Assembly: GCA_964407105.1 (NCBI GenBank)
Contig: CAYOUG010000001.1
Span: 8,059 to 72,058 of the forward strand
DNA length: 64,000 nucleotides
Source: an uncultured Candidatus Saccharibacteria bacterium
GTDB taxonomy: Bacteria; Patescibacteriota; Minisyncoccia; Phycocordibacterales; CALRHW01
Direction of reading: 5' to 3'
A model generated the notes under the pieces. That model saw only the letters and a program-made list of their open reading frames with translations, was not told where the DNA came from and made no database searches. Each line of letters starts with the position of its first letter. Positions within the stretch are counted from its first letter, which is position 1. Made by a program: the position numbers and the translations under genes. Shown here in pieces: positions 1 through 64,000 of the stretch.

Positions 1-764
1 AGTATTAAAGAATAAACACCATTGAAATATGGAACTTTATTGATCGTTTCTTGATAATTTCCAGCGAGTACAAGTGGTACACCAGATGTTTTAGGCCACG
101 CAATAGCTCGAACCTCAACTTTTCCATCAGGAAAATCTGCAGCTTTAAGTTTTACCCAATATTCAGCCACATTTGTTGCTGGATTTTTTTGCATCTCTGT
201 AGAATCAATCCACGCACCACCGTTGGCGCTAAAAGAAACTTTTTGTATTCCGTTTGCATGAAATGCAACAACGCCAACCCGAATTTCTTCACCACTGTTT
301 ATCATTTGAAAAGGAACAGTAGTAAAACGTGCAATTGCTTTTGCTGTGTATCCTGAAGCAGAAGCATTACCAACAGGGGCGGGTTGCGCAGTAGGACCAG
401 AAAATCCAGAACCGGGGGTCAAAAAAAGTGCATCATTACCTGACTGTTGTGGGGGTTGTGTATTTCCACCAGACTGATCAGCTGGTGGATTTGCAAGTGA
501 AAGCGCTAAGTCTATTGCGTCTATAATATTGTTTCCGTCACAATTACCAGGAGTGGTTGGTAGAGCAACACCCCAATTATTAACCACCTGCATCAAAGTA
601 CAATTAGCCTGATATATTGTAGCGAATCCATTTGACCGACTCCAATTTGTAACTAAATCACGGATAGTTTGTGTAGACGTCATAAAAAACGCCACAACAG
701 ACACAACAAGAAGAATGGCAACACAAAACACCTTTAGGTTGGGATACTTTTCAAAAATATTCAT
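1..764 (-). CDS. hypothetical secreted/membrane-anchored protein (3'-partial; runs off window start)
   Basis: ATG at 764 on the minus strand. N-terminal hydrophobic segment (MNIFEKYPNLKVFCVAILLVVSVVAFF...) is followed by a Gly/Pro/Gln-rich linker. No stop codon before position 1, so it is absent from the ORF track because it is incomplete. Confidence 0.4.
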   Translation of the reverse strand, partial: MNIFEKYPNLKVFCVAILLVVSVVAFFMTSTQTIRDLVTNWSRSNGFATIYQANCTLMQVVNNWGVALPTTPGNCDGNNIIDAIDLALSLANPPADQSGGNTQPPQQSGNDALFLTPGSGFSGPTAQPAPVGNASASGYTAKAIARFTTVPFQMINSGEEIRVGVVAFHANGIQKVSFSANGGAWIDSTEMQKNPATNVAEYWVKLKAADFPDGKVEVRAIAWPKTSGVPLVLAGNYQETINKVPYFNGVYSLI

Positions 765-846
765 AATTGGTTTTTAATTGATAAAAATCTTATTCAATTG
801 TAATACGATTGAAATAAAAAAAACAGGCGTTGATAGGTCATCAACA

Positions 847-1698
847 TTAAAACTTAAGAAATATTTTTTTACCAAAACGAAGATCAATATATTTAAAATT
901 ATCAATAAATTTTCGCGGATCTGAAGAGGTTGTTTTATCGTTTAAAATAGATGCGAGATTTGAAAAAACCACAGAAAGATCATCTCTAGTAGTAATATAA
1001 ATAACACCTCCACGCTTAGTATGAAGCTCCACATCTCCATCATCGTAAACAAACACACCCTCTAAAGAAAAACCAAGTTTTTGAATTTCAAGAATAAATG
1101 CATGAATCCGATTAAATAATTCTTTATCTTTGTAAAAATATTCACCGATTGGTTTTTCTGAAAAAACACGTCCATAATATTTAATATATACATCACCAGA
1201 AAAATTTGGTGCTGAAGAAAAAATAAAACCACCCTTGTCTATAAAATAACAATCATTCGTAGGAGTAATTTTGTGCGTTTCTTCACTGTTTGTACTCTTA
1301 CACCACACAGCAAAAGGCTCTCGCAAAGATACTTTAATATTTATCGAGTGTAGATTTACAAAAGAAATTGATGCTGTTTCTAATCGAGAAAAATCTTTTA
1401 ATAGTCCGTTTTCAATTGCTTTTTTTGAATATAAAAAAATATTACTTTTTGAAAAAAGTTTAAAATAATTGCCAGAAATATGTTCTTTGGTGTAAGCAAC
1501 CATTTCATCACCCAACACTTCGTTGTTGCCCTCCAACAGAATGTCACGAATAGAAAAAAAAGAGAGCTGTGAAAGAATAATTGGTGTTGCTAAAATAACC
1601 AAAAACACCACGACTCCGAAAGAAAATTTAAACCACACTTGTTTTCTGCGTTTTTTTGCGAGTTGTGGTGATCTTAATGTAGAGTGGTGCTTAAGCAC
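847..1698 (-). CDS. FtsQ/DivIB-like cell-division protein (TM + POTRA-like domain)
   Basis: 283-aa ORF with an N-terminal basic segment and one TM helix, then a beta-rich domain. C-terminal ...YIDLRFGKKIF resembles FtsQ tails. Sits 2 nt downstream of serS. Confidence 0.45.
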   Translation of the reverse strand: MLKHHSTLRSPQLAKKRRKQVWFKFSFGVVVFLVILATPIILSQLSFFSIRDILLEGNNEVLGDEMVAYTKEHISGNYFKLFSKSNIFLYSKKAIENGLLKDFSRLETASISFVNLHSINIKVSLREPFAVWCKSTNSEETHKITPTNDCYFIDKGGFIFSSAPNFSGDVYIKYYGRVFSEKPIGEYFYKDKELFNRIHAFILEIQKLGFSLEGVFVYDDGDVELHTKRGGVIYITTRDDLSVVFSNLASILNDKTTSSDPRKFIDNFKYIDLRFGKKIFLKF

Positions 1699-1700
1699 GT

Positions 1701-2969
1701 TTATGCTTTCTTAATAACTCCTTTGTTCATATATTTATGAAGAACTTCTGGAATAATAATAGATCCGTCTGATTGCTGATTATTTTCAATAATAGAAATA
1801 AGAATGCGTGGAGATGCAAGCGCTGTATTGTTGAGAGAATGTGCAAATTTGAGTTTTCCATCAAAATCTTTATAACGAATATTTAAACGACGGGTTTGAA
1901 AATCGTGAAAATATGAAGATGAATGAGTTTCACCGTAAGCTTTTTGTCCTGCGCGCCATGTTTCGATATCATATTTTTTTACCTGACCCAAACCAAGATC
2001 ACCACCACAATTCACAACAACGTGATATGGGAGACCGAGCGCCTGAAGAAGTTCTTCTGCATTTTTTGTAAGTTCTTCATGGAATGCCACTGAAGTTTCA
2101 TGATTTGCTTCGCAAAGTACAACCTGCTCAAATTTAAAAAATTCATGTACACGATAAAGACCCTTTACATCTTTTCCATGACTTCCAGCTTCACGACGAA
2201 AACATGGAGAAAATGCAAGCATTTTTAATGGAAATTGCGTTCTGTCTATTACTTCGTCCATAAAATGAGCCATCGTCGCCACCTCAGCTGTACCCGCAAG
2301 ATATTCTCCGTCCTGAGTTTTATACAAATCTTCTTCACCTTGAGGAAGGTATCCTGTACCCAAAAGTGTCTCACGTTTTACAAGTGACGGAACAATCATG
2401 GGTGTAAATCCATTTTTGGTTACAAAATGTTCCATAACAAATTGCCAAAGTGCAAAACTAAGCAGAGCTCCATCGCCTTTCAAAAAATATCCACGAAAAC
2501 CAGCAACCTTTGAACCACGATCAAGATCAACCATGTTCAAATTTTCCATTAATTCAATATGGGTTTTTGGAACAAAATCAAATTTTGGAATCTCTCCCCA
2601 AGTGCGTACCTCTCTATTGTCTGCGTCACTTTCACCTTCTGGCACAGAAATATCTGGCACGTTTGGCACCTGCACCATTGCCATTTGCCAATGTTTCATT
2701 ACTTCTTTCAATTCATCTTCTTGGGTAGAGAGTGCCGTTTTCACTTCTTTCATTTCTTCAATAAACTTTGCACGCTCATCTGGATCAGCTTTCGTTATTT
2801 TTTCATTATACTCATTTTGTTGTGCACGTTTTGATTCTATAGAAACAATAAGTTCTCGACGTTTATCATCATGTACAAGCAATTCATCTACATCAAATGA
2901 AAGGTGCTTTTTGCGAGCGGCTTCTTTAATAAGGTCTTTGTTTTCTCTAATAAATTTAATATCAAGCAT
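1701..2969 (-). CDS. serS: seryl-tRNA synthetase
   Basis: 422 aa with an N-terminal coiled-coil arm and a class II aaRS core; full-length similarity to SerRS. Confidence 0.93.
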   Translation of the reverse strand: MLDIKFIRENKDLIKEAARKKHLSFDVDELLVHDDKRRELIVSIESKRAQQNEYNEKITKADPDERAKFIEEMKEVKTALSTQEDELKEVMKHWQMAMVQVPNVPDISVPEGESDADNREVRTWGEIPKFDFVPKTHIELMENLNMVDLDRGSKVAGFRGYFLKGDGALLSFALWQFVMEHFVTKNGFTPMIVPSLVKRETLLGTGYLPQGEEDLYKTQDGEYLAGTAEVATMAHFMDEVIDRTQFPLKMLAFSPCFRREAGSHGKDVKGLYRVHEFFKFEQVVLCEANHETSVAFHEELTKNAEELLQALGLPYHVVVNCGGDLGLGQVKKYDIETWRAGQKAYGETHSSSYFHDFQTRRLNIRYKDFDGKLKFAHSLNNTALASPRILISIIENNQQSDGSIIIPEVLHKYMNKGVIKKA

Positions 2970-3056
2970 GATGTTTAATTATACGGCTTTTATAGCTCTT
3001 GGCGAGTGTAACTAAATGAGACTTTAACATTTCTTTAGGAAAAAATCATATCAGAA

Positions 3057-4013
3057 ATGGTTGAATTTTTAAATACCCACAAAAACATGAAATACGACAA
3101 ACAATACCCCATTAAAATTCTACCGAAATCAGACTTTCCACCACTACTAAAACATATCAATGATCCGCCACAAACACTCTATATAAGAGGTGTTCTACCA
3201 AACGACCCAGAAACCAAATATCTTTGTGTGGTGGGTTCACGAGCATATACAAATTATGGAGAAGAAGTGTGTAAAACACTCATATCTGGCTTACGAGGAC
3301 AAAACATAATAATAGTATCTGGTCTTGCGCTTGGTATTGATTCAATCGCTCACCGCTCTGCACTCGATGCCAAACTTACCACTATTGCTGTACCGGGTTC
3401 TGGTTTAAATTCCCATGTGCTGTATCCGCGAGCAAACTGGCAATTAGCAGAAAAAATTCTTGATTCTGGTGGAGTAATCATTTCTGAAGAAGAACCCTCC
3501 TATCGCGCCACGCCGTATAGTTTTCCAAAACGCAACAGAATTATGGCGGGGATGTCTCATGCTGTGCTTGTTATAGAAGCCGAGCTTAAATCTGGCACAC
3601 TCATCACATCAAAATACGCAACAGAATACAATAGAGACGTTTTCACAGTCCCCGGCTCTATTTTTTCAAAAAAATCTGATGGGCCACACATGCTTCTAAG
3701 ACTGGGCGCTACACCCGTGAGAAAAAGTGATGATATTTTAGAAGCGCTTGGTTTCAGTGTTGAAGATGAAAATAAAAAAGAAAAAACACCGGAACAAATA
3801 CAAGCGCTTTATCAAAAAACTCTTACACTTTGCACACCCGACGAACGCGCCACGCTCAGCATTCTCGCCGACACATCTCATACGCGCGACGAACTCATTA
3901 GACTTCTCACAAAATCTCTTGAAAAACCAGTTTCAGAAATTACAGCATTACTCATGATGATGGAAATTAAAGATCTTATTGTTGAAAAAATGGGAGAAAT
4001 ATTTATAGTGTAA
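3057..4013 (+). CDS. dprA: DNA processing protein DprA (Smf)
   Basis: 318 aa; Rossmann-like DprA core (GSRAYTNYG...GLALGIDSIAHRSAL...VIEAELKSGTLITSKYA). Lies upstream of topA as in many bacteria. Confidence 0.88.
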   Translation: MVEFLNTHKNMKYDKQYPIKILPKSDFPPLLKHINDPPQTLYIRGVLPNDPETKYLCVVGSRAYTNYGEEVCKTLISGLRGQNIIIVSGLALGIDSIAHRSALDAKLTTIAVPGSGLNSHVLYPRANWQLAEKILDSGGVIISEEEPSYRATPYSFPKRNRIMAGMSHAVLVIEAELKSGTLITSKYATEYNRDVFTVPGSIFSKKSDGPHMLLRLGATPVRKSDDILEALGFSVEDENKKEKTPEQIQALYQKTLTLCTPDERATLSILADTSHTRDELIRLLTKSLEKPVSEITALLMMMEIKDLIVEKMGEIFIV

Positions 4014-4044
4014 ATTTGCAAAAAAAAATTATCTATAGTATTAA

Positions 4045-6264
4045 TTGAGTCACATGAAATTACTTATTGTCGAGTCGCCAGCAAAAGCAAAAACTATTTC
4101 AAAATATTTGGATGGTAAATTTACTGTGAAAGCATCAGTAGGTCATATTCGTGATTTACCAAAAAATAATAAAAAAGCAATCGACATCGAAGGTGGTTTT
4201 ATTCCTCACTATGAAATTTCAAAAGGTAAAGAGAATGTTGTGTCAGAAATAAAAGCGCTCGTAAAAAAAGCAGATGAAATTTATCTTGCTACCGACCCTG
4301 ATCGAGAAGGTGAGGCTATAGCTTGGCATATTGCGCAAGCCACGGGGATTAAAAATCCACAACGTGTCGTTTTTCACGAAATCACCAAAGATGCAGTAAC
4401 AGAAGCAATTCAACATCCGCGCGATATAGACGACAATTTAAAACAAGCTCAAGAAGCACGACGTGTGCTCGATCGTCTTGTGGGTTACGATCTTTCCGGC
4501 ATCATCTGGAAAAAAGTACGCTACGGTCTTTCTGCTGGACGCGTACAGTCGCCAGCTCTTCGTATTCTAATGGAAAGAGAACGAGAAATCCGCGCGTTCA
4601 TTTCTAATAAATTTTGGACAATCACCGCAGATCTTGAAAACACTGCAAAAAATAAACTCACATACACATGCGCGGACGAGCCAACAGATTTTTCTGTTGT
4701 AGAAAAAATTCTCTCTGCGGGAAAAGCTGGTGAATGGAAAATTACAGATATTAAAGAAACAGAAGTAAAACGTTCACCACGTGCACCGTTTACCACGTCC
4801 ACACTTCAACAAGCCGCAAGTTCACGACTTGGTTTTGCTCCATCAAAAACGATGGGGATTGCGCAAAAACTTTATGAAGCTGGACATATTTCATACATGC
4901 GCACAGACAGTACAACCCTTAGCTCACTTGCTATCGAACAAATTTCTGGGGTTATAGAAAAAAAGTTTGGAAAAAATTATCTCTCAGTGCGTGCATATAA
5001 AACAAAAAGTAAAAATGCACAGGAAGCACACGAAGCCGTACGACCAACACATTTTGGTAGTGAAAATGCTGGAACAACCGATGAACAAAAAAAACTTTAT
5101 CGACTTATTTGGCGTCGAGCAGTGGCTTCTCAAATGTCTGATGCAAATACGTTGCGTACACGCGTGACCACAAACATTGGTATAGCAGATGGTGTTGCGG
5201 GCGCTAAAACAGAGGCAATCCCCGATTTTCACGTCAATGGTTCTCGTATTCTTTTTGATGGGTGGTATGCCGCTGATCCCGCCGCTCGACAAGAAGATGT
5301 AGAACTCCCAAAAATGAGTATCGGTGAAGCATTAAAACTTATTGAAATAAAAACGGAAGAAAAAGAAACTCAACCACCAACACGTTATTCTGAAGCGGGT
5401 CTTGTAAAAGAGTTAGAAAAGCGCGGTATCGGTCGCCCATCTACTTACGCAAATATCATTAAAACAATTGTCGATCGTGGATACGTCCTCAAACAAAACA
5501 AAGCACTCGTACCCACAGACATTGGCGATGTTGTGAGCTCGTTTCTCGAAGACAATTTTATGAAATATATCAGTGATTCATTTACTGCTGAAATGGAAGA
5601 TAAGCTCGATGATATTGCAGAAGGAAAAGCTGAATATGAGAAAATTTTAAGCGCCTATTACAAACCATTAGCAAAAGAAGTTAAAGAAAAAGAAAAGCTC
5701 GCAAAAGCCACAGACCTCGGAAAAGCTCCAGCAGAATTTAAATGTCCTGTATGCAAAAGCGACATGATTATCAAACTCAGTAAGAGTGGAAGGTTTATGA
5801 GTTGTGAAAAATTTCCTGAATGTACTGGTGCTCGCACAATAGAAGGAAAAGAACTTGAGGGTCCAAAAGAAACAGGCGAAATGTGTCCTGAATGTAGTAC
5901 AGGTAAACTCATAGAACGCGACGGAAAGTTTGGACGTTTTATCGCATGCAACAATTATCCAAAATGTAAGTTTATTAAAAAAGACGCCGAGCTTGAAAAA
6001 CAAAATTCTACTGGTGTAACATGTCCTATCTGTAAAGATGGAATGATGACTGAACGCAGAGGACGTTTTGGACTTTTTTATAGTTGTAGCAATTATCCAA
6101 AATGTAAGCACGCCATAAAAGCAAAACCGACAGGAAATATTTGTGGCTACATGCGCGAAAACGGCCCGTGTCCTGCGCTAATGATGGAAGGTACGAAAAC
6201 AATTCCCGAGCGATGTTCAGATAAACTGTGTCCAAATCATAATCCGCATAAGTTGGGGAAATAA
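4045..6264 (+). CDS. topA: DNA topoisomerase I with C-terminal zinc-ribbon repeats
   Basis: 739 aa; TOPRIM N-terminus (MKLLIVESPAKAKTISKYL...GHIRDLP) and three C4 zinc-finger repeats (CPVC...C..C, CPEC, CPIC). Confidence 0.95.
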   Translation: MSHMKLLIVESPAKAKTISKYLDGKFTVKASVGHIRDLPKNNKKAIDIEGGFIPHYEISKGKENVVSEIKALVKKADEIYLATDPDREGEAIAWHIAQATGIKNPQRVVFHEITKDAVTEAIQHPRDIDDNLKQAQEARRVLDRLVGYDLSGIIWKKVRYGLSAGRVQSPALRILMEREREIRAFISNKFWTITADLENTAKNKLTYTCADEPTDFSVVEKILSAGKAGEWKITDIKETEVKRSPRAPFTTSTLQQAASSRLGFAPSKTMGIAQKLYEAGHISYMRTDSTTLSSLAIEQISGVIEKKFGKNYLSVRAYKTKSKNAQEAHEAVRPTHFGSENAGTTDEQKKLYRLIWRRAVASQMSDANTLRTRVTTNIGIADGVAGAKTEAIPDFHVNGSRILFDGWYAADPAARQEDVELPKMSIGEALKLIEIKTEEKETQPPTRYSEAGLVKELEKRGIGRPSTYANIIKTIVDRGYVLKQNKALVPTDIGDVVSSFLEDNFMKYISDSFTAEMEDKLDDIAEGKAEYEKILSAYYKPLAKEVKEKEKLAKATDLGKAPAEFKCPVCKSDMIIKLSKSGRFMSCEKFPECTGARTIEGKELEGPKETGEMCPECSTGKLIERDGKFGRFIACNNYPKCKFIKKDAELEKQNSTGVTCPICKDGMMTERRGRFGLFYSCSNYPKCKHAIKAKPTGNICGYMRENGPCPALMMEGTKTIPERCSDKLCPNHNPHKLGK

Positions 6265-6309
6265 AAGCACAGAACATATCCGTCTGTTCTTTTATTTCTC
6301 AATTCATTA

Positions 6310-6417
6310 AAACAATAACACTGTGTCTCGAAAACCACGCATAAAAGCCTGCTGGCTTTTTGCTACGCTCGGCCCGTCGGCCTGCGCGATGCTTTTCTCG
6401 ACACAGTGTTATTGTTT
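6310..6417. repeat. nested-hairpin intergenic repeat element, family 2, copy A
   Basis: 26-bp inverted arms (aaaacaataacactgtgtctcgaaaa / ttttctcgacacagtgttattgtttt) flank a GC-rich core ...gcctgctggctttttgctacgctcggcccgtcggcctgcgcgatgc. The core is near-identical to copy B at 11549-11652. Lies between the convergent topA and parB. Confidence 0.7.
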
Positions 6418-6424
6418 TACAAAT

Positions 6425-7480
6425 CTACACACTAAAATTTTTGATTGAATACAGCTCCTCCTCACTCTCCTGCTTTTCTGTTTTTGAGCGATCGTCAGCA
6501 AGATCTGATGTGAGAATTGGTTCTGGCGTTGAGGTTTCTTGCGATACTACATTTTGCCCCATTACCTCATCTGCATTTATAGATAAAGGTGTGGATGTAT
6601 TTTTCCCAAGTGTCTCAATATGTTTATCAAGCATCGCTGTAGCACCGCGAGATTTTTGCGATTCAAGCATATCTAAAATCGTGCGTAAGTCATCGTTTGA
6701 AAAGAAATCAATAGAAAGCTTTCCCCCATTTTCTTTTCGTTCAATAGACACGCGGGTGCCAAGCGTTTCAGAAAGTTTTTCTTCAAGTTCCACAAGCTCC
6801 GGGTCATGCATGAGCTCTTTCTTACGCACTTTATCAAAAGCAATTTTTCGAGAAATTGCTTCAGCTTCGCGTACTGTAAGTTTTTTGTAAACAATTTCTT
6901 TAAAAAGAGTATTTTGTTCTTCTGGTCTATCAACAAGCATCATGAGCGGACGCGTATGACCTTCAGAAATTTTTCCTGCACCGAGTGCATCAAGAATTTC
7001 CGATGGCAAAGAAAGAATACGGAGCGTGTTACTTACATACTCACGACTTTTACCAACCTTCGCAGCAATTTCGTTGTGCTTAAATTTAAATTCAATAGCA
7101 AGTCGCTCAAACGCTCGCGCACGATCAACAGGATTCAAGTCTTCGCGTTGAATATTTTCTATAATCGCGAGCTCAAGCTTCATAAGGTCGCTGTCATCAC
7201 CAGTTTTAATTAGCACCGGCACCTGTGTAAGACCAGCAAGCTTTGATGCACGCAAACGACGTTCACCGGCAATAATTTCATATTCCACCGCAAGTCCACC
7301 GTCTTCTTTTGGAACCTCTTTACGAGTAACGACAAGCGCCTGAAGTACACCGTATTGGCGAATAGAATCAGCGAGACTTTGGAGTTGCGCCTGATCAAAT
7401 TCGCGCCGTGGTTGAAACGGATTTGGTTTTATTTTATCTACATCCACCCAGAAAACTGAATCGTTGTAATACTGTGACAT
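6425..7480 (-). CDS. parB: chromosome partitioning protein ParB/Spo0J
   Basis: 351 aa; ParB box (VLQALVV...EIIAGERRLRASKLAGL) and HTH. No adjacent parA. Confidence 0.88.
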   Translation of the reverse strand: MSQYYNDSVFWVDVDKIKPNPFQPRREFDQAQLQSLADSIRQYGVLQALVVTRKEVPKEDGGLAVEYEIIAGERRLRASKLAGLTQVPVLIKTGDDSDLMKLELAIIENIQREDLNPVDRARAFERLAIEFKFKHNEIAAKVGKSREYVSNTLRILSLPSEILDALGAGKISEGHTRPLMMLVDRPEEQNTLFKEIVYKKLTVREAEAISRKIAFDKVRKKELMHDPELVELEEKLSETLGTRVSIERKENGGKLSIDFFSNDDLRTILDMLESQKSRGATAMLDKHIETLGKNTSTPLSINADEVMGQNVVSQETSTPEPILTSDLADDRSKTEKQESEEELYSIKNFSV

Positions 7481-7534
7481 GGTGGTTTTATTTTAACATT
7501 GATTTATGCCTAAAATCTAGTAGACTCAGTGCAT

Positions 7535-7616
7535 GCCGTGGTGGCGGAATTGGTAGACGCACACGACTCAAAATCGTGCGGAGCAATCCATGAGAGTTCG
7601 ATTCTCTCCCGCGGCA
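7535..7616 (+). tRNA. tRNA-Leu (anticodon CAA)
   Basis: Cloverleaf: acceptor GCCGTGG/CCGCGGC, anticodon stem cacga/tcgtg with loop CTCAAAA, long variable arm, T-loop TTCGATT. Confidence 0.85.
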
Positions 7617-7663
7617 CAGTTTTTAATCTTGGTTTTTAGTTTTTTGAAAAACACCCACAAACC

Positions 7664-7692
7664 TATTGACATTTACATATTTATGTAATACA
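7664..7692 (+). promoter_or_regulatory. sigma70-like promoter (TTGACA-17-TACAAT) for the repeat-protein gene
   Basis: ttgacatttacatatttatgtaatacaat read directly from the sequence. Confidence 0.4.
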
Positions 7693-7710
7693 ATACTTTT
7701 ACATATGAAT

Positions 7711-8349
7711 GGTATGAAATTTTTCATGTTAATAATCTTGATAGCCATCGTGGCAATTCCACGTATTTCCCTCTCGGAATTTCCGGCTAATTCGCCATAT
7801 CCGGGTGAATTTTATGCTCTGTGTCGTGATGGAATTGATAACGATGGCGACGGAATGATTGATGACGGTCTTACTGTGCCCGGCGTACCCGCCGACCCAG
7901 ATTGTCCTAAATGTTACGATGGTATAGACAATGAGCCAGATGGATTTATAGACTTCGAAGATTCAGATTGTCCACAAAGTGGAGAGGTTCTTGGTGCTAA
8001 TAATTCAAACAATGGAAATAATTTAAATGGCAACAGCAATTTAGATGGTACAAGTAACTTGGACGGAAATAGCAACCTTGATGGTAATAGTAATTTAGAT
8101 GGAAATAGTAATCTAAAAGGAAATAGCAACTTAAAGGGCAACAACAATCTTAATGGTTCAAGTAATTTAAATGGGAATAGTAATCTTTCTAGTAACAACA
8201 ATTTAAACGGCACAAGTAATCTTGGTGGCAATAGCAACTTAAATGGAAACAGTAATCTAAACGGAAATAGCAACCTTGATGGTAACAGTAATTTAGATGG
8301 AAATAGTTTTGGTGATGACTGTCATTGTCATTGTGGTTGTGACTGGTAA
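7711..8349 (+). CDS. secreted acidic protein: Cys/DxDxDG calcium-binding-like motifs, 17 tandem G-N-S-N-L-D/N/K hexapeptides, C-terminal CHCHCGC cluster
   Basis: Start at MKFFMLIILIAIVAIP (signal/TM). CRDGIDNDGDGMIDDG and CYDGIDNEPDGFIDFEDSDC motifs. The 18-bp DNA repeat at 8005-8310 encodes GNSNLD-type units. C-terminus is DDCHCHCGCDW. Confidence 0.6.
   Translation, partial: GMKFFMLIILIAIVAIPRISLSEFPANSPYPGEFYALCRDGIDNDGDGMIDDGLTVPGVPADPDCPKCYDGIDNEPDGFIDFEDSDCPQSGEVLGANNSNNGNNLNGNSNLDGTSNLDGNSNLDGNSNLDGNSNLKGNSNLKGNNNLNGSSNLNGNSNLSSNNNLNGTSNLGGNSNLNGNSNLNGNSNLDGNSNLDGNSFGDDCHCHCGCDW
8005..8310 (+). repeat. 18-bp tandem repeat (~17 units) encoding the hexapeptide GNSNL(D/N/K)
   Basis: Repeating ggNaaYagYaaYYTNgaY units are visible. 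The minus-strand ORF 7914..8273 is the mirror-image artefact of this repeat. Confidence 0.85.
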
Positions 8350-8358
8350 TGTGAGCTT

Positions 8359-9270
8359 ATGAATGCTCAAAAAAAACTTATTGTAATACTTGGACCAACA
8401 GCTTCTGGAAAAAGTTCACTTGCTGTTGAGATAGCTCGTGATCTAAAAAAAGACGAAATTAATGCAGAAATTATTTCTGCGGACTCACGACAGATATATA
8501 CAGGCCTTGATATTGGCACAGGAAAAATATCACACAAGGAGATGATGGGAATACCCCACCATCTCCTTGATGTTTGTAGTCCCAAAAAATGCAGATTTAC
8601 TGTGGCAGATTTTCAGCGCCGCGCGCATGCGGCTATCGCCGCAATGCATGCGCGCGGCGCAATCCCCATTCTCTGTGGCGGTACCGGCTTTTATATCCAA
8701 TCAATAGTAGACAACATTACTCTACCCGAAGTTCCACCCAACAAAAAACTTCGCGTAAAACTTGAGAAACAAAGCACTGAGAAACTTTTTGAAACTCTCA
8801 AAAAACTCGATTTGAAACGTGCTCGGGGAATTGATGCGTTCAACAGACCACGCCTCATTCGTGCAATTGAAATCGCAACAGCTCTTGGAAAAGTACCCGC
8901 TGTAAAATCGCGGCCACTGTATGATGTTTTGCAAATTGGAATTATGACAGATGAGAAAAAATTGCGAGCACGCATTCACGAACGCCTTTTTGCACGCATG
9001 AAAAAAGGCATGCTGACCGAAGCAAAAAAACTTCACGCCCGCGGACTTTCATACACACGCATGAATGAGCTTGGTTTGGAATACAAATACCTTGCCTTGT
9101 TTTTACAGAAAAAAATCTCACGCGCAGAAATGCTTAAAACACTTGAACAAGAAATCTGGCACTACGCAAAACGCCAAATGACGTGGTTTAAAAAGGATAC
9201 ACGCATTGCGTGGTTTCCTCTTTCAAAGAAGGTTACGATTAAAAAAGTGGTGCGAAATTTTTTGAAATAA
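8359..9270 (+). CDS. miaA: tRNA dimethylallyltransferase
   Basis: 303 aa; P-loop GPTASGKS followed by the IISADSRQIY motif. Confidence 0.9.
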   Translation: MNAQKKLIVILGPTASGKSSLAVEIARDLKKDEINAEIISADSRQIYTGLDIGTGKISHKEMMGIPHHLLDVCSPKKCRFTVADFQRRAHAAIAAMHARGAIPILCGGTGFYIQSIVDNITLPEVPPNKKLRVKLEKQSTEKLFETLKKLDLKRARGIDAFNRPRLIRAIEIATALGKVPAVKSRPLYDVLQIGIMTDEKKLRARIHERLFARMKKGMLTEAKKLHARGLSYTRMNELGLEYKYLALFLQKKISRAEMLKTLEQEIWHYAKRQMTWFKKDTRIAWFPLSKKVTIKKVVRNFLK

Positions 9271-9295
9271 ATAAAAAATAAACCTATCTTAAAAC

Positions 9296-9853
9296 TTATT
9301 TACGTCGAACAATAAGTATCGCTGAAAGTAGGATGTTTCCACATATCCAAGCTACAATCCAAGAAGAAGAAAGAAATGTGTAATACTCCACAGCAAACAG
9401 TGCCAAACAAAATCTTAAAGCATTGGTTACATAGAGCGAAAGTGTTTCTGAATATGGCTCATAATATGATTTGCGAACTGTTGGAATAAAAGCAAACATA
9501 TCAGCGAGAATAACTAAAATCATAGAGATCACAGGCTGGTCAACGATGAGCCAAAAAAATATTGCAACGAGAGATAAAACTGCCACTACCGTATCAGATC
9601 TTGTTATATCTTTCTTACCATTTTTAAAACTTAAAATAACGACCCCGATACACAAAAGTCCGGCAGATATTGTCACCAACACAGCGGGTCCAGCACCTCC
9701 CTTGATTTGTAGGGCAACAAGTAAGATCGTGAGTAGTCCCCACAATGACCAACTATAAATATGTGGGCGAGTTTTACCATTTAAAATATCACGATAGTAC
9801 GGGATATATGCCACAAAAGTTAGTACAGCAGCAGCAATGCCAATAATTTCTTT
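9296..9853 (-). CDS. integral membrane protein, PQ-loop/SemiSWEET-like repeats (ORF may extend to 9979)
   Basis: About 6-7 TM helices. LTFVAYIPYYRDILNGKTRPHIYSWSLWG resembles the PQ-loop motif (LPQ...K.T...S...W). Start chosen at MKEIIGIAAA; upstream in-frame M residues exist. Confidence 0.35.
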   Translation of the reverse strand, partial: KEIIGIAAAVLTFVAYIPYYRDILNGKTRPHIYSWSLWGLLTILLVALQIKGGAGPAVLVTISAGLLCIGVVILSFKNGKKDITRSDTVVAVLSLVAIFFWLIVDQPVISMILVILADMFAFIPTVRKSYYEPYSETLSLYVTNALRFCLALFAVEYYTFLSSSWIVAWICGNILLSAILIVRRK

Positions 9854-9975
9854 CATTCTTTTTTGCGGGCCCACTCCGACTCGAACGGAGAACTGCGCTT
9901 TTGGAGAGCGATGTTTTACCATTGAAACTATAGGCCCAATGTGGTTATGGTAGCAGAAAAAACTGGTTTTTAAAA

Positions 9976-10032
9976 GCAAAAAACGCTTCCGAACGAGTTA
10001 GCGAAGCGCTTTAGAGAGGAAGCGTTTTTTGC
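9976..10032. repeat. hairpin element family 1 copy (conserved core, co-varying arms); bidirectional terminator-like
   Basis: Arms gcaaaaaacgcttcc/ggaagcgttttttgc flank the core gaacgagttagcgaagcgctttagagag. T-runs lie on both sides. Lies downstream of rpmG. Confidence 0.7.
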
Positions 10033-10039
10033 GTTTTTA

Positions 10040-10198
10040 TTACTTCTTTGCTTCTTTATGAGGAGTGCGTTTCTTACACCAAGAACAATACTTTTTGAGC
10101 TCTATTTTTCGCTCAACAAGCTTCTTGTTTTTACCAGTTTGGTAGTTTGCTCGTTTGCAAGTTTTACAAACAAGTTTGATTAATCGATCTTGTGACAT
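10040..10198 (-). CDS. rpmG: 50S ribosomal protein L33
   Basis: MSQDRLIKLVCKTCKRANYQTGKNKKLVERKIELKKYCSWCKKRTPHKE shows the L33 Cys pattern. The ORF-track start lies upstream; start taken at MSQD. Confidence 0.8.
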   Translation of the reverse strand: MSQDRLIKLVCKTCKRANYQTGKNKKLVERKIELKKYCSWCKKRTPHKEAKK

Positions 10199-10277
10199 AG
10201 GCACTACTATACAAAAAAGCCCTAAAAAAAGCAATATTATGCCTAAGAGCTAACCTTATGCTATCTTGGGCACTTCT

Positions 10278-11420
10278 CTAAAGATAAATACGCTTAATGA
10301 GGGGATTAAGGCGAGTCACAAACTCATAGGGTGAATTGTGGGCCAAATCAGCGAGCTCTTCGGCTCGTATAATTTCCCCACCGTCGGTTCCGATAAGCGT
10401 TACTTCATCACCCACAGAAACATCAGGAATATCAGTAGTGTCGATGATAATCATATCCATAGAAACACGACCGAGGACTCGCGCGCGTGCTCCACGCACA
10501 AGGACACATCCCACGCTCGAAAGCGCGCGCGCATACCCATGCCAATATCCGATCGGACAAATAGCAATAGTACTATCGCGCGAAAAAGTTTCTGTAAAAT
10601 CATAACCCACCGAATCCCCCTTTGGCACCTTTTTTACTTCACCAATAATTGTTCGCCAAGACAAAATTGGTTTTAATTCTACTTTTTGTGAAGAAAACAT
10701 TTTTGTTTCTTTTGATGGCCAAATGCCATAAAGAGCAATACCGATACGCACCATATCAAAATGAGCTTGAGGAAAAATAAGTGTTCCACCACTTGCTGAT
10801 GTGTGTTTTATCGTTTTAAAACCAGCTTGATCAAAAGCACTTACCCACACACCAAAAGAAACCACCTGAGCAAGAGTTTTTTCTGGAACAGACGGATCTT
10901 TTGCTGCCGCAAAATGCGTAAAAAGACCTTCCACCAAAACTTTATTTTCAAGCACTTTGAGCATATCAATCACCTCTTGTATTTGAAATTCCTGAAAACC
11001 CTGTCTGTGCATGCCGGTGTCTACCTTTATATGAATTTTTAGTTTTTTTGAAAAATTAATCGAAGCAATAACTCCAAGTAATTCAAATGTGGAAACGGTA
11101 ATGCTAATATCAAGATCCGCTGCGCGTGGAAGCATTTCTGGAAGTGTATATCCAAGCACAAGTATTGGCTTTGTTACACCTTCTTCACGAAGCGCAAGGG
11201 CTTCCATAATAGAATCAACGCCAATCCAATCGACGCCACTTTTTTCCATCTCTTTTGCAACACCCACAAAGCCGTGCCCATAAGCATTAGACTTCACCAC
11301 CGACATTATTTTGCAGTTTTTTGAAAGATTTTTTTTAAGTGTTAAATAATTATGTTCAAGTGCCTTGGTATCTATTTCAATCCATGTGCGCAAACCTTTT
11401 CTCTCGAGATCTTTTTTCAT
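10278..11420 (-). CDS. alr: alanine racemase
   Basis: Start taken at MKKDLERKGLRTWIEID; PLP-lysine region VVKSNAYGHG. The ORF-track N-terminal extension (MLRSARRPARCFS...) runs through tRNA-Tyr and repeat copy B, so it is rejected. Confidence 0.85.
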   Translation of the reverse strand: MKKDLERKGLRTWIEIDTKALEHNYLTLKKNLSKNCKIMSVVKSNAYGHGFVGVAKEMEKSGVDWIGVDSIMEALALREEGVTKPILVLGYTLPEMLPRAADLDISITVSTFELLGVIASINFSKKLKIHIKVDTGMHRQGFQEFQIQEVIDMLKVLENKVLVEGLFTHFAAAKDPSVPEKTLAQVVSFGVWVSAFDQAGFKTIKHTSASGGTLIFPQAHFDMVRIGIALYGIWPSKETKMFSSQKVELKPILSWRTIIGEVKKVPKGDSVGYDFTETFSRDSTIAICPIGYWHGYARALSSVGCVLVRGARARVLGRVSMDMIIIDTTDIPDVSVGDEVTLIGTDGGEIIRAEELADLAHNSPYEFVTRLNPLIKRIYL

Positions 11421-11421
11421 C

Positions 11422-11508
11422 TGGTGCGTAGGGAAGGATTCGAACCTTCGTAGCCCAATGGGCGACAGATTTACAGTCTGTTGCGATTGACCGCTCCGCC
11501 ACCTACGC
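11422..11508 (-). tRNA. tRNA-Tyr (anticodon GTA), class II long variable arm, encoded CCA
   Basis: Reverse complement folds with acceptor GCGTAGG/CCTACGC, anticodon loop CTGTAAA, long extra arm, T-loop TTCGAAT and a CCA end. Confidence 0.85.
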
Positions 11509-11548
11509 AATACCACGAATTCTAAGCCAAAATTGACCTTAAGTAAAG

Positions 11549-11652
11549 CTGTAAAATAAGTGTTTGAAAAGCATCGCGCAGGCCGACGGGCCGAGCGTAG
11601 CAAAATCGCAGCAGCGATTTATGCGTGGTTTTCAAACACTTATTTTATAGCT
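11549..11652. repeat. nested-hairpin intergenic repeat element, family 2, copy B (inverted relative to A)
   Basis: About 27-bp arms (taaagctgtaaaataagtgtttgaaaa / ttttcaaacacttattttatagcttta). Core is the reverse complement of ccacgcataaatcgctgctgcgattttgctacgctcggcccgtcggcctgcgcgatgc. Lies downstream of gyrB. Confidence 0.7.
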
Positions 11653-11655
11653 TTA

Positions 11656-13737
11656 CTAGATATCAATCGTCGCTTTCTTTGCATTCGACTGAATAAAAGA
11701 TTTTCGAGACGGCACATCAGTACCCATGAGAATATCAAAAACTTTGTCAGCGGCCACACCATCTTCAACGGCTACTTGTTTTAAAATACGATTGCCCGGA
11801 TCCATAGTGGTCTCCCAAAGTTCTTCTGAGTTCATTTCTCCAAGACCTTTGTAACGCTGAATAGAAATTTTATTTTTTCGAGGCACTTTTCCTTTTGTTT
11901 CAGAAGTAGTATTTTCGTTACCCGCTTCTCCACCACCCTCTTCTTCAAAATCTCCACTGTCACCTTGAGAATCTTCCATTATTTCTTCTGCGGAAACATC
12001 TTTTCCAATTTTTTCGATCTTTTCAGCATCAGTGTAGGCATACATTACCTCCTTCCCTTTTTTAATTTTATAGAGTGGTGGCTGAGCAATATATACAAAT
12101 CCCCCGTCAATAAGCGGTCGGAAAAAACGATATAAAAGTGTCAAAATAAGTGTACGAATATGCGCACCGTCCACGTCGGCATCGGTTGCAAGAATAATTT
12201 TGTGATAGCGGAGCTTGGTAATATCAAAAGTGTCGCCAATAGCCGTACCGAGCGCGACCACCAAATTTTTAATTTGCTCTGATTCAAGCATACGATCAAG
12301 ACGCGCACGCTCAATATTTAAAATTTTTCCTCGAAGTGGTAGCACCGCTTGTGTGCGTCTATCGCGACCAGATTTTGCTGTACCGCCCGCAGAATCTCCC
12401 TCTACAATAAAAAGCTCCGACTCACTTGCGTCTTTCGTCTGACAATCTGCAAGTTTTCCGGGAAGTGTCATGCCTTCAAGTGCGCCCTTTCGAAGCACAC
12501 TGTCTTTTGCTGCTTTTGCAGCCTTGCGAGCTTTGAGCGCAAGCACAACCTTATTGATCATTGCACGTGCATCTTCAGGATTTTCTTCTAGAAAATAATT
12601 GAATGATTCACTAAAAATAGTTTCCACCGCGCCACGAGCTTCTACTGTACCGAGTTTTGCTTTTGTTTGACCTTCAAATTGAATTTCTCGAAGTTTGATA
12701 GACACCACAGCGGTCAGACCTTCAAGAGCATCTTCTCCAGTAAAATTATCCTCGTTTTCCTTAACCATATTATTTTTGCGTGCATAGGCATTAAGTGTAC
12801 GAGTGAGAGCGGTTTTAAAACCAGTAATATGTGTTCCACCTTCTGAGTTATAAATATTGTTTGCGAAAGCCAAAATTCTGCTTGAAATATCATCTACATA
12901 CTGCAAAGAAACTTCCACCGACTCATATTCATTTGTTGGCTTTTCAACATAAAAAATATTTTTGTGAATTGGCTTAAGGGTTTGATTGTAAAACTTTACC
13001 ATAGAAAGAATACCTCCTTCAAAATAAAAAGTTTGTGACGGTGCATCTACCCCAAGCTCACTGAAATAAAATATTTCTCCAGGAATTTCTTTTGTATAAT
13101 TTCTTGCGTCAATAACAGAAATACGAAGACCTTTTACAAGATATGCTTGCTGACGCATGTGTCCCACAATACGATTGAAATCGAAAGTTTGTTTACCAAA
13201 AATTTCTTCATCTGGTTCAAAGGAAATTATTGTTCCGCTGTGTTTTGTGGCACTCACACGCTTTACCACTGCTTTTCTTTTTCCTCGACTATACTCCTGA
13301 ACATAATAACCACCGTCTTTATGAATCTCTGCTTTTACATAAACAGAAAGTGCGTTTACTACAGAAGCACCCACACCATGAAGACCTCCCGACACCTTGT
13401 ATCCTTCACCACCAAATTTTCCTCCAGCGTGAAGTGTTGTCATAATTGTTTCAAGTGCAGAAACTTTTGTTTGTTTATGAATATCAACAGGAATACCTCG
13501 GCCGTTGTCTGTTACACGTACGCGATTATTTGGCAAAAGAACAATTTCAATATTATCGGCAAAGTCACCCATCGCTTCGTCGCGGGAGTTATCAAAAATT
13601 TCAGTAACGAGGTGATGGAAACCATCTGGACCGGTAGTACCAATGTACATACCCGGACGTTTTCGTACTGGTTCCAAACCCTCGAGCACCGAGATTGCTT
13701 CTGCGGTATATCCTCCTTTTTTTTCTTCTTTTGCCAT
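11656..13737 (-). CDS. gyrB: DNA gyrase subunit B
   Basis: 693 aa; GHKL ATPase, TOPRIM and C-terminal domains; EGDSAGG motif. Confidence 0.95.
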   Translation of the reverse strand: MAKEEKKGGYTAEAISVLEGLEPVRKRPGMYIGTTGPDGFHHLVTEIFDNSRDEAMGDFADNIEIVLLPNNRVRVTDNGRGIPVDIHKQTKVSALETIMTTLHAGGKFGGEGYKVSGGLHGVGASVVNALSVYVKAEIHKDGGYYVQEYSRGKRKAVVKRVSATKHSGTIISFEPDEEIFGKQTFDFNRIVGHMRQQAYLVKGLRISVIDARNYTKEIPGEIFYFSELGVDAPSQTFYFEGGILSMVKFYNQTLKPIHKNIFYVEKPTNEYESVEVSLQYVDDISSRILAFANNIYNSEGGTHITGFKTALTRTLNAYARKNNMVKENEDNFTGEDALEGLTAVVSIKLREIQFEGQTKAKLGTVEARGAVETIFSESFNYFLEENPEDARAMINKVVLALKARKAAKAAKDSVLRKGALEGMTLPGKLADCQTKDASESELFIVEGDSAGGTAKSGRDRRTQAVLPLRGKILNIERARLDRMLESEQIKNLVVALGTAIGDTFDITKLRYHKIILATDADVDGAHIRTLILTLLYRFFRPLIDGGFVYIAQPPLYKIKKGKEVMYAYTDAEKIEKIGKDVSAEEIMEDSQGDSGDFEEEGGGEAGNENTTSETKGKVPRKNKISIQRYKGLGEMNSEELWETTMDPGNRILKQVAVEDGVAADKVFDILMGTDVPSRKSFIQSNAKKATIDI

Positions 13738-13898
13738 TGGTTTAAATTGTGTAAACAGTAATCCGCTTTGTGGCGGATAAAATAAGGCTTAAAATCTACT
13801 GTTTTATAGCAATATTGTATCAAAAAAAAGGTCAAAAAACAATGAATTGTACACATCACAAAGCACCTTTTTTGTGGTCTAAATACAATGGAAAGTAC

Positions 13899-13926
13899 TT
13901 GACAAATATATTAGGTATGATATAAT
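13899..13926 (+). promoter_or_regulatory. consensus sigma70 promoter TTGACA-16-TATAAT (plus strand)
   Basis: ttgacaaatatattaggtatgatataat. It is divergent from gyrB, and there is no plus-strand protein gene of 60 aa or more downstream. Confidence 0.5.
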
Positions 13927-14008
13927 AGATACAGATGATGCTGGAACAGACCGTGCTCTAGTTGAGTACAGAACCAGCGTTAAGGGGAACCTAGCAAGAG
14001 GAATCCCA

Positions 14009-14098
14009 ATGAAGACTTCACTGATCGTCGCTGTTGATGGTACCACCTACGGATCGTCCGAGGAGTACCTGAGCAACGGTCCGGTTCACACCAAGTGA
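14009..14098 (+). CDS. candidate 29-aa small ORF (MKTSLIVAVDGTTYGSSEEYLSNGPVHTK) within a short promoter-to-terminator unit
   Basis: SD aagagga lies 6 nt upstream of the ATG. The region has higher GC than its flanks. It could instead be a structured sRNA. Confidence 0.3.
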   Translation: MKTSLIVAVDGTTYGSSEEYLSNGPVHTK

Positions 14099-14150
14099 AT
14101 CGGAAGGAAAAGAAGTCTCATGAGTAGTTTATGAGACCAAAAGATGTTTC

Positions 14151-14195
14151 GGGCTCGCAGTAAAATGCGGGCCCTTTCTTTTTGTTTATTTTTCT
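14151..14195 (+). terminator. Rho-independent terminator (9-bp GC stem gggctcgca/tgcgggccc plus T-run)
   Basis: Stem-loop followed by tttctttttgtttattttt. Ends the plus-strand unit that starts at the 13899 promoter. Confidence 0.6.
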
Positions 14196-14220
14196 TCACC
14201 CAAAAATCTAATTTATTTTT

Positions 14221-16203
14221 CTATCTCACTCGCCAACCAGATTGTGCATTCAATATATTTGTCACCTTTTTCATTACTTCGTTTATTTCTTGGTCATCAA
14301 GTGTGCGCTCATCAGATTGAAAAACTAAATTATAAGCAAAAGAAGTTTTCTTTGTACCGTCTTCAAAATTTTTATTAAAAACATCAAAAAGTGAAATTGA
14401 TGTCAAAAGCTTCCCCGCTTCACGAGAGATAAGATCTTCCACAAAATCTGCTCCCACTTCATTTGGTACAAATACAGCGATATCTCTCAACGCAAAAGGA
14501 TACTGTGAAATCTTTTTGTATTTTATTTGTTGATTTACAAAATGAGTATTATCAATATTTTTTTCTGGTAATAATTCAACAATTTCATCAAGATCAAATT
14601 CGAGTGTGTTGGTGGATTTGTTAGCTTTTATTTTTCCTTTAAATCCGATCTGTTCTGCTATAGTATGAGAAATATCTTCTAGCATTTTCAAAATAGTTGC
14701 GTCAGCGTTTTTTATTTTTTTAACAGAAGCAATTGAAATACCCAAAGAAAGATTTTCTCCTTTTGACGTAAATACTTTTCCTATTTCAAAAATTTTTACA
14801 AAGTCATACAGTTTGAGAAGCGGAGCATTATACAAATTTAGATCCAAACTTTGCAACAAACCTTCGGCAAGATTTTCTCGCAAAAACTTTTTATCTGATG
14901 CGATTGGATTTTGTAATTCTCGCTCGCCAGAATTTCTAAATGAATACGTATAAACTTCTGAAAAACCATTCTCTATAAGAATTGAACGGATAACATCGGT
15001 ATAAACAACGGTTTTATTTGGTGTTACATTCGCGAAAGCACCGATAGTATCTTTTGGTTCAAGCGGTGGCACATTGAAAAATCCATACACGCGCCCCACC
15101 TCTTCAATCAGATCCTCTTTTATAACAAGATCTAAACGTTCGTAAGGCACCGTTACTAAAAGTGTGTCGTCTAACATTTCTAACACACAGCCTAGATGTT
15201 TTAAAATTTGAATAATTTTTTTGTGAGTAATTGCGAAACCAAGTACGTTTTCTATATCTTTAAAAGTAAATTTGATGGTGTGTTGGGGTTTTTGATCAAC
15301 TCGCACATCTACAAGTGCTTCAATAGATCCTTCCGCAATATTCACAATGAGTTCACACACATCTTGAAGTGCTTCCACAGTAATTTCTGGAGTAATACCG
15401 TTTTCAAAACGCACAGAAGCATCAGTGCGTAAGCCAAGAAATTTTGAGGTGGTGCGAATTTTTATAGAATCAAAATTTGCAGATTCAAGAAGAATGTTTG
15501 TGGTGTTTTCATCAATAGAAGCAACGGTGCCACCCTTTATACCAGCAATTCCAAGAATTTTATTGTCTTTGCAATTTTTGTCGGTAATAACTAGTGTGTC
15601 CTGAGGAAGTTCATAAGTTTTTCCATCAAGAGCGTCCATTTTTTCACCTTCTTTTGAATTGCGGACTAAAATTGCATAAGAATTATTTTTTTCAATCAAT
15701 TTTGCAAGATCAAATGCGTGGAGTGGTTGACCAAGCGCAAACATTACATAATTTGTTGCATCAACAATATTGTTAATTGATTTTTGACCAATAGCTTCAA
15801 TTTTTTCTACAAGCCACGCTGGCGATTCTTTTACAGACACACCACGAATAATAGCTGAGCTGTATCGAGTACAAAGATTTTTGTCAGCAATGTCCACGGT
15901 CAGCGCTTCACTTTTAAAATCAGCGCTCTCCTTTCGTGGTGTCACCTTTAATTTTCGTCCGAGAAGAGTTCCGATTTCTCTTGCAATACCGCGATGTGAA
16001 AGACAATCATGTGCGCGATTTGGTAATATTTTTATATCAAAAACAAAATCGCTATGAATGCGCCGCGCGCCGTCGATGGCAGGCAAAACTTCATCTACCG
16101 ACTCCACCTCAAAAGCATACATAGTGAAAAGTTCTGCGAGTTCGCGCGGCGCAGGCAGTTTTTCATCAAAATATGTTTGTAGCCAGTTGTATGAAATTTT
16201 CAT
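14221..16203 (-). CDS. pheT: phenylalanyl-tRNA synthetase beta subunit (short form)
   Basis: 660 aa; B3/B4 and B5 domains; overlaps the upstream small gene by 4 nt. Confidence 0.93.
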   Translation of the reverse strand: MKISYNWLQTYFDEKLPAPRELAELFTMYAFEVESVDEVLPAIDGARRIHSDFVFDIKILPNRAHDCLSHRGIAREIGTLLGRKLKVTPRKESADFKSEALTVDIADKNLCTRYSSAIIRGVSVKESPAWLVEKIEAIGQKSINNIVDATNYVMFALGQPLHAFDLAKLIEKNNSYAILVRNSKEGEKMDALDGKTYELPQDTLVITDKNCKDNKILGIAGIKGGTVASIDENTTNILLESANFDSIKIRTTSKFLGLRTDASVRFENGITPEITVEALQDVCELIVNIAEGSIEALVDVRVDQKPQHTIKFTFKDIENVLGFAITHKKIIQILKHLGCVLEMLDDTLLVTVPYERLDLVIKEDLIEEVGRVYGFFNVPPLEPKDTIGAFANVTPNKTVVYTDVIRSILIENGFSEVYTYSFRNSGERELQNPIASDKKFLRENLAEGLLQSLDLNLYNAPLLKLYDFVKIFEIGKVFTSKGENLSLGISIASVKKIKNADATILKMLEDISHTIAEQIGFKGKIKANKSTNTLEFDLDEIVELLPEKNIDNTHFVNQQIKYKKISQYPFALRDIAVFVPNEVGADFVEDLISREAGKLLTSISLFDVFNKNFEDGTKKTSFAYNLVFQSDERTLDDQEINEVMKKVTNILNAQSGWRVR

Positions 16204-16415
16204 AATTCTTTTATAAATTGAAATCTCGGCATCTTTTTGCCATCAATATCCACCTCTTCTAAAAACATACTAAGCGGTCTCACCCAAAACTTAACATCTG
16301 ATTCATATTGCGGTTCATAAACCACCATATCTTCCATGGTTTCAGAATGTTTAGCCACAAAATGTGCACGATACATTTTTCCTTTATAGTGTTTGTAAAT
16401 GCCCGATTTAAACAT
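16200..16415 (-). CDS. DUF1653 family protein
   Basis: 71 aa; YKHYKG...Y.V...HSET..MVVY motif typical of DUF1653. Sits between pheS and pheT. Confidence 0.6.
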   Translation of the reverse strand: MFKSGIYKHYKGKMYRAHFVAKHSETMEDMVVYEPQYESDVKFWVRPLSMFLEEVDIDGKKMPRFQFIKEL

Positions 16416-16424
16416 ATTAATATT

Positions 16425-17180
16425 TCAAAATTGATTTGTTACCCGAAGATCTCCATTATAAAGTAAACGAACATCATCTACTCCGTATTTGAGCATCAAC
16501 AATCTATCTACACCGCCACCAAAAGCAAAACCTCGATATTTTTCTGAATCAATACCCACATCTTTTAAAACTTTTGGATGTACCATTCCTGCGCCCATTA
16601 TTTCTATCCATCCAGTGTTTTTACAAACAGAACAACCCTTTCCATCACACTTAAAACAAGACATATCTATTTCTACACCCGGCTCAACAAAAGGGAAAAA
16701 ACTTGGGCGAAAACGTACAGAAACCGTAGTACTAAAAAGTTTTCGAAAAAAGGTCTCAAGAACCCATTTCAAGTGTGCGAGCGATACGTCTGTATCCACC
16801 ATAAGCCCCTCTATTTGATAAAATTGGGCTTCATGCGTAGCATCTGTGGCTTCATGACGAAACACCTTTCCTGGGGCAATAATGCGAATTGGTGGCTTGT
16901 TTTTTTCCATATGACGCACCTGTACAGGAGAAGTATGGGTACGCAAAAGCTCACGAGTATTTTGTGGTTTAAGCCAAAATGTATCCCACATGTCTCGCGC
17001 AGGATGATGGCTTGGAATATTTAATGTATCGAAATTATAATGTTCATTTTCAATCTCCGGACCGTCAGCAACAGAAAAACCCATATCTGCAAAAATAGAA
17101 ATAATATCTTTTGTAACAATACTTAATGGATGCAGATGTCCGCGTGTCATTTTATTTTTTTGTGTATTTTCTATATCCAT
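16425..17180 (-). CDS. pheS: phenylalanyl-tRNA synthetase alpha subunit (short form)
   Basis: 251 aa; class II motifs ([37 protein letters not shown]). Confidence 0.93.
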
Positions 17181-17190
17181 ATCATTTACA

Positions 17191-18057
17191 TTACAAGTCC
17201 ATCAGTTGATATATTGTGCCCTTGTCTTGCACATATACTCTTCCGTCAAATATACGGAAGTCTGGTTTTTCTCCTTTATATAAAGTATAAAAATTTTGAT
17301 ATTTTCTGGTGTCTAATTCTAAAGCAAAAATTCCTTCCGAAACAGCAATTATCACAACATCATCTCTACCCGGATAAAAATCTATATGACGAATATTATT
17401 TGCACCGTTAAATATAGTTCGAGTCATTTCACACAAACCATTTATACAAAAATATGTCGGTAAACGACTTTCATCCCCCCTCCACTGAGCATAAATTTGC
17501 GTATCATCAAACCACACCTTCATTTTCTTTTTGGTGATTGCATAAATATTTGGGGTTGTAGTAGAAACACTAGAAGTGGCCACCGAAGCTGTTTGTTGAT
17601 ACTTAAAAATTAGAGCCAATCGATCATATTCTGCTTTTGTTACGCGAGTAGAGCTTGCATGAGAAGATGTGGCAGTAATAACCTCAAGCATATCTATTCG
17701 CTTTGGTACAAGAAGTGGGTAAACCGGCGACACTTCTCCTTCTTTTACATCCACATATTTTGCCCATGGCCAAAAAATATCATTTGACACCAACACCAAA
17801 TATGATTGTGGCTTAAGATTTTGTAAAAACATTTCTCTATTAAATGTGCTTGAAACATTTTTCAGTTCATCATTTATATATATTTCAGCGTTATTTTCAG
17901 TCACAAAAACATAAAGACCACCACGTTCAGTAATCTCATAATCTTTTGTAAAACGATAACCGAGAGAATAAAATACAATAAATGGAATAACTATTATAAA
18001 AATAGCAGTGAAAGAAAAAAAATAGAAAGCACGTTTTTTGGGAACCATCGGTTTCAT
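17191..18057 (-). CDS. hypothetical membrane-anchored protein (possible PEGA-like domain)
   Basis: 288 aa; N-terminal TM helix followed by a beta-rich domain. Confidence 0.45.
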
Positions 18058-18078
18058 AGCAATACTATATCACAGCAA

Positions 18079-19623
18079 TTATTGTCCGGCTCGATGTTTA
18101 GGTGTAACCCAAAAACCCATATATTTACCAAAAAGTAATCGTGTTTGTGCTTCCAAACCCGGAATAGATCCAAAAATGGTAATAGTGATTGGTACAAAAA
18201 CCCACTGCAGAACCATAAAAAGTTTTTGATGACGACGTATGTTTAATGGTGCTGGTGGTAAAAAACTAATAGATATAACAGCAGACATCACAAGCCCAGC
18301 CATAGCTAAAATCATAAGATCACGAGTAATGATTGGTAAATTGTAAGACAACACTGTAGTGTGAAAAAATCCATCACCAAGCCATAGTGGTAACCATCCG
18401 AGCAAAAAGATAAGAATTGGATTTGTTGAGAGCGACCAAAAACCCTCTAATTGTACAAAAGATACACGGATTTTTTTCCAAAAAGGAATGTGTGGATTTT
18501 TTATCATACCAAACAAAATATAAGGTACATTTTCTACCCCCCAACCCCAACGACGTTGTTGTTTGTAAATGTTTTTAATCGTCTGCCAAAAAGTTGGTGC
18601 AAGATTTGCATCCATCGAAACCGGATAAGATATCGGCATTACTGTATAATTTCCATCGTAAGCAAGAAATGCATTCCAAAAAATTCGAGAATCTTCTGAA
18701 ACCATATTTTTTTGCCAATACCCTATTTCATAAAGTGTCTTAAAGCTCACAGCATGAGAAGAAAAAGTAGCAAGTTTTTCTGGACGCTCTTGTTGAATCA
18801 TTTGCCAAAAAGTACCTGAAGCCGCTACCACACGAGAAAGTGCCGGGGCTTCCCAAATATTGTTGTTATACAAAGGAACGGGTTGAAACGAAACACGAAA
18901 TGGATTTTCTGCAGTCAAAAAATGCCAAGTAATACAAAGAAAATATTGCGGATATACCACCGTATCAATATCAAAAGCAGACACCACCACATTTTCATAT
19001 GGAATATTGTGCACATCAAGAAGCTCTTTGCGTACCTGTTCTGCAGCATACGCTATATTTGAACCCTTGCCCGGCATTTCACCCAACACACCCTTTGGGT
19101 GGGTTGTGGCCAAAAAATATCCAAACTTTTCTGCATATTTTTTATACATCAACGCATTAATTTCTTGTGCACGTTCTCCATCTGCAAATTCAGAGGCGAG
19201 TACAACAGCAATTTTTTTCTTATCATAATCTGTGCTGAGTAATGCTTGAATACTTTTTTCAACAACATCAATCGGCTCTTTAAAATATGGCAGTATTACA
19301 AGATGTATTACGTGATCATATGAAATATTTTTTAGTGGCACATGCCAATCTAACTTCATATTGTAACGCATGCGTCGCCAGTTGTGACGTAAATAAATAG
19401 AAAGATAAACGGTCTTAAGTAACCAATAAAAATCAAAAGCTATAATAAAAATAGCTGCCAAAATTGGATTAAAATAAGACAAAATCACAGCACCCAAAAG
19501 AGTTCCCCAAGCAAGTGCTCCCGGTATCATTTCAAGCAATCTATACAATACTCTGTCAGATCCACTGAGTTCTGTTGCTCTTCCGATATGAAGAGGTTTA
19601 TGAATATGATACGCTTCAGCCAT
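18079..19623 (-). CDS. processive family-2 glycosyltransferase (cellulose/chitin/hyaluronan-synthase-like), membrane-embedded
   Basis: 514 aa; TM helices on both sides of a GT-A domain; QQRRWGWG (the QxxRW motif of processive beta-glycosyltransferases). Confidence 0.75.
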   Translation of the reverse strand: MAEAYHIHKPLHIGRATELSGSDRVLYRLLEMIPGALAWGTLLGAVILSYFNPILAAIFIIAFDFYWLLKTVYLSIYLRHNWRRMRYNMKLDWHVPLKNISYDHVIHLVILPYFKEPIDVVEKSIQALLSTDYDKKKIAVVLASEFADGERAQEINALMYKKYAEKFGYFLATTHPKGVLGEMPGKGSNIAYAAEQVRKELLDVHNIPYENVVVSAFDIDTVVYPQYFLCITWHFLTAENPFRVSFQPVPLYNNNIWEAPALSRVVAASGTFWQMIQQERPEKLATFSSHAVSFKTLYEIGYWQKNMVSEDSRIFWNAFLAYDGNYTVMPISYPVSMDANLAPTFWQTIKNIYKQQRRWGWGVENVPYILFGMIKNPHIPFWKKIRVSFVQLEGFWSLSTNPILIFLLGWLPLWLGDGFFHTTVLSYNLPIITRDLMILAMAGLVMSAVISISFLPPAPLNIRRHQKLFMVLQWVFVPITITIFGSIPGLEAQTRLLFGKYMGFWVTPKHRAGQ

Positions 19624-19653
19624 ATAGTTTTAAAACCTTCTCACAAATTCCTG

Positions 19654-19726
19654 AGCCACCCGTCGGATTCGAACCGACGACCTATTGTTTACAAAACAAT
19701 TGCTCTACCAACTGAGCTAGGGTGGC
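19654..19726 (-). tRNA. tRNA-Thr (anticodon TGT)
   Basis: Reverse complement GCCACCCTAGCTCAGTTGGTAGAGCAATTGTTTTGTAAACAAT...GGGTGGCT; anticodon loop TTTGTAA. Confidence 0.85.
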
Positions 19727-19731
19727 GTTTT

Positions 19732-20094
19732 TTATTTATTTTTATCTTCAGAAATCTTCTTGATAAAATCTGATGCTTCACCAGTTTGTTTTATCATGTT
19801 TCGTCCACGAATCGTTCGCTCTATTTTTGCATAACGTTCACGAAGTCCGCGTGTCATATCGTGAGCTGTGTTCCATAAATGAAACGGTACGTGGTGTGTA
19901 ATGAAAAAAGAAAGATCCTGTTTTTTCTTTTGAGAACATTGTTTAAACTCATCAAATTTCTCCTCACACAAAGCATCGTACGTATTAACAATATCTGTAA
20001 AACGAAAGACTTTTTGGCGTTTAATCTCAACAAGTCGTACAAATATCATAAGTACGCACACCACACACGATACAACAAAAATTGAAAAAAGCAT
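19732..20094 (-). CDS. hypothetical membrane-anchored protein
   Basis: 120 aa; N-terminal TM helix then a charged domain. Confidence 0.35.
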   Translation of the reverse strand: MLFSIFVVSCVVCVLMIFVRLVEIKRQKVFRFTDIVNTYDALCEEKFDEFKQCSQKKKQDLSFFITHHVPFHLWNTAHDMTRGLRERYAKIERTIRGRNMIKQTGEASDFIKKISEDKNK

Positions 20095-20103
20095 AGTTTT
20101 TGG

Positions 20104-20694
20104 TTACTTTTGAAGAACAGAAAACCGAGAAAATCGGGCTATTTCAGTCTTCTCACCAAACTTCTGTATTGCACCTTCAACGAGCTGTCTTATAGTAAGA
20201 TCTGGATTTTTAATAAACGCCTGATCAAGAAGTGATCGTTCTCCGAAATAAGAATTGAGCTTTCCTTCAAGAATTTTTTGCTTTAGATCTTCTGGCTTAC
20301 CTTCTATATCTTTAGTAAACATTTCTTCTGCCGCTTTTCGCATTTCTTCTGGAACTGAATCCTGCGAGAGATATTGTGGGTCGCTAGCAACTATATGCAT
20401 TGCGATATCATAAGCAAGCGTTTTAAAATCTTCGTTTTTTGCAACGAAATCAGTCTCGCAAAGTAATTCAACCAGAGCTCCAACAGAACCCGTAGAGTGA
20501 ACGTACGCACGCACCACACCAGAACGAAGTGTTCGATCTGTTTTTTTAAGCGCAGTTGCTTTGCTATTTTTTTGAAGAACCATTAAAGCCTTGTTCATAT
20601 CCCCACCAGCTTCTTCTAAAGCTTTTTTGCACTGCATCACAGACACACCTGTTTTATCTCGCAATTCTTTAATTTGATTGGTCGTAATGTCCAT
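20104..20694 (-). CDS. tsf: elongation factor Ts
   Basis: 196 aa; N-terminal UBA-like ITTNQIKELRDKTGVSVMQCKKALEEAGGDMNKA. Confidence 0.9.
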   Translation of the reverse strand: MDITTNQIKELRDKTGVSVMQCKKALEEAGGDMNKALMVLQKNSKATALKKTDRTLRSGVVRAYVHSTGSVGALVELLCETDFVAKNEDFKTLAYDIAMHIVASDPQYLSQDSVPEEMRKAAEEMFTKDIEGKPEDLKQKILEGKLNSYFGERSLLDQAFIKNPDLTIRQLVEGAIQKFGEKTEIARFSRFSVLQK

Positions 20695-20721
20695 ATATAT
20701 ATTATGTAAAAAAACACTTAT

Positions 20722-21429
20722 TTAATCTTTTTTTGCGTTTTTACCAGCCTTGAATGCAGAAGCGATTTCTCCTACTACATAGTTTATTGTATGAATTGAT
20801 GAATCGTTTGCAGGAATCACATAATCTACATCAGCAAAATCACAATCTGATCCAGAGAGGCTAACAATTTTTATATTGTTTTTCTTTGCTTCCGCAATAG
20901 CAATATGCTCTCTTTTTGAGTCTACCACAAAAAGAGCCTTAGGAAATTCTTTCATTGGAATCAGTCCTGAGAAACTTTCTTGAAGATTTATAATGTCGCG
21001 ATCTATTAAAAGACGTTCCTTTTTTGTATATTTTGCAAGTTCTCCTTTTTCTTTTTTTGCTGTAAGATCTTCAAGTTTTGATACTCGTTTTCTAATTTCA
21101 GGAAAGTTTGTAAGAGTACCACCAATCCATCTACCAGCTACATAAGGCTGACCAAGAGATTGCGCTGTGTTTAAAACAGCTTCTTTTGCTTCACTTTTTC
21201 CACCAACAAAAAGTATCATACCGCCAGCAGATGCTATTGATTCGATAAATTTTTTCGCTTCCTCGATTTTTTCTTGTGTTTTTTCAAGATCAAAAATCTC
21301 TACTTTGTTTTTTACTCCAAAAATAAAAGGCTTTGCAGAAGGGTGTCGGCGTGACTTTGTGTAAGCAAAATGAGCGCCTGCTTTAAAAAGGTTTTCTATT
21401 GCATTTTTGGGTGTTTTCTGTGCTTCCAT
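20722..21429 (-). CDS. rpsB: 30S ribosomal protein S2
   Basis: Start taken at MEAQKT to avoid overlap with prfA; LFKAGAHFAYTKSRRHP core. Confidence 0.9.
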   Translation of the reverse strand: MEAQKTPKNAIENLFKAGAHFAYTKSRRHPSAKPFIFGVKNKVEIFDLEKTQEKIEEAKKFIESIASAGGMILFVGGKSEAKEAVLNTAQSLGQPYVAGRWIGGTLTNFPEIRKRVSKLEDLTAKKEKGELAKYTKKERLLIDRDIINLQESFSGLIPMKEFPKALFVVDSKREHIAIAEAKKNNIKIVSLSGSDCDFADVDYVIPANDSSIHTINYVVGEIASAFKAGKNAKKD

Positions 21430-21484
21430 AGGTAGAAAAGAGTCTATCAAATTATGCTTATAAGCGCAATGGTCTAGCCATATC

Positions 21485-22468
21485 TTAATCTTCGTCGTCT
21501 TCTGCGTTTCCAACAACACCTCCCTCACTGTATTTTTTACACGCCTCAATAATTTGATCCAAGTTTCCAAGAAAAATCTGATTGATATTGTGCCAAGATT
21601 GTTTTACGCGATGATCGGTGATACGGTCTTGTAAAATGTTGTAGGTACGAATTTTTTCTGAACGATCAGCTGTTCCTATTTGTCCTATTCGTTCTTTAGA
21701 AAGTGTTTTAACCGCCTCTTCTTCTGCCAACATTTCAAGTTTTGCCGCTAAAATACCCATCGCTTTTTCACGATTTTTTAACTGACTTCGTTCGGCAGTA
21801 GAACGCACATCTATACCAGATGGTTTGTGAATAATACGAACCGCAGTTTCCACCTTGTTCACGTTTTGTCCTCCAGCACCACCCGAACGAGAAAATTCTA
21901 TTTCTAAATCAGCTGGGTTTATTTCAATATGAACTTTTTTACGCATTGGCATAATAGCCACGGACGCTGTAGATGTATGCACACGACCCATTTTCTCTGT
22001 AGCTGGTACACGTTGAATACGATGCACACCAGTTTCAAAACGTAAATCTTTATATACATCTTGACCACGAATTTCAAAAGACGCATCTTTGTATCCACCC
22101 ACAGGACTTCTTGATTCATCTAATTTTCTAAAACCCCACCCACGTTTTATTGAATATTTTTCATACATTTCCGCAAGCTCTTCAGCAAAAAGTGCCGCTT
22201 CATCTCCACCTGCTCCAGCACGTATTTCAAGTACAATTTCGTTTGGAAATTCATCTTCTACTTCATCAACTTTAAGTATTTCATCCATTTGCGCAATCAA
22301 TGCAACTTTTTGATTTTCCAAATTTTTTAGTTCTTCATTTGCAAGTTCCGCCACAGAAGAGTCTTGAGCCAACATTGCTTTCACATTTTCCTCTTCACGC
22401 AAAAGAGACTGATAATGATCAGCCAAATAACTTGTTTTTACATTGTCTTTATATTTTTGAAGGTCCAT
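21485..22468 (-). CDS. prfA: peptide chain release factor 1
   Basis: GGQ motif plus PAT (the P-x-T tripeptide specific to RF1); start at MDLQKYKD. Confidence 0.9.
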   Translation of the reverse strand: MDLQKYKDNVKTSYLADHYQSLLREEENVKAMLAQDSSVAELANEELKNLENQKVALIAQMDEILKVDEVEDEFPNEIVLEIRAGAGGDEAALFAEELAEMYEKYSIKRGWGFRKLDESRSPVGGYKDASFEIRGQDVYKDLRFETGVHRIQRVPATEKMGRVHTSTASVAIMPMRKKVHIEINPADLEIEFSRSGGAGGQNVNKVETAVRIIHKPSGIDVRSTAERSQLKNREKAMGILAAKLEMLAEEEAVKTLSKERIGQIGTADRSEKIRTYNILQDRITDHRVKQSWHNINQIFLGNLDQIIEACKKYSEGGVVGNAEDDED

Positions 22469-22539
22469 GGTGTTTAGTTTAACAGATTTAGTGTAGCAGA
22501 AATTTAATCTGTACACAGAAAATGGTCAAGAATAGGGCT

Positions 22540-22602
22540 AAAAGAAAAAGGACTTCCGAGCGGGTTAGCGTAGCGCTTTAGCGAGGAAGTCCTTTTTCTT
22601 TT
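22540..22602. repeat. hairpin element family 1 copy
   Basis: Arms aaaagaaaaaggacttcc/ggaagtcctttttctttt flank the core gagcgggttagcgtagcgctttagcgag. Lies downstream of rpmE with T-runs on both sides. Confidence 0.7.
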
Positions 22603-22606
22603 GCCA

Positions 22607-22867
22607 TTACTCTTCTTTCTTCTCTTTTGAATCCGAAACCTTTTTAGCTTTCTTAGGAAGAGCCTCTGATTTTGAACGTCGATTTTTAAACTTTTCTACA
22701 CGTCCTGCAGCATCAAGAACCTTTTCATTACCTGTATAAAATGGATGACATGCGCTACAAATTTCCACCGTGATTTTCTCTTTGGTAGATCCAATATTAA
22801 ATTTATTTCCACATGCACACGTCACGCTTGCCTTTGGAAAATACATAGGATGTAACTCTTTTTTCAT
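22607..22867 (-). CDS. rpmE: 50S ribosomal protein L31 with a Lys-rich C-terminal extension
   Basis: [46 protein letters not shown], then [15 protein letters not shown]. Confidence 0.85.
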
Positions 22868-22944
22868 GGGCACAACTATATCAATAAAGGTGTTTTTTTG
22901 CAAGAAAAAGCTCGCAAAAAACACCACTTGGCTCGTGATTACTT

Positions 22945-24354
22945 TTACAAATTCTCTAAAGGGTCAATCATCGTGGTTTGAATCATTTCTGCCTTTGCCA
23001 TCACCTGATTGCCATAAAAAGCATTTGCTGGATTACTCCACGCTCCACCAGCGTAATATTTCAAAGCCGCGGTACGCTCCGAGGTATACGTAGCTACACC
23101 CGCACCAAGTTCACCTAGATAAATCCCCGAGGCCATAAAAGCATCTCGCGGTAACCATGGATTTGCTATGTTCTTTCCAAGTGCTGTGGCAATTTTTGTT
23201 TGATAACTCTCCCATGTGGTTGGAATAAATTGTGCGGGGCCCATAGCGCCACCCCAACCAGAACCCCAAGGACATGAAAGTGGCATAGATTCTGGATCTA
23301 AACCAAGAGCGTTTGTAATACGTAAATACGCACTTTCATCATCACGTTTTGAAAGTTTTTTAGCGATATCTGTGGGGCCGGGCATTATTTGTTGCCAATG
23401 TTTTGACGGAGGATCCTGAGGACGATTGCATGTTCCAATATTTTTTCCAAGATTTGTTTCTTGTGTCAGAATAGCCAAAAGAAATGCTGGGCGGACACCA
23501 GTTTTTTTAGATACTTCATTTGCATATGTGAGTGCGTCTCCAAATGAAATAGCGGCAGTATCTCGAAGTGCAAAAAGTGCCGAACGAATCTGGGCTGCTT
23601 TCAATTCCCGCTCTTTCAACACTTGGCCATATGTTTTTTCTTGCGTTTTACTAATGCCAAGTAATCTCTTTTTTTCAGCTTCGTTTGCTTCTACTTTTTT
23701 CTTCTCTGCTTCCACAACTGCTTTTGTATCTTTTTCCTGATTTTGTTTTAACGCAAGATCTTCTTTTTCTTTTTCTGTAAGATTTTGTGTAGTGCGTATT
23801 TTTTCAAATAAATCTTGCATTGACGCTTTTATGACATCGAAAGAATCTAGATCAGCAAAAAAACCAGACATGTCTTCGTTTGATAACACCATTTCTACTA
23901 TTGAATAGGAATCGATTTCGTTTGTTTTACGTACAATTTGTGAGAGTGATTCTTTGCTACGTTTTATTTTTTCTGATAAATCATCAATTGTTTTTTCTTT
24001 TTGGCCAATATCTTTACCGAGACGTTCAATGGCTAAATTTCTAGCTTTTATTACAAGCTTTGCTTCTTGAATTTTTGCATTTAAAATAGCAGCGTCACGC
24101 TCTAGAGAAGCTGATTCTTGTTGTTTTCCTTGCAAAATACCGCGCCACTGCGCAATTTCTTTTTCTGTTTGTTCGAGTTCTGCTTTTAGTTGTGCTTCAC
24201 GAGCGGCAATTATTTGTTCTGTATCAGACTGGATATCTGCAAATACAAATTTAGGTGTGGGATGATAGATATTAACACCCACAAAAATGGAAAGTGTAAT
24301 GGCTATGTATGATAAAAAGATGGGTCGCATACAAAAAAACACGCTATTTCTCAC
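22945..24354 (-). CDS. secreted coiled-coil protein with C-terminal MltB-like (SLT_2) lytic transglycosylase domain
   Basis: N-terminal TM helix and a long coiled coil. C-terminal ...[16 protein letters not shown]... matches the GxmQFmPsTW motif of lytic murein transglycosylase B. Confidence 0.55.
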
Positions 24355-24381
24355 ACAATATTAGACGAACGAATATAACAA

Positions 24382-25035
24382 TTATTTCTCTTCTGCTGGA
24401 GCTTCTACAGTCTCTTCCTCTTTCTTTCCTTTCTTTTCTACTTCAATAGCAGACAAATCAACAGGAGCTGAAACCTCTTCCACTTCTTCTTTAGCCTCAG
24501 CCACAAGTGCCACTACCTCATCAAAACCACTAACAAGATTAACACCTTCAGGAAGTTTTATGTCTTTTGCAATAATCTGATTTTCAAAAGTAGCAAGAGA
24601 AGAAATATCTACAACAATTTCTCGAGGTAAATCTTTTGGCATAGCTTCCACCTTGAGTTCTCGTAGTACTTTTACTAAAGTACCGCCCAAATCTTTTATT
24701 GCCGGTGCAACACCAATAAATTCAATAGGGATATCAACTTCAATTTTGTGACCTTTTTCAAACACATAGAAGTCTGCGTGTCGTGGTGTTTCTGTAACCG
24801 GATCAAGATCTACGTCATGAATAAGGGCTTCGAGCTCTTCCCCATTTGTTTGTTTTAAAACAACCACAGAAGATTCTCCTGCCTTTTTCCACACCTTCAA
24901 AAAATCGGAAAGTTTAATAGCGATAGGTGTAGATTTCTCTTTTTTACCATAAAAAACAGCGGGCACGGTGCCCTTTTTTCTAAGATCAGCAAGATTTACG
25001 GAAGTGTCCCGTGTTTCTACGTTTAAACTAAGCAT
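24382..25035 (-). CDS. rplY: 50S ribosomal protein L25 / general stress protein Ctc
   Basis: 217 aa; L25 N-domain (PAVFYGK) and the Ctc-type C-domain; acidic tail. Confidence 0.85.
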   Translation of the reverse strand: MLSLNVETRDTSVNLADLRKKGTVPAVFYGKKEKSTPIAIKLSDFLKVWKKAGESSVVVLKQTNGEELEALIHDVDLDPVTETPRHADFYVFEKGHKIEVDIPIEFIGVAPAIKDLGGTLVKVLRELKVEAMPKDLPREIVVDISSLATFENQIIAKDIKLPEGVNLVSGFDEVVALVAEAKEEVEEVSAPVDLSAIEVEKKGKKEEETVEAPAEEK

Positions 25036-25072
25036 TTCACCATTATATATATGACGAGCAAAAAATCAATAG

Positions 25073-26056
25073 TTAAGAGGCCTTTACTTCATTTGGTGGT
25101 ATTTTACCCAAAGAAAAATCAATAATGTTTTGGGCAACTGTTTGAGACATTTCGTTGCGAGCTTCTGTTGTTGCTGAAGCAATATGTGGTGTAAGTACTA
25201 CATTTGAAAGTTTTGTAAGACCATCAGCAAGTCTTGGTTCAAATTCAAATACATCCAAACCAGCACCAGCGATCGTGCCATTTTTAAGGGCTGATACTAA
25301 AGCCCCTTCGTCCACCACCGGACCTCGTGCGGTGTTGATAAGAAAAGCGGTTGGCTTCATAAGTTTTAAACGTTCTTCATTTATGAGATGTTTGGTTGAA
25401 TCTAAAAGTGGCACATGAAGACTCACGATATCTGCTTGTGAAAGCAGTGCTTCTATTGTTTCCATCCGCTTTCCTTGTGATTTTGTTTCGATTGCTTCGT
25501 TTGGTTTTACGTCGTAATAAATAACATTCATATCAAAACCATTTCTCGCATGATAAGCTACTCTTTCTCCTATTCCGCCACCACCAATAATTCCGATAGT
25601 TTTACGAGTAAGTTGAAAACCAATAAAAAGTTCTGGATCCCAACCCTTAAATTTACCCTTTCGAACAAAAGTGTCTGCTTCTACAATACGTTCTGCTAGC
25701 GCAAAAATAAGAGCAAACGTGTGTTCTGCTACGGTTTCGGATGTTGTTTGTGGCTTACCTGGAGTGTTTGTAACAATCACGCCACGTTTAAAACATTCTG
25801 CGACGTCTATGTTGTTAAAACCAACAGCGAAGTTGGCAACGAGTCGCAAAGACGGCGCGGCATCAAGCACTTCTGCGTCCACAGTATCTGTAAGAAGAGA
25901 TAATAAAATATCATACTGATCTTTCTTGAGTTCCTTTTTGAGTTCTTTTTTTGTAAGGGGTCTAGATTTTTGATTTATTTTAAAATAAAAACCACGCTCT
26001 GTGAGCATTGTTAAACATGGGCCAGGAATATGTCGCGTAATGTATATTTTTTTCAT
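25073..26056 (-). CDS. D-isomer-specific 2-hydroxyacid dehydrogenase (glycerate/hydroxypyruvate reductase family)
   Basis: 327 aa; NAD-binding GxGxxG (IGIIGGGGIG); catalytic-domain conservation. Confidence 0.8.
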   Translation of the reverse strand: MKKIYITRHIPGPCLTMLTERGFYFKINQKSRPLTKKELKKELKKDQYDILLSLLTDTVDAEVLDAAPSLRLVANFAVGFNNIDVAECFKRGVIVTNTPGKPQTTSETVAEHTFALIFALAERIVEADTFVRKGKFKGWDPELFIGFQLTRKTIGIIGGGGIGERVAYHARNGFDMNVIYYDVKPNEAIETKSQGKRMETIEALLSQADIVSLHVPLLDSTKHLINEERLKLMKPTAFLINTARGPVVDEGALVSALKNGTIAGAGLDVFEFEPRLADGLTKLSNVVLTPHIASATTEARNEMSQTVAQNIIDFSLGKIPPNEVKAS

Positions 26057-26071
26057 AATTTGTTTAAATAA

Positions 26072-27709
26072 TTACTTATGTGCAATGTGGGCCTTCATAT
26101 ATTCAACAGTTGCGTCCACCTTTTTTCTGGGATTAAAGATATTGTTTGAATCAAAAATATTTTTGGTCTGTTTAAAGAGATCAATTATTTTTTGACTGTA
26201 CATTTTATTTAAATAAGGTGTCCTAATGATACCGTCATTGTGTTCACCTGAAATTGAACCCTTATAAGACGCCACCAAATCAAAAATCTTGTCTGAAACA
26301 ACAGGAATTAGGTCGTGGTTTTTTTGTTGTTTCATATCCATGAGTGGAATAATGTGAAAATTACCATTACCCGCATGACCAGCTATAGTATAGATAAGTT
26401 TATAATCATCAAGAATTTTACGCATCTTTGGAAGAAATTCTGGTAAATATTGTGGCTGTACCACTACGTCGTCTATAAACGGAGCGGTGCGCATACCATG
26501 TACGTGCTTGCGAAGAAGACTAAAGCTTTCGCGCCGAATCGTCCAATATTTCTCTGCTTCAGACACAGTTTTTGTGGCTCGCATTGTAAATTTAAAATGC
26601 TTAATTTTATCTGCAAGTTTTTTCATTTGTGCATCAATTTCCTGCTCATTGTTGCCACTAAACTCTACGAGTAAAATTAATTTTGGAATACCACCGGTAA
26701 TCATCATAAAAACTTCAGGAATAAAACTAAAAATAAGTTTGAAAAAACTACCAGTCTTCATGGTTTTAAGCATTTCTGGCAAAAAACGAATGGCGAGTTT
26801 CATCGTACTATCGTCGTAAGATTCTACGGATTCTGGATTGAGTTCAAGCGCTTCTTTTACCAAATCTCCAAGATTGGTAAGATCACGCAAAAATATGACA
26901 AAAAGTTTTGAATATTTTTCTACTGGTATCAAACGAAGTTTTGCTTCAGTTACAATACCGAGCGTGCCTTGAGAACCCACGATAAGTCTAGTGAGATCAA
27001 AAGTATTACCATCCCAAACATTCCACAAATAGTATCCAGCAGAATTTTTAGAGACTTGTGGTTTTGCAGATTTAATTTCTGCTTCATTTTTTGTAATCAA
27101 CTCAAAAATGTTTTTGTAAAGATTGCCCTCAAAATCACCTTGTGACATTTTCAAATCTAATTCTGAACACGAAAGAGGTTTTACTGTATATTCTTTTCCG
27201 TCTACAAAAACAACTTTGAGTTCTTCTACAAAATTTTCCATCTTTCCATAACGAAGTGTTTTTTCTCCAGCAGCGTTGTTGCCTATCATTCCACCTATCG
27301 CGCACAGATTTTTTGAAGCAGTAAAACATGGCAAAATTAAGTTTCGTTTTAATGTTTCTGGTTCAAAGTCCCGATAAAAAGTGCCGGGAAGAACGCGCAC
27401 AGACTGACCTTCAAAACCAACAATTCCTTGCATGTGTTTTGAAACGTCGGCAATAATAGATTCATTAATCGGCCCACCAGACATACAGCTTCCCGCGGCA
27501 CGCACAGTAATAGAAAGATTTTGGTTTTCTGATTTATGTTCTGCTACATATTTTGTAAGTGCCACAATATCTTTTGCGTGCTTTGGAAAAACCACCAAAC
27601 ACGGCTTCACCTCAAGCAAGCTCGCATCATGACTATATTGTTCGAGCGTTTTAGCATCATCAACACACTCCCCCTCAATCAAAGCTTGAATTTCTTCTTT
27701 TAGAGCCAT
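26072..27709 (-). CDS. FAD-linked oxidase (GlcD/D-lactate dehydrogenase family)
   Basis: 545 aa; PCMH-type FAD-binding domain followed by a C-terminal oxidase domain. Confidence 0.8.
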   Translation of the reverse strand: MALKEEIQALIEGECVDDAKTLEQYSHDASLLEVKPCLVVFPKHAKDIVALTKYVAEHKSENQNLSITVRAAGSCMSGGPINESIIADVSKHMQGIVGFEGQSVRVLPGTFYRDFEPETLKRNLILPCFTASKNLCAIGGMIGNNAAGEKTLRYGKMENFVEELKVVFVDGKEYTVKPLSCSELDLKMSQGDFEGNLYKNIFELITKNEAEIKSAKPQVSKNSAGYYLWNVWDGNTFDLTRLIVGSQGTLGIVTEAKLRLIPVEKYSKLFVIFLRDLTNLGDLVKEALELNPESVESYDDSTMKLAIRFLPEMLKTMKTGSFFKLIFSFIPEVFMMITGGIPKLILLVEFSGNNEQEIDAQMKKLADKIKHFKFTMRATKTVSEAEKYWTIRRESFSLLRKHVHGMRTAPFIDDVVVQPQYLPEFLPKMRKILDDYKLIYTIAGHAGNGNFHIIPLMDMKQQKNHDLIPVVSDKIFDLVASYKGSISGEHNDGIIRTPYLNKMYSQKIIDLFKQTKNIFDSNNIFNPRKKVDATVEYMKAHIAHK

Positions 27710-27719
27710 GTTTGATTTG

Positions 27720-28589
27720 TTAATTTAATTTATTGAATATTTTTAATTTTTCTTCTGCCACTTTTTCTACAGCAAGAAGTGCTGGTTTTAAAATTTTATA
27801 TGGTGCCACCTCATCAGGATTTTCTTGTAAAAAAAGCTTTAGCGCATCACGGTATGCCACACGAAGCTCTGTGTTTATATGTACAATTCCTACACCAGCA
27901 TCAATACCATTTTGAAAATCATCGCTACTGTTGCCTGATCCACCATGAAGCACAAGTGGTACACCGGTTGCTTGTGAAATTTTTTTGATGCGTTCAATAT
28001 TTAATTTTGGATCACTTCCACCACGAAGCATGCCGTGAATATTGCCCACAGCAGGAGCAAGCATATCCACACCCGTTTCCTCTACAAACATTTTTGCTTC
28101 GTCCGAACTGGTAAGCATGTCTTCTCCTTGTGCCGCACCCTCTGGAATTTCATCTAAAATTTTTGATGACTGACCAATATATCCGAGCTCTCCTTCTATC
28201 ACTACATCACGACCACCTGACCTAGCATATTCAACACATTTTTTTGCCATCATGACATTTTCTTCAAAAGAAACTTTTGCGCCATCGAAAATAACAGAAT
28301 CAAAACCAGCGTCTATAGCCTCTTTCACTTTTTCAAATGAATATGTGTGATCGGCGTTTAGAAAAATTGGAAAATTGTGCTCTTCACGAATACTTTTCAC
28401 AAGCGCTACCGCCTGACGCACACCCACAAACTCTCGCTCACCTTCTGACACACCGATAATCACCGGCACATTTAGCTTTTTTGCTGCATTAAAAATCCCC
28501 CACAACGCCTCAAGATTTGAAATATTAAAATGTCCCACCGCCACACCTTTTTGCATCGCCTCCGCGACCGTTTCTCGTAATGTTTTCAT
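27720..28589 (-). CDS. fba: class II fructose-bisphosphate aldolase
   Basis: Start at MKTLRETVAEAMQKGVAVGHFN; LNADHTYSFE and LHGGSG metal-site motifs. Confidence 0.9.
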   Translation of the reverse strand: MKTLRETVAEAMQKGVAVGHFNISNLEALWGIFNAAKKLNVPVIIGVSEGEREFVGVRQAVALVKSIREEHNFPIFLNADHTYSFEKVKEAIDAGFDSVIFDGAKVSFEENVMMAKKCVEYARSGGRDVVIEGELGYIGQSSKILDEIPEGAAQGEDMLTSSDEAKMFVEETGVDMLAPAVGNIHGMLRGGSDPKLNIERIKKISQATGVPLVLHGGSGNSSDDFQNGIDAGVGIVHINTELRVAYRDALKLFLQENPDEVAPYKILKPALLAVEKVAEEKLKIFNKLN

Positions 28590-28761
28590 GGATATATAGT
28601 AACACACCAATGTGTAGACTATTTCCACATAAAAGAAAAAGCCCTGCACGCGATGTACAGAGCTTCCATTGTTTACGTTTTGGAATACGTTGCGACAACA
28701 TTGTCGCGAAGGACTAAGGTCAAGGGTTCAAGAAGACCCAAGGTGACCGAAGTCCTGAGTA

Positions 28762-29385
28762 CTAACTTTCGAAGCGAGCTGCGAGGCTGCGGCCGTCCCA
28801 GACGCTGTCGAGCCTGTCCCAAGGCACCACCACCTGGTCGCCGTAGCCGTAAAAATACGGGACGCAGCGACGGCCGTAGCGATCGCGTACGACGCTCTTC
28901 CAGCAGAAGACGACCTTTTTCCCGAACCGTTTCCGGAAGGTCTTGATGTCCACCAGCTTGGCGATGGCAAGTGCGTCGTGGAGACCAAGACATGTCTTGA
29001 GCGTGCCATTCTGACCAAGATGGTCGTAGATGACGTCGCCAGTCGTAGTGCAGCCATCCTTCTGGTCGTTGTGGAGCCAGAGCTTAACCCGTGTAAGGTC
29101 GTACTCGGTTGGACCGACAGACTCCAATTCTGGATGGAGTACCTCCGTTACCCAGTTTGGGTAAACGGGACGAATGGAACGGTCGACGCGGATGAAGGTG
29201 TTAGACGGTTCTTGTTCAGACGATCCGCTAACGATACCCTGAAAGATGTTTACGATCTTCTCAGGGTCACGCTTGCCGTCCAAGACAAGCTTGTTGACTG
29301 TCGTCTGAAGCTTCCAAAGCCGTGAAATCACAGCCGCTTCAGCGATTTGATCCATATCTTCTTTCGTCATACCATTACTCATGGC
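28762..29385 (-). CDS. hypothetical protein in a ~65% GC island (likely horizontally acquired)
   Basis: Start taken at MSNGMTKEDMDQ, with aggggaaacgcc immediately upstream. No recognisable family. Confidence 0.5.
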   Translation of the reverse strand, partial: AMSNGMTKEDMDQIAEAAVISRLWKLQTTVNKLVLDGKRDPEKIVNIFQGIVSGSSEQEPSNTFIRVDRSIRPVYPNWVTEVLHPELESVGPTEYDLTRVKLWLHNDQKDGCTTTGDVIYDHLGQNGTLKTCLGLHDALAIAKLVDIKTFRKRFGKKVVFCWKSVVRDRYGRRCVPYFYGYGDQVVVPWDRLDSVWDGRSLAARFES

Positions 29386-29570
29386 GTTTCCCCTAAAAAG
29401 AGTTTGCCCGCTACTTACAGGCATCTGAAGGGACGTATGGTTCCACAATAGAGCCACTATGTCCGAACAATTCCATTAATTATTATAAACTTTTTTTAAA
29501 AAATGTCAATATATCTGAGTAACCATTCTTCTATTCCTCCCACATTCACTTTTTATGCTACAATTTTCTC

Positions 29571-30572
29571 ATGTTCAAACAATTAGATTTTTTAGCTATT
29601 GGTGACACTGTTACCGATGCATTTATTAGACTTGAAGACGCGGACGTGCACTGTGATGTAAACCGCGAACATTGTAAACTTTGTGTAAAATTTGCAGATA
29701 AAATTCCTTACGAATTTGTAGAGGTGGTAAAAGCTGTGGGAAATAGTGCAAACGCCGCAGTATCTGCAGCTCGACTCGGATTGAATACCGGAATCATAAC
29801 CAACTTAGGAAAAGATGCTAATGGTGTGGATTGTTTAAAAGAGTTCAAAAGAAATGGCGTCTCAACAAAATACGTCACGATGCATCGTGGAATGCAAACA
29901 AACTATCACTACGTATTGTGGTTTGAAGATGAGCGCACTATTTTAGTAAAACATCAAGAATATCCATATTCATTTCCTTCAGCACGAGCACCAAAATGGT
30001 TGTATTTAAGTTCGCTTGCATCAAATTCTTTTGAATATCACATGCAGATTGCTCAATATCTTAAAAAAAATCCCTCAGTCAAACTCGCTTTTCAACCCGG
30101 CACATTTCAAATGAAACTTGGTTATGAAAAATTAAAAGAAATTTATCAACACACTGAAATATTTTTCTGCAACGTAGAAGAAGCAAAAAGAATTTTAGGA
30201 ATTTCTGAGGGTGAACAAATAGAAATTAAAGATTTGCTTAAAAAAATGCGTGAAAGCGGACCAAAAATTGTTTGCATTACAGACGGACCAAAGGGTTCAT
30301 ATGCTTTTGACGGAACGGATACATGGTTTATGCCTCCATATCCAGACACTAAACCTCCATACGAACGCACTGGCGCTGGTGATGCTTTTTCTTCGACCGT
30401 CACTTCTGCACTTGCACTTGGAAAAAATTTAGAAACGGCTCTTATGTGGGGACCTATTAATTCTATGTCTGTGGTGCAATATGTGGGCGCTCAAAAGGGT
30501 TTACTTTCTCAACAAGCACTCTTAGATTTTCTTGCAAAAGCTCCAGCAGACTACAAGCCAAGAAAAATTTAA
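29571..30572 (+). CDS. PfkB-family carbohydrate/nucleoside kinase
   Basis: 333 aa; ribokinase-like fold; C-terminal TGAGDAF anion-hole motif. Confidence 0.8.
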   Translation: MFKQLDFLAIGDTVTDAFIRLEDADVHCDVNREHCKLCVKFADKIPYEFVEVVKAVGNSANAAVSAARLGLNTGIITNLGKDANGVDCLKEFKRNGVSTKYVTMHRGMQTNYHYVLWFEDERTILVKHQEYPYSFPSARAPKWLYLSSLASNSFEYHMQIAQYLKKNPSVKLAFQPGTFQMKLGYEKLKEIYQHTEIFFCNVEEAKRILGISEGEQIEIKDLLKKMRESGPKIVCITDGPKGSYAFDGTDTWFMPPYPDTKPPYERTGAGDAFSSTVTSALALGKNLETALMWGPINSMSVVQYVGAQKGLLSQQALLDFLAKAPADYKPRKI

Positions 30573-30582
30573 TACACACAAA

Positions 30583-30615
30583 TAAAAAACCTCGAGAATA
30601 ATCGGGGTTTTTTAT
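30583..30615. terminator. bidirectional hairpin terminator between convergent pfkB kinase and transketolase
   Basis: aaaaacctcgagaataatcggggtttttt: stem with A-run and T-run flanks. Confidence 0.5.
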
Positions 30616-31604
30616 TTTCTTTTCAAAACCTTATCAACCGCCTCAGTGATTGCTTTTTCTCCCATACCATAGTGTTCAATAAGTTCTGCTGGCGTTCCTG
30701 ACTGACCAAATTTATCTTTTACTCCAACAAATTCAATCGGTACAGGTTTGTGTTGAGCAAGACATTCTGTCACAGCGCTTCCCATTCCTCCCGCTATTTG
30801 ATGCTCTTCGACTGTTACAATTGCGCCAGTTTCTTGCGCAAGATCGATGAGCGCTTTTTCATCGAGAGGTTTTATCGTCGATAAATTTAAAACTTTCACA
30901 CCAACACCTTTTTCGGTGAAATTTTTTGCAACCATTAATGCCTTGTGCACAAGCGCGCCCGTAGCCACAATTCCAACCTGAGCAAATCCATTTTCTGGAG
31001 CAAAAAATATCTGCGCTTTTCCAATTTCAAATGGAGTATCGATGGTGGTTATCACTGGAGTTTTATCTCGAATCAAACGAATATATACGGGGGTGTTTGT
31101 TTGAGCTGCGGCAAGTGTCGCCTTTTTTGCTTCTATATGATCGCACGGAGAAAGCACTACCAGATTTGGTATCACACGTGTAATCGCCAAGTCTTCTATC
31201 GCTTGATGTGTGCCGCCGTCTGGTCCAACAGAAATACCCGCGTGTGATCCAGCGATTTTTACAGGTCGATCGTTATAGCAAATTGTCGTGCGAATTTGCT
31301 CCCAATTTCTTCCGGGAGAAAACATTGCATAGGAAGTAATAAAAGGAATTTTTCCCATCGCCGCCATGCCGGATGCTACCGACGCAAGATTTTGCTCGGC
31401 CACCCCCATTTCAATAAAACGCTCCGGAAACTTTTGCGCAAAAAGATGTGTTTGTGTTGATTCTGTAAGATCAGCGCAAAGTGCCACTACTCGTTCATCA
31501 GTAATACCCGCAGTAAGCAAACCCTCACCATACCCTTTTCGTATCGGCACTTGTTCGACATCTGCGTCAAATACTTTTGGGTTTAAATGTAAATTATTAT
31601 TCAT
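30612..31604 (-). CDS. transketolase, C-terminal subunit (split transketolase)
   Basis: 330 aa; pyrimidine-binding and C-terminal domains; overlaps the N-terminal subunit gene by 8 nt. Confidence 0.9.
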   Translation of the reverse strand: MNNNLHLNPKVFDADVEQVPIRKGYGEGLLTAGITDERVVALCADLTESTQTHLFAQKFPERFIEMGVAEQNLASVASGMAAMGKIPFITSYAMFSPGRNWEQIRTTICYNDRPVKIAGSHAGISVGPDGGTHQAIEDLAITRVIPNLVVLSPCDHIEAKKATLAAAQTNTPVYIRLIRDKTPVITTIDTPFEIGKAQIFFAPENGFAQVGIVATGALVHKALMVAKNFTEKGVGVKVLNLSTIKPLDEKALIDLAQETGAIVTVEEHQIAGGMGSAVTECLAQHKPVPIEFVGVKDKFGQSGTPAELIEHYGMGEKAITEAVDKVLKRK

Positions 31605-32469
31605 GTTCGCTTTTAATTTTTCCCTCTAGGGTGCGCAACTCTTTAATTGCCATTGCCGCCTCTTCTTTGTTTGGCGGCTTACCATGCCATTCGTATTTTC
31701 GCTCAAAACCATGCACACCCTTACCTGGAATTGTATGAGCAATAATTATTGTTGGCTTTTCAAAAGTTGCTTTTGCGCGCTGTACTGCATAAATAATTTC
31801 TTCAAAATTGTGTCCATCTATTTCAAGCACATTCCAATTCCATGTTCGCCATTTTTCTGCTAAAGGTTCAAGTGGCATCACGTCTTCAGTAAAACCATCA
31901 ATCTGGATATTGTTACGATCAAGAATACCAATAATGTTTCGAAGTTTATGTTTACCGGCAAGCATTGCCGCCTCCCACACCTGACCCTCGTTGAGTTCGC
32001 CATCACTCATAAGACAATAAATATATCTATCATTTGAAATTCCCCGATCCATTCTGTCTGCAAGTGCCATACCCACCGCCTGCGAAAGACCAGAACCAAG
32101 TGGACCAGAACTATTTTCAAGCATTGGTAAAAATTCACGATGCGGATGTCCTTGCAAACGCGAACCAAACTTTCGCAAAGTCATGAGCTCTCCCACCGGA
32201 AAATATCCGGAATGTGCCATGGAAGCATAAAGTACTGGACAAATATGTCCGTTTGAAAGTACGACACGATCACGTTCTGCCCACTTTGGATTACGTGGAT
32301 TGTGTTTGAGAATATGAAAATATAAAGCTGTAAAAATATCTGCCATACCAAGGGGGCCAGCAGTGTGTCCTGAGCCAGCCTCAAGAAGCATTGAAATAAT
32401 AGAACGACGAATTTCGTTTGCTTTTAGCTCAAGCTCTTGAATTTTTTCTTCAGTAAATGTTTTACGCAT
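31597..32469 (-). CDS. transketolase, N-terminal subunit (TPP-binding)
   Basis: 290 aa; GSGHTAGPLGMADI...GDG-type ThDP motifs. Confidence 0.9.
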   Translation of the reverse strand: MRKTFTEEKIQELELKANEIRRSIISMLLEAGSGHTAGPLGMADIFTALYFHILKHNPRNPKWAERDRVVLSNGHICPVLYASMAHSGYFPVGELMTLRKFGSRLQGHPHREFLPMLENSSGPLGSGLSQAVGMALADRMDRGISNDRYIYCLMSDGELNEGQVWEAAMLAGKHKLRNIIGILDRNNIQIDGFTEDVMPLEPLAEKWRTWNWNVLEIDGHNFEEIIYAVQRAKATFEKPTIIIAHTIPGKGVHGFERKYEWHGKPPNKEEAAMAIKELRTLEGKIKSEHE

Positions 32470-32474
32470 TAAAT

Positions 32475-33188
32475 TTAGGCAAACAAATGTTCAAAAGCAG
32501 ATACAGCACTTGGCACATCTTCTTGTGCAAAAATTGCAGATCCAACAACAAGTCTCTTTACACCCGCTTCAATTAGTTTCGGCGCCACATCCAAACTGAC
32601 ACCACCATCAACACTAAGTATAAGATCTGGATACTTTGTATGCAAATCTGTAATTTTTTCAAAAACACGTTCATCAAAATCGCTTCCCTGTATGCCTATG
32701 TCTGCAATTCCCATAAGTTGAACAAAATCGATATCTTCAACAAAAGGATACACAGACTCAACTGACGCATTCATGCCGAGCGCAAAACCAATCTCAGTGT
32801 AAAGTGGTGACTCTTTTGCAACAGCACTTTTTCGTATCACATCAAGAAATGTTTTTGGTTCAATAACAGATTCCATGTGAAAAATCAGACGCTTTGCTCC
32901 AGCTTTAACCCAATCACGCCACACTTTTTCTGGTTCACGAATCATAAGGTCAACCTCAAAATCTACATCATTCCAAAATGGAAAACCTTCATCTTCACTT
33001 AAAATACGTACAAAATTTCTGTCAAAATCGGCGCCCAAATATGGCCAAGTGCGTTTTGGCGTAAGACGTCCATCCATTACATCTATTTGAATAAGCGGTA
33101 CAAGCTGAGCCACAAGAGAAATTTTTTCCTCAAGGTCTTCAAAACTCGTTGGCATTATTGCTGGAATTATTTCAATTTTTGATTTCAT
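32475..33188 (-). CDS. rpe: ribulose-phosphate 3-epimerase family
   Basis: 237 aa; TIM barrel with IDVMDG, DLMI.EP and SVDGG...GSAIF motifs aligning to Rpe. Confidence 0.7.
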   Translation of the reverse strand: MKSKIEIIPAIMPTSFEDLEEKISLVAQLVPLIQIDVMDGRLTPKRTWPYLGADFDRNFVRILSEDEGFPFWNDVDFEVDLMIREPEKVWRDWVKAGAKRLIFHMESVIEPKTFLDVIRKSAVAKESPLYTEIGFALGMNASVESVYPFVEDIDFVQLMGIADIGIQGSDFDERVFEKITDLHTKYPDLILSVDGGVSLDVAPKLIEAGVKRLVVGSAIFAQEDVPSAVSAFEHLFA

Positions 33189-33651
33189 CTATTTTTTTGA
33201 GTCGACGAGTGTGACGTTCATCGCCAGTAAATGGTGTAGCAAGCCATATTTCCACCGCATCTTTTGCATCTTTTTCAGAAAGAAAACGTGCACCGAGTGA
33301 AAGAATGTTTGCGTCATTGTGTTCTCGAGAAACAATTATTTCATGAGGTATCACACGATCATTTTCTGGTTTGTATTGACCGTTAAAAACAACCGCCCGC
33401 ACGTGTGGTAAACGGTTTGCTGTTATGGCTTCACCCTGACCAGAACCGCCAATAATAATTCCCTTTTGCTTTCCTTCACTTTTTGAAACTTCACGCGCAA
33501 GTGGAATAATAAAATCTGGATAATCGTCATCAGCATTAAATTCAAGTGCGCCAAAATCTTTTACTTCATATCCTAAATCACGCAAAAATGGCATGAGTTC
33601 TGCTTTAAGTTCAAAACCGGCGTGATCGGCTGCAATTAAAATTTTTTCCAT
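33172..33651 (-). CDS. rpiB: ribose-5-phosphate isomerase B
   Basis: Start at MEKILIAADHAGFELK; RpiB/LacAB fold. Confidence 0.85.
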   Translation of the reverse strand: MEKILIAADHAGFELKAELMPFLRDLGYEVKDFGALEFNADDDYPDFIIPLAREVSKSEGKQKGIIIGGSGQGEAITANRLPHVRAVVFNGQYKPENDRVIPHEIIVSREHNDANILSLGARFLSEKDAKDAVEIWLATPFTGDERHTRRLKKIDEIKN

Positions 33652-33767
33652 GCATATATTGTACCACGCGACACGACACAGAAAAAATACTTGACACAAT
33701 AATAAATTATCAATACAGTGTTTTAAGTCTCTTGTTCCCCAACACTCTCAACGAAAGGAGTATTTCA

Positions 33768-34118
33768 ATGGGAAAAATTATCGGATTGAGCTTCTCTCGT
33801 TGTGTGGCTGCCATTGCACGAGATGAAGAATCACCTGAAGATGTAGTGAAAATCTACACAAGCACTCGTATTTCCACAAACGAAGCGTGGAAAGCGGCAC
33901 TTCTGTGGCATCAACAACACCGCTGGCAAAACGACAACCCGCATCTTTGCATGCAAATTGCCGTCAAGCTCATCAAAGCTAAGAAGATTATCCAGCCATG
34001 GATCACAAAGGGTGTGGTGCCCGAAGTGATCAGCAACGACAAAATCTGGATCCTAGAATCAGAGGAAGGAAAAATCGTCTGGATCCAAGCGCCACAGGTT
34101 GTCCAAAAGCAAAGCTAA
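33768..34118 (+). CDS. hypothetical protein (GC-rich, ~50% GC, isolated plus-strand gene)
   Basis: Start at MGKIIGLSF with SD aaaggag. No family recognised. Followed by a hairpin and T-run at about 34150-34195. Confidence 0.4.
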   Translation: MGKIIGLSFSRCVAAIARDEESPEDVVKIYTSTRISTNEAWKAALLWHQQHRWQNDNPHLCMQIAVKLIKAKKIIQPWITKGVVPEVISNDKIWILESEEGKIVWIQAPQVVQKQS

Positions 34119-34210
34119 CAAACCGAGCACACCAAAAAGCTCGATCACCATCACCCCCGCAAAACCCCCCGTGGTCTGCGAGGGTTTTTGTTTTAAAATT
34201 TATTGTTTTT

Positions 34211-35236
34211 TTAAATCGCCGCACCGGTTTTCATCACATGATCCACAAGGGTGTGCGTATACCCCATTTCGTTGTCGTACCATGCAAGAACTTTTACAAG
34301 ATTGCCACCTACCACGCGAGTAAAAGAAAGATCGGCGATAGATGCATATTTACTTCCTTTAATGTCTGAAGATACCAACTGTTCTTCTGTCACTGAAAAA
34401 ATATTTCTCCATCTGTTTTGTTGTGATGCTTTTTTTAGAAGTCCGTTTATCTCTTCCACGCTTGTATCTCGCTTTGCGATAAATGTAATGTCAGCAATAG
34501 AACCAACCACTACCGGTACACGCATTGAGATACCATCAAATTTCCCCACAAGCTCTGGGAATGCTTTTGTAACAGCGATAGCCGCACCGGTGGTGGAAGG
34601 AACAATATTTTGCGCCGCAGCGCGACCTTCACGGAAATCTTTTTTACTTGGACCGTCTACAATAGACTGACTTGCTGTGTAAGCGTGCACAGTATTTAGA
34701 ACTGCTTTTTCAATACCAATAGTTTCATGCAAAATAGCAATAAGCGGACTTGCGGAATTGGTCGTACACGAAGCGTTTGAAGAAATAACACATGTTTCAA
34801 ATTTTTCTTCGTTGATACCCATTAGTATCGTTCCTGTATCAGCTGTTGCTTCATCTTTTGCTGGTGCGGTAATCACCACCCGTTTTGCACCAGCAGAAAT
34901 GTGCACACGTGCCTTTTCAAATTCCACAAAAAAACCAGTAGACTCTACCACAACGTCAATATCAAGTGCTTTCCATGGAAGCGAAGCCGGATCTTTTTCG
35001 CTAAAATATGCAATTTCATCACCGTCAACAATTATTTTTTTCTTATCTGAAGATACTTCTACATCAAACGGACTCACACCATATGCAGTATCGTATTTAA
35101 GTAAATATGCAATATTGTCGATATTTCCAAGATCATTTATTGCAACGATTTGAATTTCTTTATGTTCACGCGCCACTTTTATAAACGCTCGCCCTATTCG
35201 TCCTGCACCATTTATTGCAACTTTTATTTTTTTCAT
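34211..35236 (-). CDS. gap: glyceraldehyde-3-phosphate dehydrogenase
   Basis: 341 aa; NAD-binding INGAGRIGR; catalytic SNASCTTN. Confidence 0.95.
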   Translation of the reverse strand: MKKIKVAINGAGRIGRAFIKVAREHKEIQIVAINDLGNIDNIAYLLKYDTAYGVSPFDVEVSSDKKKIIVDGDEIAYFSEKDPASLPWKALDIDVVVESTGFFVEFEKARVHISAGAKRVVITAPAKDEATADTGTILMGINEEKFETCVISSNASCTTNSASPLIAILHETIGIEKAVLNTVHAYTASQSIVDGPSKKDFREGRAAAQNIVPSTTGAAIAVTKAFPELVGKFDGISMRVPVVVGSIADITFIAKRDTSVEEINGLLKKASQQNRWRNIFSVTEEQLVSSDIKGSKYASIADLSFTRVVGGNLVKVLAWYDNEMGYTHTLVDHVMKTGAAI

Positions 35237-35300
35237 TGTCTAATTCTTTTAATCTGTAAGTGATTATAGTATACCACTACTCTTAAAAAGTTATAGAAAA

Positions 35301-35340
35301 AGACAGCTCCTTTGAAAAAGCTGTCTTTTGTGGTGGCAAA
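35301..35340 (-). terminator. Rho-independent terminator downstream of the desaturase gene
   Basis: Hairpin aaaagacagcttttt/caaaggagctgtcttt followed by a T-run on the minus strand. Confidence 0.5.
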
Positions 35341-35364
35341 AAATCTTTCGATCATCACCAACCA

Positions 35365-36309
35365 CTATTGTGTTGCTACGATTTTTTCCTTTCTTTTGAA
35401 GATGGTTTCAATGTGAGGCTTGCCTTCAGAATCAAATCTGGGAACTTTCACGTCCCAAACAAGTCTGAGTTGTGCGAGAGTCCAGATGAGATACCACGTG
35501 GGGTCGATTTCCCACCACGAAATTCCGTGACGCGCAGAGTTTTGGATCGCGTGATGATTGTTGTGATTACCCTCACCAAAACCAATGATGGCAAGAATGG
35601 GGTTGTTTACACTATGATCATCAGTATCAAATCTCCTTATGCCCCAAATGTGACAAATTGAGTTGATACTCCACGTAATGTGATAGACGATGAAAAGCCG
35701 AATCATTCCTCCCCACAAAAATCCAAACAACGCCCCCTTCCAAGACCAAGAGATGAGTCCGCCGATCAAGCCCGGCAACAAAAGACCCAGCACAAACCAC
35801 AGAACAAAATACTTATTTACAAAAACAAGCGCTGGGTCACGAGACAGGTGTTTTGTGTACTGATCTTCTTTTGAATGACGGGGTTGCGAAAACCATCCCA
35901 TATGGGCGTGGTAAAAACCAAGCCAAAAACCATTCCATCCATCACCGTGTAGATGTGGTGAATGCGGATCTCCGATCTGGTCTGAGTACTGGTGGTGAAC
36001 ACTATGATCTGCGACCCATCGAAAAAATGAATTTTGTCCAGACATTGATCCACAAATCGCAAGTGTTATCTGAGTCCATCTGTAAGTCTTGTAAGAAGCG
36101 TGTGTAAACAATCGGTGAAAACCGGCAGTCACACCAAAACCACTCACAAAGACAAACACGATGAACAAGGAAAGAGATGTCGCGTCAATTCCCCGATTCC
36201 ACCAGTAAAAAACACCCCAGATGGCCACCAGAAATGGTGCCCAAACAAAAAAGTGAGTTAGGGCTTTTTCTGCCTTTCCAGGCCCAGCATGAAGTCCAGA
36301 TCTACTCAT
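35365..36309 (-). CDS. membrane fatty-acid (acyl-CoA/acyl-lipid delta-9-type) desaturase
   Basis: Histidine boxes HRLFTH, HSVHHQY and HNNHH, plus TM helices. Start at MSRSGL with SD ggagg 6 nt upstream. Confidence 0.8.
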   Translation of the reverse strand: MSRSGLHAGPGKAEKALTHFFVWAPFLVAIWGVFYWWNRGIDATSLSLFIVFVFVSGFGVTAGFHRLFTHASYKTYRWTQITLAICGSMSGQNSFFRWVADHSVHHQYSDQIGDPHSPHLHGDGWNGFWLGFYHAHMGWFSQPRHSKEDQYTKHLSRDPALVFVNKYFVLWFVLGLLLPGLIGGLISWSWKGALFGFLWGGMIRLFIVYHITWSINSICHIWGIRRFDTDDHSVNNPILAIIGFGEGNHNNHHAIQNSARHGISWWEIDPTWYLIWTLAQLRLVWDVKVPRFDSEGKPHIETIFKRKEKIVATQ

Positions 36310-36366
36310 GATTGACCTCCAAAAGGTAGAGTAGTAAGAAAAAAACAACAAGGAACGCCAAATTTA

Positions 36367-36864
36367 CTATATCACAACAGTATCATCTACTTTTATATTG
36401 TTTTTTTGTGCCGATCCAGCGTTTATTTCAAGTACGTATAATGATTTTTCTGTTGGTGTAAAAATTTTCGGAAAAGATTCTGGTGTAGCGTTTTTTTCTA
36501 TTCCCACGATTTTCATATTTTCACCAATCCAAATAATATCTATTGGAAAAAGCATGTCTTTCATCCAAATACCCGCATATTCTGGTGCGTTTAGTATAAA
36601 AAGTAGACCGCTTTGTGCATCAAGTGAGGTTTTTCCCGAAAGTCCTTGAGCGCGTTTTTGTGGTGTATCGGCAACGTCTATATTAAAAAATATTGATGTG
36701 CTGTTAGAAGAAATAATTTTTAGAGTTTTTGTATTTTTTATTTCAGAAATCGTATTTTGATCAAAAGTAACTGGCGCTCTAGCTAAATATTTCGGTAAAA
36801 AAAACATTAAACCAAGCGCACAAAGAACAATGCAAAAAATAATTAGAAGTATTTTGCTTTTCAT
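36367..36864 (-). CDS. DUF192 family secreted protein
   Basis: 165 aa; signal/TM segment; GLSGKTSLDAQSGLLF...WMKDMLFPIDIIW, typical of DUF192 (COG1430). Confidence 0.6.
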   Translation of the reverse strand: MKSKILLIIFCIVLCALGLMFFLPKYLARAPVTFDQNTISEIKNTKTLKIISSNSTSIFFNIDVADTPQKRAQGLSGKTSLDAQSGLLFILNAPEYAGIWMKDMLFPIDIIWIGENMKIVGIEKNATPESFPKIFTPTEKSLYVLEINAGSAQKNNIKVDDTVVI

Positions 36865-36885
36865 AACAACAAGTATAGCAAACTC

Positions 36886-37158
36886 TCAAACTCTCCGTGG
36901 AGGTCGATCTTCCATTGGACGAGCTTCATTTACGATAAGATTGCGACCGTCGAGTGGTTTTCCGTGCCACATTTCTATCGCCTTTTTAGCTTCTTCTGGA
37001 GTAGACATTTCCACAAAACCAAAACCGCGAGATCGATTTGTTTCTCTATCAATAATAATAGAAGCTGACACCACTGTGCCGGCCTTTGCAAATGCATCTT
37101 TTAAACCATTTTCATTAACACCATATGAGATACCACCAACATATAATTTTATTGCCAT
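36886..37158 (-). CDS. RRM-type RNA-binding protein
   Basis: 90 aa; RNP2 KLYVGGI and RNP1 RGFGFVEM. A TTGACT-16-TAAAAT promoter about 7 nt upstream of the ATG suggests a leaderless mRNA. Confidence 0.85.
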   Translation of the reverse strand: MAIKLYVGGISYGVNENGLKDAFAKAGTVVSASIIIDRETNRSRGFGFVEMSTPEEAKKAIEMWHGKPLDGRNLIVNEARPMEDRPPRRV

Positions 37159-37397
37159 AAATAAATTTTAACGACAGGCAGACAAAAGTCAATTATTTAA
37201 TAAGGTGGATAGACTCATTGACGCCACCACAAATGAGTATAGTATGAAATATAGGAATAGAGTGTACGAGTTTTACACAACCCAAACCGCAGAAAGGGAT
37301 CCTCTCAGACACCATCTCTCCTGTGACCAGCGCGGATCACCGAAGAGCTGTTTGAGCTGTGCACAAACTCGGTGGTGTTTTCCATATTCACCTCTCC

Positions 37398-38006
37398 TCA
37401 CCTCCGTTCCTCCCTCTCACGTCTGACCACAGGCGTGAGGGGTTTTATTTTATATCTAAAACATTGTGTTGTGTGATCATTTACCATTCCTGTCGCTTGC
37501 ATAAACGCATAACAAATAGTAGAGCCGACAAATTTAAAACCGCGCGCTTTCATATCTTTACTCATCGCATCAGACTCTGCACTTCGTGCTGGCAAATCTT
37601 TGTGTGTCTTCCACGCATTCACTTTTGGTTTCCCTCCCACAAACTGCCAAATATATGCATCGAAAGAGCCGAATTCTTTTTGTACACGCAAAAATTCTTT
37701 TGCATTTGTTATGGTCGCACGAATTTTAAGCTGATTTCGAATAATGCCCGCATCTTGCATCAATGTCGCGATTTTCTTTTCATCATACCGTGCAATCTTC
37801 CGCGCATTAAAATTGCTGAAAGCTTTACGAAAATTCTCTCGTTTTTTTAAAATAGTAAACCAAGAAAGTCCAGCTTGAAATCCATCAAGCAAAATAGCTT
37901 CAAAAAGTTTTTGATCATTGTGCAAAGGAACGCCCCATTCTGTGTCGTGATACTTTTGGTAAAGTGCGTCATCGCTCACCCATCCGCAACGGATTTTTTG
38001 TTTCAT
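37398..38006 (-). CDS. tag: DNA-3-methyladenine glycosylase I with an Arg/Glu-rich C-terminal tail
   Basis: Start at MKQKIRCGW; Tag zinc-site motifs (C..W...D..Y..YHD.EWG). The ORF-track N-terminal extension overlaps tRNA-Ser and is rejected. Confidence 0.85.
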   Translation of the reverse strand: MKQKIRCGWVSDDALYQKYHDTEWGVPLHNDQKLFEAILLDGFQAGLSWFTILKKRENFRKAFSNFNARKIARYDEKKIATLMQDAGIIRNQLKIRATITNAKEFLRVQKEFGSFDAYIWQFVGGKPKVNAWKTHKDLPARSAESDAMSKDMKARGFKFVGSTICYAFMQATGMVNDHTTQCFRYKIKPLTPVVRREREERR

Positions 38007-38008
38007 TT

Positions 38009-38098
38009 TGGCGGAAGATAAGGGATTTGAACCCTTGATGGAGTTTCCCCCATACCGCCTTTCCAAGGCGGCGCACTAGACCACTATGCGAATCTTCC
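38009..38098 (-). tRNA. tRNA-Ser (anticodon GGA), long variable arm, encoded CCA
   Basis: Reverse complement GGAAGATTCGCATAGTGGTCTAGTGCGCCGCCTTGGAAAGGCGG...TTCAAATCCCTTATCTTCCGCCA. Confidence 0.85.
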
Positions 38099-38141
38099 TC
38101 AATTTTTCCACACACGGCGCGTCTTACAGCGCGCCGCTCAT

Positions 38142-39044
38142 TTATCTACTATCCTTCATCCCACGCAAAATTTCAATACGTTCTGCTACTGGTGGATGTG
38201 TCATAAAAAGTTTTGAGAATCCACCTTTTGAGAGAGCACCGAAAGGATTCATGATAAAAAGATGAGCTGTGGCATTGTGTGCATGAGTAAGAGGAATGGC
38301 TTGTGATGTACGTGAAATTTTTTCAAGCGCTGATGCGAGTCCTTCTGGATAACGTGTGAGTAAGGCGCCAGACGCGTCAGCAAGAAATTCTCTTTTGCGC
38401 GATATGGCAAGACGAATAATAAGTGCAACAATTGGCGCAAGTATCGCAAGCACAACTCCAATAATTACAAAAATTCCGCCACCAGAATTATTGTTTCTAT
38501 TTCGTCCACCAAACATAAGTGATCGCAAAAAGAAATCTGACGCAAGAGAAACAACTCCAGCCAAAACCACAATCAAAGTAGAAAGAAGCATGTCGCGATT
38601 GCCTATGTGTGAAAGTTCATGAGCAATGACACCCTCTAGCTCGGTGCGATTTAAAATTGTAAGAAGGCCGGTGGTCACTGCCACCACCGCATGTTCTTTA
38701 TTGCGTCCAGTTGCAAAAGCATTGGGTGATTGATCTTCAATAATATAAAGCTTTGGCATCGGCAAACCAGCAGTAATCGCCAAATTTTCTACGACATTCC
38801 ACAAGTCTCGGTGCGACTCACGTGTTGCTGGATGTGCTTTGTGAAGCGAAAGTACGAGTTTGTCTGACCACCAATACGCACCAATATTCATAATCACACT
38901 AAAAATTACTGCGAATACTAAAATTGCAGAATTGTTGTAAGCGACAGAAAAAACATAACCAAGAGCAATAATCAACACAAAAAAACTTGCCATAAAAAGC
39001 CACGTCTTAAAAATATTTTCGCTTTGGTGTTTGTAGATGTTCAT
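38142..39044 (-). CDS. htpX: protease HtpX (M48 zinc metalloprotease)
   Basis: 300 aa; HELSHIGNRD zinc motif; TM helices. Confidence 0.9.
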   Translation of the reverse strand: MNIYKHQSENIFKTWLFMASFFVLIIALGYVFSVAYNNSAILVFAVIFSVIMNIGAYWWSDKLVLSLHKAHPATRESHRDLWNVVENLAITAGLPMPKLYIIEDQSPNAFATGRNKEHAVVAVTTGLLTILNRTELEGVIAHELSHIGNRDMLLSTLIVVLAGVVSLASDFFLRSLMFGGRNRNNNSGGGIFVIIGVVLAILAPIVALIIRLAISRKREFLADASGALLTRYPEGLASALEKISRTSQAIPLTHAHNATAHLFIMNPFGALSKGGFSKLFMTHPPVAERIEILRGMKDSR

Positions 39045-39052
39045 AAGGTTGT

Positions 39053-39170
39053 GAAATTCGTTTTAATAGTATGTTCGGAGGGGGTCTCGAGCGCGACGGC
39101 GCGAGAGCTTCAGGATTTTTTAAGCTTCAAAAAATCCGTACCCGGAGAACATACTATTAAAACGAATTTT
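39053..39170. repeat. nested-hairpin intergenic element, family 2-like divergent copy D
   Basis: About 27-bp arms (aaattcgttttaatagtatgttcgg / ccggagaacatactattaaaacgaattt). GC-rich core contains ctcgagcgcgacggcgcgagag, related to the cgccgtcgcgcctgcgcgag core of copy C. Lies downstream of lemA. Confidence 0.6.
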
Positions 39171-39176
39171 TATCAA

Positions 39177-39725
39177 CTAAAACTTCACCGCCACAGGCTC
39201 TTGCGCCACCGCATCGTCTGGGAGATCAAAAAATTCCATTTTTGAGAATTTAAACATTCCAGCAATAATATTTCCAGGAAATGATTCTATGCCGGTGTTG
39301 AGATCACGCACGTTTGTATTGTAAAAACGTCGCGCTGCTTGAATTTTGTTTTCTGTATCTGAAAGCTCACGCTGAAGCTCAAGAAAATTTTGGTTTGCTT
39401 TTAGATCTGGATACGCTTCTGAAATTGCAAAAATACTTTTAAGTGCACCTGTGAGCATATTTTCCGCCTTTCCTTTTTCTTCTATATTCCCTGCGCCCAT
39501 TGCGTTTGCACGAGCTTTTGTAACATTTTCAAACGCAGAACTTTCGTGAGTTGCATAACCCTTGACCGTCTCAACAAGATTTGGAATGAGATCGTAGCGA
39601 CGCTTGAGTTGTACCTCAATATCTGACCACGCTTCCTTTGCACGATTGATAAGTCGCACAAAACTGTTGTAAGAGAAAATGAACCAAAGAACAACAACTG
39701 CGACAATAATGAGTAAAATGTACAT
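39177..39725 (-). CDS. lemA: LemA family protein
   Basis: 182 aa; N-terminal TM helix; LemA signature (NRAKEAWSDIEVQLKRRYDLIPNLVETVKGY). Confidence 0.85.
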   Translation of the reverse strand: MYILLIIVAVVVLWFIFSYNSFVRLINRAKEAWSDIEVQLKRRYDLIPNLVETVKGYATHESSAFENVTKARANAMGAGNIEEKGKAENMLTGALKSIFAISEAYPDLKANQNFLELQRELSDTENKIQAARRFYNTNVRDLNTGIESFPGNIIAGMFKFSKMEFFDLPDDAVAQEPVAVKF

Positions 39726-39789
39726 ATTTTTATGATTAAATAATTAGGAACACATTATACCACAATTTTACTGGGTAAGTGTAAACGAT

Positions 39790-41466
<1,677 letters not shown>

Positions 41467-41526
41467 TTATGTGGTTTATTTCGCGCCGATTTTTTCCGGT
41501 CGTTTTTTTCGCGACATCCGCGTCAG

Positions 41527-41931
41527 TTATTTATTAATAATCGCCAAAATACTTTCTTCTTTTAAAATATAAAATTCTTTGCTATCGAGTGTAACGTCAT
41601 CAAAACCGTATTTTGAAAAAAGTACAATATCACCAACCTTAACCTTTACTGGTATAAGTTTGCCGTCGTTATAATGTCCTGGACCCACGGCCACCACCTC
41701 CCCTTGCTCAGGTTTTTCTTTTTGCACTGTTTCAGGAATGATAATACCGAAACTATTTGGCTTCGCTATTTCTTCCGCACTAAAAGGCCGCACAAGCACA
41801 CGGTCGCCAAGTGGCATGATGGGGTGTTTGAAAGATGGTGCAACAGGCTTTGTAACAGGTCGAGCTGCTGGTCGTGCGGGGGCTTTTTTCACACTCTTTT
41901 TCAAAATTTTCTGTTTCTTTTTTATAGCCAT
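41527..41931 (-). CDS. groES: co-chaperonin GroES with a Lys/Pro-rich N-terminal extension
   Basis: GroES core PLGDRVLVRP...GIIIPE...GEVVAVGPG...VKVGDIVLF. The start is ambiguous between MAIKKKQK and MPLGDRV. Confidence 0.75.
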   Translation of the reverse strand: MAIKKKQKILKKSVKKAPARPAARPVTKPVAPSFKHPIMPLGDRVLVRPFSAEEIAKPNSFGIIIPETVQKEKPEQGEVVAVGPGHYNDGKLIPVKVKVGDIVLFSKYGFDDVTLDSKEFYILKEESILAIINK

Positions 41932-42072
41932 AGATATATCTTTAGGGTAATTATTAATTAGGGTAAATACAATATTATCTGAAGACGATTTGGAGTCAAT
42001 ATTTAGAGATAAAATCTGTTTGTTATCGTGGGGGGGCGCAATGTAATAAATACTTTTAAACATGTTGTGTTA

Positions 42073-42149
42073 CTGGAGCGGTATGAAATATGCTTTTGAG
42101 CGAGTTAGCAAAGCGCTTTAGCGAGAAAGCATATTTCACACCGCTCCAG
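42073..42149. repeat. hairpin element family 1 copy (longest arms)
   Basis: Arms ctggagcggtatgaaatatgcttt/aaagcatatttcacaccgctccag flank the core tgagcgagttagcaaagcgctttagcgag. Lies between the divergent groES and secG. Confidence 0.7.
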
Positions 42150-42173
42150 CCAATCAGATTTGCAATATTTCTC

Positions 42174-42431
42174 ATGGTTTGTATAATACTTGGAATGAGT
42201 ATTGTCGCTTCTATATTACCGTATACACAGGTTGTGTTGTCTATAGTTCTAATCGCCCTGATTCTCTTGCAGAGATCAGAAGCTGGCCTTGGTGGTGCTT
42301 TTGGTGGTGGCGACGGCTTTAGCTCTGGATTTCACACAAAACGAGGCCTAGAAAAGACCTTATTCATAGGAACAATTATTGTTGCTCTACTTTTTGTTAC
42401 CTCGACATTCTTTTCACTCTTTGTACGATAA
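42174..42431 (+). CDS. secG: preprotein translocase subunit SecG
   Basis: Start at MVCIILGMSIV; LLQRSEAGLGGAFGGG signature; two TM helices. The ORF-track N-terminus is a translation of the hairpin repeat and is rejected. Confidence 0.75.
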   Translation: MVCIILGMSIVASILPYTQVVLSIVLIALILLQRSEAGLGGAFGGGDGFSSGFHTKRGLEKTLFIGTIIVALLFVTSTFFSLFVR

Positions 42432-42486
42432 AACACAACACTCAATATATTAAATTTCTGGTTATTTTATTTGACCTTATATTCAT

Positions 42487-44205
42487 ATGATATCTCATAA
42501 TCGGGCAGACGCTCCTATTCCAAAAAAAATTGCATTAGCAATAAAAACATTCTCTTTTACAGAAAAAATAATTTTTTTCTTGTTTTTTGTTGTGTTTGTT
42601 ATAAGCGGCCTACTTATTATCTGGGGTATAAATAAATATTTTCTTGTTGATGTGCCAAGCAAAGGAGGTTCTCTTGTAGAAGGCATTGTGGGTTCTCCAA
42701 GATTTATAAACCCACTTCTTGCTGTCTCTGATGCAGACAAAGATCTTTCTTCACTCATTTATTCTGGTCTTTTAAAAGCAACCTCGGGGGGCGTTCTCAT
42801 AAACGATTTAAGCAAAGAATACAGTATTTCAGAAAATGGACTTGAATACACCGTCACATTAAAAGATGATGTGCATTTTCATGATGGTGAACCAATCACC
42901 GCAGACGATATTGTGTTTACAGTAAAACGAGCACAGGATAGTAGTTTAAAAAGTCCACGTCGTTTAAATTGGGTTGATGTTATGGTAGAAAAAATTAATG
43001 AAAAGCAGATAAAATTTATTCTCAAACAACCATATTCTCCGTTCATAGAAAATCTTACACTCGGAATTTTACCAGAACATATTTGGAAAAATTTAGATGC
43101 TGATCAATTTTCAGCTAGTCTTTTTAACACCGAACCAATAGGTTCTGGTCCGTACAAACTTAAAAAAGTAAAAAGAAATTCTGGGGGACTTCCAATACTA
43201 TACGAGCTTACCCCTTTTGATAAATACACACTCGGCGAAACTTATATAGAACATCTGACCCTGCGTTTTTATACCAATGAAGACGATCTCATCGAAGCAT
43301 ACACTGGTGGTTATGTAGAAAGTATCAACGGCGTTCCACCACAACGTATCGATAATATTCTTAAAAAGGGTACGGTGGTAGCCACATCACCGCTTCCTCG
43401 CGTGTTTGGTTTGTTTTTTAATCAAAACCAAGCTCCAGTTTTTGTAAATAAAGAAGTAAGAACGGCATTAAATATGTCACTTGATAAAGAACGTATTGTA
43501 CGAGAAGTTCTTCGTGGATACGGTAGCGTATTAAATGGTCCTGTTTTACTTGATAAATCCGCAAAAGCGACATCAACATTTTCTGGTATAGATTCAGCAA
43601 TTGCTCTGCTTACAAAAAATGGTTGGACACTAAATGAAAAAACTGGAGTGATGGAAAAAAAGATAAAAAACGATATAACACCTCTTTCTTTTTCTATAGC
43701 CACAGGTAATGCTCCAGAGCTAAAACAAACCGCACTAATAATGCAAGAAGAATGGAAAAAAATTGGCGCAGATGTGAATATAAAAGTATTTGAAACAAGT
43801 AATCTAAACCAAGATATTATTCGTCCACGTAAATATGATGCGTTACTTTTTGGAGAAGTCACTGGTCGCGACCTTGATCTTTTTCCTTTTTGGCATTCAT
43901 CTCAACGCAACGATCCTGGTTTAAATATTTCAATGTATGTAAATAGCAAAGCAGACAAACTTTTAGAAGAGATGCGATCTACAACCGATGCAACAATAAA
44001 AAAAGAAAAATATCTTGCGTTTGAATCACTTGTTGCCGAAGATATACCAGCAATATTTACATACTCGCCAGATTTTATTTATCTTGTGCCAACAAAAATT
44101 AAAAATCTTACTCTCGGAAATATTACAGCACCATCAGAACGATTTATGAATATTGACGAATGGTATGTACAAACGAATAAAGTATGGAAAATATTTGTAA
44201 AATAA
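42487..44205 (+). CDS. extracellular solute-binding protein, family 5 (peptide/nickel ABC-type SBP)
   Basis: 572 aa; N-terminal TM anchor; SBP_bac_5-like regions. No adjacent permease or ATPase genes. Confidence 0.75.
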   Translation: MISHNRADAPIPKKIALAIKTFSFTEKIIFFLFFVVFVISGLLIIWGINKYFLVDVPSKGGSLVEGIVGSPRFINPLLAVSDADKDLSSLIYSGLLKATSGGVLINDLSKEYSISENGLEYTVTLKDDVHFHDGEPITADDIVFTVKRAQDSSLKSPRRLNWVDVMVEKINEKQIKFILKQPYSPFIENLTLGILPEHIWKNLDADQFSASLFNTEPIGSGPYKLKKVKRNSGGLPILYELTPFDKYTLGETYIEHLTLRFYTNEDDLIEAYTGGYVESINGVPPQRIDNILKKGTVVATSPLPRVFGLFFNQNQAPVFVNKEVRTALNMSLDKERIVREVLRGYGSVLNGPVLLDKSAKATSTFSGIDSAIALLTKNGWTLNEKTGVMEKKIKNDITPLSFSIATGNAPELKQTALIMQEEWKKIGADVNIKVFETSNLNQDIIRPRKYDALLFGEVTGRDLDLFPFWHSSQRNDPGLNISMYVNSKADKLLEEMRSTTDATIKKEKYLAFESLVAEDIPAIFTYSPDFIYLVPTKIKNLTLGNITAPSERFMNIDEWYVQTNKVWKIFVK

Positions 44206-44232
44206 AATTAATTAAAAAAACAAAAATATATT

Positions 44233-46164
44233 ATGAAAGATGCATTTGAAGCGCAAACATCAAACAGCGCTATAGAAAAAGGTCCGATACAAACAGTCGG
44301 GCCAACAAAAGAAAATTCACCACAAAACCCAGCTGGTGAAGCACAAAGAAACAACAGCCGAGGAACTCGCCGACCAAACTCTTCTGGTATGGGACGTGGT
44401 GGTGGACATCGACGTATGGGCGGTATGCGACGCGACAGCTCCCCTCTTCGTGTAGCAAAAAAACAAGAAGACACCATTCCACCAATCGGTGAGAGTGTGC
44501 GTATTATTCCACTTGGAGGAGTAGAAGAAGTTGGAAAAAACATGACAGCAATTGAATACAAGGACGATATTATCGTTCTTGATATGGGTTTTGGTTTCAG
44601 TGAAGAAAACACACCGGGTGTAGACTACATTTTGCCAAATTCAAAATACTTAGAAGACAATAAACACAAAATTAAAGCCGTGGTTATCACTCACGGACAT
44701 CTCGACCATATCGGTGGAATTCCATACATCATGCCTAGAATAGGTAATCCGCCAATGTACACCCGAGAACTGACATCGATTATGATCAGAAAGCGACAAG
44801 AAGAATTTGCTCATCTGCCACCGCTAGATATTCGTGTTGTGGAAAAAGACGATCATATTCGCATCGGTAATTTACCTGTACGCTTTTTTGCAGTTACTCA
44901 CACCATTCCAGATTCAATGGGAGTAATCATTGAAACTCCTTACGGCTCTATCGTAAACGCAGGTGATCCAAAACTCGACCATGACGACGGCGTTCCTACA
45001 GACGCTGAACAAAACGAGTACAAAAAATTTGAAAAAGAAAAGGTACTTCTTTTTATGAACGATTCAACAAACGTTGAAAACCCAGGCTGGTCTACTCCCG
45101 AAAAACTCGTACATAAAAACCTTGAAGAAATCATAAAAAATATAAAAGGGAGAATAATTATTGGTACTTTTGCTTCCCAACTTGAACGTATCATTAAAAT
45201 TATCGAGATTGCAGAAATGTATGGCAAAAAAGTGGCGGTAGAAGGCCGAAGCATGAAAACCAACATTGAAGTAGCAAGACTTGCTAAAATGCTCAATGTT
45301 AAAAAAGAAACCATGATCCCTATTGAGGACGTGGAAAAATATCCGCCAGACAAAATCGTAATACTTGCCACTGGTGCTCAAGGTGAAGAGTTTGCCGCAC
45401 TTATGCGTATGGCAAACAAAACTCACAAAAATTTCCGCATCAACAAACGTGATACGGTTTTGCTTTCATCTTCAATCATTCCAGGTAACGAACGCACAGT
45501 ACAAAAACTAAAAGATAATATTGCTAGACAAGGTGCAAAAATAATTCACTATCGTACATCAGATGTGTATATTCATTCCACCGGTCACGGCAACAGAGCA
45601 GAATTAGAGTGGATGTTCAAAAAAATCAATCCAAAATTTTTCATGCCAATTCACGGCAATCACTACATGCTTCGTCTACATGCACAAACTATCGAAGCTC
45701 TTGGAATGCCAGAAGATCACATCATCATTCCTGACAACGGTTCTATTATCGAAATTCAAGAAGAAGGAACAAAACTTGTTCGTCTAAAAGAATCAGCTCC
45801 AAGCGGAATGATGATGGTGGATGGATTTTCTATCGGTGATATGCAAGAAGTGGTAATACGCGACCGAAAAATGCTTGCCGAAGATGGAATGTTTGTCATT
45901 ATCGCAAGTGTTAATTTAAAAACTGGAAAACTCAGAAAATCTCCCGATATTATTTCTCGAGGATTTGTGTATTTACGTGAATCTCAAGATCTTCTTCAAG
46001 ACGCACGACATATTATTAAAAAAAGTGTCGAGGACACAACGGTTGGAATGAACCCTATCAACTTTGATTACGTAAAAGCAAACATTACCGACGTGGTGAC
46101 TCGTTTTCTCTTTCAGAAAACCGCAAAAAAGCCTATTGTTATTCCTGTAGTGCTTGGAATGTAA
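44233..46164 (+). CDS. rnj: ribonuclease J (beta-CASP metallo-beta-lactamase) with Arg/Gly-rich N-terminal extension
   Basis: 643 aa; HGHLDHIGG motif and beta-CASP region; N-terminal ~85-aa RG-rich segment. Confidence 0.9.
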   Translation: MKDAFEAQTSNSAIEKGPIQTVGPTKENSPQNPAGEAQRNNSRGTRRPNSSGMGRGGGHRRMGGMRRDSSPLRVAKKQEDTIPPIGESVRIIPLGGVEEVGKNMTAIEYKDDIIVLDMGFGFSEENTPGVDYILPNSKYLEDNKHKIKAVVITHGHLDHIGGIPYIMPRIGNPPMYTRELTSIMIRKRQEEFAHLPPLDIRVVEKDDHIRIGNLPVRFFAVTHTIPDSMGVIIETPYGSIVNAGDPKLDHDDGVPTDAEQNEYKKFEKEKVLLFMNDSTNVENPGWSTPEKLVHKNLEEIIKNIKGRIIIGTFASQLERIIKIIEIAEMYGKKVAVEGRSMKTNIEVARLAKMLNVKKETMIPIEDVEKYPPDKIVILATGAQGEEFAALMRMANKTHKNFRINKRDTVLLSSSIIPGNERTVQKLKDNIARQGAKIIHYRTSDVYIHSTGHGNRAELEWMFKKINPKFFMPIHGNHYMLRLHAQTIEALGMPEDHIIIPDNGSIIEIQEEGTKLVRLKESAPSGMMMVDGFSIGDMQEVVIRDRKMLAEDGMFVIIASVNLKTGKLRKSPDIISRGFVYLRESQDLLQDARHIIKKSVEDTTVGMNPINFDYVKANITDVVTRFLFQKTAKKPIVIPVVLGM

Positions 46165-46193
46165 AGGAATACTCAAAAATAGATTACAAAAAA

Positions 46194-46230
46194 GCCCCCG
46201 CGACCGAAGTCGGGGGGGCGTTTGTTCTAC
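46194..46230. terminator. bidirectional Rho-independent terminator (gcccccgcgaccgaagtcgggggggc)
   Basis: GC hairpin with T-run on the plus side (end of rnj) and on the minus side (end of the GC-rich gene pair). Confidence 0.6.
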
Positions 46231-46275
46231 ACGACGCAACCGTCGTCTAGAACTCTCTGTTTTGTTGACTAGTCG

Positions 46276-46869
46276 TCAGTCCTCAGCCTGCGGCTTGGGC
46301 TTAGGCTTCGGTGCTGGCGTCGGTGGTGGTCCAGGTGGTGGACCGCCGCCAACCCAGAAACAAGTGCTGGCTGTGAGAGCGTCGCACTTTGTGCCATTGG
46401 TGCACATTGTCGTTGTGCAACCGAACGTGACACCGTCATGGCAATCACATGGTTGCATGAGCACAACGACCGTGCCTCCGGGTGCAGGCATCGAGACTCC
46501 ACCGATTGCTCCGGCGACAATCACGTTGTCGCCAAGGTCGATGTTGTACTCAAACACCTGCACGCCGTTTGGCAAGATTCCGAGTGTGCCAAACACCGAG
46601 ACAACCATTCCGCTGGAAGTGGGAACAGCTGTGTAGGAAAACTTGTTTCCTACAACGGTTTGTGTGACGACGAATTCTTGTTCGCCGACAACAACCGTGA
46701 TGTTTCCGCTCACATGAGCGACGGAAACATCCTCGAACGGCAATTCAAAGGAAGCCGTTTTTCCCGTCATCGCCTTGGCGATATCAAAGCCGTTTCCAGC
46801 AAACGCTGGAACGGTGGGGATCGCCATTGCAACAAGCAAGGCGACAAGGCTCATCATTTTCCTGATCAT
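46276..46869 (-). CDS. hypothetical secreted protein, Cys-rich, with C-terminal Pro/Lys-rich tail (GC-rich island)
   Basis: 197 aa; signal peptide MIRKMMSLVALLVAMAIPTVPAFA; C-terminus ...GGGPPPGPPPTPAPKPKPKPQAED. About 55% GC versus a ~37% background. Confidence 0.5.
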   Translation of the reverse strand: MIRKMMSLVALLVAMAIPTVPAFAGNGFDIAKAMTGKTASFELPFEDVSVAHVSGNITVVVGEQEFVVTQTVVGNKFSYTAVPTSSGMVVSVFGTLGILPNGVQVFEYNIDLGDNVIVAGAIGGVSMPAPGGTVVVLMQPCDCHDGVTFGCTTTMCTNGTKCDALTASTCFWVGGGPPPGPPPTPAPKPKPKPQAED

Positions 46870-46937
46870 TACTCACTCCTTTGTTTGGAGTTTTCCCGAC
46901 CGAAAAAAAACGCAATCCCCTCTCTAAATCAGTAGTT

Positions 46938-47954
46938 TCAATCTGTTTTTCGCGCGGTCACCTCCATGGTTTGTGTTGGAACGAGATGAGAGTATTTGTA
47001 GCTGTACCTGTCGAACAGGTAATTTTGCCACGGCGTATACGGTGGCTCTGGCCATCGTACGTCGTTTGTGCGTTCAATTTCCCACCGAAGAATCAAAAAC
47101 GTTTTTGTGTCGATGTACATGTGGTCGTTTCTGACCGTCCATGACCGACGCGCACTGCCTCTCATCTTGCCCTCAGATCCTTCGTCCTGAGTAGCAACGT
47201 GGTAAACCTCCTTTCCGTCAAGCGTTTCTAGAGTAACAACTGATGTTCGACCAATTGTATCCATGAAAGCTTTGGCCTGAGAACTCCTATCGAGCCATGT
47301 GTTATGGAACTGTCCAATAGCACACACCGCCGCAGGAATTTCATCCGTAAGACAAGGCTGTGTTTTTAGATTCACATCACCAAACCCATGTGGATCTGGA
47401 GCTGGATATGAATCTGAGAAGTAGCCAACTTGCCCTGGTGTGTCATACCAGTTTGTTTCAGTGCACTCCCCGTCCTTGAGACTGAGGATGAGCTGTGGTT
47501 TATCAGCAGAAGTCTTCCGCATTTTGGTGCTGAAAGATTTTCTACCCATATCCGCACTTATTGAAACATGAGATGTGATAACACCAGGAAGGGTTGCTAC
47601 CGCGACACGAGGATTGAGCATCTCTCGCACCTGTCCCTCAGCAAGCTGGGGGGTTTGTACATAAGAGATCTCTAGCGTGGCTTCAAAAGCCAGTGAATCG
47701 AGAGAAGCATAGGCTTCCCCGACCTTTTTTGCAATTTCCTCCACGGTTGGAAGCGGAATTGAAATTGGCTTTGCCGACGTTTCGGGGGTTCCGATCGAAG
47801 CTTTCGCTTCGCTCGGAACTGTTTCTTCAGTCGCCACAACCAATGCCATACTGGCGGTAGTTGCGACAAGCATCAGAAGCGCGGTCCAAACAAGCGTTAG
47901 ACTTTTCACGGAATCCACCTTTCTTGAAAATTTAGAGTAGGAAAAAAACGGCAC
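46938..47954 (-). CDS. hypothetical secreted protein (possible LolA/RseB-like fold), GC-rich island
   Basis: 338 aa; N-terminal TM/signal; no confident family. Lies upstream of, and on the same strand as, the 197-aa secreted protein. Confidence 0.45.
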   Translation of the reverse strand: MPFFSYSKFSRKVDSVKSLTLVWTALLMLVATTASMALVVATEETVPSEAKASIGTPETSAKPISIPLPTVEEIAKKVGEAYASLDSLAFEATLEISYVQTPQLAEGQVREMLNPRVAVATLPGVITSHVSISADMGRKSFSTKMRKTSADKPQLILSLKDGECTETNWYDTPGQVGYFSDSYPAPDPHGFGDVNLKTQPCLTDEIPAAVCAIGQFHNTWLDRSSQAKAFMDTIGRTSVVTLETLDGKEVYHVATQDEGSEGKMRGSARRSWTVRNDHMYIDTKTFLILRWEIERTNDVRWPEPPYTPWQNYLFDRYSYKYSHLVPTQTMEVTARKTD

Positions 47955-48077
47955 CTCTATCTAGAACTGTCAACATGACAGAGAGCTATCTGCTTCAATC
48001 GTATAACTTTCTTTTATGTGTGTCAATGGCCATTACAATCCACATATATTTACAGCCATTTTTGCTATACTTACCTC

Positions 48078-49274
48078 ATGGTAAATTCTCTTTCAAAACC
48101 AGAAATTCATCAAAAAGCGCTGTCTATAATATATCTATCCAACCTTCTTCTTTCTTTTCATTACTTCCTAATCCTCTATATACATTCTTCATTTTTAAGT
48201 ATCTATGTAAACGCTTCACAGCTCGCTCTACTTTTTGTGGCTGGATCTATTTTAAATCTTTTTATTTTTTTAAATATTCCACACATTCTTGAACGTATCG
48301 GAAATTATAAATTTACTTTGTGGGCAATTATTTTTGAGGGTCTAGCAATAACGGGTATGGCTTTGGGTACATCTGCATGGACGATTAGTATGGCATTTAT
48401 TCTTCATCAAGCTGTTATTTCAATGATACTTTTTGGACTCGATATTTTTCTTGAAGGTACTGTAAAAAATGAAGCACACACCGGCACAATTCGTGGCATC
48501 TATCTCACACTTTCAAATCTCACTTTGGTGTTTTCACCTCTTATTGCGGGCATTTTAATTGCAAATAGTAATTTCAAAAAGGTTTATTTTATTTCTCTTA
48601 TTTTGCTTGTGCCACTGTTTCTACTTGTACAGAGAAATTTGAAACACGCGGCTTATAAATATAAAGATGGTGTACGCATCACAACAACTTATCTTATTGC
48701 TAGAAAAAATAAAGATGTTCGGGGTGTGTTGTATGCACACTTTATGCTTCAATTTTTCTACGCGTGGATGGTTATTTATGTGCCAATTTTCCTTCACCAA
48801 CATATTGGATTTGATTGGAAAGAAATCGGAGTAATTTTTACTGTTATGCTTTTACCATTTCTTCTTTTTGAACTTCCAATAGGACGTCTGGCTGACAAAA
48901 AATTCGGCGAAAAAGAAATCATGCTTGTTGGCTTTGTGATTATGGCTGTTTCAACATTTTATATTCCATTAATTTCAAGTACTCATATATTGGTATGGGC
49001 TGTTGTATTATTTCTTACTCGAGTTGGCGCAAGTTTTGTAGAAATCACTTCAGAAAGTTATTTTTTTAAACATGTAAATGAAAAAAATCCCGGATTGATT
49101 AGTTTGTTTCGAATGGCACGACCACTTGCATACATTACCGCCCCCGCCGTTGTAACTGGATCTATTGCTGTTTTTGGTTTAGAAAATGATTTGTATGCTT
49201 ATATTTTTCCTATTCTTTCTGTGTTTATGTTTTTAGGAATGAGATATGCTCTCTCTATCACTGACACCAAATAA
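48078..49274 (+). CDS. MFS transporter
   Basis: About 12 TM helices. Start taken at MVNSLSKPEI; an upstream in-frame start at 48018 is possible. Confidence 0.7.
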   Translation: MVNSLSKPEIHQKALSIIYLSNLLLSFHYFLILYIHSSFLSIYVNASQLALLFVAGSILNLFIFLNIPHILERIGNYKFTLWAIIFEGLAITGMALGTSAWTISMAFILHQAVISMILFGLDIFLEGTVKNEAHTGTIRGIYLTLSNLTLVFSPLIAGILIANSNFKKVYFISLILLVPLFLLVQRNLKHAAYKYKDGVRITTTYLIARKNKDVRGVLYAHFMLQFFYAWMVIYVPIFLHQHIGFDWKEIGVIFTVMLLPFLLFELPIGRLADKKFGEKEIMLVGFVIMAVSTFYIPLISSTHILVWAVVLFLTRVGASFVEITSESYFFKHVNEKNPGLISLFRMARPLAYITAPAVVTGSIAVFGLENDLYAYIFPILSVFMFLGMRYALSITDTK

Positions 49275-49406
49275 CACACTTTGAAATATTGTGCAATATG
49301 TTGATAACTCTTTACAAAAAGATAAATTAAGGAGTAATATTGTAGATGGATCGAGTGCGCCTCTCCCGCTAACCCAAAAATAGGCCACTCCTTCTGCATC
49401 TCTTCT

Positions 49407-49445
49407 CCACCCAGGGCGACATACAGCCCTGGGTATATTTTTGTT
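49407..49445 (+). terminator. Rho-independent terminator after the MFS gene
   Basis: cccagggcgacatacagccctggg followed by tatattttt. Confidence 0.55.
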
Positions 49446-49451
49446 TAAATT

Positions 49452-50210
49452 TTAATTTTTTCTAATCTCTGTGTATAAAAATAGAGGAATCTCTTTTCGC
49501 ATTCTGTCTTCTTCTTTTTGTCTTACGCCCGATGCACTTTTTTTGTGAGAAATCCACTCTTCAAGACGTGTTAGAACAAAACCAGCAGATGTAAAAGCTT
49601 TTACATAAAATTGTAAAGGACGATGAAAAGAAATTGTTTCGATTTTTTCTTTTTTTCCTGGATGCATGTCAATAAACACTCGAGACTGAGATAAATAACT
49701 ATCAATACGACGATACTGTACAGAAGATGCATCATCCCAACCCCAAGCAGATGCTTTTGGAATTCTAAATGCTGGATGGTTCATCACAATGTGCACTGTG
49801 CCACCAGAAACGAGCACACGATTACATTCCATAAGCACTGCTTTTATTTCATCAATGTTTTGAATTGCAAGAACAAAAGAGATTTTATTAATTGATGCAC
49901 TTGCAATAGAACTTAAATCATTTGCTGAAGATATTATATACCGCACATGTGGTGGAGAATTTTTTTGAGCAATTTCAATAAGTTCTGAAGACACATCAAC
50001 ACCAATCACATGCTCTGTATTTTTTGCATATTCACGAGTAAAAAAACCCGTGCCACAAGCAAGATCAAGAACCTTGTCTTGCGCAGTGATTGCCATGAGT
50101 CTAATCATGTTTGGTAACAACACTTTTTGATGATAAGAATCATCGTCTCTCGAAAGATGTTCATCATACCAAGAGGCCACCCCTCCCCACGACGTGTCTT
50201 GTTTTTTCAT
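49452..50210 (-). CDS. class I SAM-dependent methyltransferase
   Basis: 252 aa; motif I VLDLACGTG. Confidence 0.8.
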   Translation of the reverse strand: MKKQDTSWGGVASWYDEHLSRDDDSYHQKVLLPNMIRLMAITAQDKVLDLACGTGFFTREYAKNTEHVIGVDVSSELIEIAQKNSPPHVRYIISSANDLSSIASASINKISFVLAIQNIDEIKAVLMECNRVLVSGGTVHIVMNHPAFRIPKASAWGWDDASSVQYRRIDSYLSQSRVFIDMHPGKKEKIETISFHRPLQFYVKAFTSAGFVLTRLEEWISHKKSASGVRQKEEDRMRKEIPLFLYTEIRKN

Positions 50211-50242
50211 AACGGCTAGTATATCACGAACACAATTTGTTG

Positions 50243-51037
50243 TTACTTTTTAGAATTTTGAATGCAAAGAGAAAGTGCTTCTGTTTGTGTCCATCCGCAT
50301 TCGCCATTATTTTGGAGCTTACATTCTGCTGCCGAATAACACGCATATTCGTTTTTAAATTCACAAGTACTTACTAAATCTTGATCAGCACAAAGCTGAC
50401 CACTACAACCAGTGGGACGACATTCTTTAGTTCCAGATGAGGCCCCATCAGAAACAAGTGCTGGATCAAAAATAATAGGAATTTCTATTTGGGCTGAATT
50501 TTCAATAAGACCAGACGGATTGTCTTTTTGAAGAACAAGGGTACCTTTTTTTGTGTTTACCTTACCAAACATCATTGATCCTGAAAACGGCACAAAATCT
50601 GTCGTCATCCATTCACCTTGCGCGGTAATTGGAATCACCGCTATTTCTTTACCATTTGCGTCAAGTAATTTAGCAGGAAAGGATCCTTCAAAAAACCACT
50701 GCCCACGTGCTTCACCAGAAATAGAAAATGGACTTGAAATAATTGCGTTTAATGTGGGTGACACAACACGAATCATGTCCTCAATACCAATCTTGGGTTT
50801 ATTTATATTTTTATCAATCTCGACTTCAGTACTAGATTTTTTTTCTTCTACAAATGTTTTACCGTCTGGGGTTTTACATTGACGTGGATCAGACTCCATC
50901 ACAGGAAATCCATTATCTACACAAGTAGCAAAGTCTCTAATTAAAACAATATCGCCACGTTCACGCATATAAAAAACAGCAACAAAAACAAGTACCAAAA
51001 ATACTATAAAAAAAAGAATAAAGATGGTTTTTTTCAC
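50243..51037 (-). CDS. hypothetical secreted protein (Gmad2-like Ig domain plus C-terminal Cys-rich domain)
   Basis: 264 aa; signal/TM segment; ...GQWFFEGSFPAKLLDANGKEIAVIPITAQGEW...; 8-Cys C-terminal module. Confidence 0.45.
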   Translation of the reverse strand: MKKTIFILFFIVFLVLVFVAVFYMRERGDIVLIRDFATCVDNGFPVMESDPRQCKTPDGKTFVEEKKSSTEVEIDKNINKPKIGIEDMIRVVSPTLNAIISSPFSISGEARGQWFFEGSFPAKLLDANGKEIAVIPITAQGEWMTTDFVPFSGSMMFGKVNTKKGTLVLQKDNPSGLIENSAQIEIPIIFDPALVSDGASSGTKECRPTGCSGQLCADQDLVSTCEFKNEYACYSAAECKLQNNGECGWTQTEALSLCIQNSKK

Positions 51038-51070
51038 ATCTTTATTATACTACACCGAAAAATGAAAAAA

Positions 51071-51463
51071 TTATGAACTAAAATCAACCTCAAATGGATA
51101 CATACCCATTCCACAAGTACCTTGAAGAGTAGAGACTGGTTGCACGCCAACATCTATATCTGTAGCACCAGACTGTGGCAGATTTTTGCTTATATTCATA
51201 TTAGCAATTCTCACAGACGCAGAACAATCAAATGTGCCGTTTGTAAAAAATCTTAATATTGTTGGAATTCCCGCTTTTGCGATACTTCTTTCTGGGAGAT
51301 ATCCACCTCTAGCCCTGATTTCAATAATTTGTTTTCCATCTACAATACTTACATTGTTTTCTGTGGTTTGTGCACCAACACCATTATTTTTTTTAGAAAC
51401 AATAATTGCTCCTCCAATAATAAGTGCGGCAATTAAAATTGATAATACTACTGTTGTTTTCAT
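51071..51463 (-). CDS. small secreted protein, possible metal-binding (CxMxM-type), in the copper operon
   Basis: 130 aa; signal peptide; C-terminal TCGMGMYPF. Sits in the operon with the HMA permease and copA. Confidence 0.4.
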   Translation of the reverse strand: MKTTVVLSILIAALIIGGAIIVSKKNNGVGAQTTENNVSIVDGKQIIEIRARGGYLPERSIAKAGIPTILRFFTNGTFDCSASVRIANMNISKNLPQSGATDIDVGVQPVSTLQGTCGMGMYPFEVDFSS

Positions 51464-51477
51464 GTGGACTTATTATA

Positions 51478-52509
51478 TTAAAAATTAAAGATTGATGGAA
51501 TGACCCCCAATACAACCAGGCTATTTATAAGATTGAAAATCGCAAACATAATTACAACAAGTCCCGCTGATTTAAAGAATATTCCAGACTTTGCACTGTT
51601 TTTTATACTAAACGAACTAAAACTTACTAGAGCAAGAACCGGAAAAGTGCCTAAAGCAAAAGCAAGCATTGTGAGTCCACCATTCCAAAAATTTCCAGTT
51701 GTAAGTGTGTAAAGTTGCATCGACTGAGTAAATCCGCATGGCAAAAAGAATGTGGCGATACCGACCAAAATGGGTGTGAGAGTATGATTAAATTTTGAAA
51801 TACCGTGAGCATGTTTTGCAATAAATTTCGGCATTGACGGTTGAAGTTTTTTGGCCCAAGGAAAAACATCAAGAAGATTAATACCGAGTATGAGCATCAC
51901 GAGACCGATAATTAAACTTAAAATAAATGTCGAGGAAGAGTTGAGAGTAAATGCCGAACCTATCGCACCGATTATTCCACCAAGAATAAAAAAGGATACA
52001 ATACGCCCAACATGAAACATAATTTGCGGTTTAATTTTATCTCCTTCTTTTGCAAAGGTGGCCGACATTGAAAGTACCAAACCGCCAACCACAGCCATGC
52101 AAGTAGAAAGAGAAGCAATAATACCAACCACAAAAGCGGTACCGTAAGTAACATTGCTGGTATTAATAAAATTAATTATTCCAATTTTTTGAAGTATCAC
52201 GAAAAATATACCGAAAAGTAAAGCGACGGGAATAGCAATTTTAAAATCTCCCCAATTTGCTATGTGCTGTTGCTTTTCAACAGAAACCGTATAGCCGTTT
52301 GGTTTTAATAAATCTGTAAACTCTTGTGCAATTTCCTCTGGAGTTTTATTTCCAAAATCTCCCCACACCTCAAGGGAGTGGTTTTTTAAACTTGAAACAA
52401 CCCGACTGATTTGGGGTAAATCTTTTAATGCACTTTCCATCACAAGCACACACGCGTTGCAATGCATACCGTGCACATGAAATTTATAATTTTGCGTTTG
52501 GTTAGACAT
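51478..52509 (-). CDS. heavy-metal-associated (HMA) domain fused to a multi-TM permease (DsbD/CcdA- or TauE-like)
   Basis: N-terminal HGMHCNAC metal-binding motif; about 8 TM helices. Confidence 0.55.
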   Translation of the reverse strand: MSNQTQNYKFHVHGMHCNACVLVMESALKDLPQISRVVSSLKNHSLEVWGDFGNKTPEEIAQEFTDLLKPNGYTVSVEKQQHIANWGDFKIAIPVALLFGIFFVILQKIGIINFINTSNVTYGTAFVVGIIASLSTCMAVVGGLVLSMSATFAKEGDKIKPQIMFHVGRIVSFFILGGIIGAIGSAFTLNSSSTFILSLIIGLVMLILGINLLDVFPWAKKLQPSMPKFIAKHAHGISKFNHTLTPILVGIATFFLPCGFTQSMQLYTLTTGNFWNGGLTMLAFALGTFPVLALVSFSSFSIKNSAKSGIFFKSAGLVVIMFAIFNLINSLVVLGVIPSIFNF

Positions 52510-52512
52510 AAA

Positions 52513-54735
52513 TTATTTTAATTTTTTTGTTTTTAATCGAAGTGAATTTGTAACTACTGATACACTGCTTCCCGCCATAGCAAGTCCCGCAAAAATCGGA
52601 TTGAGCACTATGCCCCATATTGGATAAAGTACACCAGCCGCAACAGGAATACCTATAACGTTATAAATAAATGCCCAAAAAAGATTTTGCTTTACTGTTC
52701 TCATCGTTGCTCGCGAGAGATCAAACGCTTGAGAAAGTTTGTTGATATCTCCATGAAGCAAAGTAATGCCGGCTGACTCAATTGCTATATCAGTACCCGT
52801 AGCCATTGCTATTCCAACATCAGCCTGCACCAAAGCTGGCGCATCATTTATTCCGTCTCCCGCCATCGCTACTTTTTTCCCTTCATCTTGAAGTTGTTTA
52901 ATTTTATTAGCTTTTTCAGCAGGCATTACTTCAGAAATAACGTTGTCGATGTTTGCTTGTTTTGCTATGTACTGCGCCGCTAAATGATTGTCACCAGTAA
53001 GCATTACAACCTTAATACCTCTTTTATGAAGTTTGGCAATCGCCTCTTTTGCTTCATTTTTTAAAGTATCAGAAAGTGCAACAAGTCCTATTTTTTTATC
53101 ATCAACCTCTACCACCACAACCGTTTTTCCTTGTTCTTGTAAGGCCGTCAATTTAATTTCTTTTTTGTCATTTTCATTTGGCTTATGCACGTAAACCAAC
53201 GCACCATCAACATTTGCTTTCACCCCCACGCCCTCAAGTGAAGAAAAATTTTCTGCTTTACTAAGAGAAAGTTTTTGTTCATCGGCTTTTAAAACAATAG
53301 CCTGAGCAAGTGGGTGTTCAGAAAGTTTTTCTACACTTGCAGTAAGTTGTAAAATTTGATTTTCATTCCATTTAGAATCAAGAACCACAATGTCTGTAAC
53401 TTCTGGTTTTCCTTTTGTTATAGTTCCTGTTTTATCAAGCACAATCGTATCCACCTTACTTAATTTTTCTAACGCTTCAGCGTTTTTAATAAGGATGCCA
53501 TACTCAGCGCCCTTACCAACGCCCACAATAATAGCTGTTGGTGTGGCAAGACCAAGCGCACACGGACAAGCAATCACCAAAATTCCTACGCACGACAAAA
53601 TACCATAAGATAGCGCCATAGAAAATCCTATCGTAGGAATTCCCACCGCAATCCACAAAACAAACGTAACCAGAGCAATTATTAAAACAACAGGTACAAA
53701 AATACTAGAAATTTTATCGGCGAGAGCCTGAATAGGCGCTTTTGAACCCTGAGCTTCTTCTACCATACGAATAATTTGTGAAAGCAGTGTGTCCTTACCT
53801 ATCTTTGTGGCGCCAAAAGTAAAGTGACCTTGTTTATTTATTGTGGCACCCACCACAAAATCTCCAATTTTTTTATCGACAGGAATCGGCTCTCCACTAA
53901 TCATAGATTCATCAACAGAAGAATGTCCTTCAATAATTTTGCCATCAACAGGAATTTTTGCCCCCGGTTTTACAATTACAGCATCTCCTTCATGAACATC
54001 GTTTATAGAAATCTCAACTTCTTTTCCATCACGAAAAACAAGCGCCGTCTTTGCTTGCAATCCCAATAATTTTTCAATAGCTTCGCCGGTGCGAAGTTTG
54101 GACCGTGCTTCAAGATATTTTCCAAGGGTTACAAAACCTATCACAACTATTGTTACATCAAAATATGTGTATTCTGGTAAACCAAGTGATTCTCTTATTT
54201 GGGGTAAAAGGACGACCGCAACGCTATATACGTACGCGGTGAGAGTACCTATGCCGATAAGTGTGTCCATGTTTGCAACACGATATAAAACAAATCTTTT
54301 AACCCCCCGCAAAAATGGCTGTCCTATCCAAAAAAGTACTATTGTGGCCAATATCATTCCAACTATATTAAAAAGCATCATTGATATTGGAAGGCTTGGA
54401 ATAAATGAAAATGTTTTTGCTGCTATATCCCAAAGCATTAAAACAAACACAACAAGAGCAATGGGAAAAACAAATTGCATCTTTACTTTCATTTTGGAAA
54501 GTTCTTTGTTTTTGTCCTCTTTTGGTTGATCAACAAATTTGTATCCAAGCTTTTCAATTTCTTTATTCATTTTTTCAACAGAAATTTTTTGTGGATCAAA
54601 ATTAATGCTCGCTTTTTCTGTAGCAAAATTAACATCTATTTTTTTCACCCCATCTAATCCTAAAACTGTTTGAGAAATTATGGCCGAACAACTTGCGCAA
54701 TGCATTCCCTCAATTTTTAAAGTCTGATTATTCAT
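52513..54735 (-). CDS. copA: copper-translocating P1B-type ATPase
   Basis: 740 aa; N-terminal HMA (GMHCASC); CPC in TM6; DKTGT; GDGINDAP. Confidence 0.9.
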
Positions 54736-54756
54736 ATAAAAAATGTATATGTCGAT

Positions 54757-55008
54757 TTATTTCCTCTTAAGTTTATAGACCTTAAGAATCTCTTCTTTTG
54801 CTTTCTCGGTTTGTCCTTTGGTAACCTGATTTAAAACACAACTACCCAAATGGTTTTCAAGAAGCAGATCTTCTACATTTGAAAGAGCTTGTTTTACAGC
54901 AGACGTTTGAGTAATAACATCAATACAATAAGTATTATTTTCAATCATTTTTTGAAGACCGCGCACCTGACCCTCAACAAGTTTTAATCGACGAATAATT
55001 TTTTTCAT
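54757..55008 (-). CDS. csoR: CsoR/RcnR-family metal-sensing transcriptional repressor
   Basis: 83 aa; RLKLVEGQVRGLQKMIENNTYCIDVITQTSAV...H...C. This is the W-X-Y-Z fingerprint of DUF156. Confidence 0.85.
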   Translation of the reverse strand: MKKIIRRLKLVEGQVRGLQKMIENNTYCIDVITQTSAVKQALSNVEDLLLENHLGSCVLNQVTKGQTEKAKEEILKVYKLKRK

Positions 55009-55020
55009 ACCAATATTCTA

Positions 55021-55043
55021 TACCCCCCAAGGGGTATGTGTCA
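55021..55043. promoter_or_regulatory. CsoR-type operator palindrome (ATACCCC-N-GGGGTAT) overlapping the csoR promoter
   Basis: ctataccccccaaggggtatgtg lies 13 nt upstream of the csoR start. A minus-strand TTGCAA-16-TAAATT promoter sits just upstream. Confidence 0.6.
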
Positions 55044-55064
55044 ATTTAGTATCATAAGAGAAAG

Positions 55065-55242
55065 TTGCAAAATTGGTGCTGCCGATCAGGGACTCTCGGC
55101 TACCGCCGCGGGTGCTTTTCGGTCTCGCATGCGAGTACGCACACTCGACAACGAAAAGCCTTTCGAGTCCCTGACGAAAGTGCCGCGGGGCACTTTCTAT
55201 CGCCAGCACTCCGCTTCGCTACGTGCTGCCGATCAGGGACTC
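55065..55242. repeat. 20-bp direct repeats (gtgctgccgatcagggactc) duplicating the 3' end of tRNA-Gln, flanking ~140 bp of hairpin-rich DNA (att-like scar)
   Basis: Identical 20-mers at 55065-55084 and 55223-55242. The second is the 3' end of the tRNA gene. The interval has inverted repeats (cagggactc/gagtccctg; gaaagtgcc/ggcactttc). Confidence 0.6.
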
Positions 55243-55296
55243 GAACCCCAATTAACCGCTCCAGAGGCGGTCGTCCTACCATTAGACGAATCGGCA
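55226..55296 (-). tRNA. tRNA-Gln (anticodon CTG), U1-A72
   Basis: Reverse complement TGCCGATTCGTCTAATGGTAGGACGACCGCCTCTGGAGCGGTTAATTGGGGTTCGAGTCCCTGATCGGCAG. Anticodon loop CTCTGGA; a T-stem with two G-U pairs lowers confidence. Confidence 0.65.
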
Positions 55297-55344
55297 ATAA
55301 ACCTTACGATACTTTAAAAATAGCCTTTTTTCAAGCAAACAAAA

Positions 55345-55372
55345 ACCGGCCTCGGGGGTCGGTTTTTTGCGA
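55345..55372. terminator. bidirectional hairpin terminator (aaaaccggcctcgggggtcggtttttt)
   Basis: Palindromic GC stem flanked by an A-run and a T-run. Lies downstream of the 70-aa gene on the minus strand. Confidence 0.55.
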
Positions 55373-55397
55373 CAAAAATTGTGTCGCGTTTGTTTCG

Positions 55398-55610
55398 TTA
55401 TCGGATGGTTGCACCACGCTCGTTCAGAACGAGCCGTCCGAAGTCATCAACGTAAGAACGTTTTTCTGGGTCATACCTCAATCCACGCGCCTCAGCCGCT
55501 TCAACGTTGCGAGGATGCTCTGGTCTCAAACTCGCACAAAAAACTGGTTGGGGTTTTGTTGCAGGTTTCTGTGTTGCTGACTTCGGATTCGGAGTCTTCT
55601 TCGTCGTCAT
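55398..55610 (-). CDS. hypothetical small basic protein (70 aa), GC-rich
   Basis: SD aaaggaaa 6 nt upstream of the ATG; followed by the terminator hairpin. About 55% GC. Confidence 0.45.
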   Translation of the reverse strand: MTTKKTPNPKSATQKPATKPQPVFCASLRPEHPRNVEAAEARGLRYDPEKRSYVDDFGRLVLNERGATIR

Positions 55611-55681
55611 ACAGTTTCCTTTCTTTTGTACACACCCAAAAAAACTGTATCAGATTAAATAATAATTGTCTACACAAAAAA

Positions 55682-57355
55682 CTATTTCTTCTTCTTTAAA
55701 AGTGCTGCTCGTATAAAAGCAGTGAAAAGTGGATGCGGATCAAGTGGACGCGCTTGAAATTCTGGATGAAACTGTACACCAACAAAAAATGGATGAACAC
55801 TTCGTGGAAGCTCAGCTATTTCCATAAGCTGACGACTTGGTGATACACCAGAAAAAACTAGGCCAGCATTAGTGAGTTGCTCAACATACGCCGGATTTAC
55901 CTCAAAACGATGTCTATGACGCTCAGAAATTTCTTCGCAACCATATGCTTCTTGAGCAATCGTTCCTTTTGTAAGAACAGCCGCACACGCGCCGAGTCGC
56001 ATCGTGGCACCATATGCACCATCTTTCATGTGTTTTTCTTGCTCAGGCATTATGTAAATAACGGGATGTGGTGTTTTAGGATTTACTTCGGTGGTATGAG
56101 CATCTTTAAGGCCCGCCACATGGCGCGCGTATTCTATAACTGCAAGTTGCATACCGTAACACAAACCATAAAAAGGAATTTTTTCTTTGCGCACGTACTC
56201 AATAACTTTTATTTTCCCTTCAACGCCAGTAGAACCAAAACCACCCGGCACAAGAACGCCGTCATATTTTTTAAGTACGTTTAATTTTGTTTTTCCGATT
56301 TCAAAATCTTTTGCGCTTAAATAATGAATAACAGGTTTTACACCAAGAGAATATGCAGAAAATTTTATTGCGTGAATAACAGAAAGATAAGCATCAGAAA
56401 GAGAAAATTCACCTGAATCAAAATATTTTCCAACCATAGCAATATGCACTTCACCATTGCCATTTTTTACGTGAGCCACAAATTTTTTCCATTCATTCAA
56501 ATCGCCAACTTTATTTTTTGGTGTAAGTGAAAGTGTTTTACAAAGAATATCGCTCAAGTGATCACGTTCAAAATTGATAGGAACATCATAAATACTATCT
56601 ACGTCTGGTGCAGAAATAACATGATCTGGATGAATATTACAAAAAAGCGCAATTTTATCTTTTCGTTTTTGATCAAGCGAAACTTCACTACGAGCGATAA
56701 TGATATCTGCTTGAACTCCAACGCTATTTAGGGAACGCGCCGCGTATTGCGTTGGTTTAGTTTTCATTTCACCAATCTTGCTAGGCATTGGTAAATAAGA
56801 GACCATTACAACAGCAACATCATTCCAATTTTTTGCCTTCATCATTCGCGCCGCTTCCAAAAATAAAATATTTTGGTACTCACCTATCGTGCCTCCTATT
56901 TCTATCACCGTTACATCAGCATTTGCATTTTCAGCAGCAACCTCAATACGACGTATCACTTCAAAAGGCACGTCTGGCACCACCTCGACCGTCTTTCCTT
57001 TATATTCCAAATTACGTTCTTTACGTATCACTTCCTGATATACCCGACCGGTCGTCATGTAATTTATACGAGTAAGATCGATATTTAAAAAACGTTCATA
57101 ATTACCCATATCTTGATCCGTCTCATCTCCATCTTTTAAAACAAATACTTCGCCGTGTTCTGTGGGATTCATTGTTCCGGCGTCCATGTTTATATACGGA
57201 TCAATTTTAAGAGCGGTAACAGAAAAACCACGCGCCTTTAAAATAAGAGCGATAGAAGAAGCCGCGACACCCTTGCCCACCCCAGACATAACACCTCCGG
57301 TGACGAAGATATATTTTCTGATTTTCTGTGTAACTTGTGTTTTCTGTGTTTTCAT
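55682..57355 (-). CDS. pyrG: CTP synthase
   Basis: 557 aa; N-terminal synthase domain and C-terminal glutamine amidotransferase domain. Confidence 0.95.
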   Translation of the reverse strand: MKTQKTQVTQKIRKYIFVTGGVMSGVGKGVAASSIALILKARGFSVTALKIDPYINMDAGTMNPTEHGEVFVLKDGDETDQDMGNYERFLNIDLTRINYMTTGRVYQEVIRKERNLEYKGKTVEVVPDVPFEVIRRIEVAAENANADVTVIEIGGTIGEYQNILFLEAARMMKAKNWNDVAVVMVSYLPMPSKIGEMKTKPTQYAARSLNSVGVQADIIIARSEVSLDQKRKDKIALFCNIHPDHVISAPDVDSIYDVPINFERDHLSDILCKTLSLTPKNKVGDLNEWKKFVAHVKNGNGEVHIAMVGKYFDSGEFSLSDAYLSVIHAIKFSAYSLGVKPVIHYLSAKDFEIGKTKLNVLKKYDGVLVPGGFGSTGVEGKIKVIEYVRKEKIPFYGLCYGMQLAVIEYARHVAGLKDAHTTEVNPKTPHPVIYIMPEQEKHMKDGAYGATMRLGACAAVLTKGTIAQEAYGCEEISERHRHRFEVNPAYVEQLTNAGLVFSGVSPSRQLMEIAELPRSVHPFFVGVQFHPEFQARPLDPHPLFTAFIRAALLKKKK

Positions 57356-57376
57356 ATCTTCGTAAGATATTAAATA

Positions 57377-58303
57377 TTAAATTTTTAGGTATCTCCTTAC
57401 TGCCAGATAACTTGAAACCGCACCAATAAAAATACCAGAACCAATTACAATCAAGAAAATCTGACCGAAATTTGAAATGTAATAATCAAAAACATTTAAA
57501 CCAACAAAAAAATCTTTGGTCACTCCTCCGAGCCAAAGTGTTAGTGGATAAAAAATACAGAGAGTAATGATGCCAGCAAGAGCACCATACATAATACCAC
57601 TCACAACAAATGGACCACGAATATAAAGTGCGCTTGCCCCCACAAGACGCATCACAGAAATTTCTTCTCGAGAAATAAAAATCACCAAACGAATTGTGTT
57701 AAACGTAATTAAAATAGAAATAACAACCAATATCAGTGTAAACGCAAAACCAAAACGATTTGCGGCTGAAATAATTTGAGTAAGTTTGTTAATCGAGTCT
57801 TTGTTTTTAAAATAATTTACATTATCAACAATGGGTGCACCATTTTTTGCAAGAATATTTTCTCCCTGCAAAAACGTAGCGATACCCTCATACTGCTGTG
57901 GCTCTTTTGCTTTTATGTTTATTTTAGCGCCAAGAGGATTTTGACCGAGCTCATCTAAAGCCTGAAGTGTAAATGCATCGTTTTCATGACGTTTACGAAA
58001 ATCTGCAAGCTCTTGTTCACGAGACACGTATGTTGCGGTCGATACCTCAGGTAATTTTTCAATAGAACTTTTTATAGCCAGAATATCTTCTTCTTGTGCG
58101 GTGGTTAAAAAATAAACATTTACGTCAACCTTGTTACGAATTTCTTCAAGACTCTTATTTAGAATTGCACCAAAAAAAACTACCGAACCAATGACGGAAA
58201 GTGTCACTATCATTACAAGTATCGAAGAAAGTGAAACGAAACCGTTGCGGAAAAAACTAAAAAATCCAGACTTAATGATGCGTTTTAAATTGGTCCTAAA
58301 CAT
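57377..58303 (-). CDS. ftsX: cell-division ABC transporter permease FtsX
   Basis: 308 aa; 4 TM helices with a large periplasmic loop. Confidence 0.88.
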   Translation of the reverse strand: MFRTNLKRIIKSGFFSFFRNGFVSLSSILVMIVTLSVIGSVVFFGAILNKSLEEIRNKVDVNVYFLTTAQEEDILAIKSSIEKLPEVSTATYVSREQELADFRKRHENDAFTLQALDELGQNPLGAKINIKAKEPQQYEGIATFLQGENILAKNGAPIVDNVNYFKNKDSINKLTQIISAANRFGFAFTLILVVISILITFNTIRLVIFISREEISVMRLVGASALYIRGPFVVSGIMYGALAGIITLCIFYPLTLWLGGVTKDFFVGLNVFDYYISNFGQIFLIVIGSGIFIGAVSSYLAVRRYLKI

Positions 58304-58311
58304 GAGACTTA

Positions 58312-58992
58312 TTATATTACATATCTACCCTCTTTGTCGTCTCGAATAATACGTCCGTTTTCCATCGTTATAACACGACGACTAAGTGAATCGATGACTC
58401 CTTTGTTGTGTGTTGTGAGAATTACCATTGTCCCAAGATCGTTTATCTTTTTCAAAATTTGCACTATTTCATAAGTATTAACCGGATCAAGATTGCCGGT
58501 GGGTTCATCTGCAATAATAATATCTGGCTGATTAACTATCGCCCGAGCTATTGCTACACGCTGTTTTTCTCCACCAGATAGTTCGTGAGGAAAATTCCAA
58601 ATTTTATTACCAAGATCGACTAAATTTAGAACGTGTGGCACGTCGGCCTGAATTTCATCTTCAGCTCTACCAGCCGCCTCCATCGCAAACGAAATATTTT
58701 CAAACACCGTTTTATCCGGCAACAACCTATAATCCTGAAACACCACTCCTATTCGGCGGCGATAATTATTTATCTCTCTTGCACGCAAAGAATGAATGTC
58801 GGTTGATTCAATAAAAACCCTACCTTCGGTGGGTTTTTCTTCAGCCAAAAGCATTTTTAAAAGAGTGGTCTTTCCGGCACCAGAGTGACCGACAATAGAA
58901 ACAAACTCTTGGGGTTCAATAGAAAAAGTAATACCCTCTAGAGCAATCGAGTTGTCTGAATATATTTTTGAAACCTTGTCGAAATAAATCAT
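58312..58992 (-). CDS. ftsE: cell-division ABC transporter ATP-binding protein FtsE
   Basis: 226 aa; Walker A GHSGAGKTT; signature LSGGEKQR. Confidence 0.9.
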   Translation of the reverse strand: MIYFDKVSKIYSDNSIALEGITFSIEPQEFVSIVGHSGAGKTTLLKMLLAEEKPTEGRVFIESTDIHSLRAREINNYRRRIGVVFQDYRLLPDKTVFENISFAMEAAGRAEDEIQADVPHVLNLVDLGNKIWNFPHELSGGEKQRVAIARAIVNQPDIIIADEPTGNLDPVNTYEIVQILKKINDLGTMVILTTHNKGVIDSLSRRVITMENGRIIRDDKEGRYVI

Positions 58993-59049
58993 GAATTGTT
59001 ACTTTCGTGCTTAGTATATCATCAAAAAGAAATTAGAAAAAACTGTTCA

Positions 59050-59168
59050 AAAAAAGCAGAGAAATGTGTGTTTTCTCAGCACGCGTCAAAGCCTGCTGGC
59101 TTTGCTGCTCCGCTCGGCGCCGTCGCGCCTGCGCGAGTCTTCGTAAACACACATTTCTCTGCTTTTTT
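59050..59168. repeat. nested-hairpin intergenic repeat element, family 2, copy C
   Basis: Arms aaaaaagcagagaaatgtgtgttt/aaacacacatttctctgctttttt flank the core ...aagcctgctggctttgctgctccgctcggcgccgtcgcgcctgcgcgag. Lies downstream of prfB. Confidence 0.7.
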
Positions 59169-59183
59169 TGATTTTTTTGATTT

Positions 59184-60059
59184 TTATAGACCCTTTTCAG
59201 CCTCAATAAATTCATCGAGTTCACCCCCCAATACTTTTTCAATATCTCTCACTTCTACTTCTGTACGGTGATCTTTTACCATTTGGTAAGGGTGCATCAC
59301 ATACGAGCGTATCTGACTTCCCCATTCATTTTGAGTTGTTTTACTTACATACATACCACTTTCCTTACTTTTTCTATCATCTTCTACCATTTTATAAAGT
59401 TTCCCACGCAAAATTTGCATTGCATGTTCACGATTTTGTGCCTGAGAACGCTCTGAATCTGCATGTACAGCAATACCGCTAGGAATATGCACCACCCGCA
59501 CCGCCGTCTCTCTTTTGTTTACATTTTGTCCACCCGGCCCACTTGAACGTGAAAACTCAAAACGAATATCGTCATCAGGAATATCCAAATCATCAAGTTT
59601 TTCAAATTTTGGAATTACTTCAACCATTGAAAAAGAGGTGTGTCGAAGTTTTTTTGCACTAAAAGGAGAAATGCGAACGAGCCGATGAACCCCAGATTCA
59701 TTTTTTAATGTTCCATAAACATTTTTTCCTATTATTTCAAGCATCACATTACGATAACCCCCGTGATCATTTTCATGTTTGTGTATAAAATTTACACTCC
59801 AATCGTGATTTTGAATATACTTCAAATACATTTCAAGAAGAATGTGCGTAAAATCTTCGGCGTCATCACCTCCAGCACCAGAAAAAATGGTCATGATGGC
59901 GTTACCTTTGTCGTATTTTCCCACCCCCCCAAGCTCATCTTTTAAAGTCTGAAGTTCTTTAATTATATTTTGCGCGAGAACCTTGTCGTTCCAAAAATCA
60001 GGCGCTAGCATACGCGCCTCAATTTCAGCAATTTTTTTCTCAATCTCTTCTTTCTGCAT
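59184..60059 (-). CDS. prfB: peptide chain release factor 2 (no programmed +1 frameshift site evident)
   Basis: SPF and GGQ motifs. The ORF starts in the region equivalent to post-frameshift E. coli RF2. No upstream CUU-UGA-C window was found. Confidence 0.88.
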   Translation of the reverse strand: MQKEEIEKKIAEIEARMLAPDFWNDKVLAQNIIKELQTLKDELGGVGKYDKGNAIMTIFSGAGGDDAEDFTHILLEMYLKYIQNHDWSVNFIHKHENDHGGYRNVMLEIIGKNVYGTLKNESGVHRLVRISPFSAKKLRHTSFSMVEVIPKFEKLDDLDIPDDDIRFEFSRSSGPGGQNVNKRETAVRVVHIPSGIAVHADSERSQAQNREHAMQILRGKLYKMVEDDRKSKESGMYVSKTTQNEWGSQIRSYVMHPYQMVKDHRTEVEVRDIEKVLGGELDEFIEAEKGL

Positions 60060-60130
60060 TGATACAGTGTAACAAAAAGATTACACAAAAGAAAAACCGG
60101 GCACCTTCGTGGGTGCCCGGCTGGATTGTC

Positions 60131-60415
60131 AGAAACGCTGTGTCTGTTCAGGTCATTGGATGGGAAACGTCCCCATGAACATCCATCCTAGCCGTGGTGC
60201 CAAATTGTTACCCCAAAACCCCCTTTGGGATCAGAGTTACTATCAAGCATGCCTACGGCATGTTGTTGCACTTTACGGACACACGCATCTCTGACAATCA
60301 ACACGGAGGATCTTGCGCCCTCTTTATGAGCCTTGCTTGGGAAGTCGCCGTCCGGGTCTAACCCTTTTAGCGCTTCGAGCTCTAAGGCCTACAGATTGCT
60401 CCATGTGAACCAACT
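60131..60415 (-). ncRNA. candidate ~285-nt structured ncRNA (GC ~50%), own promoter and terminator; identity unresolved
   Basis: Minus-strand TTGACA-16-TAGACT promoter (plus coordinates 60423-60450). Terminator hairpin ccgggcacc/ggtgcccgg plus T-run at 60095-60130. No ORF of 60 aa or more on either strand. No RNase P P4, tmRNA tag or SRP domain IV motifs recognised. Confidence 0.35.
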
Positions 60416-60460
60416 GAATACGAGTCTACACCCACAAAAAAACATGTCAAGTGGATATTG

Positions 60461-60533
60461 AGCCACCTCGCAGAATCGAACTGCGGACCCCCACTTTACG
60501 AAAGTGGTGCTCTACCAACTGAGCTAAGGTGGC
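60461..60533 (-). tRNA. tRNA-Thr (anticodon CGT)
   Basis: Reverse complement GCCACCTTAGCTCAGTTGGTAGAGCACCACTTTCGTAAAGTGG...GAGGTGGCT. Confidence 0.85.
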
Positions 60534-60624
60534 GTACATATTTTTTAAGGATACACAAAAAATAACATCTGTGCCATGCATAAAGCGTGCATTGCAAAAG
60601 AAAAAACTTTGACTTTTGTTGCGG

Positions 60625-60697
60625 AGCCGTTGTCCGGGATTGAACCGGAGACCTCGTCATTACCAATGACGTGCTCTACCAACTGAGCTACAACGGC
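60625..60697 (-). tRNA. tRNA-Thr (anticodon GGT)
   Basis: Reverse complement GCCGTTGTAGCTCAGTTGGTAGAGCACGTCATTGGTAATGACG...GACAACGGCT. Confidence 0.85.
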
Positions 60698-60811
60698 ACT
60701 AATTAGTATTTGTGAATCATACTACAGGGTACTTTTTTTTCAATCTTTAGGGATGAATACTTTAGGAAAACTTTAGCACTTCTTGAGCCGTTGTTTTGTA
60801 ATATATATCCA

Positions 60812-61576
60812 ATGGCGAAATACCAAAAAAAACTCATAGCGATCGAACTCAGGAAAAAAGGACTGAGTATTAATGCTATTGCTAAAAAACTTGATATTTC
60901 AAAAGGAACGGTTAGCTTGTGGTGTAAAGATATGAAACTTACAGAAGAACAAAAAAATGTTTTAAAACAAAATACTATAAAAGCTGGTCATAAAGGCAGA
61001 AGTCTGGGAACAGAAAAACAAAAAAAGAAAAAATTGGATATTGTAAATTTTTATAATAACCTTGCAGAAAAAGATGTTGGGGCACTTTCCAATCGAGATT
61101 TTTTACTTATTGCTGCCGCGCTGTATTGGGGAGAAGGAAGTAAAACCAGCAACAGATTTATTTTTGTGAATTCAGACCCAAACATGATTAAATGTATGTA
61201 TATTTTTTTAACAGAAGTGTTAAAAATTGATAAAAATGACATACGACCCACCATACAAATAAACGAAATCCATCGACCACGTATCGACAAGGTCTTAACT
61301 TTTTGGCATATTTTGCTACAATTACCACTTAGTAGCTTCAATAAACCATATTATGTAAAGACCCCACAAAGAAAAGTCTATGCAAACTATGATTCATATT
61401 ATGGAGTACTAAGACTTAAGATCTTGAAGGGATCACGCATACAGTATAGAATACTGGGTCTTATTAAAGCATTATGTCGAGGTAGCTCAATGGTGGAGCA
61501 GTCGTTTCATAAGCGACAGGATATGGGTTCGACTCCCATCCTCGACACTATTTCAGATAATGATTTAGTGTATTGA
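60812..61576 (+). CDS. HTH + LAGLIDADG-like (single-motif) endonuclease-fold protein; the ORF reads through the tRNA-Met gene
   Basis: N-terminal HTH (KGLSINAIAKKLDISKGTVSLW). FLLIAAALYWGEGSKTSNRFIFVNSD resembles LAGLIDADG (GEG in place of DGDG). No in-frame stop until 61576, so the last ~33 codons overlap the tRNA-Met at 61476-61547. Confidence 0.35.
   Translation: MAKYQKKLIAIELRKKGLSINAIAKKLDISKGTVSLWCKDMKLTEEQKNVLKQNTIKAGHKGRSLGTEKQKKKKLDIVNFYNNLAEKDVGALSNRDFLLIAAALYWGEGSKTSNRFIFVNSDPNMIKCMYIFLTEVLKIDKNDIRPTIQINEIHRPRIDKVLTFWHILLQLPLSSFNKPYYVKTPQRKVYANYDSYYGVLRLKILKGSRIQYRILGLIKALCRGSSMVEQSFHKRQDMGSTPILDTISDNDLVY
61476..61547 (+). tRNA. tRNA-Met (anticodon CAT; elongator Met or Ile2/lysidine type, not initiator-like)
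   Basis: GTCGAGGTAGCTCAATGGTGGAGCAGTCGTTTCATAAGCGACAGGATATGGGTTCGACTCCCATCCTCGACA. Lacks the three G-C pairs that mark an initiator anticodon stem. Confidence 0.8.
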
Positions 61577-61611
61577 TATACGAGTCATTGTCTGTTAGAT
61601 TAAAACGTATT

Positions 61612-61685
61612 GCGGTCGTAGCTCAACTGGTTAGAGCACTCGCCTGTCACGTGAGAGGTTGTGGGTTCAAGTCCCATCGGCCGCG
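61612..61685 (+). tRNA. tRNA-Asp (anticodon GTC)
   Basis: GCGGTCGTAGCTCAACTGGTTAGAGCACTCGCCTGTCACGTGAGAGGTTGTGGGTTCAAGTCCCATCGGCCGCG. Confidence 0.85.
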
Positions 61686-61772
61686 CAAATAAAATTTATC
61701 TAAAAAGTCCTTCTTTTGCGGGGTGTTTTTGGTTCTAACCAATGTTTTAGGTACACACATTACCTAATGTGC

Positions 61773-61801
61773 TTGACTTATACAATTAAATATGCTATAT
61801 T
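61773..61801 (+). promoter_or_regulatory. strong sigma70-like promoter TTGACT-17-TATATT
   Basis: ttgacttatacaattaaatatgctatatt; drives the 85-aa Cys/His protein gene. Confidence 0.5.
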
Positions 61802-61820
61802 CGAAGCAGGAGGTCACAAC

Positions 61821-62075
61821 ATGATGACACTGTTTCGTGGTTTTGCCTCGTCCGTCACTGCATTCGTGGATGCGAACAGAGGCGAGAAGTCACGGCTTGA
61901 GAAAATCAGGGGGTGTGATGGTCATTATCATGTCACTTGGCCAATCAAGACGTTCTGCAATACTGCTGAAGAAGTGGTATTTGCAGAAAGCCAGCCACTT
62001 CATGATGTGGAACTTTGTGACGGTTCGTGTTTTGAACACACGACTGTCGCTATGTTCATGGCTGAAGCGTACTAG
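61821..62075 (+). CDS. hypothetical small Cys/His-rich protein (85 aa), GC-rich
   Basis: Perfect SD aggagg 7 nt upstream of ATGATG. Carries CDGHYH...C...CDGSCFEH. The ORF-track version starts upstream at 61716 without SD support. Confidence 0.5.
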   Translation: MMTLFRGFASSVTAFVDANRGEKSRLEKIRGCDGHYHVTWPIKTFCNTAEEVVFAESQPLHDVELCDGSCFEHTTVAMFMAEAY

Positions 62076-62229
62076 CTCCGCACAAAGAAGTCCTAAACTT
62101 CATCTTGTGTGGGGCTTCTTTGTTTACAAAAATAAATAATGTATTAGAGAAGTATTTTGAATAACAGTTCTAACATCGTCCACTAATCCGCGCAAATTAT
62201 ATAAGTTAAAAAAATGCTAGAATAAACCA

Positions 62230-62634
62230 ATGAACACATACAATTGGTACTCACAACTTATCAAACCAACATGGGCTCCTCCTTCGTGGATTTTTGGGCC
62301 AGTATGGACGGTGCTATATGCAATCATCGCCGTTTCTTTTTGTGCAGTTTTTTACAAATCATTCACAGGAAAACTTGCTTGGATCGTAGCTTTGCCTTTT
62401 GTCCTCAATCTAATTTTTAATTTCGCATTCACACCAATTCAATTTGGGCTCAAAAATAATCTTCTGGCTTCTGTTGATATCTTGCTTATTCTTGGCACGC
62501 TCATCTGGGCGCTCTACGTCCTATGGCACGCTTCACCCGAACTTCGTTGGGTGGTTTACGCCAACATTCCATATCTTTTGTGGGGTACATTTGCTACTTT
62601 TTTGCAATTAACAATTACTTATCTGAACAGATAA
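62230..62634 (+). CDS. tspO: TspO/MBR family tryptophan-rich sensory protein
   Basis: 134 aa (short); 4-5 TM helices; W/P-rich signature (LIKPTWAPPSWIFGPVWTVLY). Confidence 0.8.
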   Translation: MNTYNWYSQLIKPTWAPPSWIFGPVWTVLYAIIAVSFCAVFYKSFTGKLAWIVALPFVLNLIFNFAFTPIQFGLKNNLLASVDILLILGTLIWALYVLWHASPELRWVVYANIPYLLWGTFATFLQLTITYLNR

Positions 62635-62702
62635 TGATCAGTTTAGATTTTATTGGGTTATTTATTTTTATTAGTATATTATCTTACTTATAGCTAACTT
62701 CA

Positions 62703-63161
62703 ATGCATAGAAAAGTAAAATCAAAAAAAACTTTTGATCCACGTTTCAAACCAGATTTAACTCCAAAAGAAATGCTTGAGCTGGGTGTGTTTGGTGGATT
62801 ATATTTTTCAGATAGACCGAAGGAGTTTCCAAAAAATTGGTTTACTAAAGCAAAACTATCACCCGACGGAAAACGTCACAAAGAACTTAATTTTTTTGGT
62901 GTAAACGCTAGTCAACCACTCTCTGTGTGGCAAGCCAAGGGCTGGATTCATCCGCAAGATCCTCGTGGTTGGTGGCAGTGGTACTGTCGATATTATATGG
63001 GTCGCAGAACAGATGACGATGAGCGTCAGATTAAAAGATGGCTCGCTATGCGCAGACACATAACACAAATTAAAAATAATTGTCGGGCAGGAGACATTTT
63101 TTGTCGACCCAGACAAAGGCAAGCACTTTTGCACTGGGCATATGATTCAAGAAAGATTTAG
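62703..63161 (+). CDS. hypothetical conserved protein with GW...GWWQWYCRYYMGRR motif
   Basis: 152 aa; basic; no confident family assignment from memory. Confidence 0.45.
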   Translation: MHRKVKSKKTFDPRFKPDLTPKEMLELGVFGGLYFSDRPKEFPKNWFTKAKLSPDGKRHKELNFFGVNASQPLSVWQAKGWIHPQDPRGWWQWYCRYYMGRRTDDDERQIKRWLAMRRHITQIKNNCRAGDIFCRPRQRQALLHWAYDSRKI

Positions 63162-63257
63162 GGAGTTAAGTCGTTCACTAAGTTGCGCAGTAAAAAACAT
63201 AATAAAAAAACGACCTTAGGGGTCATTTTTTTATTCAGCTTATAAAATCTTGTTGCG

Positions 63258-63330
63258 GAGGCCGGAATTGCACCGGCGGCTGGAGGTTATGAGCCTCCCG
63301 AGATACTACTTCTCCACCCCGCTATGAAGA
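63258..63330 (-). other. tRNA-like element (CAT anticodon loop, atypical T-loop TGCAATT and imperfect acceptor); possible tRNA pseudogene
   Basis: Reverse complement AGCGGGGTGGAGAAGTAGTATCTCGGGAGGCTCATAACCTCCAGCCGCCGGTGCAATTCCGGCCTCCGCA. D stem gaga/tctc, anticodon stem ggagg/cctcc and T stem gccgg/ccggc all fold. Position 55 is G and the acceptor has a mismatch. Confidence 0.3.
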
Positions 63331-63374
63331 ACATCATATCATGAAAGTTTAAAAACACAATAGAACTAAGCGGA

Positions 63375-64000
63375 TTATATATACCTAAATTCCTCAAAAA
63401 CGCTTTGGTAAAGCGCCACCACCCTTCGTGCTTCCCTTTCGTCCATCTGAAAAGATGCTTCGTGTGCGATCAAATTGCGTACTTTGTGTGCCTCCCAAGC
63501 GTTGTTTATGGTCGTAAAATCACTCTGCTCTATAGCTTTCAATTTTTCACCAAGTGTTTCTCCGTGATAACCCATACTGTCCACCATTTCATCAAGAATC
63601 GCATCTGCTTCAATTATGGCAATTTTCCAATCGTTTGGATTTACAGACTCAATATGTTTTACCACGCGCTCCCATTTTTTTGCTGCAGGATTTGGAGCAA
63701 TTTCACTGGTTTGTGATTCGCTTGCCTCCAACTGTGCGGGAGTTGGCGCATATTTTTCACTCTCCCTTTTTTGAAGCTTAGAGAGTTTAAATGATGTTGA
63801 AATAATCGCGTACACCAAAAGAGAAGATAGTAAAAAAGAAAGAATTTTTAAATATGGCAAAGCAATTTGCCACCACAATTTAATATTATTTAATAACTGA
63901 TCAATACGAAGCGAACGTGTAAGAGAATTTGAACCAAGAAAATTTGAAAAATTTGCGACAGCGTAGCTTAAAAGAATGATTAAAATGCCAGCTATAATCA
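63375..64000 (-). CDS. membrane-anchored protein with HEPN-like Rx4H motif (5'-partial; continues past window end)
   Basis: The reading frame is open from 64000 with no in-frame stop upstream of the ORF-track TTG start. TM helices; soluble domain ...LGEKLKAIEQSDFTTINNAWEAHKVRNLIAHEASF... with R-N-L-I-A-H matching the HEPN Rx4-6H motif. Confidence 0.4.
   Translation of the reverse strand, partial: IIAGILIILLSYAVANFSNFLGSNSLTRSLRIDQLLNNIKLWWQIALPYLKILSFLLSSLLVYAIISTSFKLSKLQKRESEKYAPTPAQLEASESQTSEIAPNPAAKKWERVVKHIESVNPNDWKIAIIEADAILDEMVDSMGYHGETLGEKLKAIEQSDFTTINNAWEAHKVRNLIAHEASFQMDEREARRVVALYQSVFEEFRYI

Follow-up and report, generated by a model that had tools for sequence, protein, structure and literature searches.

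A LAGLIDADG-like protein with a helix-turn-helix at the 5' edge of tRNA genes in Patescibacteria: a probable free-standing homing element

The window, i.e. the whole stretch of 64,000 nucleotides analysed here, comes from an uncultured Candidatus Saccharibacteria bacterium and contains an open reading frame (ORF) embedded in a tRNA cluster. The ORF starts at an ATG (60812) and ends at a TGA (61574-61576). As the first-pass annotation described, it is flanked by two tRNA-Thr genes on one side and by tRNA-Met and tRNA-Asp on the other. The features of the locus are the following:

60460..60533, minus strand: tRNA-Thr(CGU)
60623..60697, minus strand: tRNA-Thr(GGU), left edge of the insertion site by synteny with L085-L089, divergent from tRNA(CAU)
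60698..60811, no strand: spacer of 114 nt between tRNA-Thr(GGU) and the ORF start; spacer and ORF make up a 778-nt gap
60812..61576, plus strand: ORF of 254 aa, the last 33 of them a tail; the part typical of the family is aa 1 to about 221-225
60815..60922, plus strand: N-terminal helix-turn-helix (HTH) DNA-binding domain, aa 2-37 (Pfam HTH_23, E 2.7e-6, above cut-off)
60944..61078, plus strand: one long helix, aa 45-89, between the HTH and the nuclease-like domain (AF2 model, pLDDT 80-96)
61091..61480, plus strand: LAGLIDADG-like domain, aa 94-223 (profile match to I-DmoI; covered by no Pfam model)
61121..61144, plus strand: motif LYWGEGSK, aa 104-111, with the putative catalytic Glu108 and Lys111; aligns on LYVAEGDK of I-DmoI
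61424..61452, plus strand: promoter-like site TTGAAG-17-TAGAAT, inside the 3' end of the ORF, 23 nt before the tRNA
61475..61573, plus strand: tRNA-encoded tail, codons 222-254 (tRNA and next 25 nt), predicted disordered
61476..61548, plus strand: non-initiator tRNA(CAU), elongator Met or Ile2, wholly within the ORF (Rfam; tRNA-Met(CAT) for ARAGORN)
61612..61686, plus strand: tRNA-Asp(GUC), conserved downstream neighbour (slot X-Asp)
63252..63323, minus strand: second CAU tRNA of the window, of the initiator type (A1xA72 mismatch)

The identical 254-aa product is already recorded in NCBI (P0001), and 92 homologs, typically of 220-236 aa, span 87% of the query. Their N-termini give no support to an alternative TTG start at 60791; neither a Shine-Dalgarno sequence nor a clear promoter was found upstream of the ORF. 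The HTH, at first described as resolvase-like, is well established: HTH_23 is found in 29 of 30 family members, HTH_28, HTH_7 (the resolvase model) and HTH_38 match more weakly, and the AF2 model folds the region into three short helices (pLDDT >90). The long helix that follows might serve as a spacer or as a dimerisation element. Scans of Pfam, NCBIfam and PHROGs with the ORF protein returned these HTH matches only, and no nuclease family. An integrase-type island or a transposase was also considered and set aside, there being no such domain beyond the weak HTH similarity, and no terminal repeats.

The segment FLLIAAALYWGEGSK (aa 97-111) had been likened to a single LAGLIDADG motif with GEG in place of DGDG. 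This resemblance is upheld by profile comparison: the family profile searched against PDB sequences retrieves the second LAGLIDADG domain of I-DmoI (residues 84-175, E 3.7e-5), and hhalign of the family with I-DmoI gives 84.6% (E 6.9e-6) over an alignable length of 53-88 columns, the E-G-x-K of the family falling on the E-G-D-K (AEGDK) of I-DmoI. The register also agrees with FVDGDGS of I-CreI, in an alignment that is not significant (E 0.27). LYWGEGSK presents the acidic residue at the end of a helix, followed by Gly, as in LAGLIDADG motifs, and these residues hardly vary: of 81 sequences, 80 have E108, all have G109 and 79 have K111. Other approaches gave no such match. A single-sequence search of PDB sequences with the ORF protein found nothing, I-DmoI being reached only by the family profile; the Pfam LAGLIDADG_1/2/3 and WhiA models matched none of 30 members, whether scanned in full length or with the domain alone. 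With the domain-only AF2 model (pLDDT 92.3, against 88 for the full-length ORF), in which strands 3 and 4 are separated by an extra predicted helix, Foldseek found no significant LAGLIDADG structure, and with the full-length model I-DmoI appeared at a non-significant E of 0.12. The LAGLIDADG membership thus rests on the I-DmoI profile match. The ORF protein carries one motif only; P0234, P0251, P0255, P0258 and P0271 are tandem two-domain single-chain relatives.

The tRNA(CAU) at the end of the ORF is intact: it scores 70.1 bits with the Rfam tRNA model (61476-61547), G1 and C72 are paired and the anticodon arm reads GUCGU-UUCAUAA-GCGAC. It may be a Met or an Ile2 tRNA: no related locus has both types, and the anticodon-loop features are ambiguous. 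It is not the only CAU tRNA of the window, a point that the first-pass annotation had proposed to check, since the initiator-type gene lies further on; in many related loci such an initiator-type tRNA precedes the ORF by 65-110 nt. Position +1 of the tRNA falls on the second base of codon 222. The TAG that normally ends the ORF frame is missing from the short D loop, GGUGGAGC, and translation continues through the tRNA, so that codons 222-254 are indeed supplied by the tRNA and the 25 nt behind it. The reading frame through tRNA-Met is therefore confirmed; only the distance to the stop needs correction, from 30 nt to 26-28 nt past the 3' end.

Homologs stop at the equivalent of aa 221-230 in the alignment, and the AF2 confidence drops from 65 to 42 (pLDDT) across aa 221-254. 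A disordered 33-aa tail encoded by a tRNA, together with the missing Shine-Dalgarno sequence, is what a spurious ORF would look like, either an annotation artefact running across the tRNA or the remnant of a dead homing endonuclease gene. But length and motifs are conserved in the 92 close homologs and in thousands of distant ones, dN/dS is about 0.1 and both AF2 models are confident; we give this reading hardly any credence, and conservation across the aligned sequences effectively refutes it. A sequencing error need not be invoked for the read-through, since the independent homologs P0012, P0058 and L054 share a tRNA-encoded tail of the same type (SSMVEQ..FHK.).

The association with a tRNA is a property of the family. 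Of 80 related Patescibacteria loci, 72 have a same-strand tRNA no more than about 100 nt 3' of the ORF. This adjacency greatly exceeds chance, which would give less than one such locus by an estimate based on about 45 tRNA genes per Mb. The adjoining tRNA, which stays intact in these 72 loci, is the non-initiator tRNA(CAU) in 66 cases, tRNA-Gln(UUG) in 5 distant loci and tRNA-Asp in one. In 46 of the 80 loci the stop codon of the ORF is inside the tRNA, usually as the TAG of U8-A9-G10, with a modal overlap of 10 nt. The read-through in the window is the extreme case of this overlap rule. A gene using the tRNA as its 3' end, one of the two options first offered for this ORF, is thus a correct description, although not of anything peculiar to this locus: it follows, throughout the family, from the position of the gene.

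The family is large and was not previously described; its members are found in ultra-small (CPR) bacteria and also on large viral-classed contigs. A profile search collected 8,263 clusters (50% identity, E<=1e-3), none covered by a Pfam nuclease model. All of the 15 relatives found on IMG/VR viral contigs—the viral class being the IMG/VR assignment, taken as given—sit in loci with 3-23 tRNA genes, and one of them (L098) overlaps a tRNA-Val by 10 nt. The family has also diversified into paralogs, up to two copies being found per locus: some adjoin tRNA-Ile(UAU) (L042) or an intron-bearing tRNA-Thr(GGU) (L081/83, L056, L070), and one subclade is not adjacent to any tRNA.

At the same syntenic position, the ORF is missing in the relatives L085/L086, L087 and L089, which answers the question of its presence or absence at orthologous loci. 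These relatives keep the gene order fMet, Asp, Met, Thr(GGU), prfB, with a prfB 76-79% identical, and have respectively 79, 242 and 124 nt at the site, compared with 778 nt in the window. The ORF at the window site is an insertion. We extended the comparison to metagenomes, where sites were located by a scan for the anticodon arm of the window-type tRNA: among the 65 decidable ones 21 are occupied and 44 empty (32% occupancy). The fMet-to-X distance is 5-369 nt in empty sites; in the 8 occupied sites with an upstream CAU tRNA it is 744-1242 nt for six, and 236 and 2239 nt for the two others. As relatives have empty sites, the site behaves as a landing zone, in agreement with the initial suggestion of one for homing endonucleases. 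Presence and absence at a defined site are what is expected of a homing gene, and so is an insertion that leaves the host gene functional: here the adjacent tRNA is intact by Rfam and ARAGORN. No near-identical pair of occupied and empty sites was found for mapping insertion boundaries and co-conversion tracts, none being closer than about 70-80% in the flanks.

The family dN/dS is 0.08-0.14 and premature stops are found in 3 of 80 copies only. This purifying selection indicates that the gene is functional. The proposal of a degenerate homing endonuclease is accordingly abandoned, the gene being intact with a near-invariant Glu and Lys in its motif. On the other hand, strong purifying selection with few pseudogenes would also fit a gene beneficial to the host. 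A possible candidate is a domesticated DNA-binding protein made of an HTH and a LAGLIDADG-derived domain, which would no longer be a mobile nuclease and would regulate or protect the transcription of the adjacent tRNA operon. WhiA offers the model: in this bacterial regulator, which derives from a LAGLIDADG endonuclease and an HTH, the two LAGLIDADG domains are degenerate, the catalytic acidic residues have been lost and the HTH is C-terminal, and the gene is a conserved one in single copy. The window ORF likewise combines both kinds of domain in a bacterial chromosomal protein. Besides, it sits exactly in the promoter region of the tRNA, the family is large and the ORF-tRNA arrangement is kept across deep Patescibacteria lineages.

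We nevertheless consider such a regulator unlikely. The patchy occupancy—21 of 65 sites, and three close syntenic relatives without the ORF—argues against a domesticated gene with a housekeeping role, domestication having been the other half of that first-pass proposal; paralogs stand beside different tRNAs, and relatives are found in tRNA-rich loci on viral-classed contigs. Unlike WhiA, the ORF has one domain, an N-terminal HTH and its putative catalytic Glu and Lys, and it is not matched by the WhiA Pfam model. By these features the ORF is no member of the WhiA-type regulators.

One might also ask if ORF and tRNA form a single unit, in which the nuclease would hit rival tRNA alleles, homing would carry along the linked tRNA allele, and expression would be gated by tRNA processing. 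Such a unit would in effect be a gene drive on an essential tRNA; RNase P would remove the stop codon supplied by the tRNA, and the product would go to tmRNA tagging. A hint comes from the window tRNA(CAU): compared with its syntenic counterparts in four relatives without the ORF it shows only 71-74% identity, while these counterparts are 92-100% alike mutually and the neighbouring tRNAs are 82-97% identical. However, the same tRNA stands without the ORF in 44 of the 65 decidable loci, which discards, as a general rule, the idea of an ORF always travelling with one special tRNA allele; the two tRNA types are interspersed on the ORF tree, and a tRNA 96% identical sits beside an ORF only 48% identical. 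A single unit seems improbable to us. The divergence of the ORF compared with that of the host, using tRNA-Asp as a proxy, gave a Spearman coefficient of 0.11, which is uninformative because the short length of tRNAs makes them unusable as a clock.

A subfamily of 196-aa paralogs lies directly 5' of tRNA-Thr(GGU) genes that contain an ORF-less group I-like intron (L081/83, L056, L070). The structure of the insert is supported by covariation; an Rfam scan of the tRNA-Thr inserts did not recognise them as group I introns. Collaborative homing, in which a free-standing homing endonuclease gene (HEG) works with an ORF-less group I intron, was reportedly described by Zeng, Bonocora and Shub in 2009 for cyanophage psbA. 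The likeness is limited to this subfamily; it does not extend to the window ORF, which has an intron-less tRNA as partner: no Rfam intron was found in 59000-64000, and the tRNA(CAU) is continuous and does not enclose the ORF, so that an intron-encoded ORF was rejected. The proximity of these paralogs to an intron, the existence of LAGLIDADG maturases and the close linkage in cis between ORF and tRNA might nevertheless evoke an RNA-directed role: a maturase-like protein would assist the folding, splicing or processing of the nascent tRNA or of an intron by binding to it, and its gene would stay in cis to this substrate. This appears very unlikely, as the partner tRNAs, with few exceptions and including the window tRNA(CAU), are canonical and without intron, the same tRNA-Thr(GGU) intron occurs without the ORF in L160, L068 and L141, the HTH and the conserved acidic motif point to DNA, and occupancy is patchy.

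The ORF is most likely a selfish 'homing' element. We consider it probable, with some reserve, that it is a free-standing HEG of an undescribed family, composed of an HTH, a long helix and a single LAGLIDADG-like domain, whose niche is the 5' flank of tRNA genes. The protein would dimerise via its LAGLIDADG-like helix, each subunit bringing a Glu108, and the HTH would contribute DNA affinity. The nuclease might then cut alleles without the ORF, at the conserved 5' portion of the tRNA gene or close by; on repair from an ORF-bearing copy, the ORF would come to separate the tRNA from the promoter that it had before. As the element would end at position +1 of the tRNA, the ORF normally borrows its stop codon from it: depending on the frame, this is the TAG of U8-A9-G10, a TAG in the D loop or the UAA of the anticodon loop. 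In the window, the D-loop variant without TAG lets the frame cross the whole tRNA, hence the tail.

The tRNA is left intact by the insertion and is probably expressed, from a promoter within the 3' end of the ORF or by read-through. The promoter-like site at 61424..61452 is a candidate for an independent tRNA promoter, and in the family such sites are found in 23% of the 70-nt windows just upstream of the tRNA versus 7% in mid-ORF. If ORF and tRNA were co-transcribed, cleavage by RNase P could produce a stop-less mRNA and keep the nuclease at a low level.

If this homing reading is true, several thousand 'hypothetical proteins' gain an identity: they would form a LAGLIDADG-like lineage whose architecture (an HTH, then a long helix and one nuclease domain) is new, as is its niche at the 5' edge of tRNA genes. 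CPR genomes are very small and contain little other mobile DNA; tRNA-mobilising endonucleases, with SegB and the HNH enzymes as precedent, would extend to their chromosomes and to a third nuclease superfamily. The overlap of protein genes with tRNA genes, a recurrent annotation oddity, would be explained by the borrowing of a stop codon from the invariant U8-A9-G10. Natural nucleases with targets among the most conserved DNA sequences would also be of interest for meganuclease engineering. Lastly the structured group I-like intron of tRNA-Thr(GGU), sometimes with a flanking paralog, would allow one to test whether an intron and a free-standing endonuclease collaborate in CPR bacteria.

Compared with I-DmoI and LAGLIDADG homing endonucleases at large, the family shares a motif helix ending with an acidic residue and Gly, then a hairpin and a helix, as well as the association with conserved RNA genes. 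It includes both single-domain and tandem two-domain forms, and both are known in LAGLIDADG evolution. By contrast it possesses an N-terminal HTH, a 45-residue helix and an extra predicted helix, it escapes the Pfam LAGLIDADG models and significant Foldseek matches, and the window ORF is free-standing, neither intron- nor intein-encoded, at the 5' flank of a tRNA.

The closest parallel in lifestyle is found in phages. SegB of T4, a free-standing homing endonuclease of the GIY-YIG type located in a tRNA cluster, recognises the T-psi-C motif of tRNA, carries neighbouring tRNA genes along and is absent from related genomes (PMC2330249); HNH homing endonucleases are also linked to tRNA arrays (PMC8421152). 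Like them, the window ORF is a free-standing nuclease-type gene among tRNA genes, missing in related genomes, and its relatives occupy tRNA-rich loci on viral-classed contigs. It is an analogue of SegB and not a member of its family, as no GIY-YIG match was obtained in Pfam, NCBIfam or PHROGs. The window family differs from SegB and the HNH enzymes in being LAGLIDADG-like, mostly chromosomal in Patescibacteria and of predicted activity, and in its place exactly 5' of one tRNA with the stop codon inside that tRNA. On the whole, the window family would seem rather more plausible than not as a LAGLIDADG-like analogue of T4 SegB, specialised on tRNA genes.

The frame of the window ORF does run through the adjacent tRNA-Met gene, as the first-pass annotation had claimed: codon 222 takes its second base from position +1 of this tRNA, the tRNA gene is intact, and the first in-frame stop ends 28 nt past its 3' end. 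The flanking genes are also where they had been placed, with two tRNA-Thr genes, both on the minus strand, to the left of the ORF, and tRNA-Asp 63 nt to the right of the tRNA(CAU). This non-initiator tRNA is nevertheless not the only CAU tRNA of the window, a point raised in the annotation, as an initiator-type gene is present too:

60812-61576, plus strand: window ORF, open frame of 254 codons
61424-61452: candidate promoter TTGAAG-17-TAGAAT, inside the 3' end of the ORF
61476-61548, plus strand: intact tRNA(CAU), detected by ARAGORN and Rfam (70.1 bits)
61574-61576, plus strand: TGA, first in-frame stop of the ORF
63252-63323, minus strand: initiator-type tRNA(CAU) with an A1xA72 mismatch, the second CAU tRNA of the window

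On the 5' side (60698-60811), the ATG at 60812 is preceded by no Shine-Dalgarno sequence, and an AT-rich TGTAATATATAT element ends 3-4 nt ahead of it; the mRNA could be leaderless or poorly translated.

A genome scan found a relative of this ORF in at least 571 GTDB species genomes, and 80 loci were retrieved for counts. In 66 of them a non-initiator tRNA(CAU) is found on the ORF strand, some 100 nt or less from the ORF end; the partner is tRNA-Gln(UUG) in the five most divergent loci and tRNA-Asp in one. Two loci reach a contig end, with an ORF tail visibly encoded by a tRNA, five form a subclade without adjacent tRNA, and in one the match ends 95 nt away from the tRNA(CAU). The stop codon falls inside the tRNA in 46/80 loci: it is the TAG of U8-A9-G10, universally conserved in tRNAs, where the overlap is 10 nt (26 loci), the TAG of the D loop (GGUUAGAGC) where it is 21-23 nt (five loci), and the UAA of the anticodon loop (CAU-AA) where it is 38-39 nt (eight loci). 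In 18 more ORFs the stop is 0-16 nt ahead of the tRNA. Thus, whichever its reading frame, an ORF normally finds a stop within the tRNA. The frame of the window ORF is the one that would end in the D loop; in this tRNA, however, the loop is short (GGUGGAGC) and devoid of TAG, and CAU-AAG reads His-Lys, so that this frame crosses the whole tRNA. Read-through is a rule of the family and no accident of the window copy. Besides, the same tail, SSMVEQ..FHK., is found at another locus (L054) and in two homologous proteins (P0012 and P0058), so that the sequencing error formerly envisaged is not needed. At locus L126, the tRNA is 96% identical to that of the window while the ORF is in another frame and stops at U8-A9-G10. 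The window protein's 33-aa tail is most plausibly a by-product that is tolerated.

The closest relatives were found through the adjacent prfB gene and their loci compared. The sources of the nearest prfB and ORF homologs point to a Patescibacteria/Parcubacteria bacterium as the organism of the window. In L085/L086, L087 and L089 (prfB 76-79% identical to that of the window), the order initiator tRNA (fMet), Asp, Met, Thr(GGU), prfB and the orientations are kept; tRNA-Met is separated from tRNA-Thr(GGU) by 79, 242 and 124 nt respectively, against 778 nt in the window, and tblastn detected no homolog in these loci. The closest relative, L081/L083 (prfB 85%), also has no ORF on the tRNA-Met side, and carries a distant 196-aa paralog ending 25 nt ahead of tRNA-Thr(GGU). 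L084 (prfB 79%) was discarded as an empty-site comparison since no tRNA cluster lies beside its prfB. The ORF is an insertion which only some genomes carry; this agrees with the landing zone formerly seen in this tRNA cluster. A metagenome scan with the window-type anticodon arm gave 80 loci, 65 of them decidable: the ORF is directly 5' of the tRNA in 21 and missing in 44. At the empty sites the initiator tRNA is upstream by 5-369 nt, while 6-15 nt ahead of the tRNA there is usually a -10-like element; at the occupied sites with an upstream CAU tRNA (n=8) the distance is 744-1242 nt in six cases, and 236 and 2239 nt in the others.

Compared with its syntenic counterparts in four relatives without the ORF (L081, L085, L087, L089), the window tRNA(CAU) is only 71-74% identical; the four counterparts are 92-100% alike among themselves. 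For the tRNA-Asp, Thr(GGU), Thr(CGU), Gln and fMet genes nearby, identity between the window and these relatives is 82-97%. Two types of non-initiator tRNA(CAU), with a U32 (UUCAUAA) or a C32 (CUCAUAA) anticodon loop, alternate in one syntenic slot, even where the genomes share 96-100% identical tRNA-Asp. This dimorphism could come from co-conversion during homing, or from an alternation of elongator Met and Ile2 genes. The types also alternate between L016 and L020 (all pairs 68-74%, neighbouring tRNAs 82-100%). A strict ORF-plus-tRNA cassette was rejected as a general rule: with 44 of the 65 decidable loci empty, the window tRNA type is not specific to the ORF.

Several loci contain a second paralog, 30-40% identical, whose partner tRNA varies:

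L042: tRNA-Ile(UAU)
L056: intron-bearing tRNA-Thr(GGU)
L007, L019, L025: no adjacent tRNA

On IMG/VR contigs classed as viral (L090-L104, 21-498 kb), all 15 relatives lie in loci with 3-23 tRNA genes, the density reaching 23 tRNAs per 5 kb, and one of them (L098) overlaps tRNA-Val(UAC) by 10 nt. Some overlap an antisense tRNA at its 3' end, L096/97 by 39 nt and L102 by 64 nt.

Regarding the protein, Pfam recognizes HTH_23 at aa 2-37 (E 2.7e-6) and, weakly, HTH_7 of resolvases, with no match besides the HTH. A word-indexed search gave 92 homologs (E<=1e-3), every named one from Patescibacteria; they are typically of 220-236 aa and cover 87% of the query, and thus end at the tRNA start. Many are on contigs of just 910-1010 bp or so, roughly the spacing of two flanking tRNA genes, which suggests assembly breaks at the conserved tRNAs on either side. 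The exhaustive profile search gave 8,263 clusters (50% identity) at E<=1e-3, 1,505 of which reach 1e-30. In an 81-sequence alignment, the motif LYWGEGSK retains E108 (80/81), G109 (81/81) and K111 (79/81); L104, Y105, W106, N120, S121, D122, N151, H154, R157, W165, K188, N192 and G198 are conserved as well. Compared with all PDB sequences, the family profile matched a single nuclease, I-DmoI, through its second LAGLIDADG domain (E 3.7e-5); LYWgEGsK falls on LYVAEGDK, and E117 and K120 of I-DmoI are active-site residues. With hhalign, this fragment gave a probability of 84.6%. The LAGLIDADG likeness first proposed is upheld by these profiles, but not by the Pfam LAGLIDADG models, which matched none of 30 family members; the I-CreI alignment is in the expected register, without being significant. 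Some relatives have two tandem domain copies per chain, which parallels the known evolutionary passage of LAGLIDADG enzymes from homodimeric forms to monomers that are pseudo-dimeric. Weighing the I-DmoI match, the conserved motif and the tandem relatives against the weak or negative tests, we hold with good confidence that the domain is LAGLIDADG-like; it would be a divergent branch outside the coverage of current family models. The tandem relatives P0234, P0251, P0255, P0258 and P0271 (396-576 aa, motif AYWCEGAK) have two nuclease-like domains per chain, most also two or three HTH regions, with a composition of high-GC type; they represent, outside Patescibacteria, the family in single-chain pseudo-dimer form.

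A dN/dS of 0.08-0.14 (six unsaturated pairs) indicates strong purifying selection, and premature stops occur in 3/80 copies. These stops (L058, L072 and L077, codons 36, 58 and 39; adjacent tRNA intact) mark either decaying copies or MAG assembly errors. Such selection, together with the HTH and the family size, would fit a domesticated regulator of the tRNA operon; however, the 32% occupancy fits it poorly, and the closest relatives without ORF, the turnover of paralogs and the retained Glu and Lys further speak against this reading, which we regard as unlikely. Conservation rules out a spurious ORF.

Members of a shorter paralog subfamily (196 aa, with a different N-terminus and the motif LYWGEGNK) are found immediately 5' of a tRNA-Thr(GGU) whose sequence is interrupted just behind the anticodon (GGU|...G|AA) by an insert of 194-215 nt, missed by ARAGORN and Rfam; the window's tRNA-Thr(GGU) has no insert:

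L081 1736-2010, plus strand; L160 ~3390-3650; L056 ~3330-3600: split tRNA-Thr(GGU)
L083, L133, L022, L068, L070, L141: split tRNA-Thr(GGU), further loci
L081 1120-1710; L056 2936-3370; L083: shorter paralog
L070 ~8400-8639, minus strand; L008 5306-5719: shorter paralog

Eight inserts are homologous, with the common motifs CCGAAUWACGGUUAA, AGACCGUGGC, CCCGAACGACUGACAAGG and AAGAUACAGUCUA, and a consensus fold of 50 pairs, of which 29 show compensatory changes. In 8/8 sequences GCC pairs with GGU of the 5' exon, forming a U-G pair at the splice site, and the terminal base of the insert is G. By group I rules, the insert therefore looks like a small group I intron. The frame of the L056 paralog crosses the 5' exon and stops inside the intron; L160, L068 and L141 have the same intron and no ORF. 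This association recalls collaborative homing, in which a free-standing endonuclease gene is paired with an ORF-less intron. Only for this subfamily is an RNA-directed, maturase-like role suggested, which seems to us very improbable. About 60 nt upstream of the split tRNA of L022 is a partial copy of the tRNA 5' end (GCCGTTTTAGCTG...), which may have been left behind by an earlier recombination or insertion.

The element is most likely a free-standing homing endonuclease gene settled at the 5' edge of tRNA genes, since one defined site beside a highly conserved gene is patchily occupied and the tRNA left intact, since paralogs were retargeted to other tRNAs, since a catalytic-type motif is retained, and since copies sit in tRNA-rich loci of viral-classed contigs. 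The protein would dimerise through the motif helix. Its target would comprise the variable flank plus a part of the tRNA gene, either the conserved 5' portion or another that codes for a hairpin and is therefore pseudo-palindromic; by replacing this flank, the inserted ORF would confer immunity. A promoter within the 3' end of the ORF would drive the tRNA; promoter-like sites are about threefold enriched at that position across the family (23% vs 7%). If ORF and tRNA were co-transcribed, RNase P cleavage would strip the borrowed stop, limiting nuclease production.

Full-text searches, in a literature incompletely covered, returned no paper describing LAGLIDADG genes that flank the tRNA genes of Patescibacteria. 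Other nuclease superfamilies offer direct precedents. SegB of T4, a GIY-YIG enzyme, lies within a tRNA cluster and has a 27-bp site including the conserved T-psi-C motif (PMC2330249), and in cyanobacteria, HNH endonucleases show a linkage to tRNA arrays (PMC8421152). The element is not WhiA-like and, unlike intron- or intein-encoded endonucleases, lies outside any intron or intein. Unlike SegB it is built on a LAGLIDADG-like domain, neither GIY-YIG nor HNH; in its way of working, on the other hand, it would resemble the SegB-type free-standing homing endonucleases of tRNA clusters.
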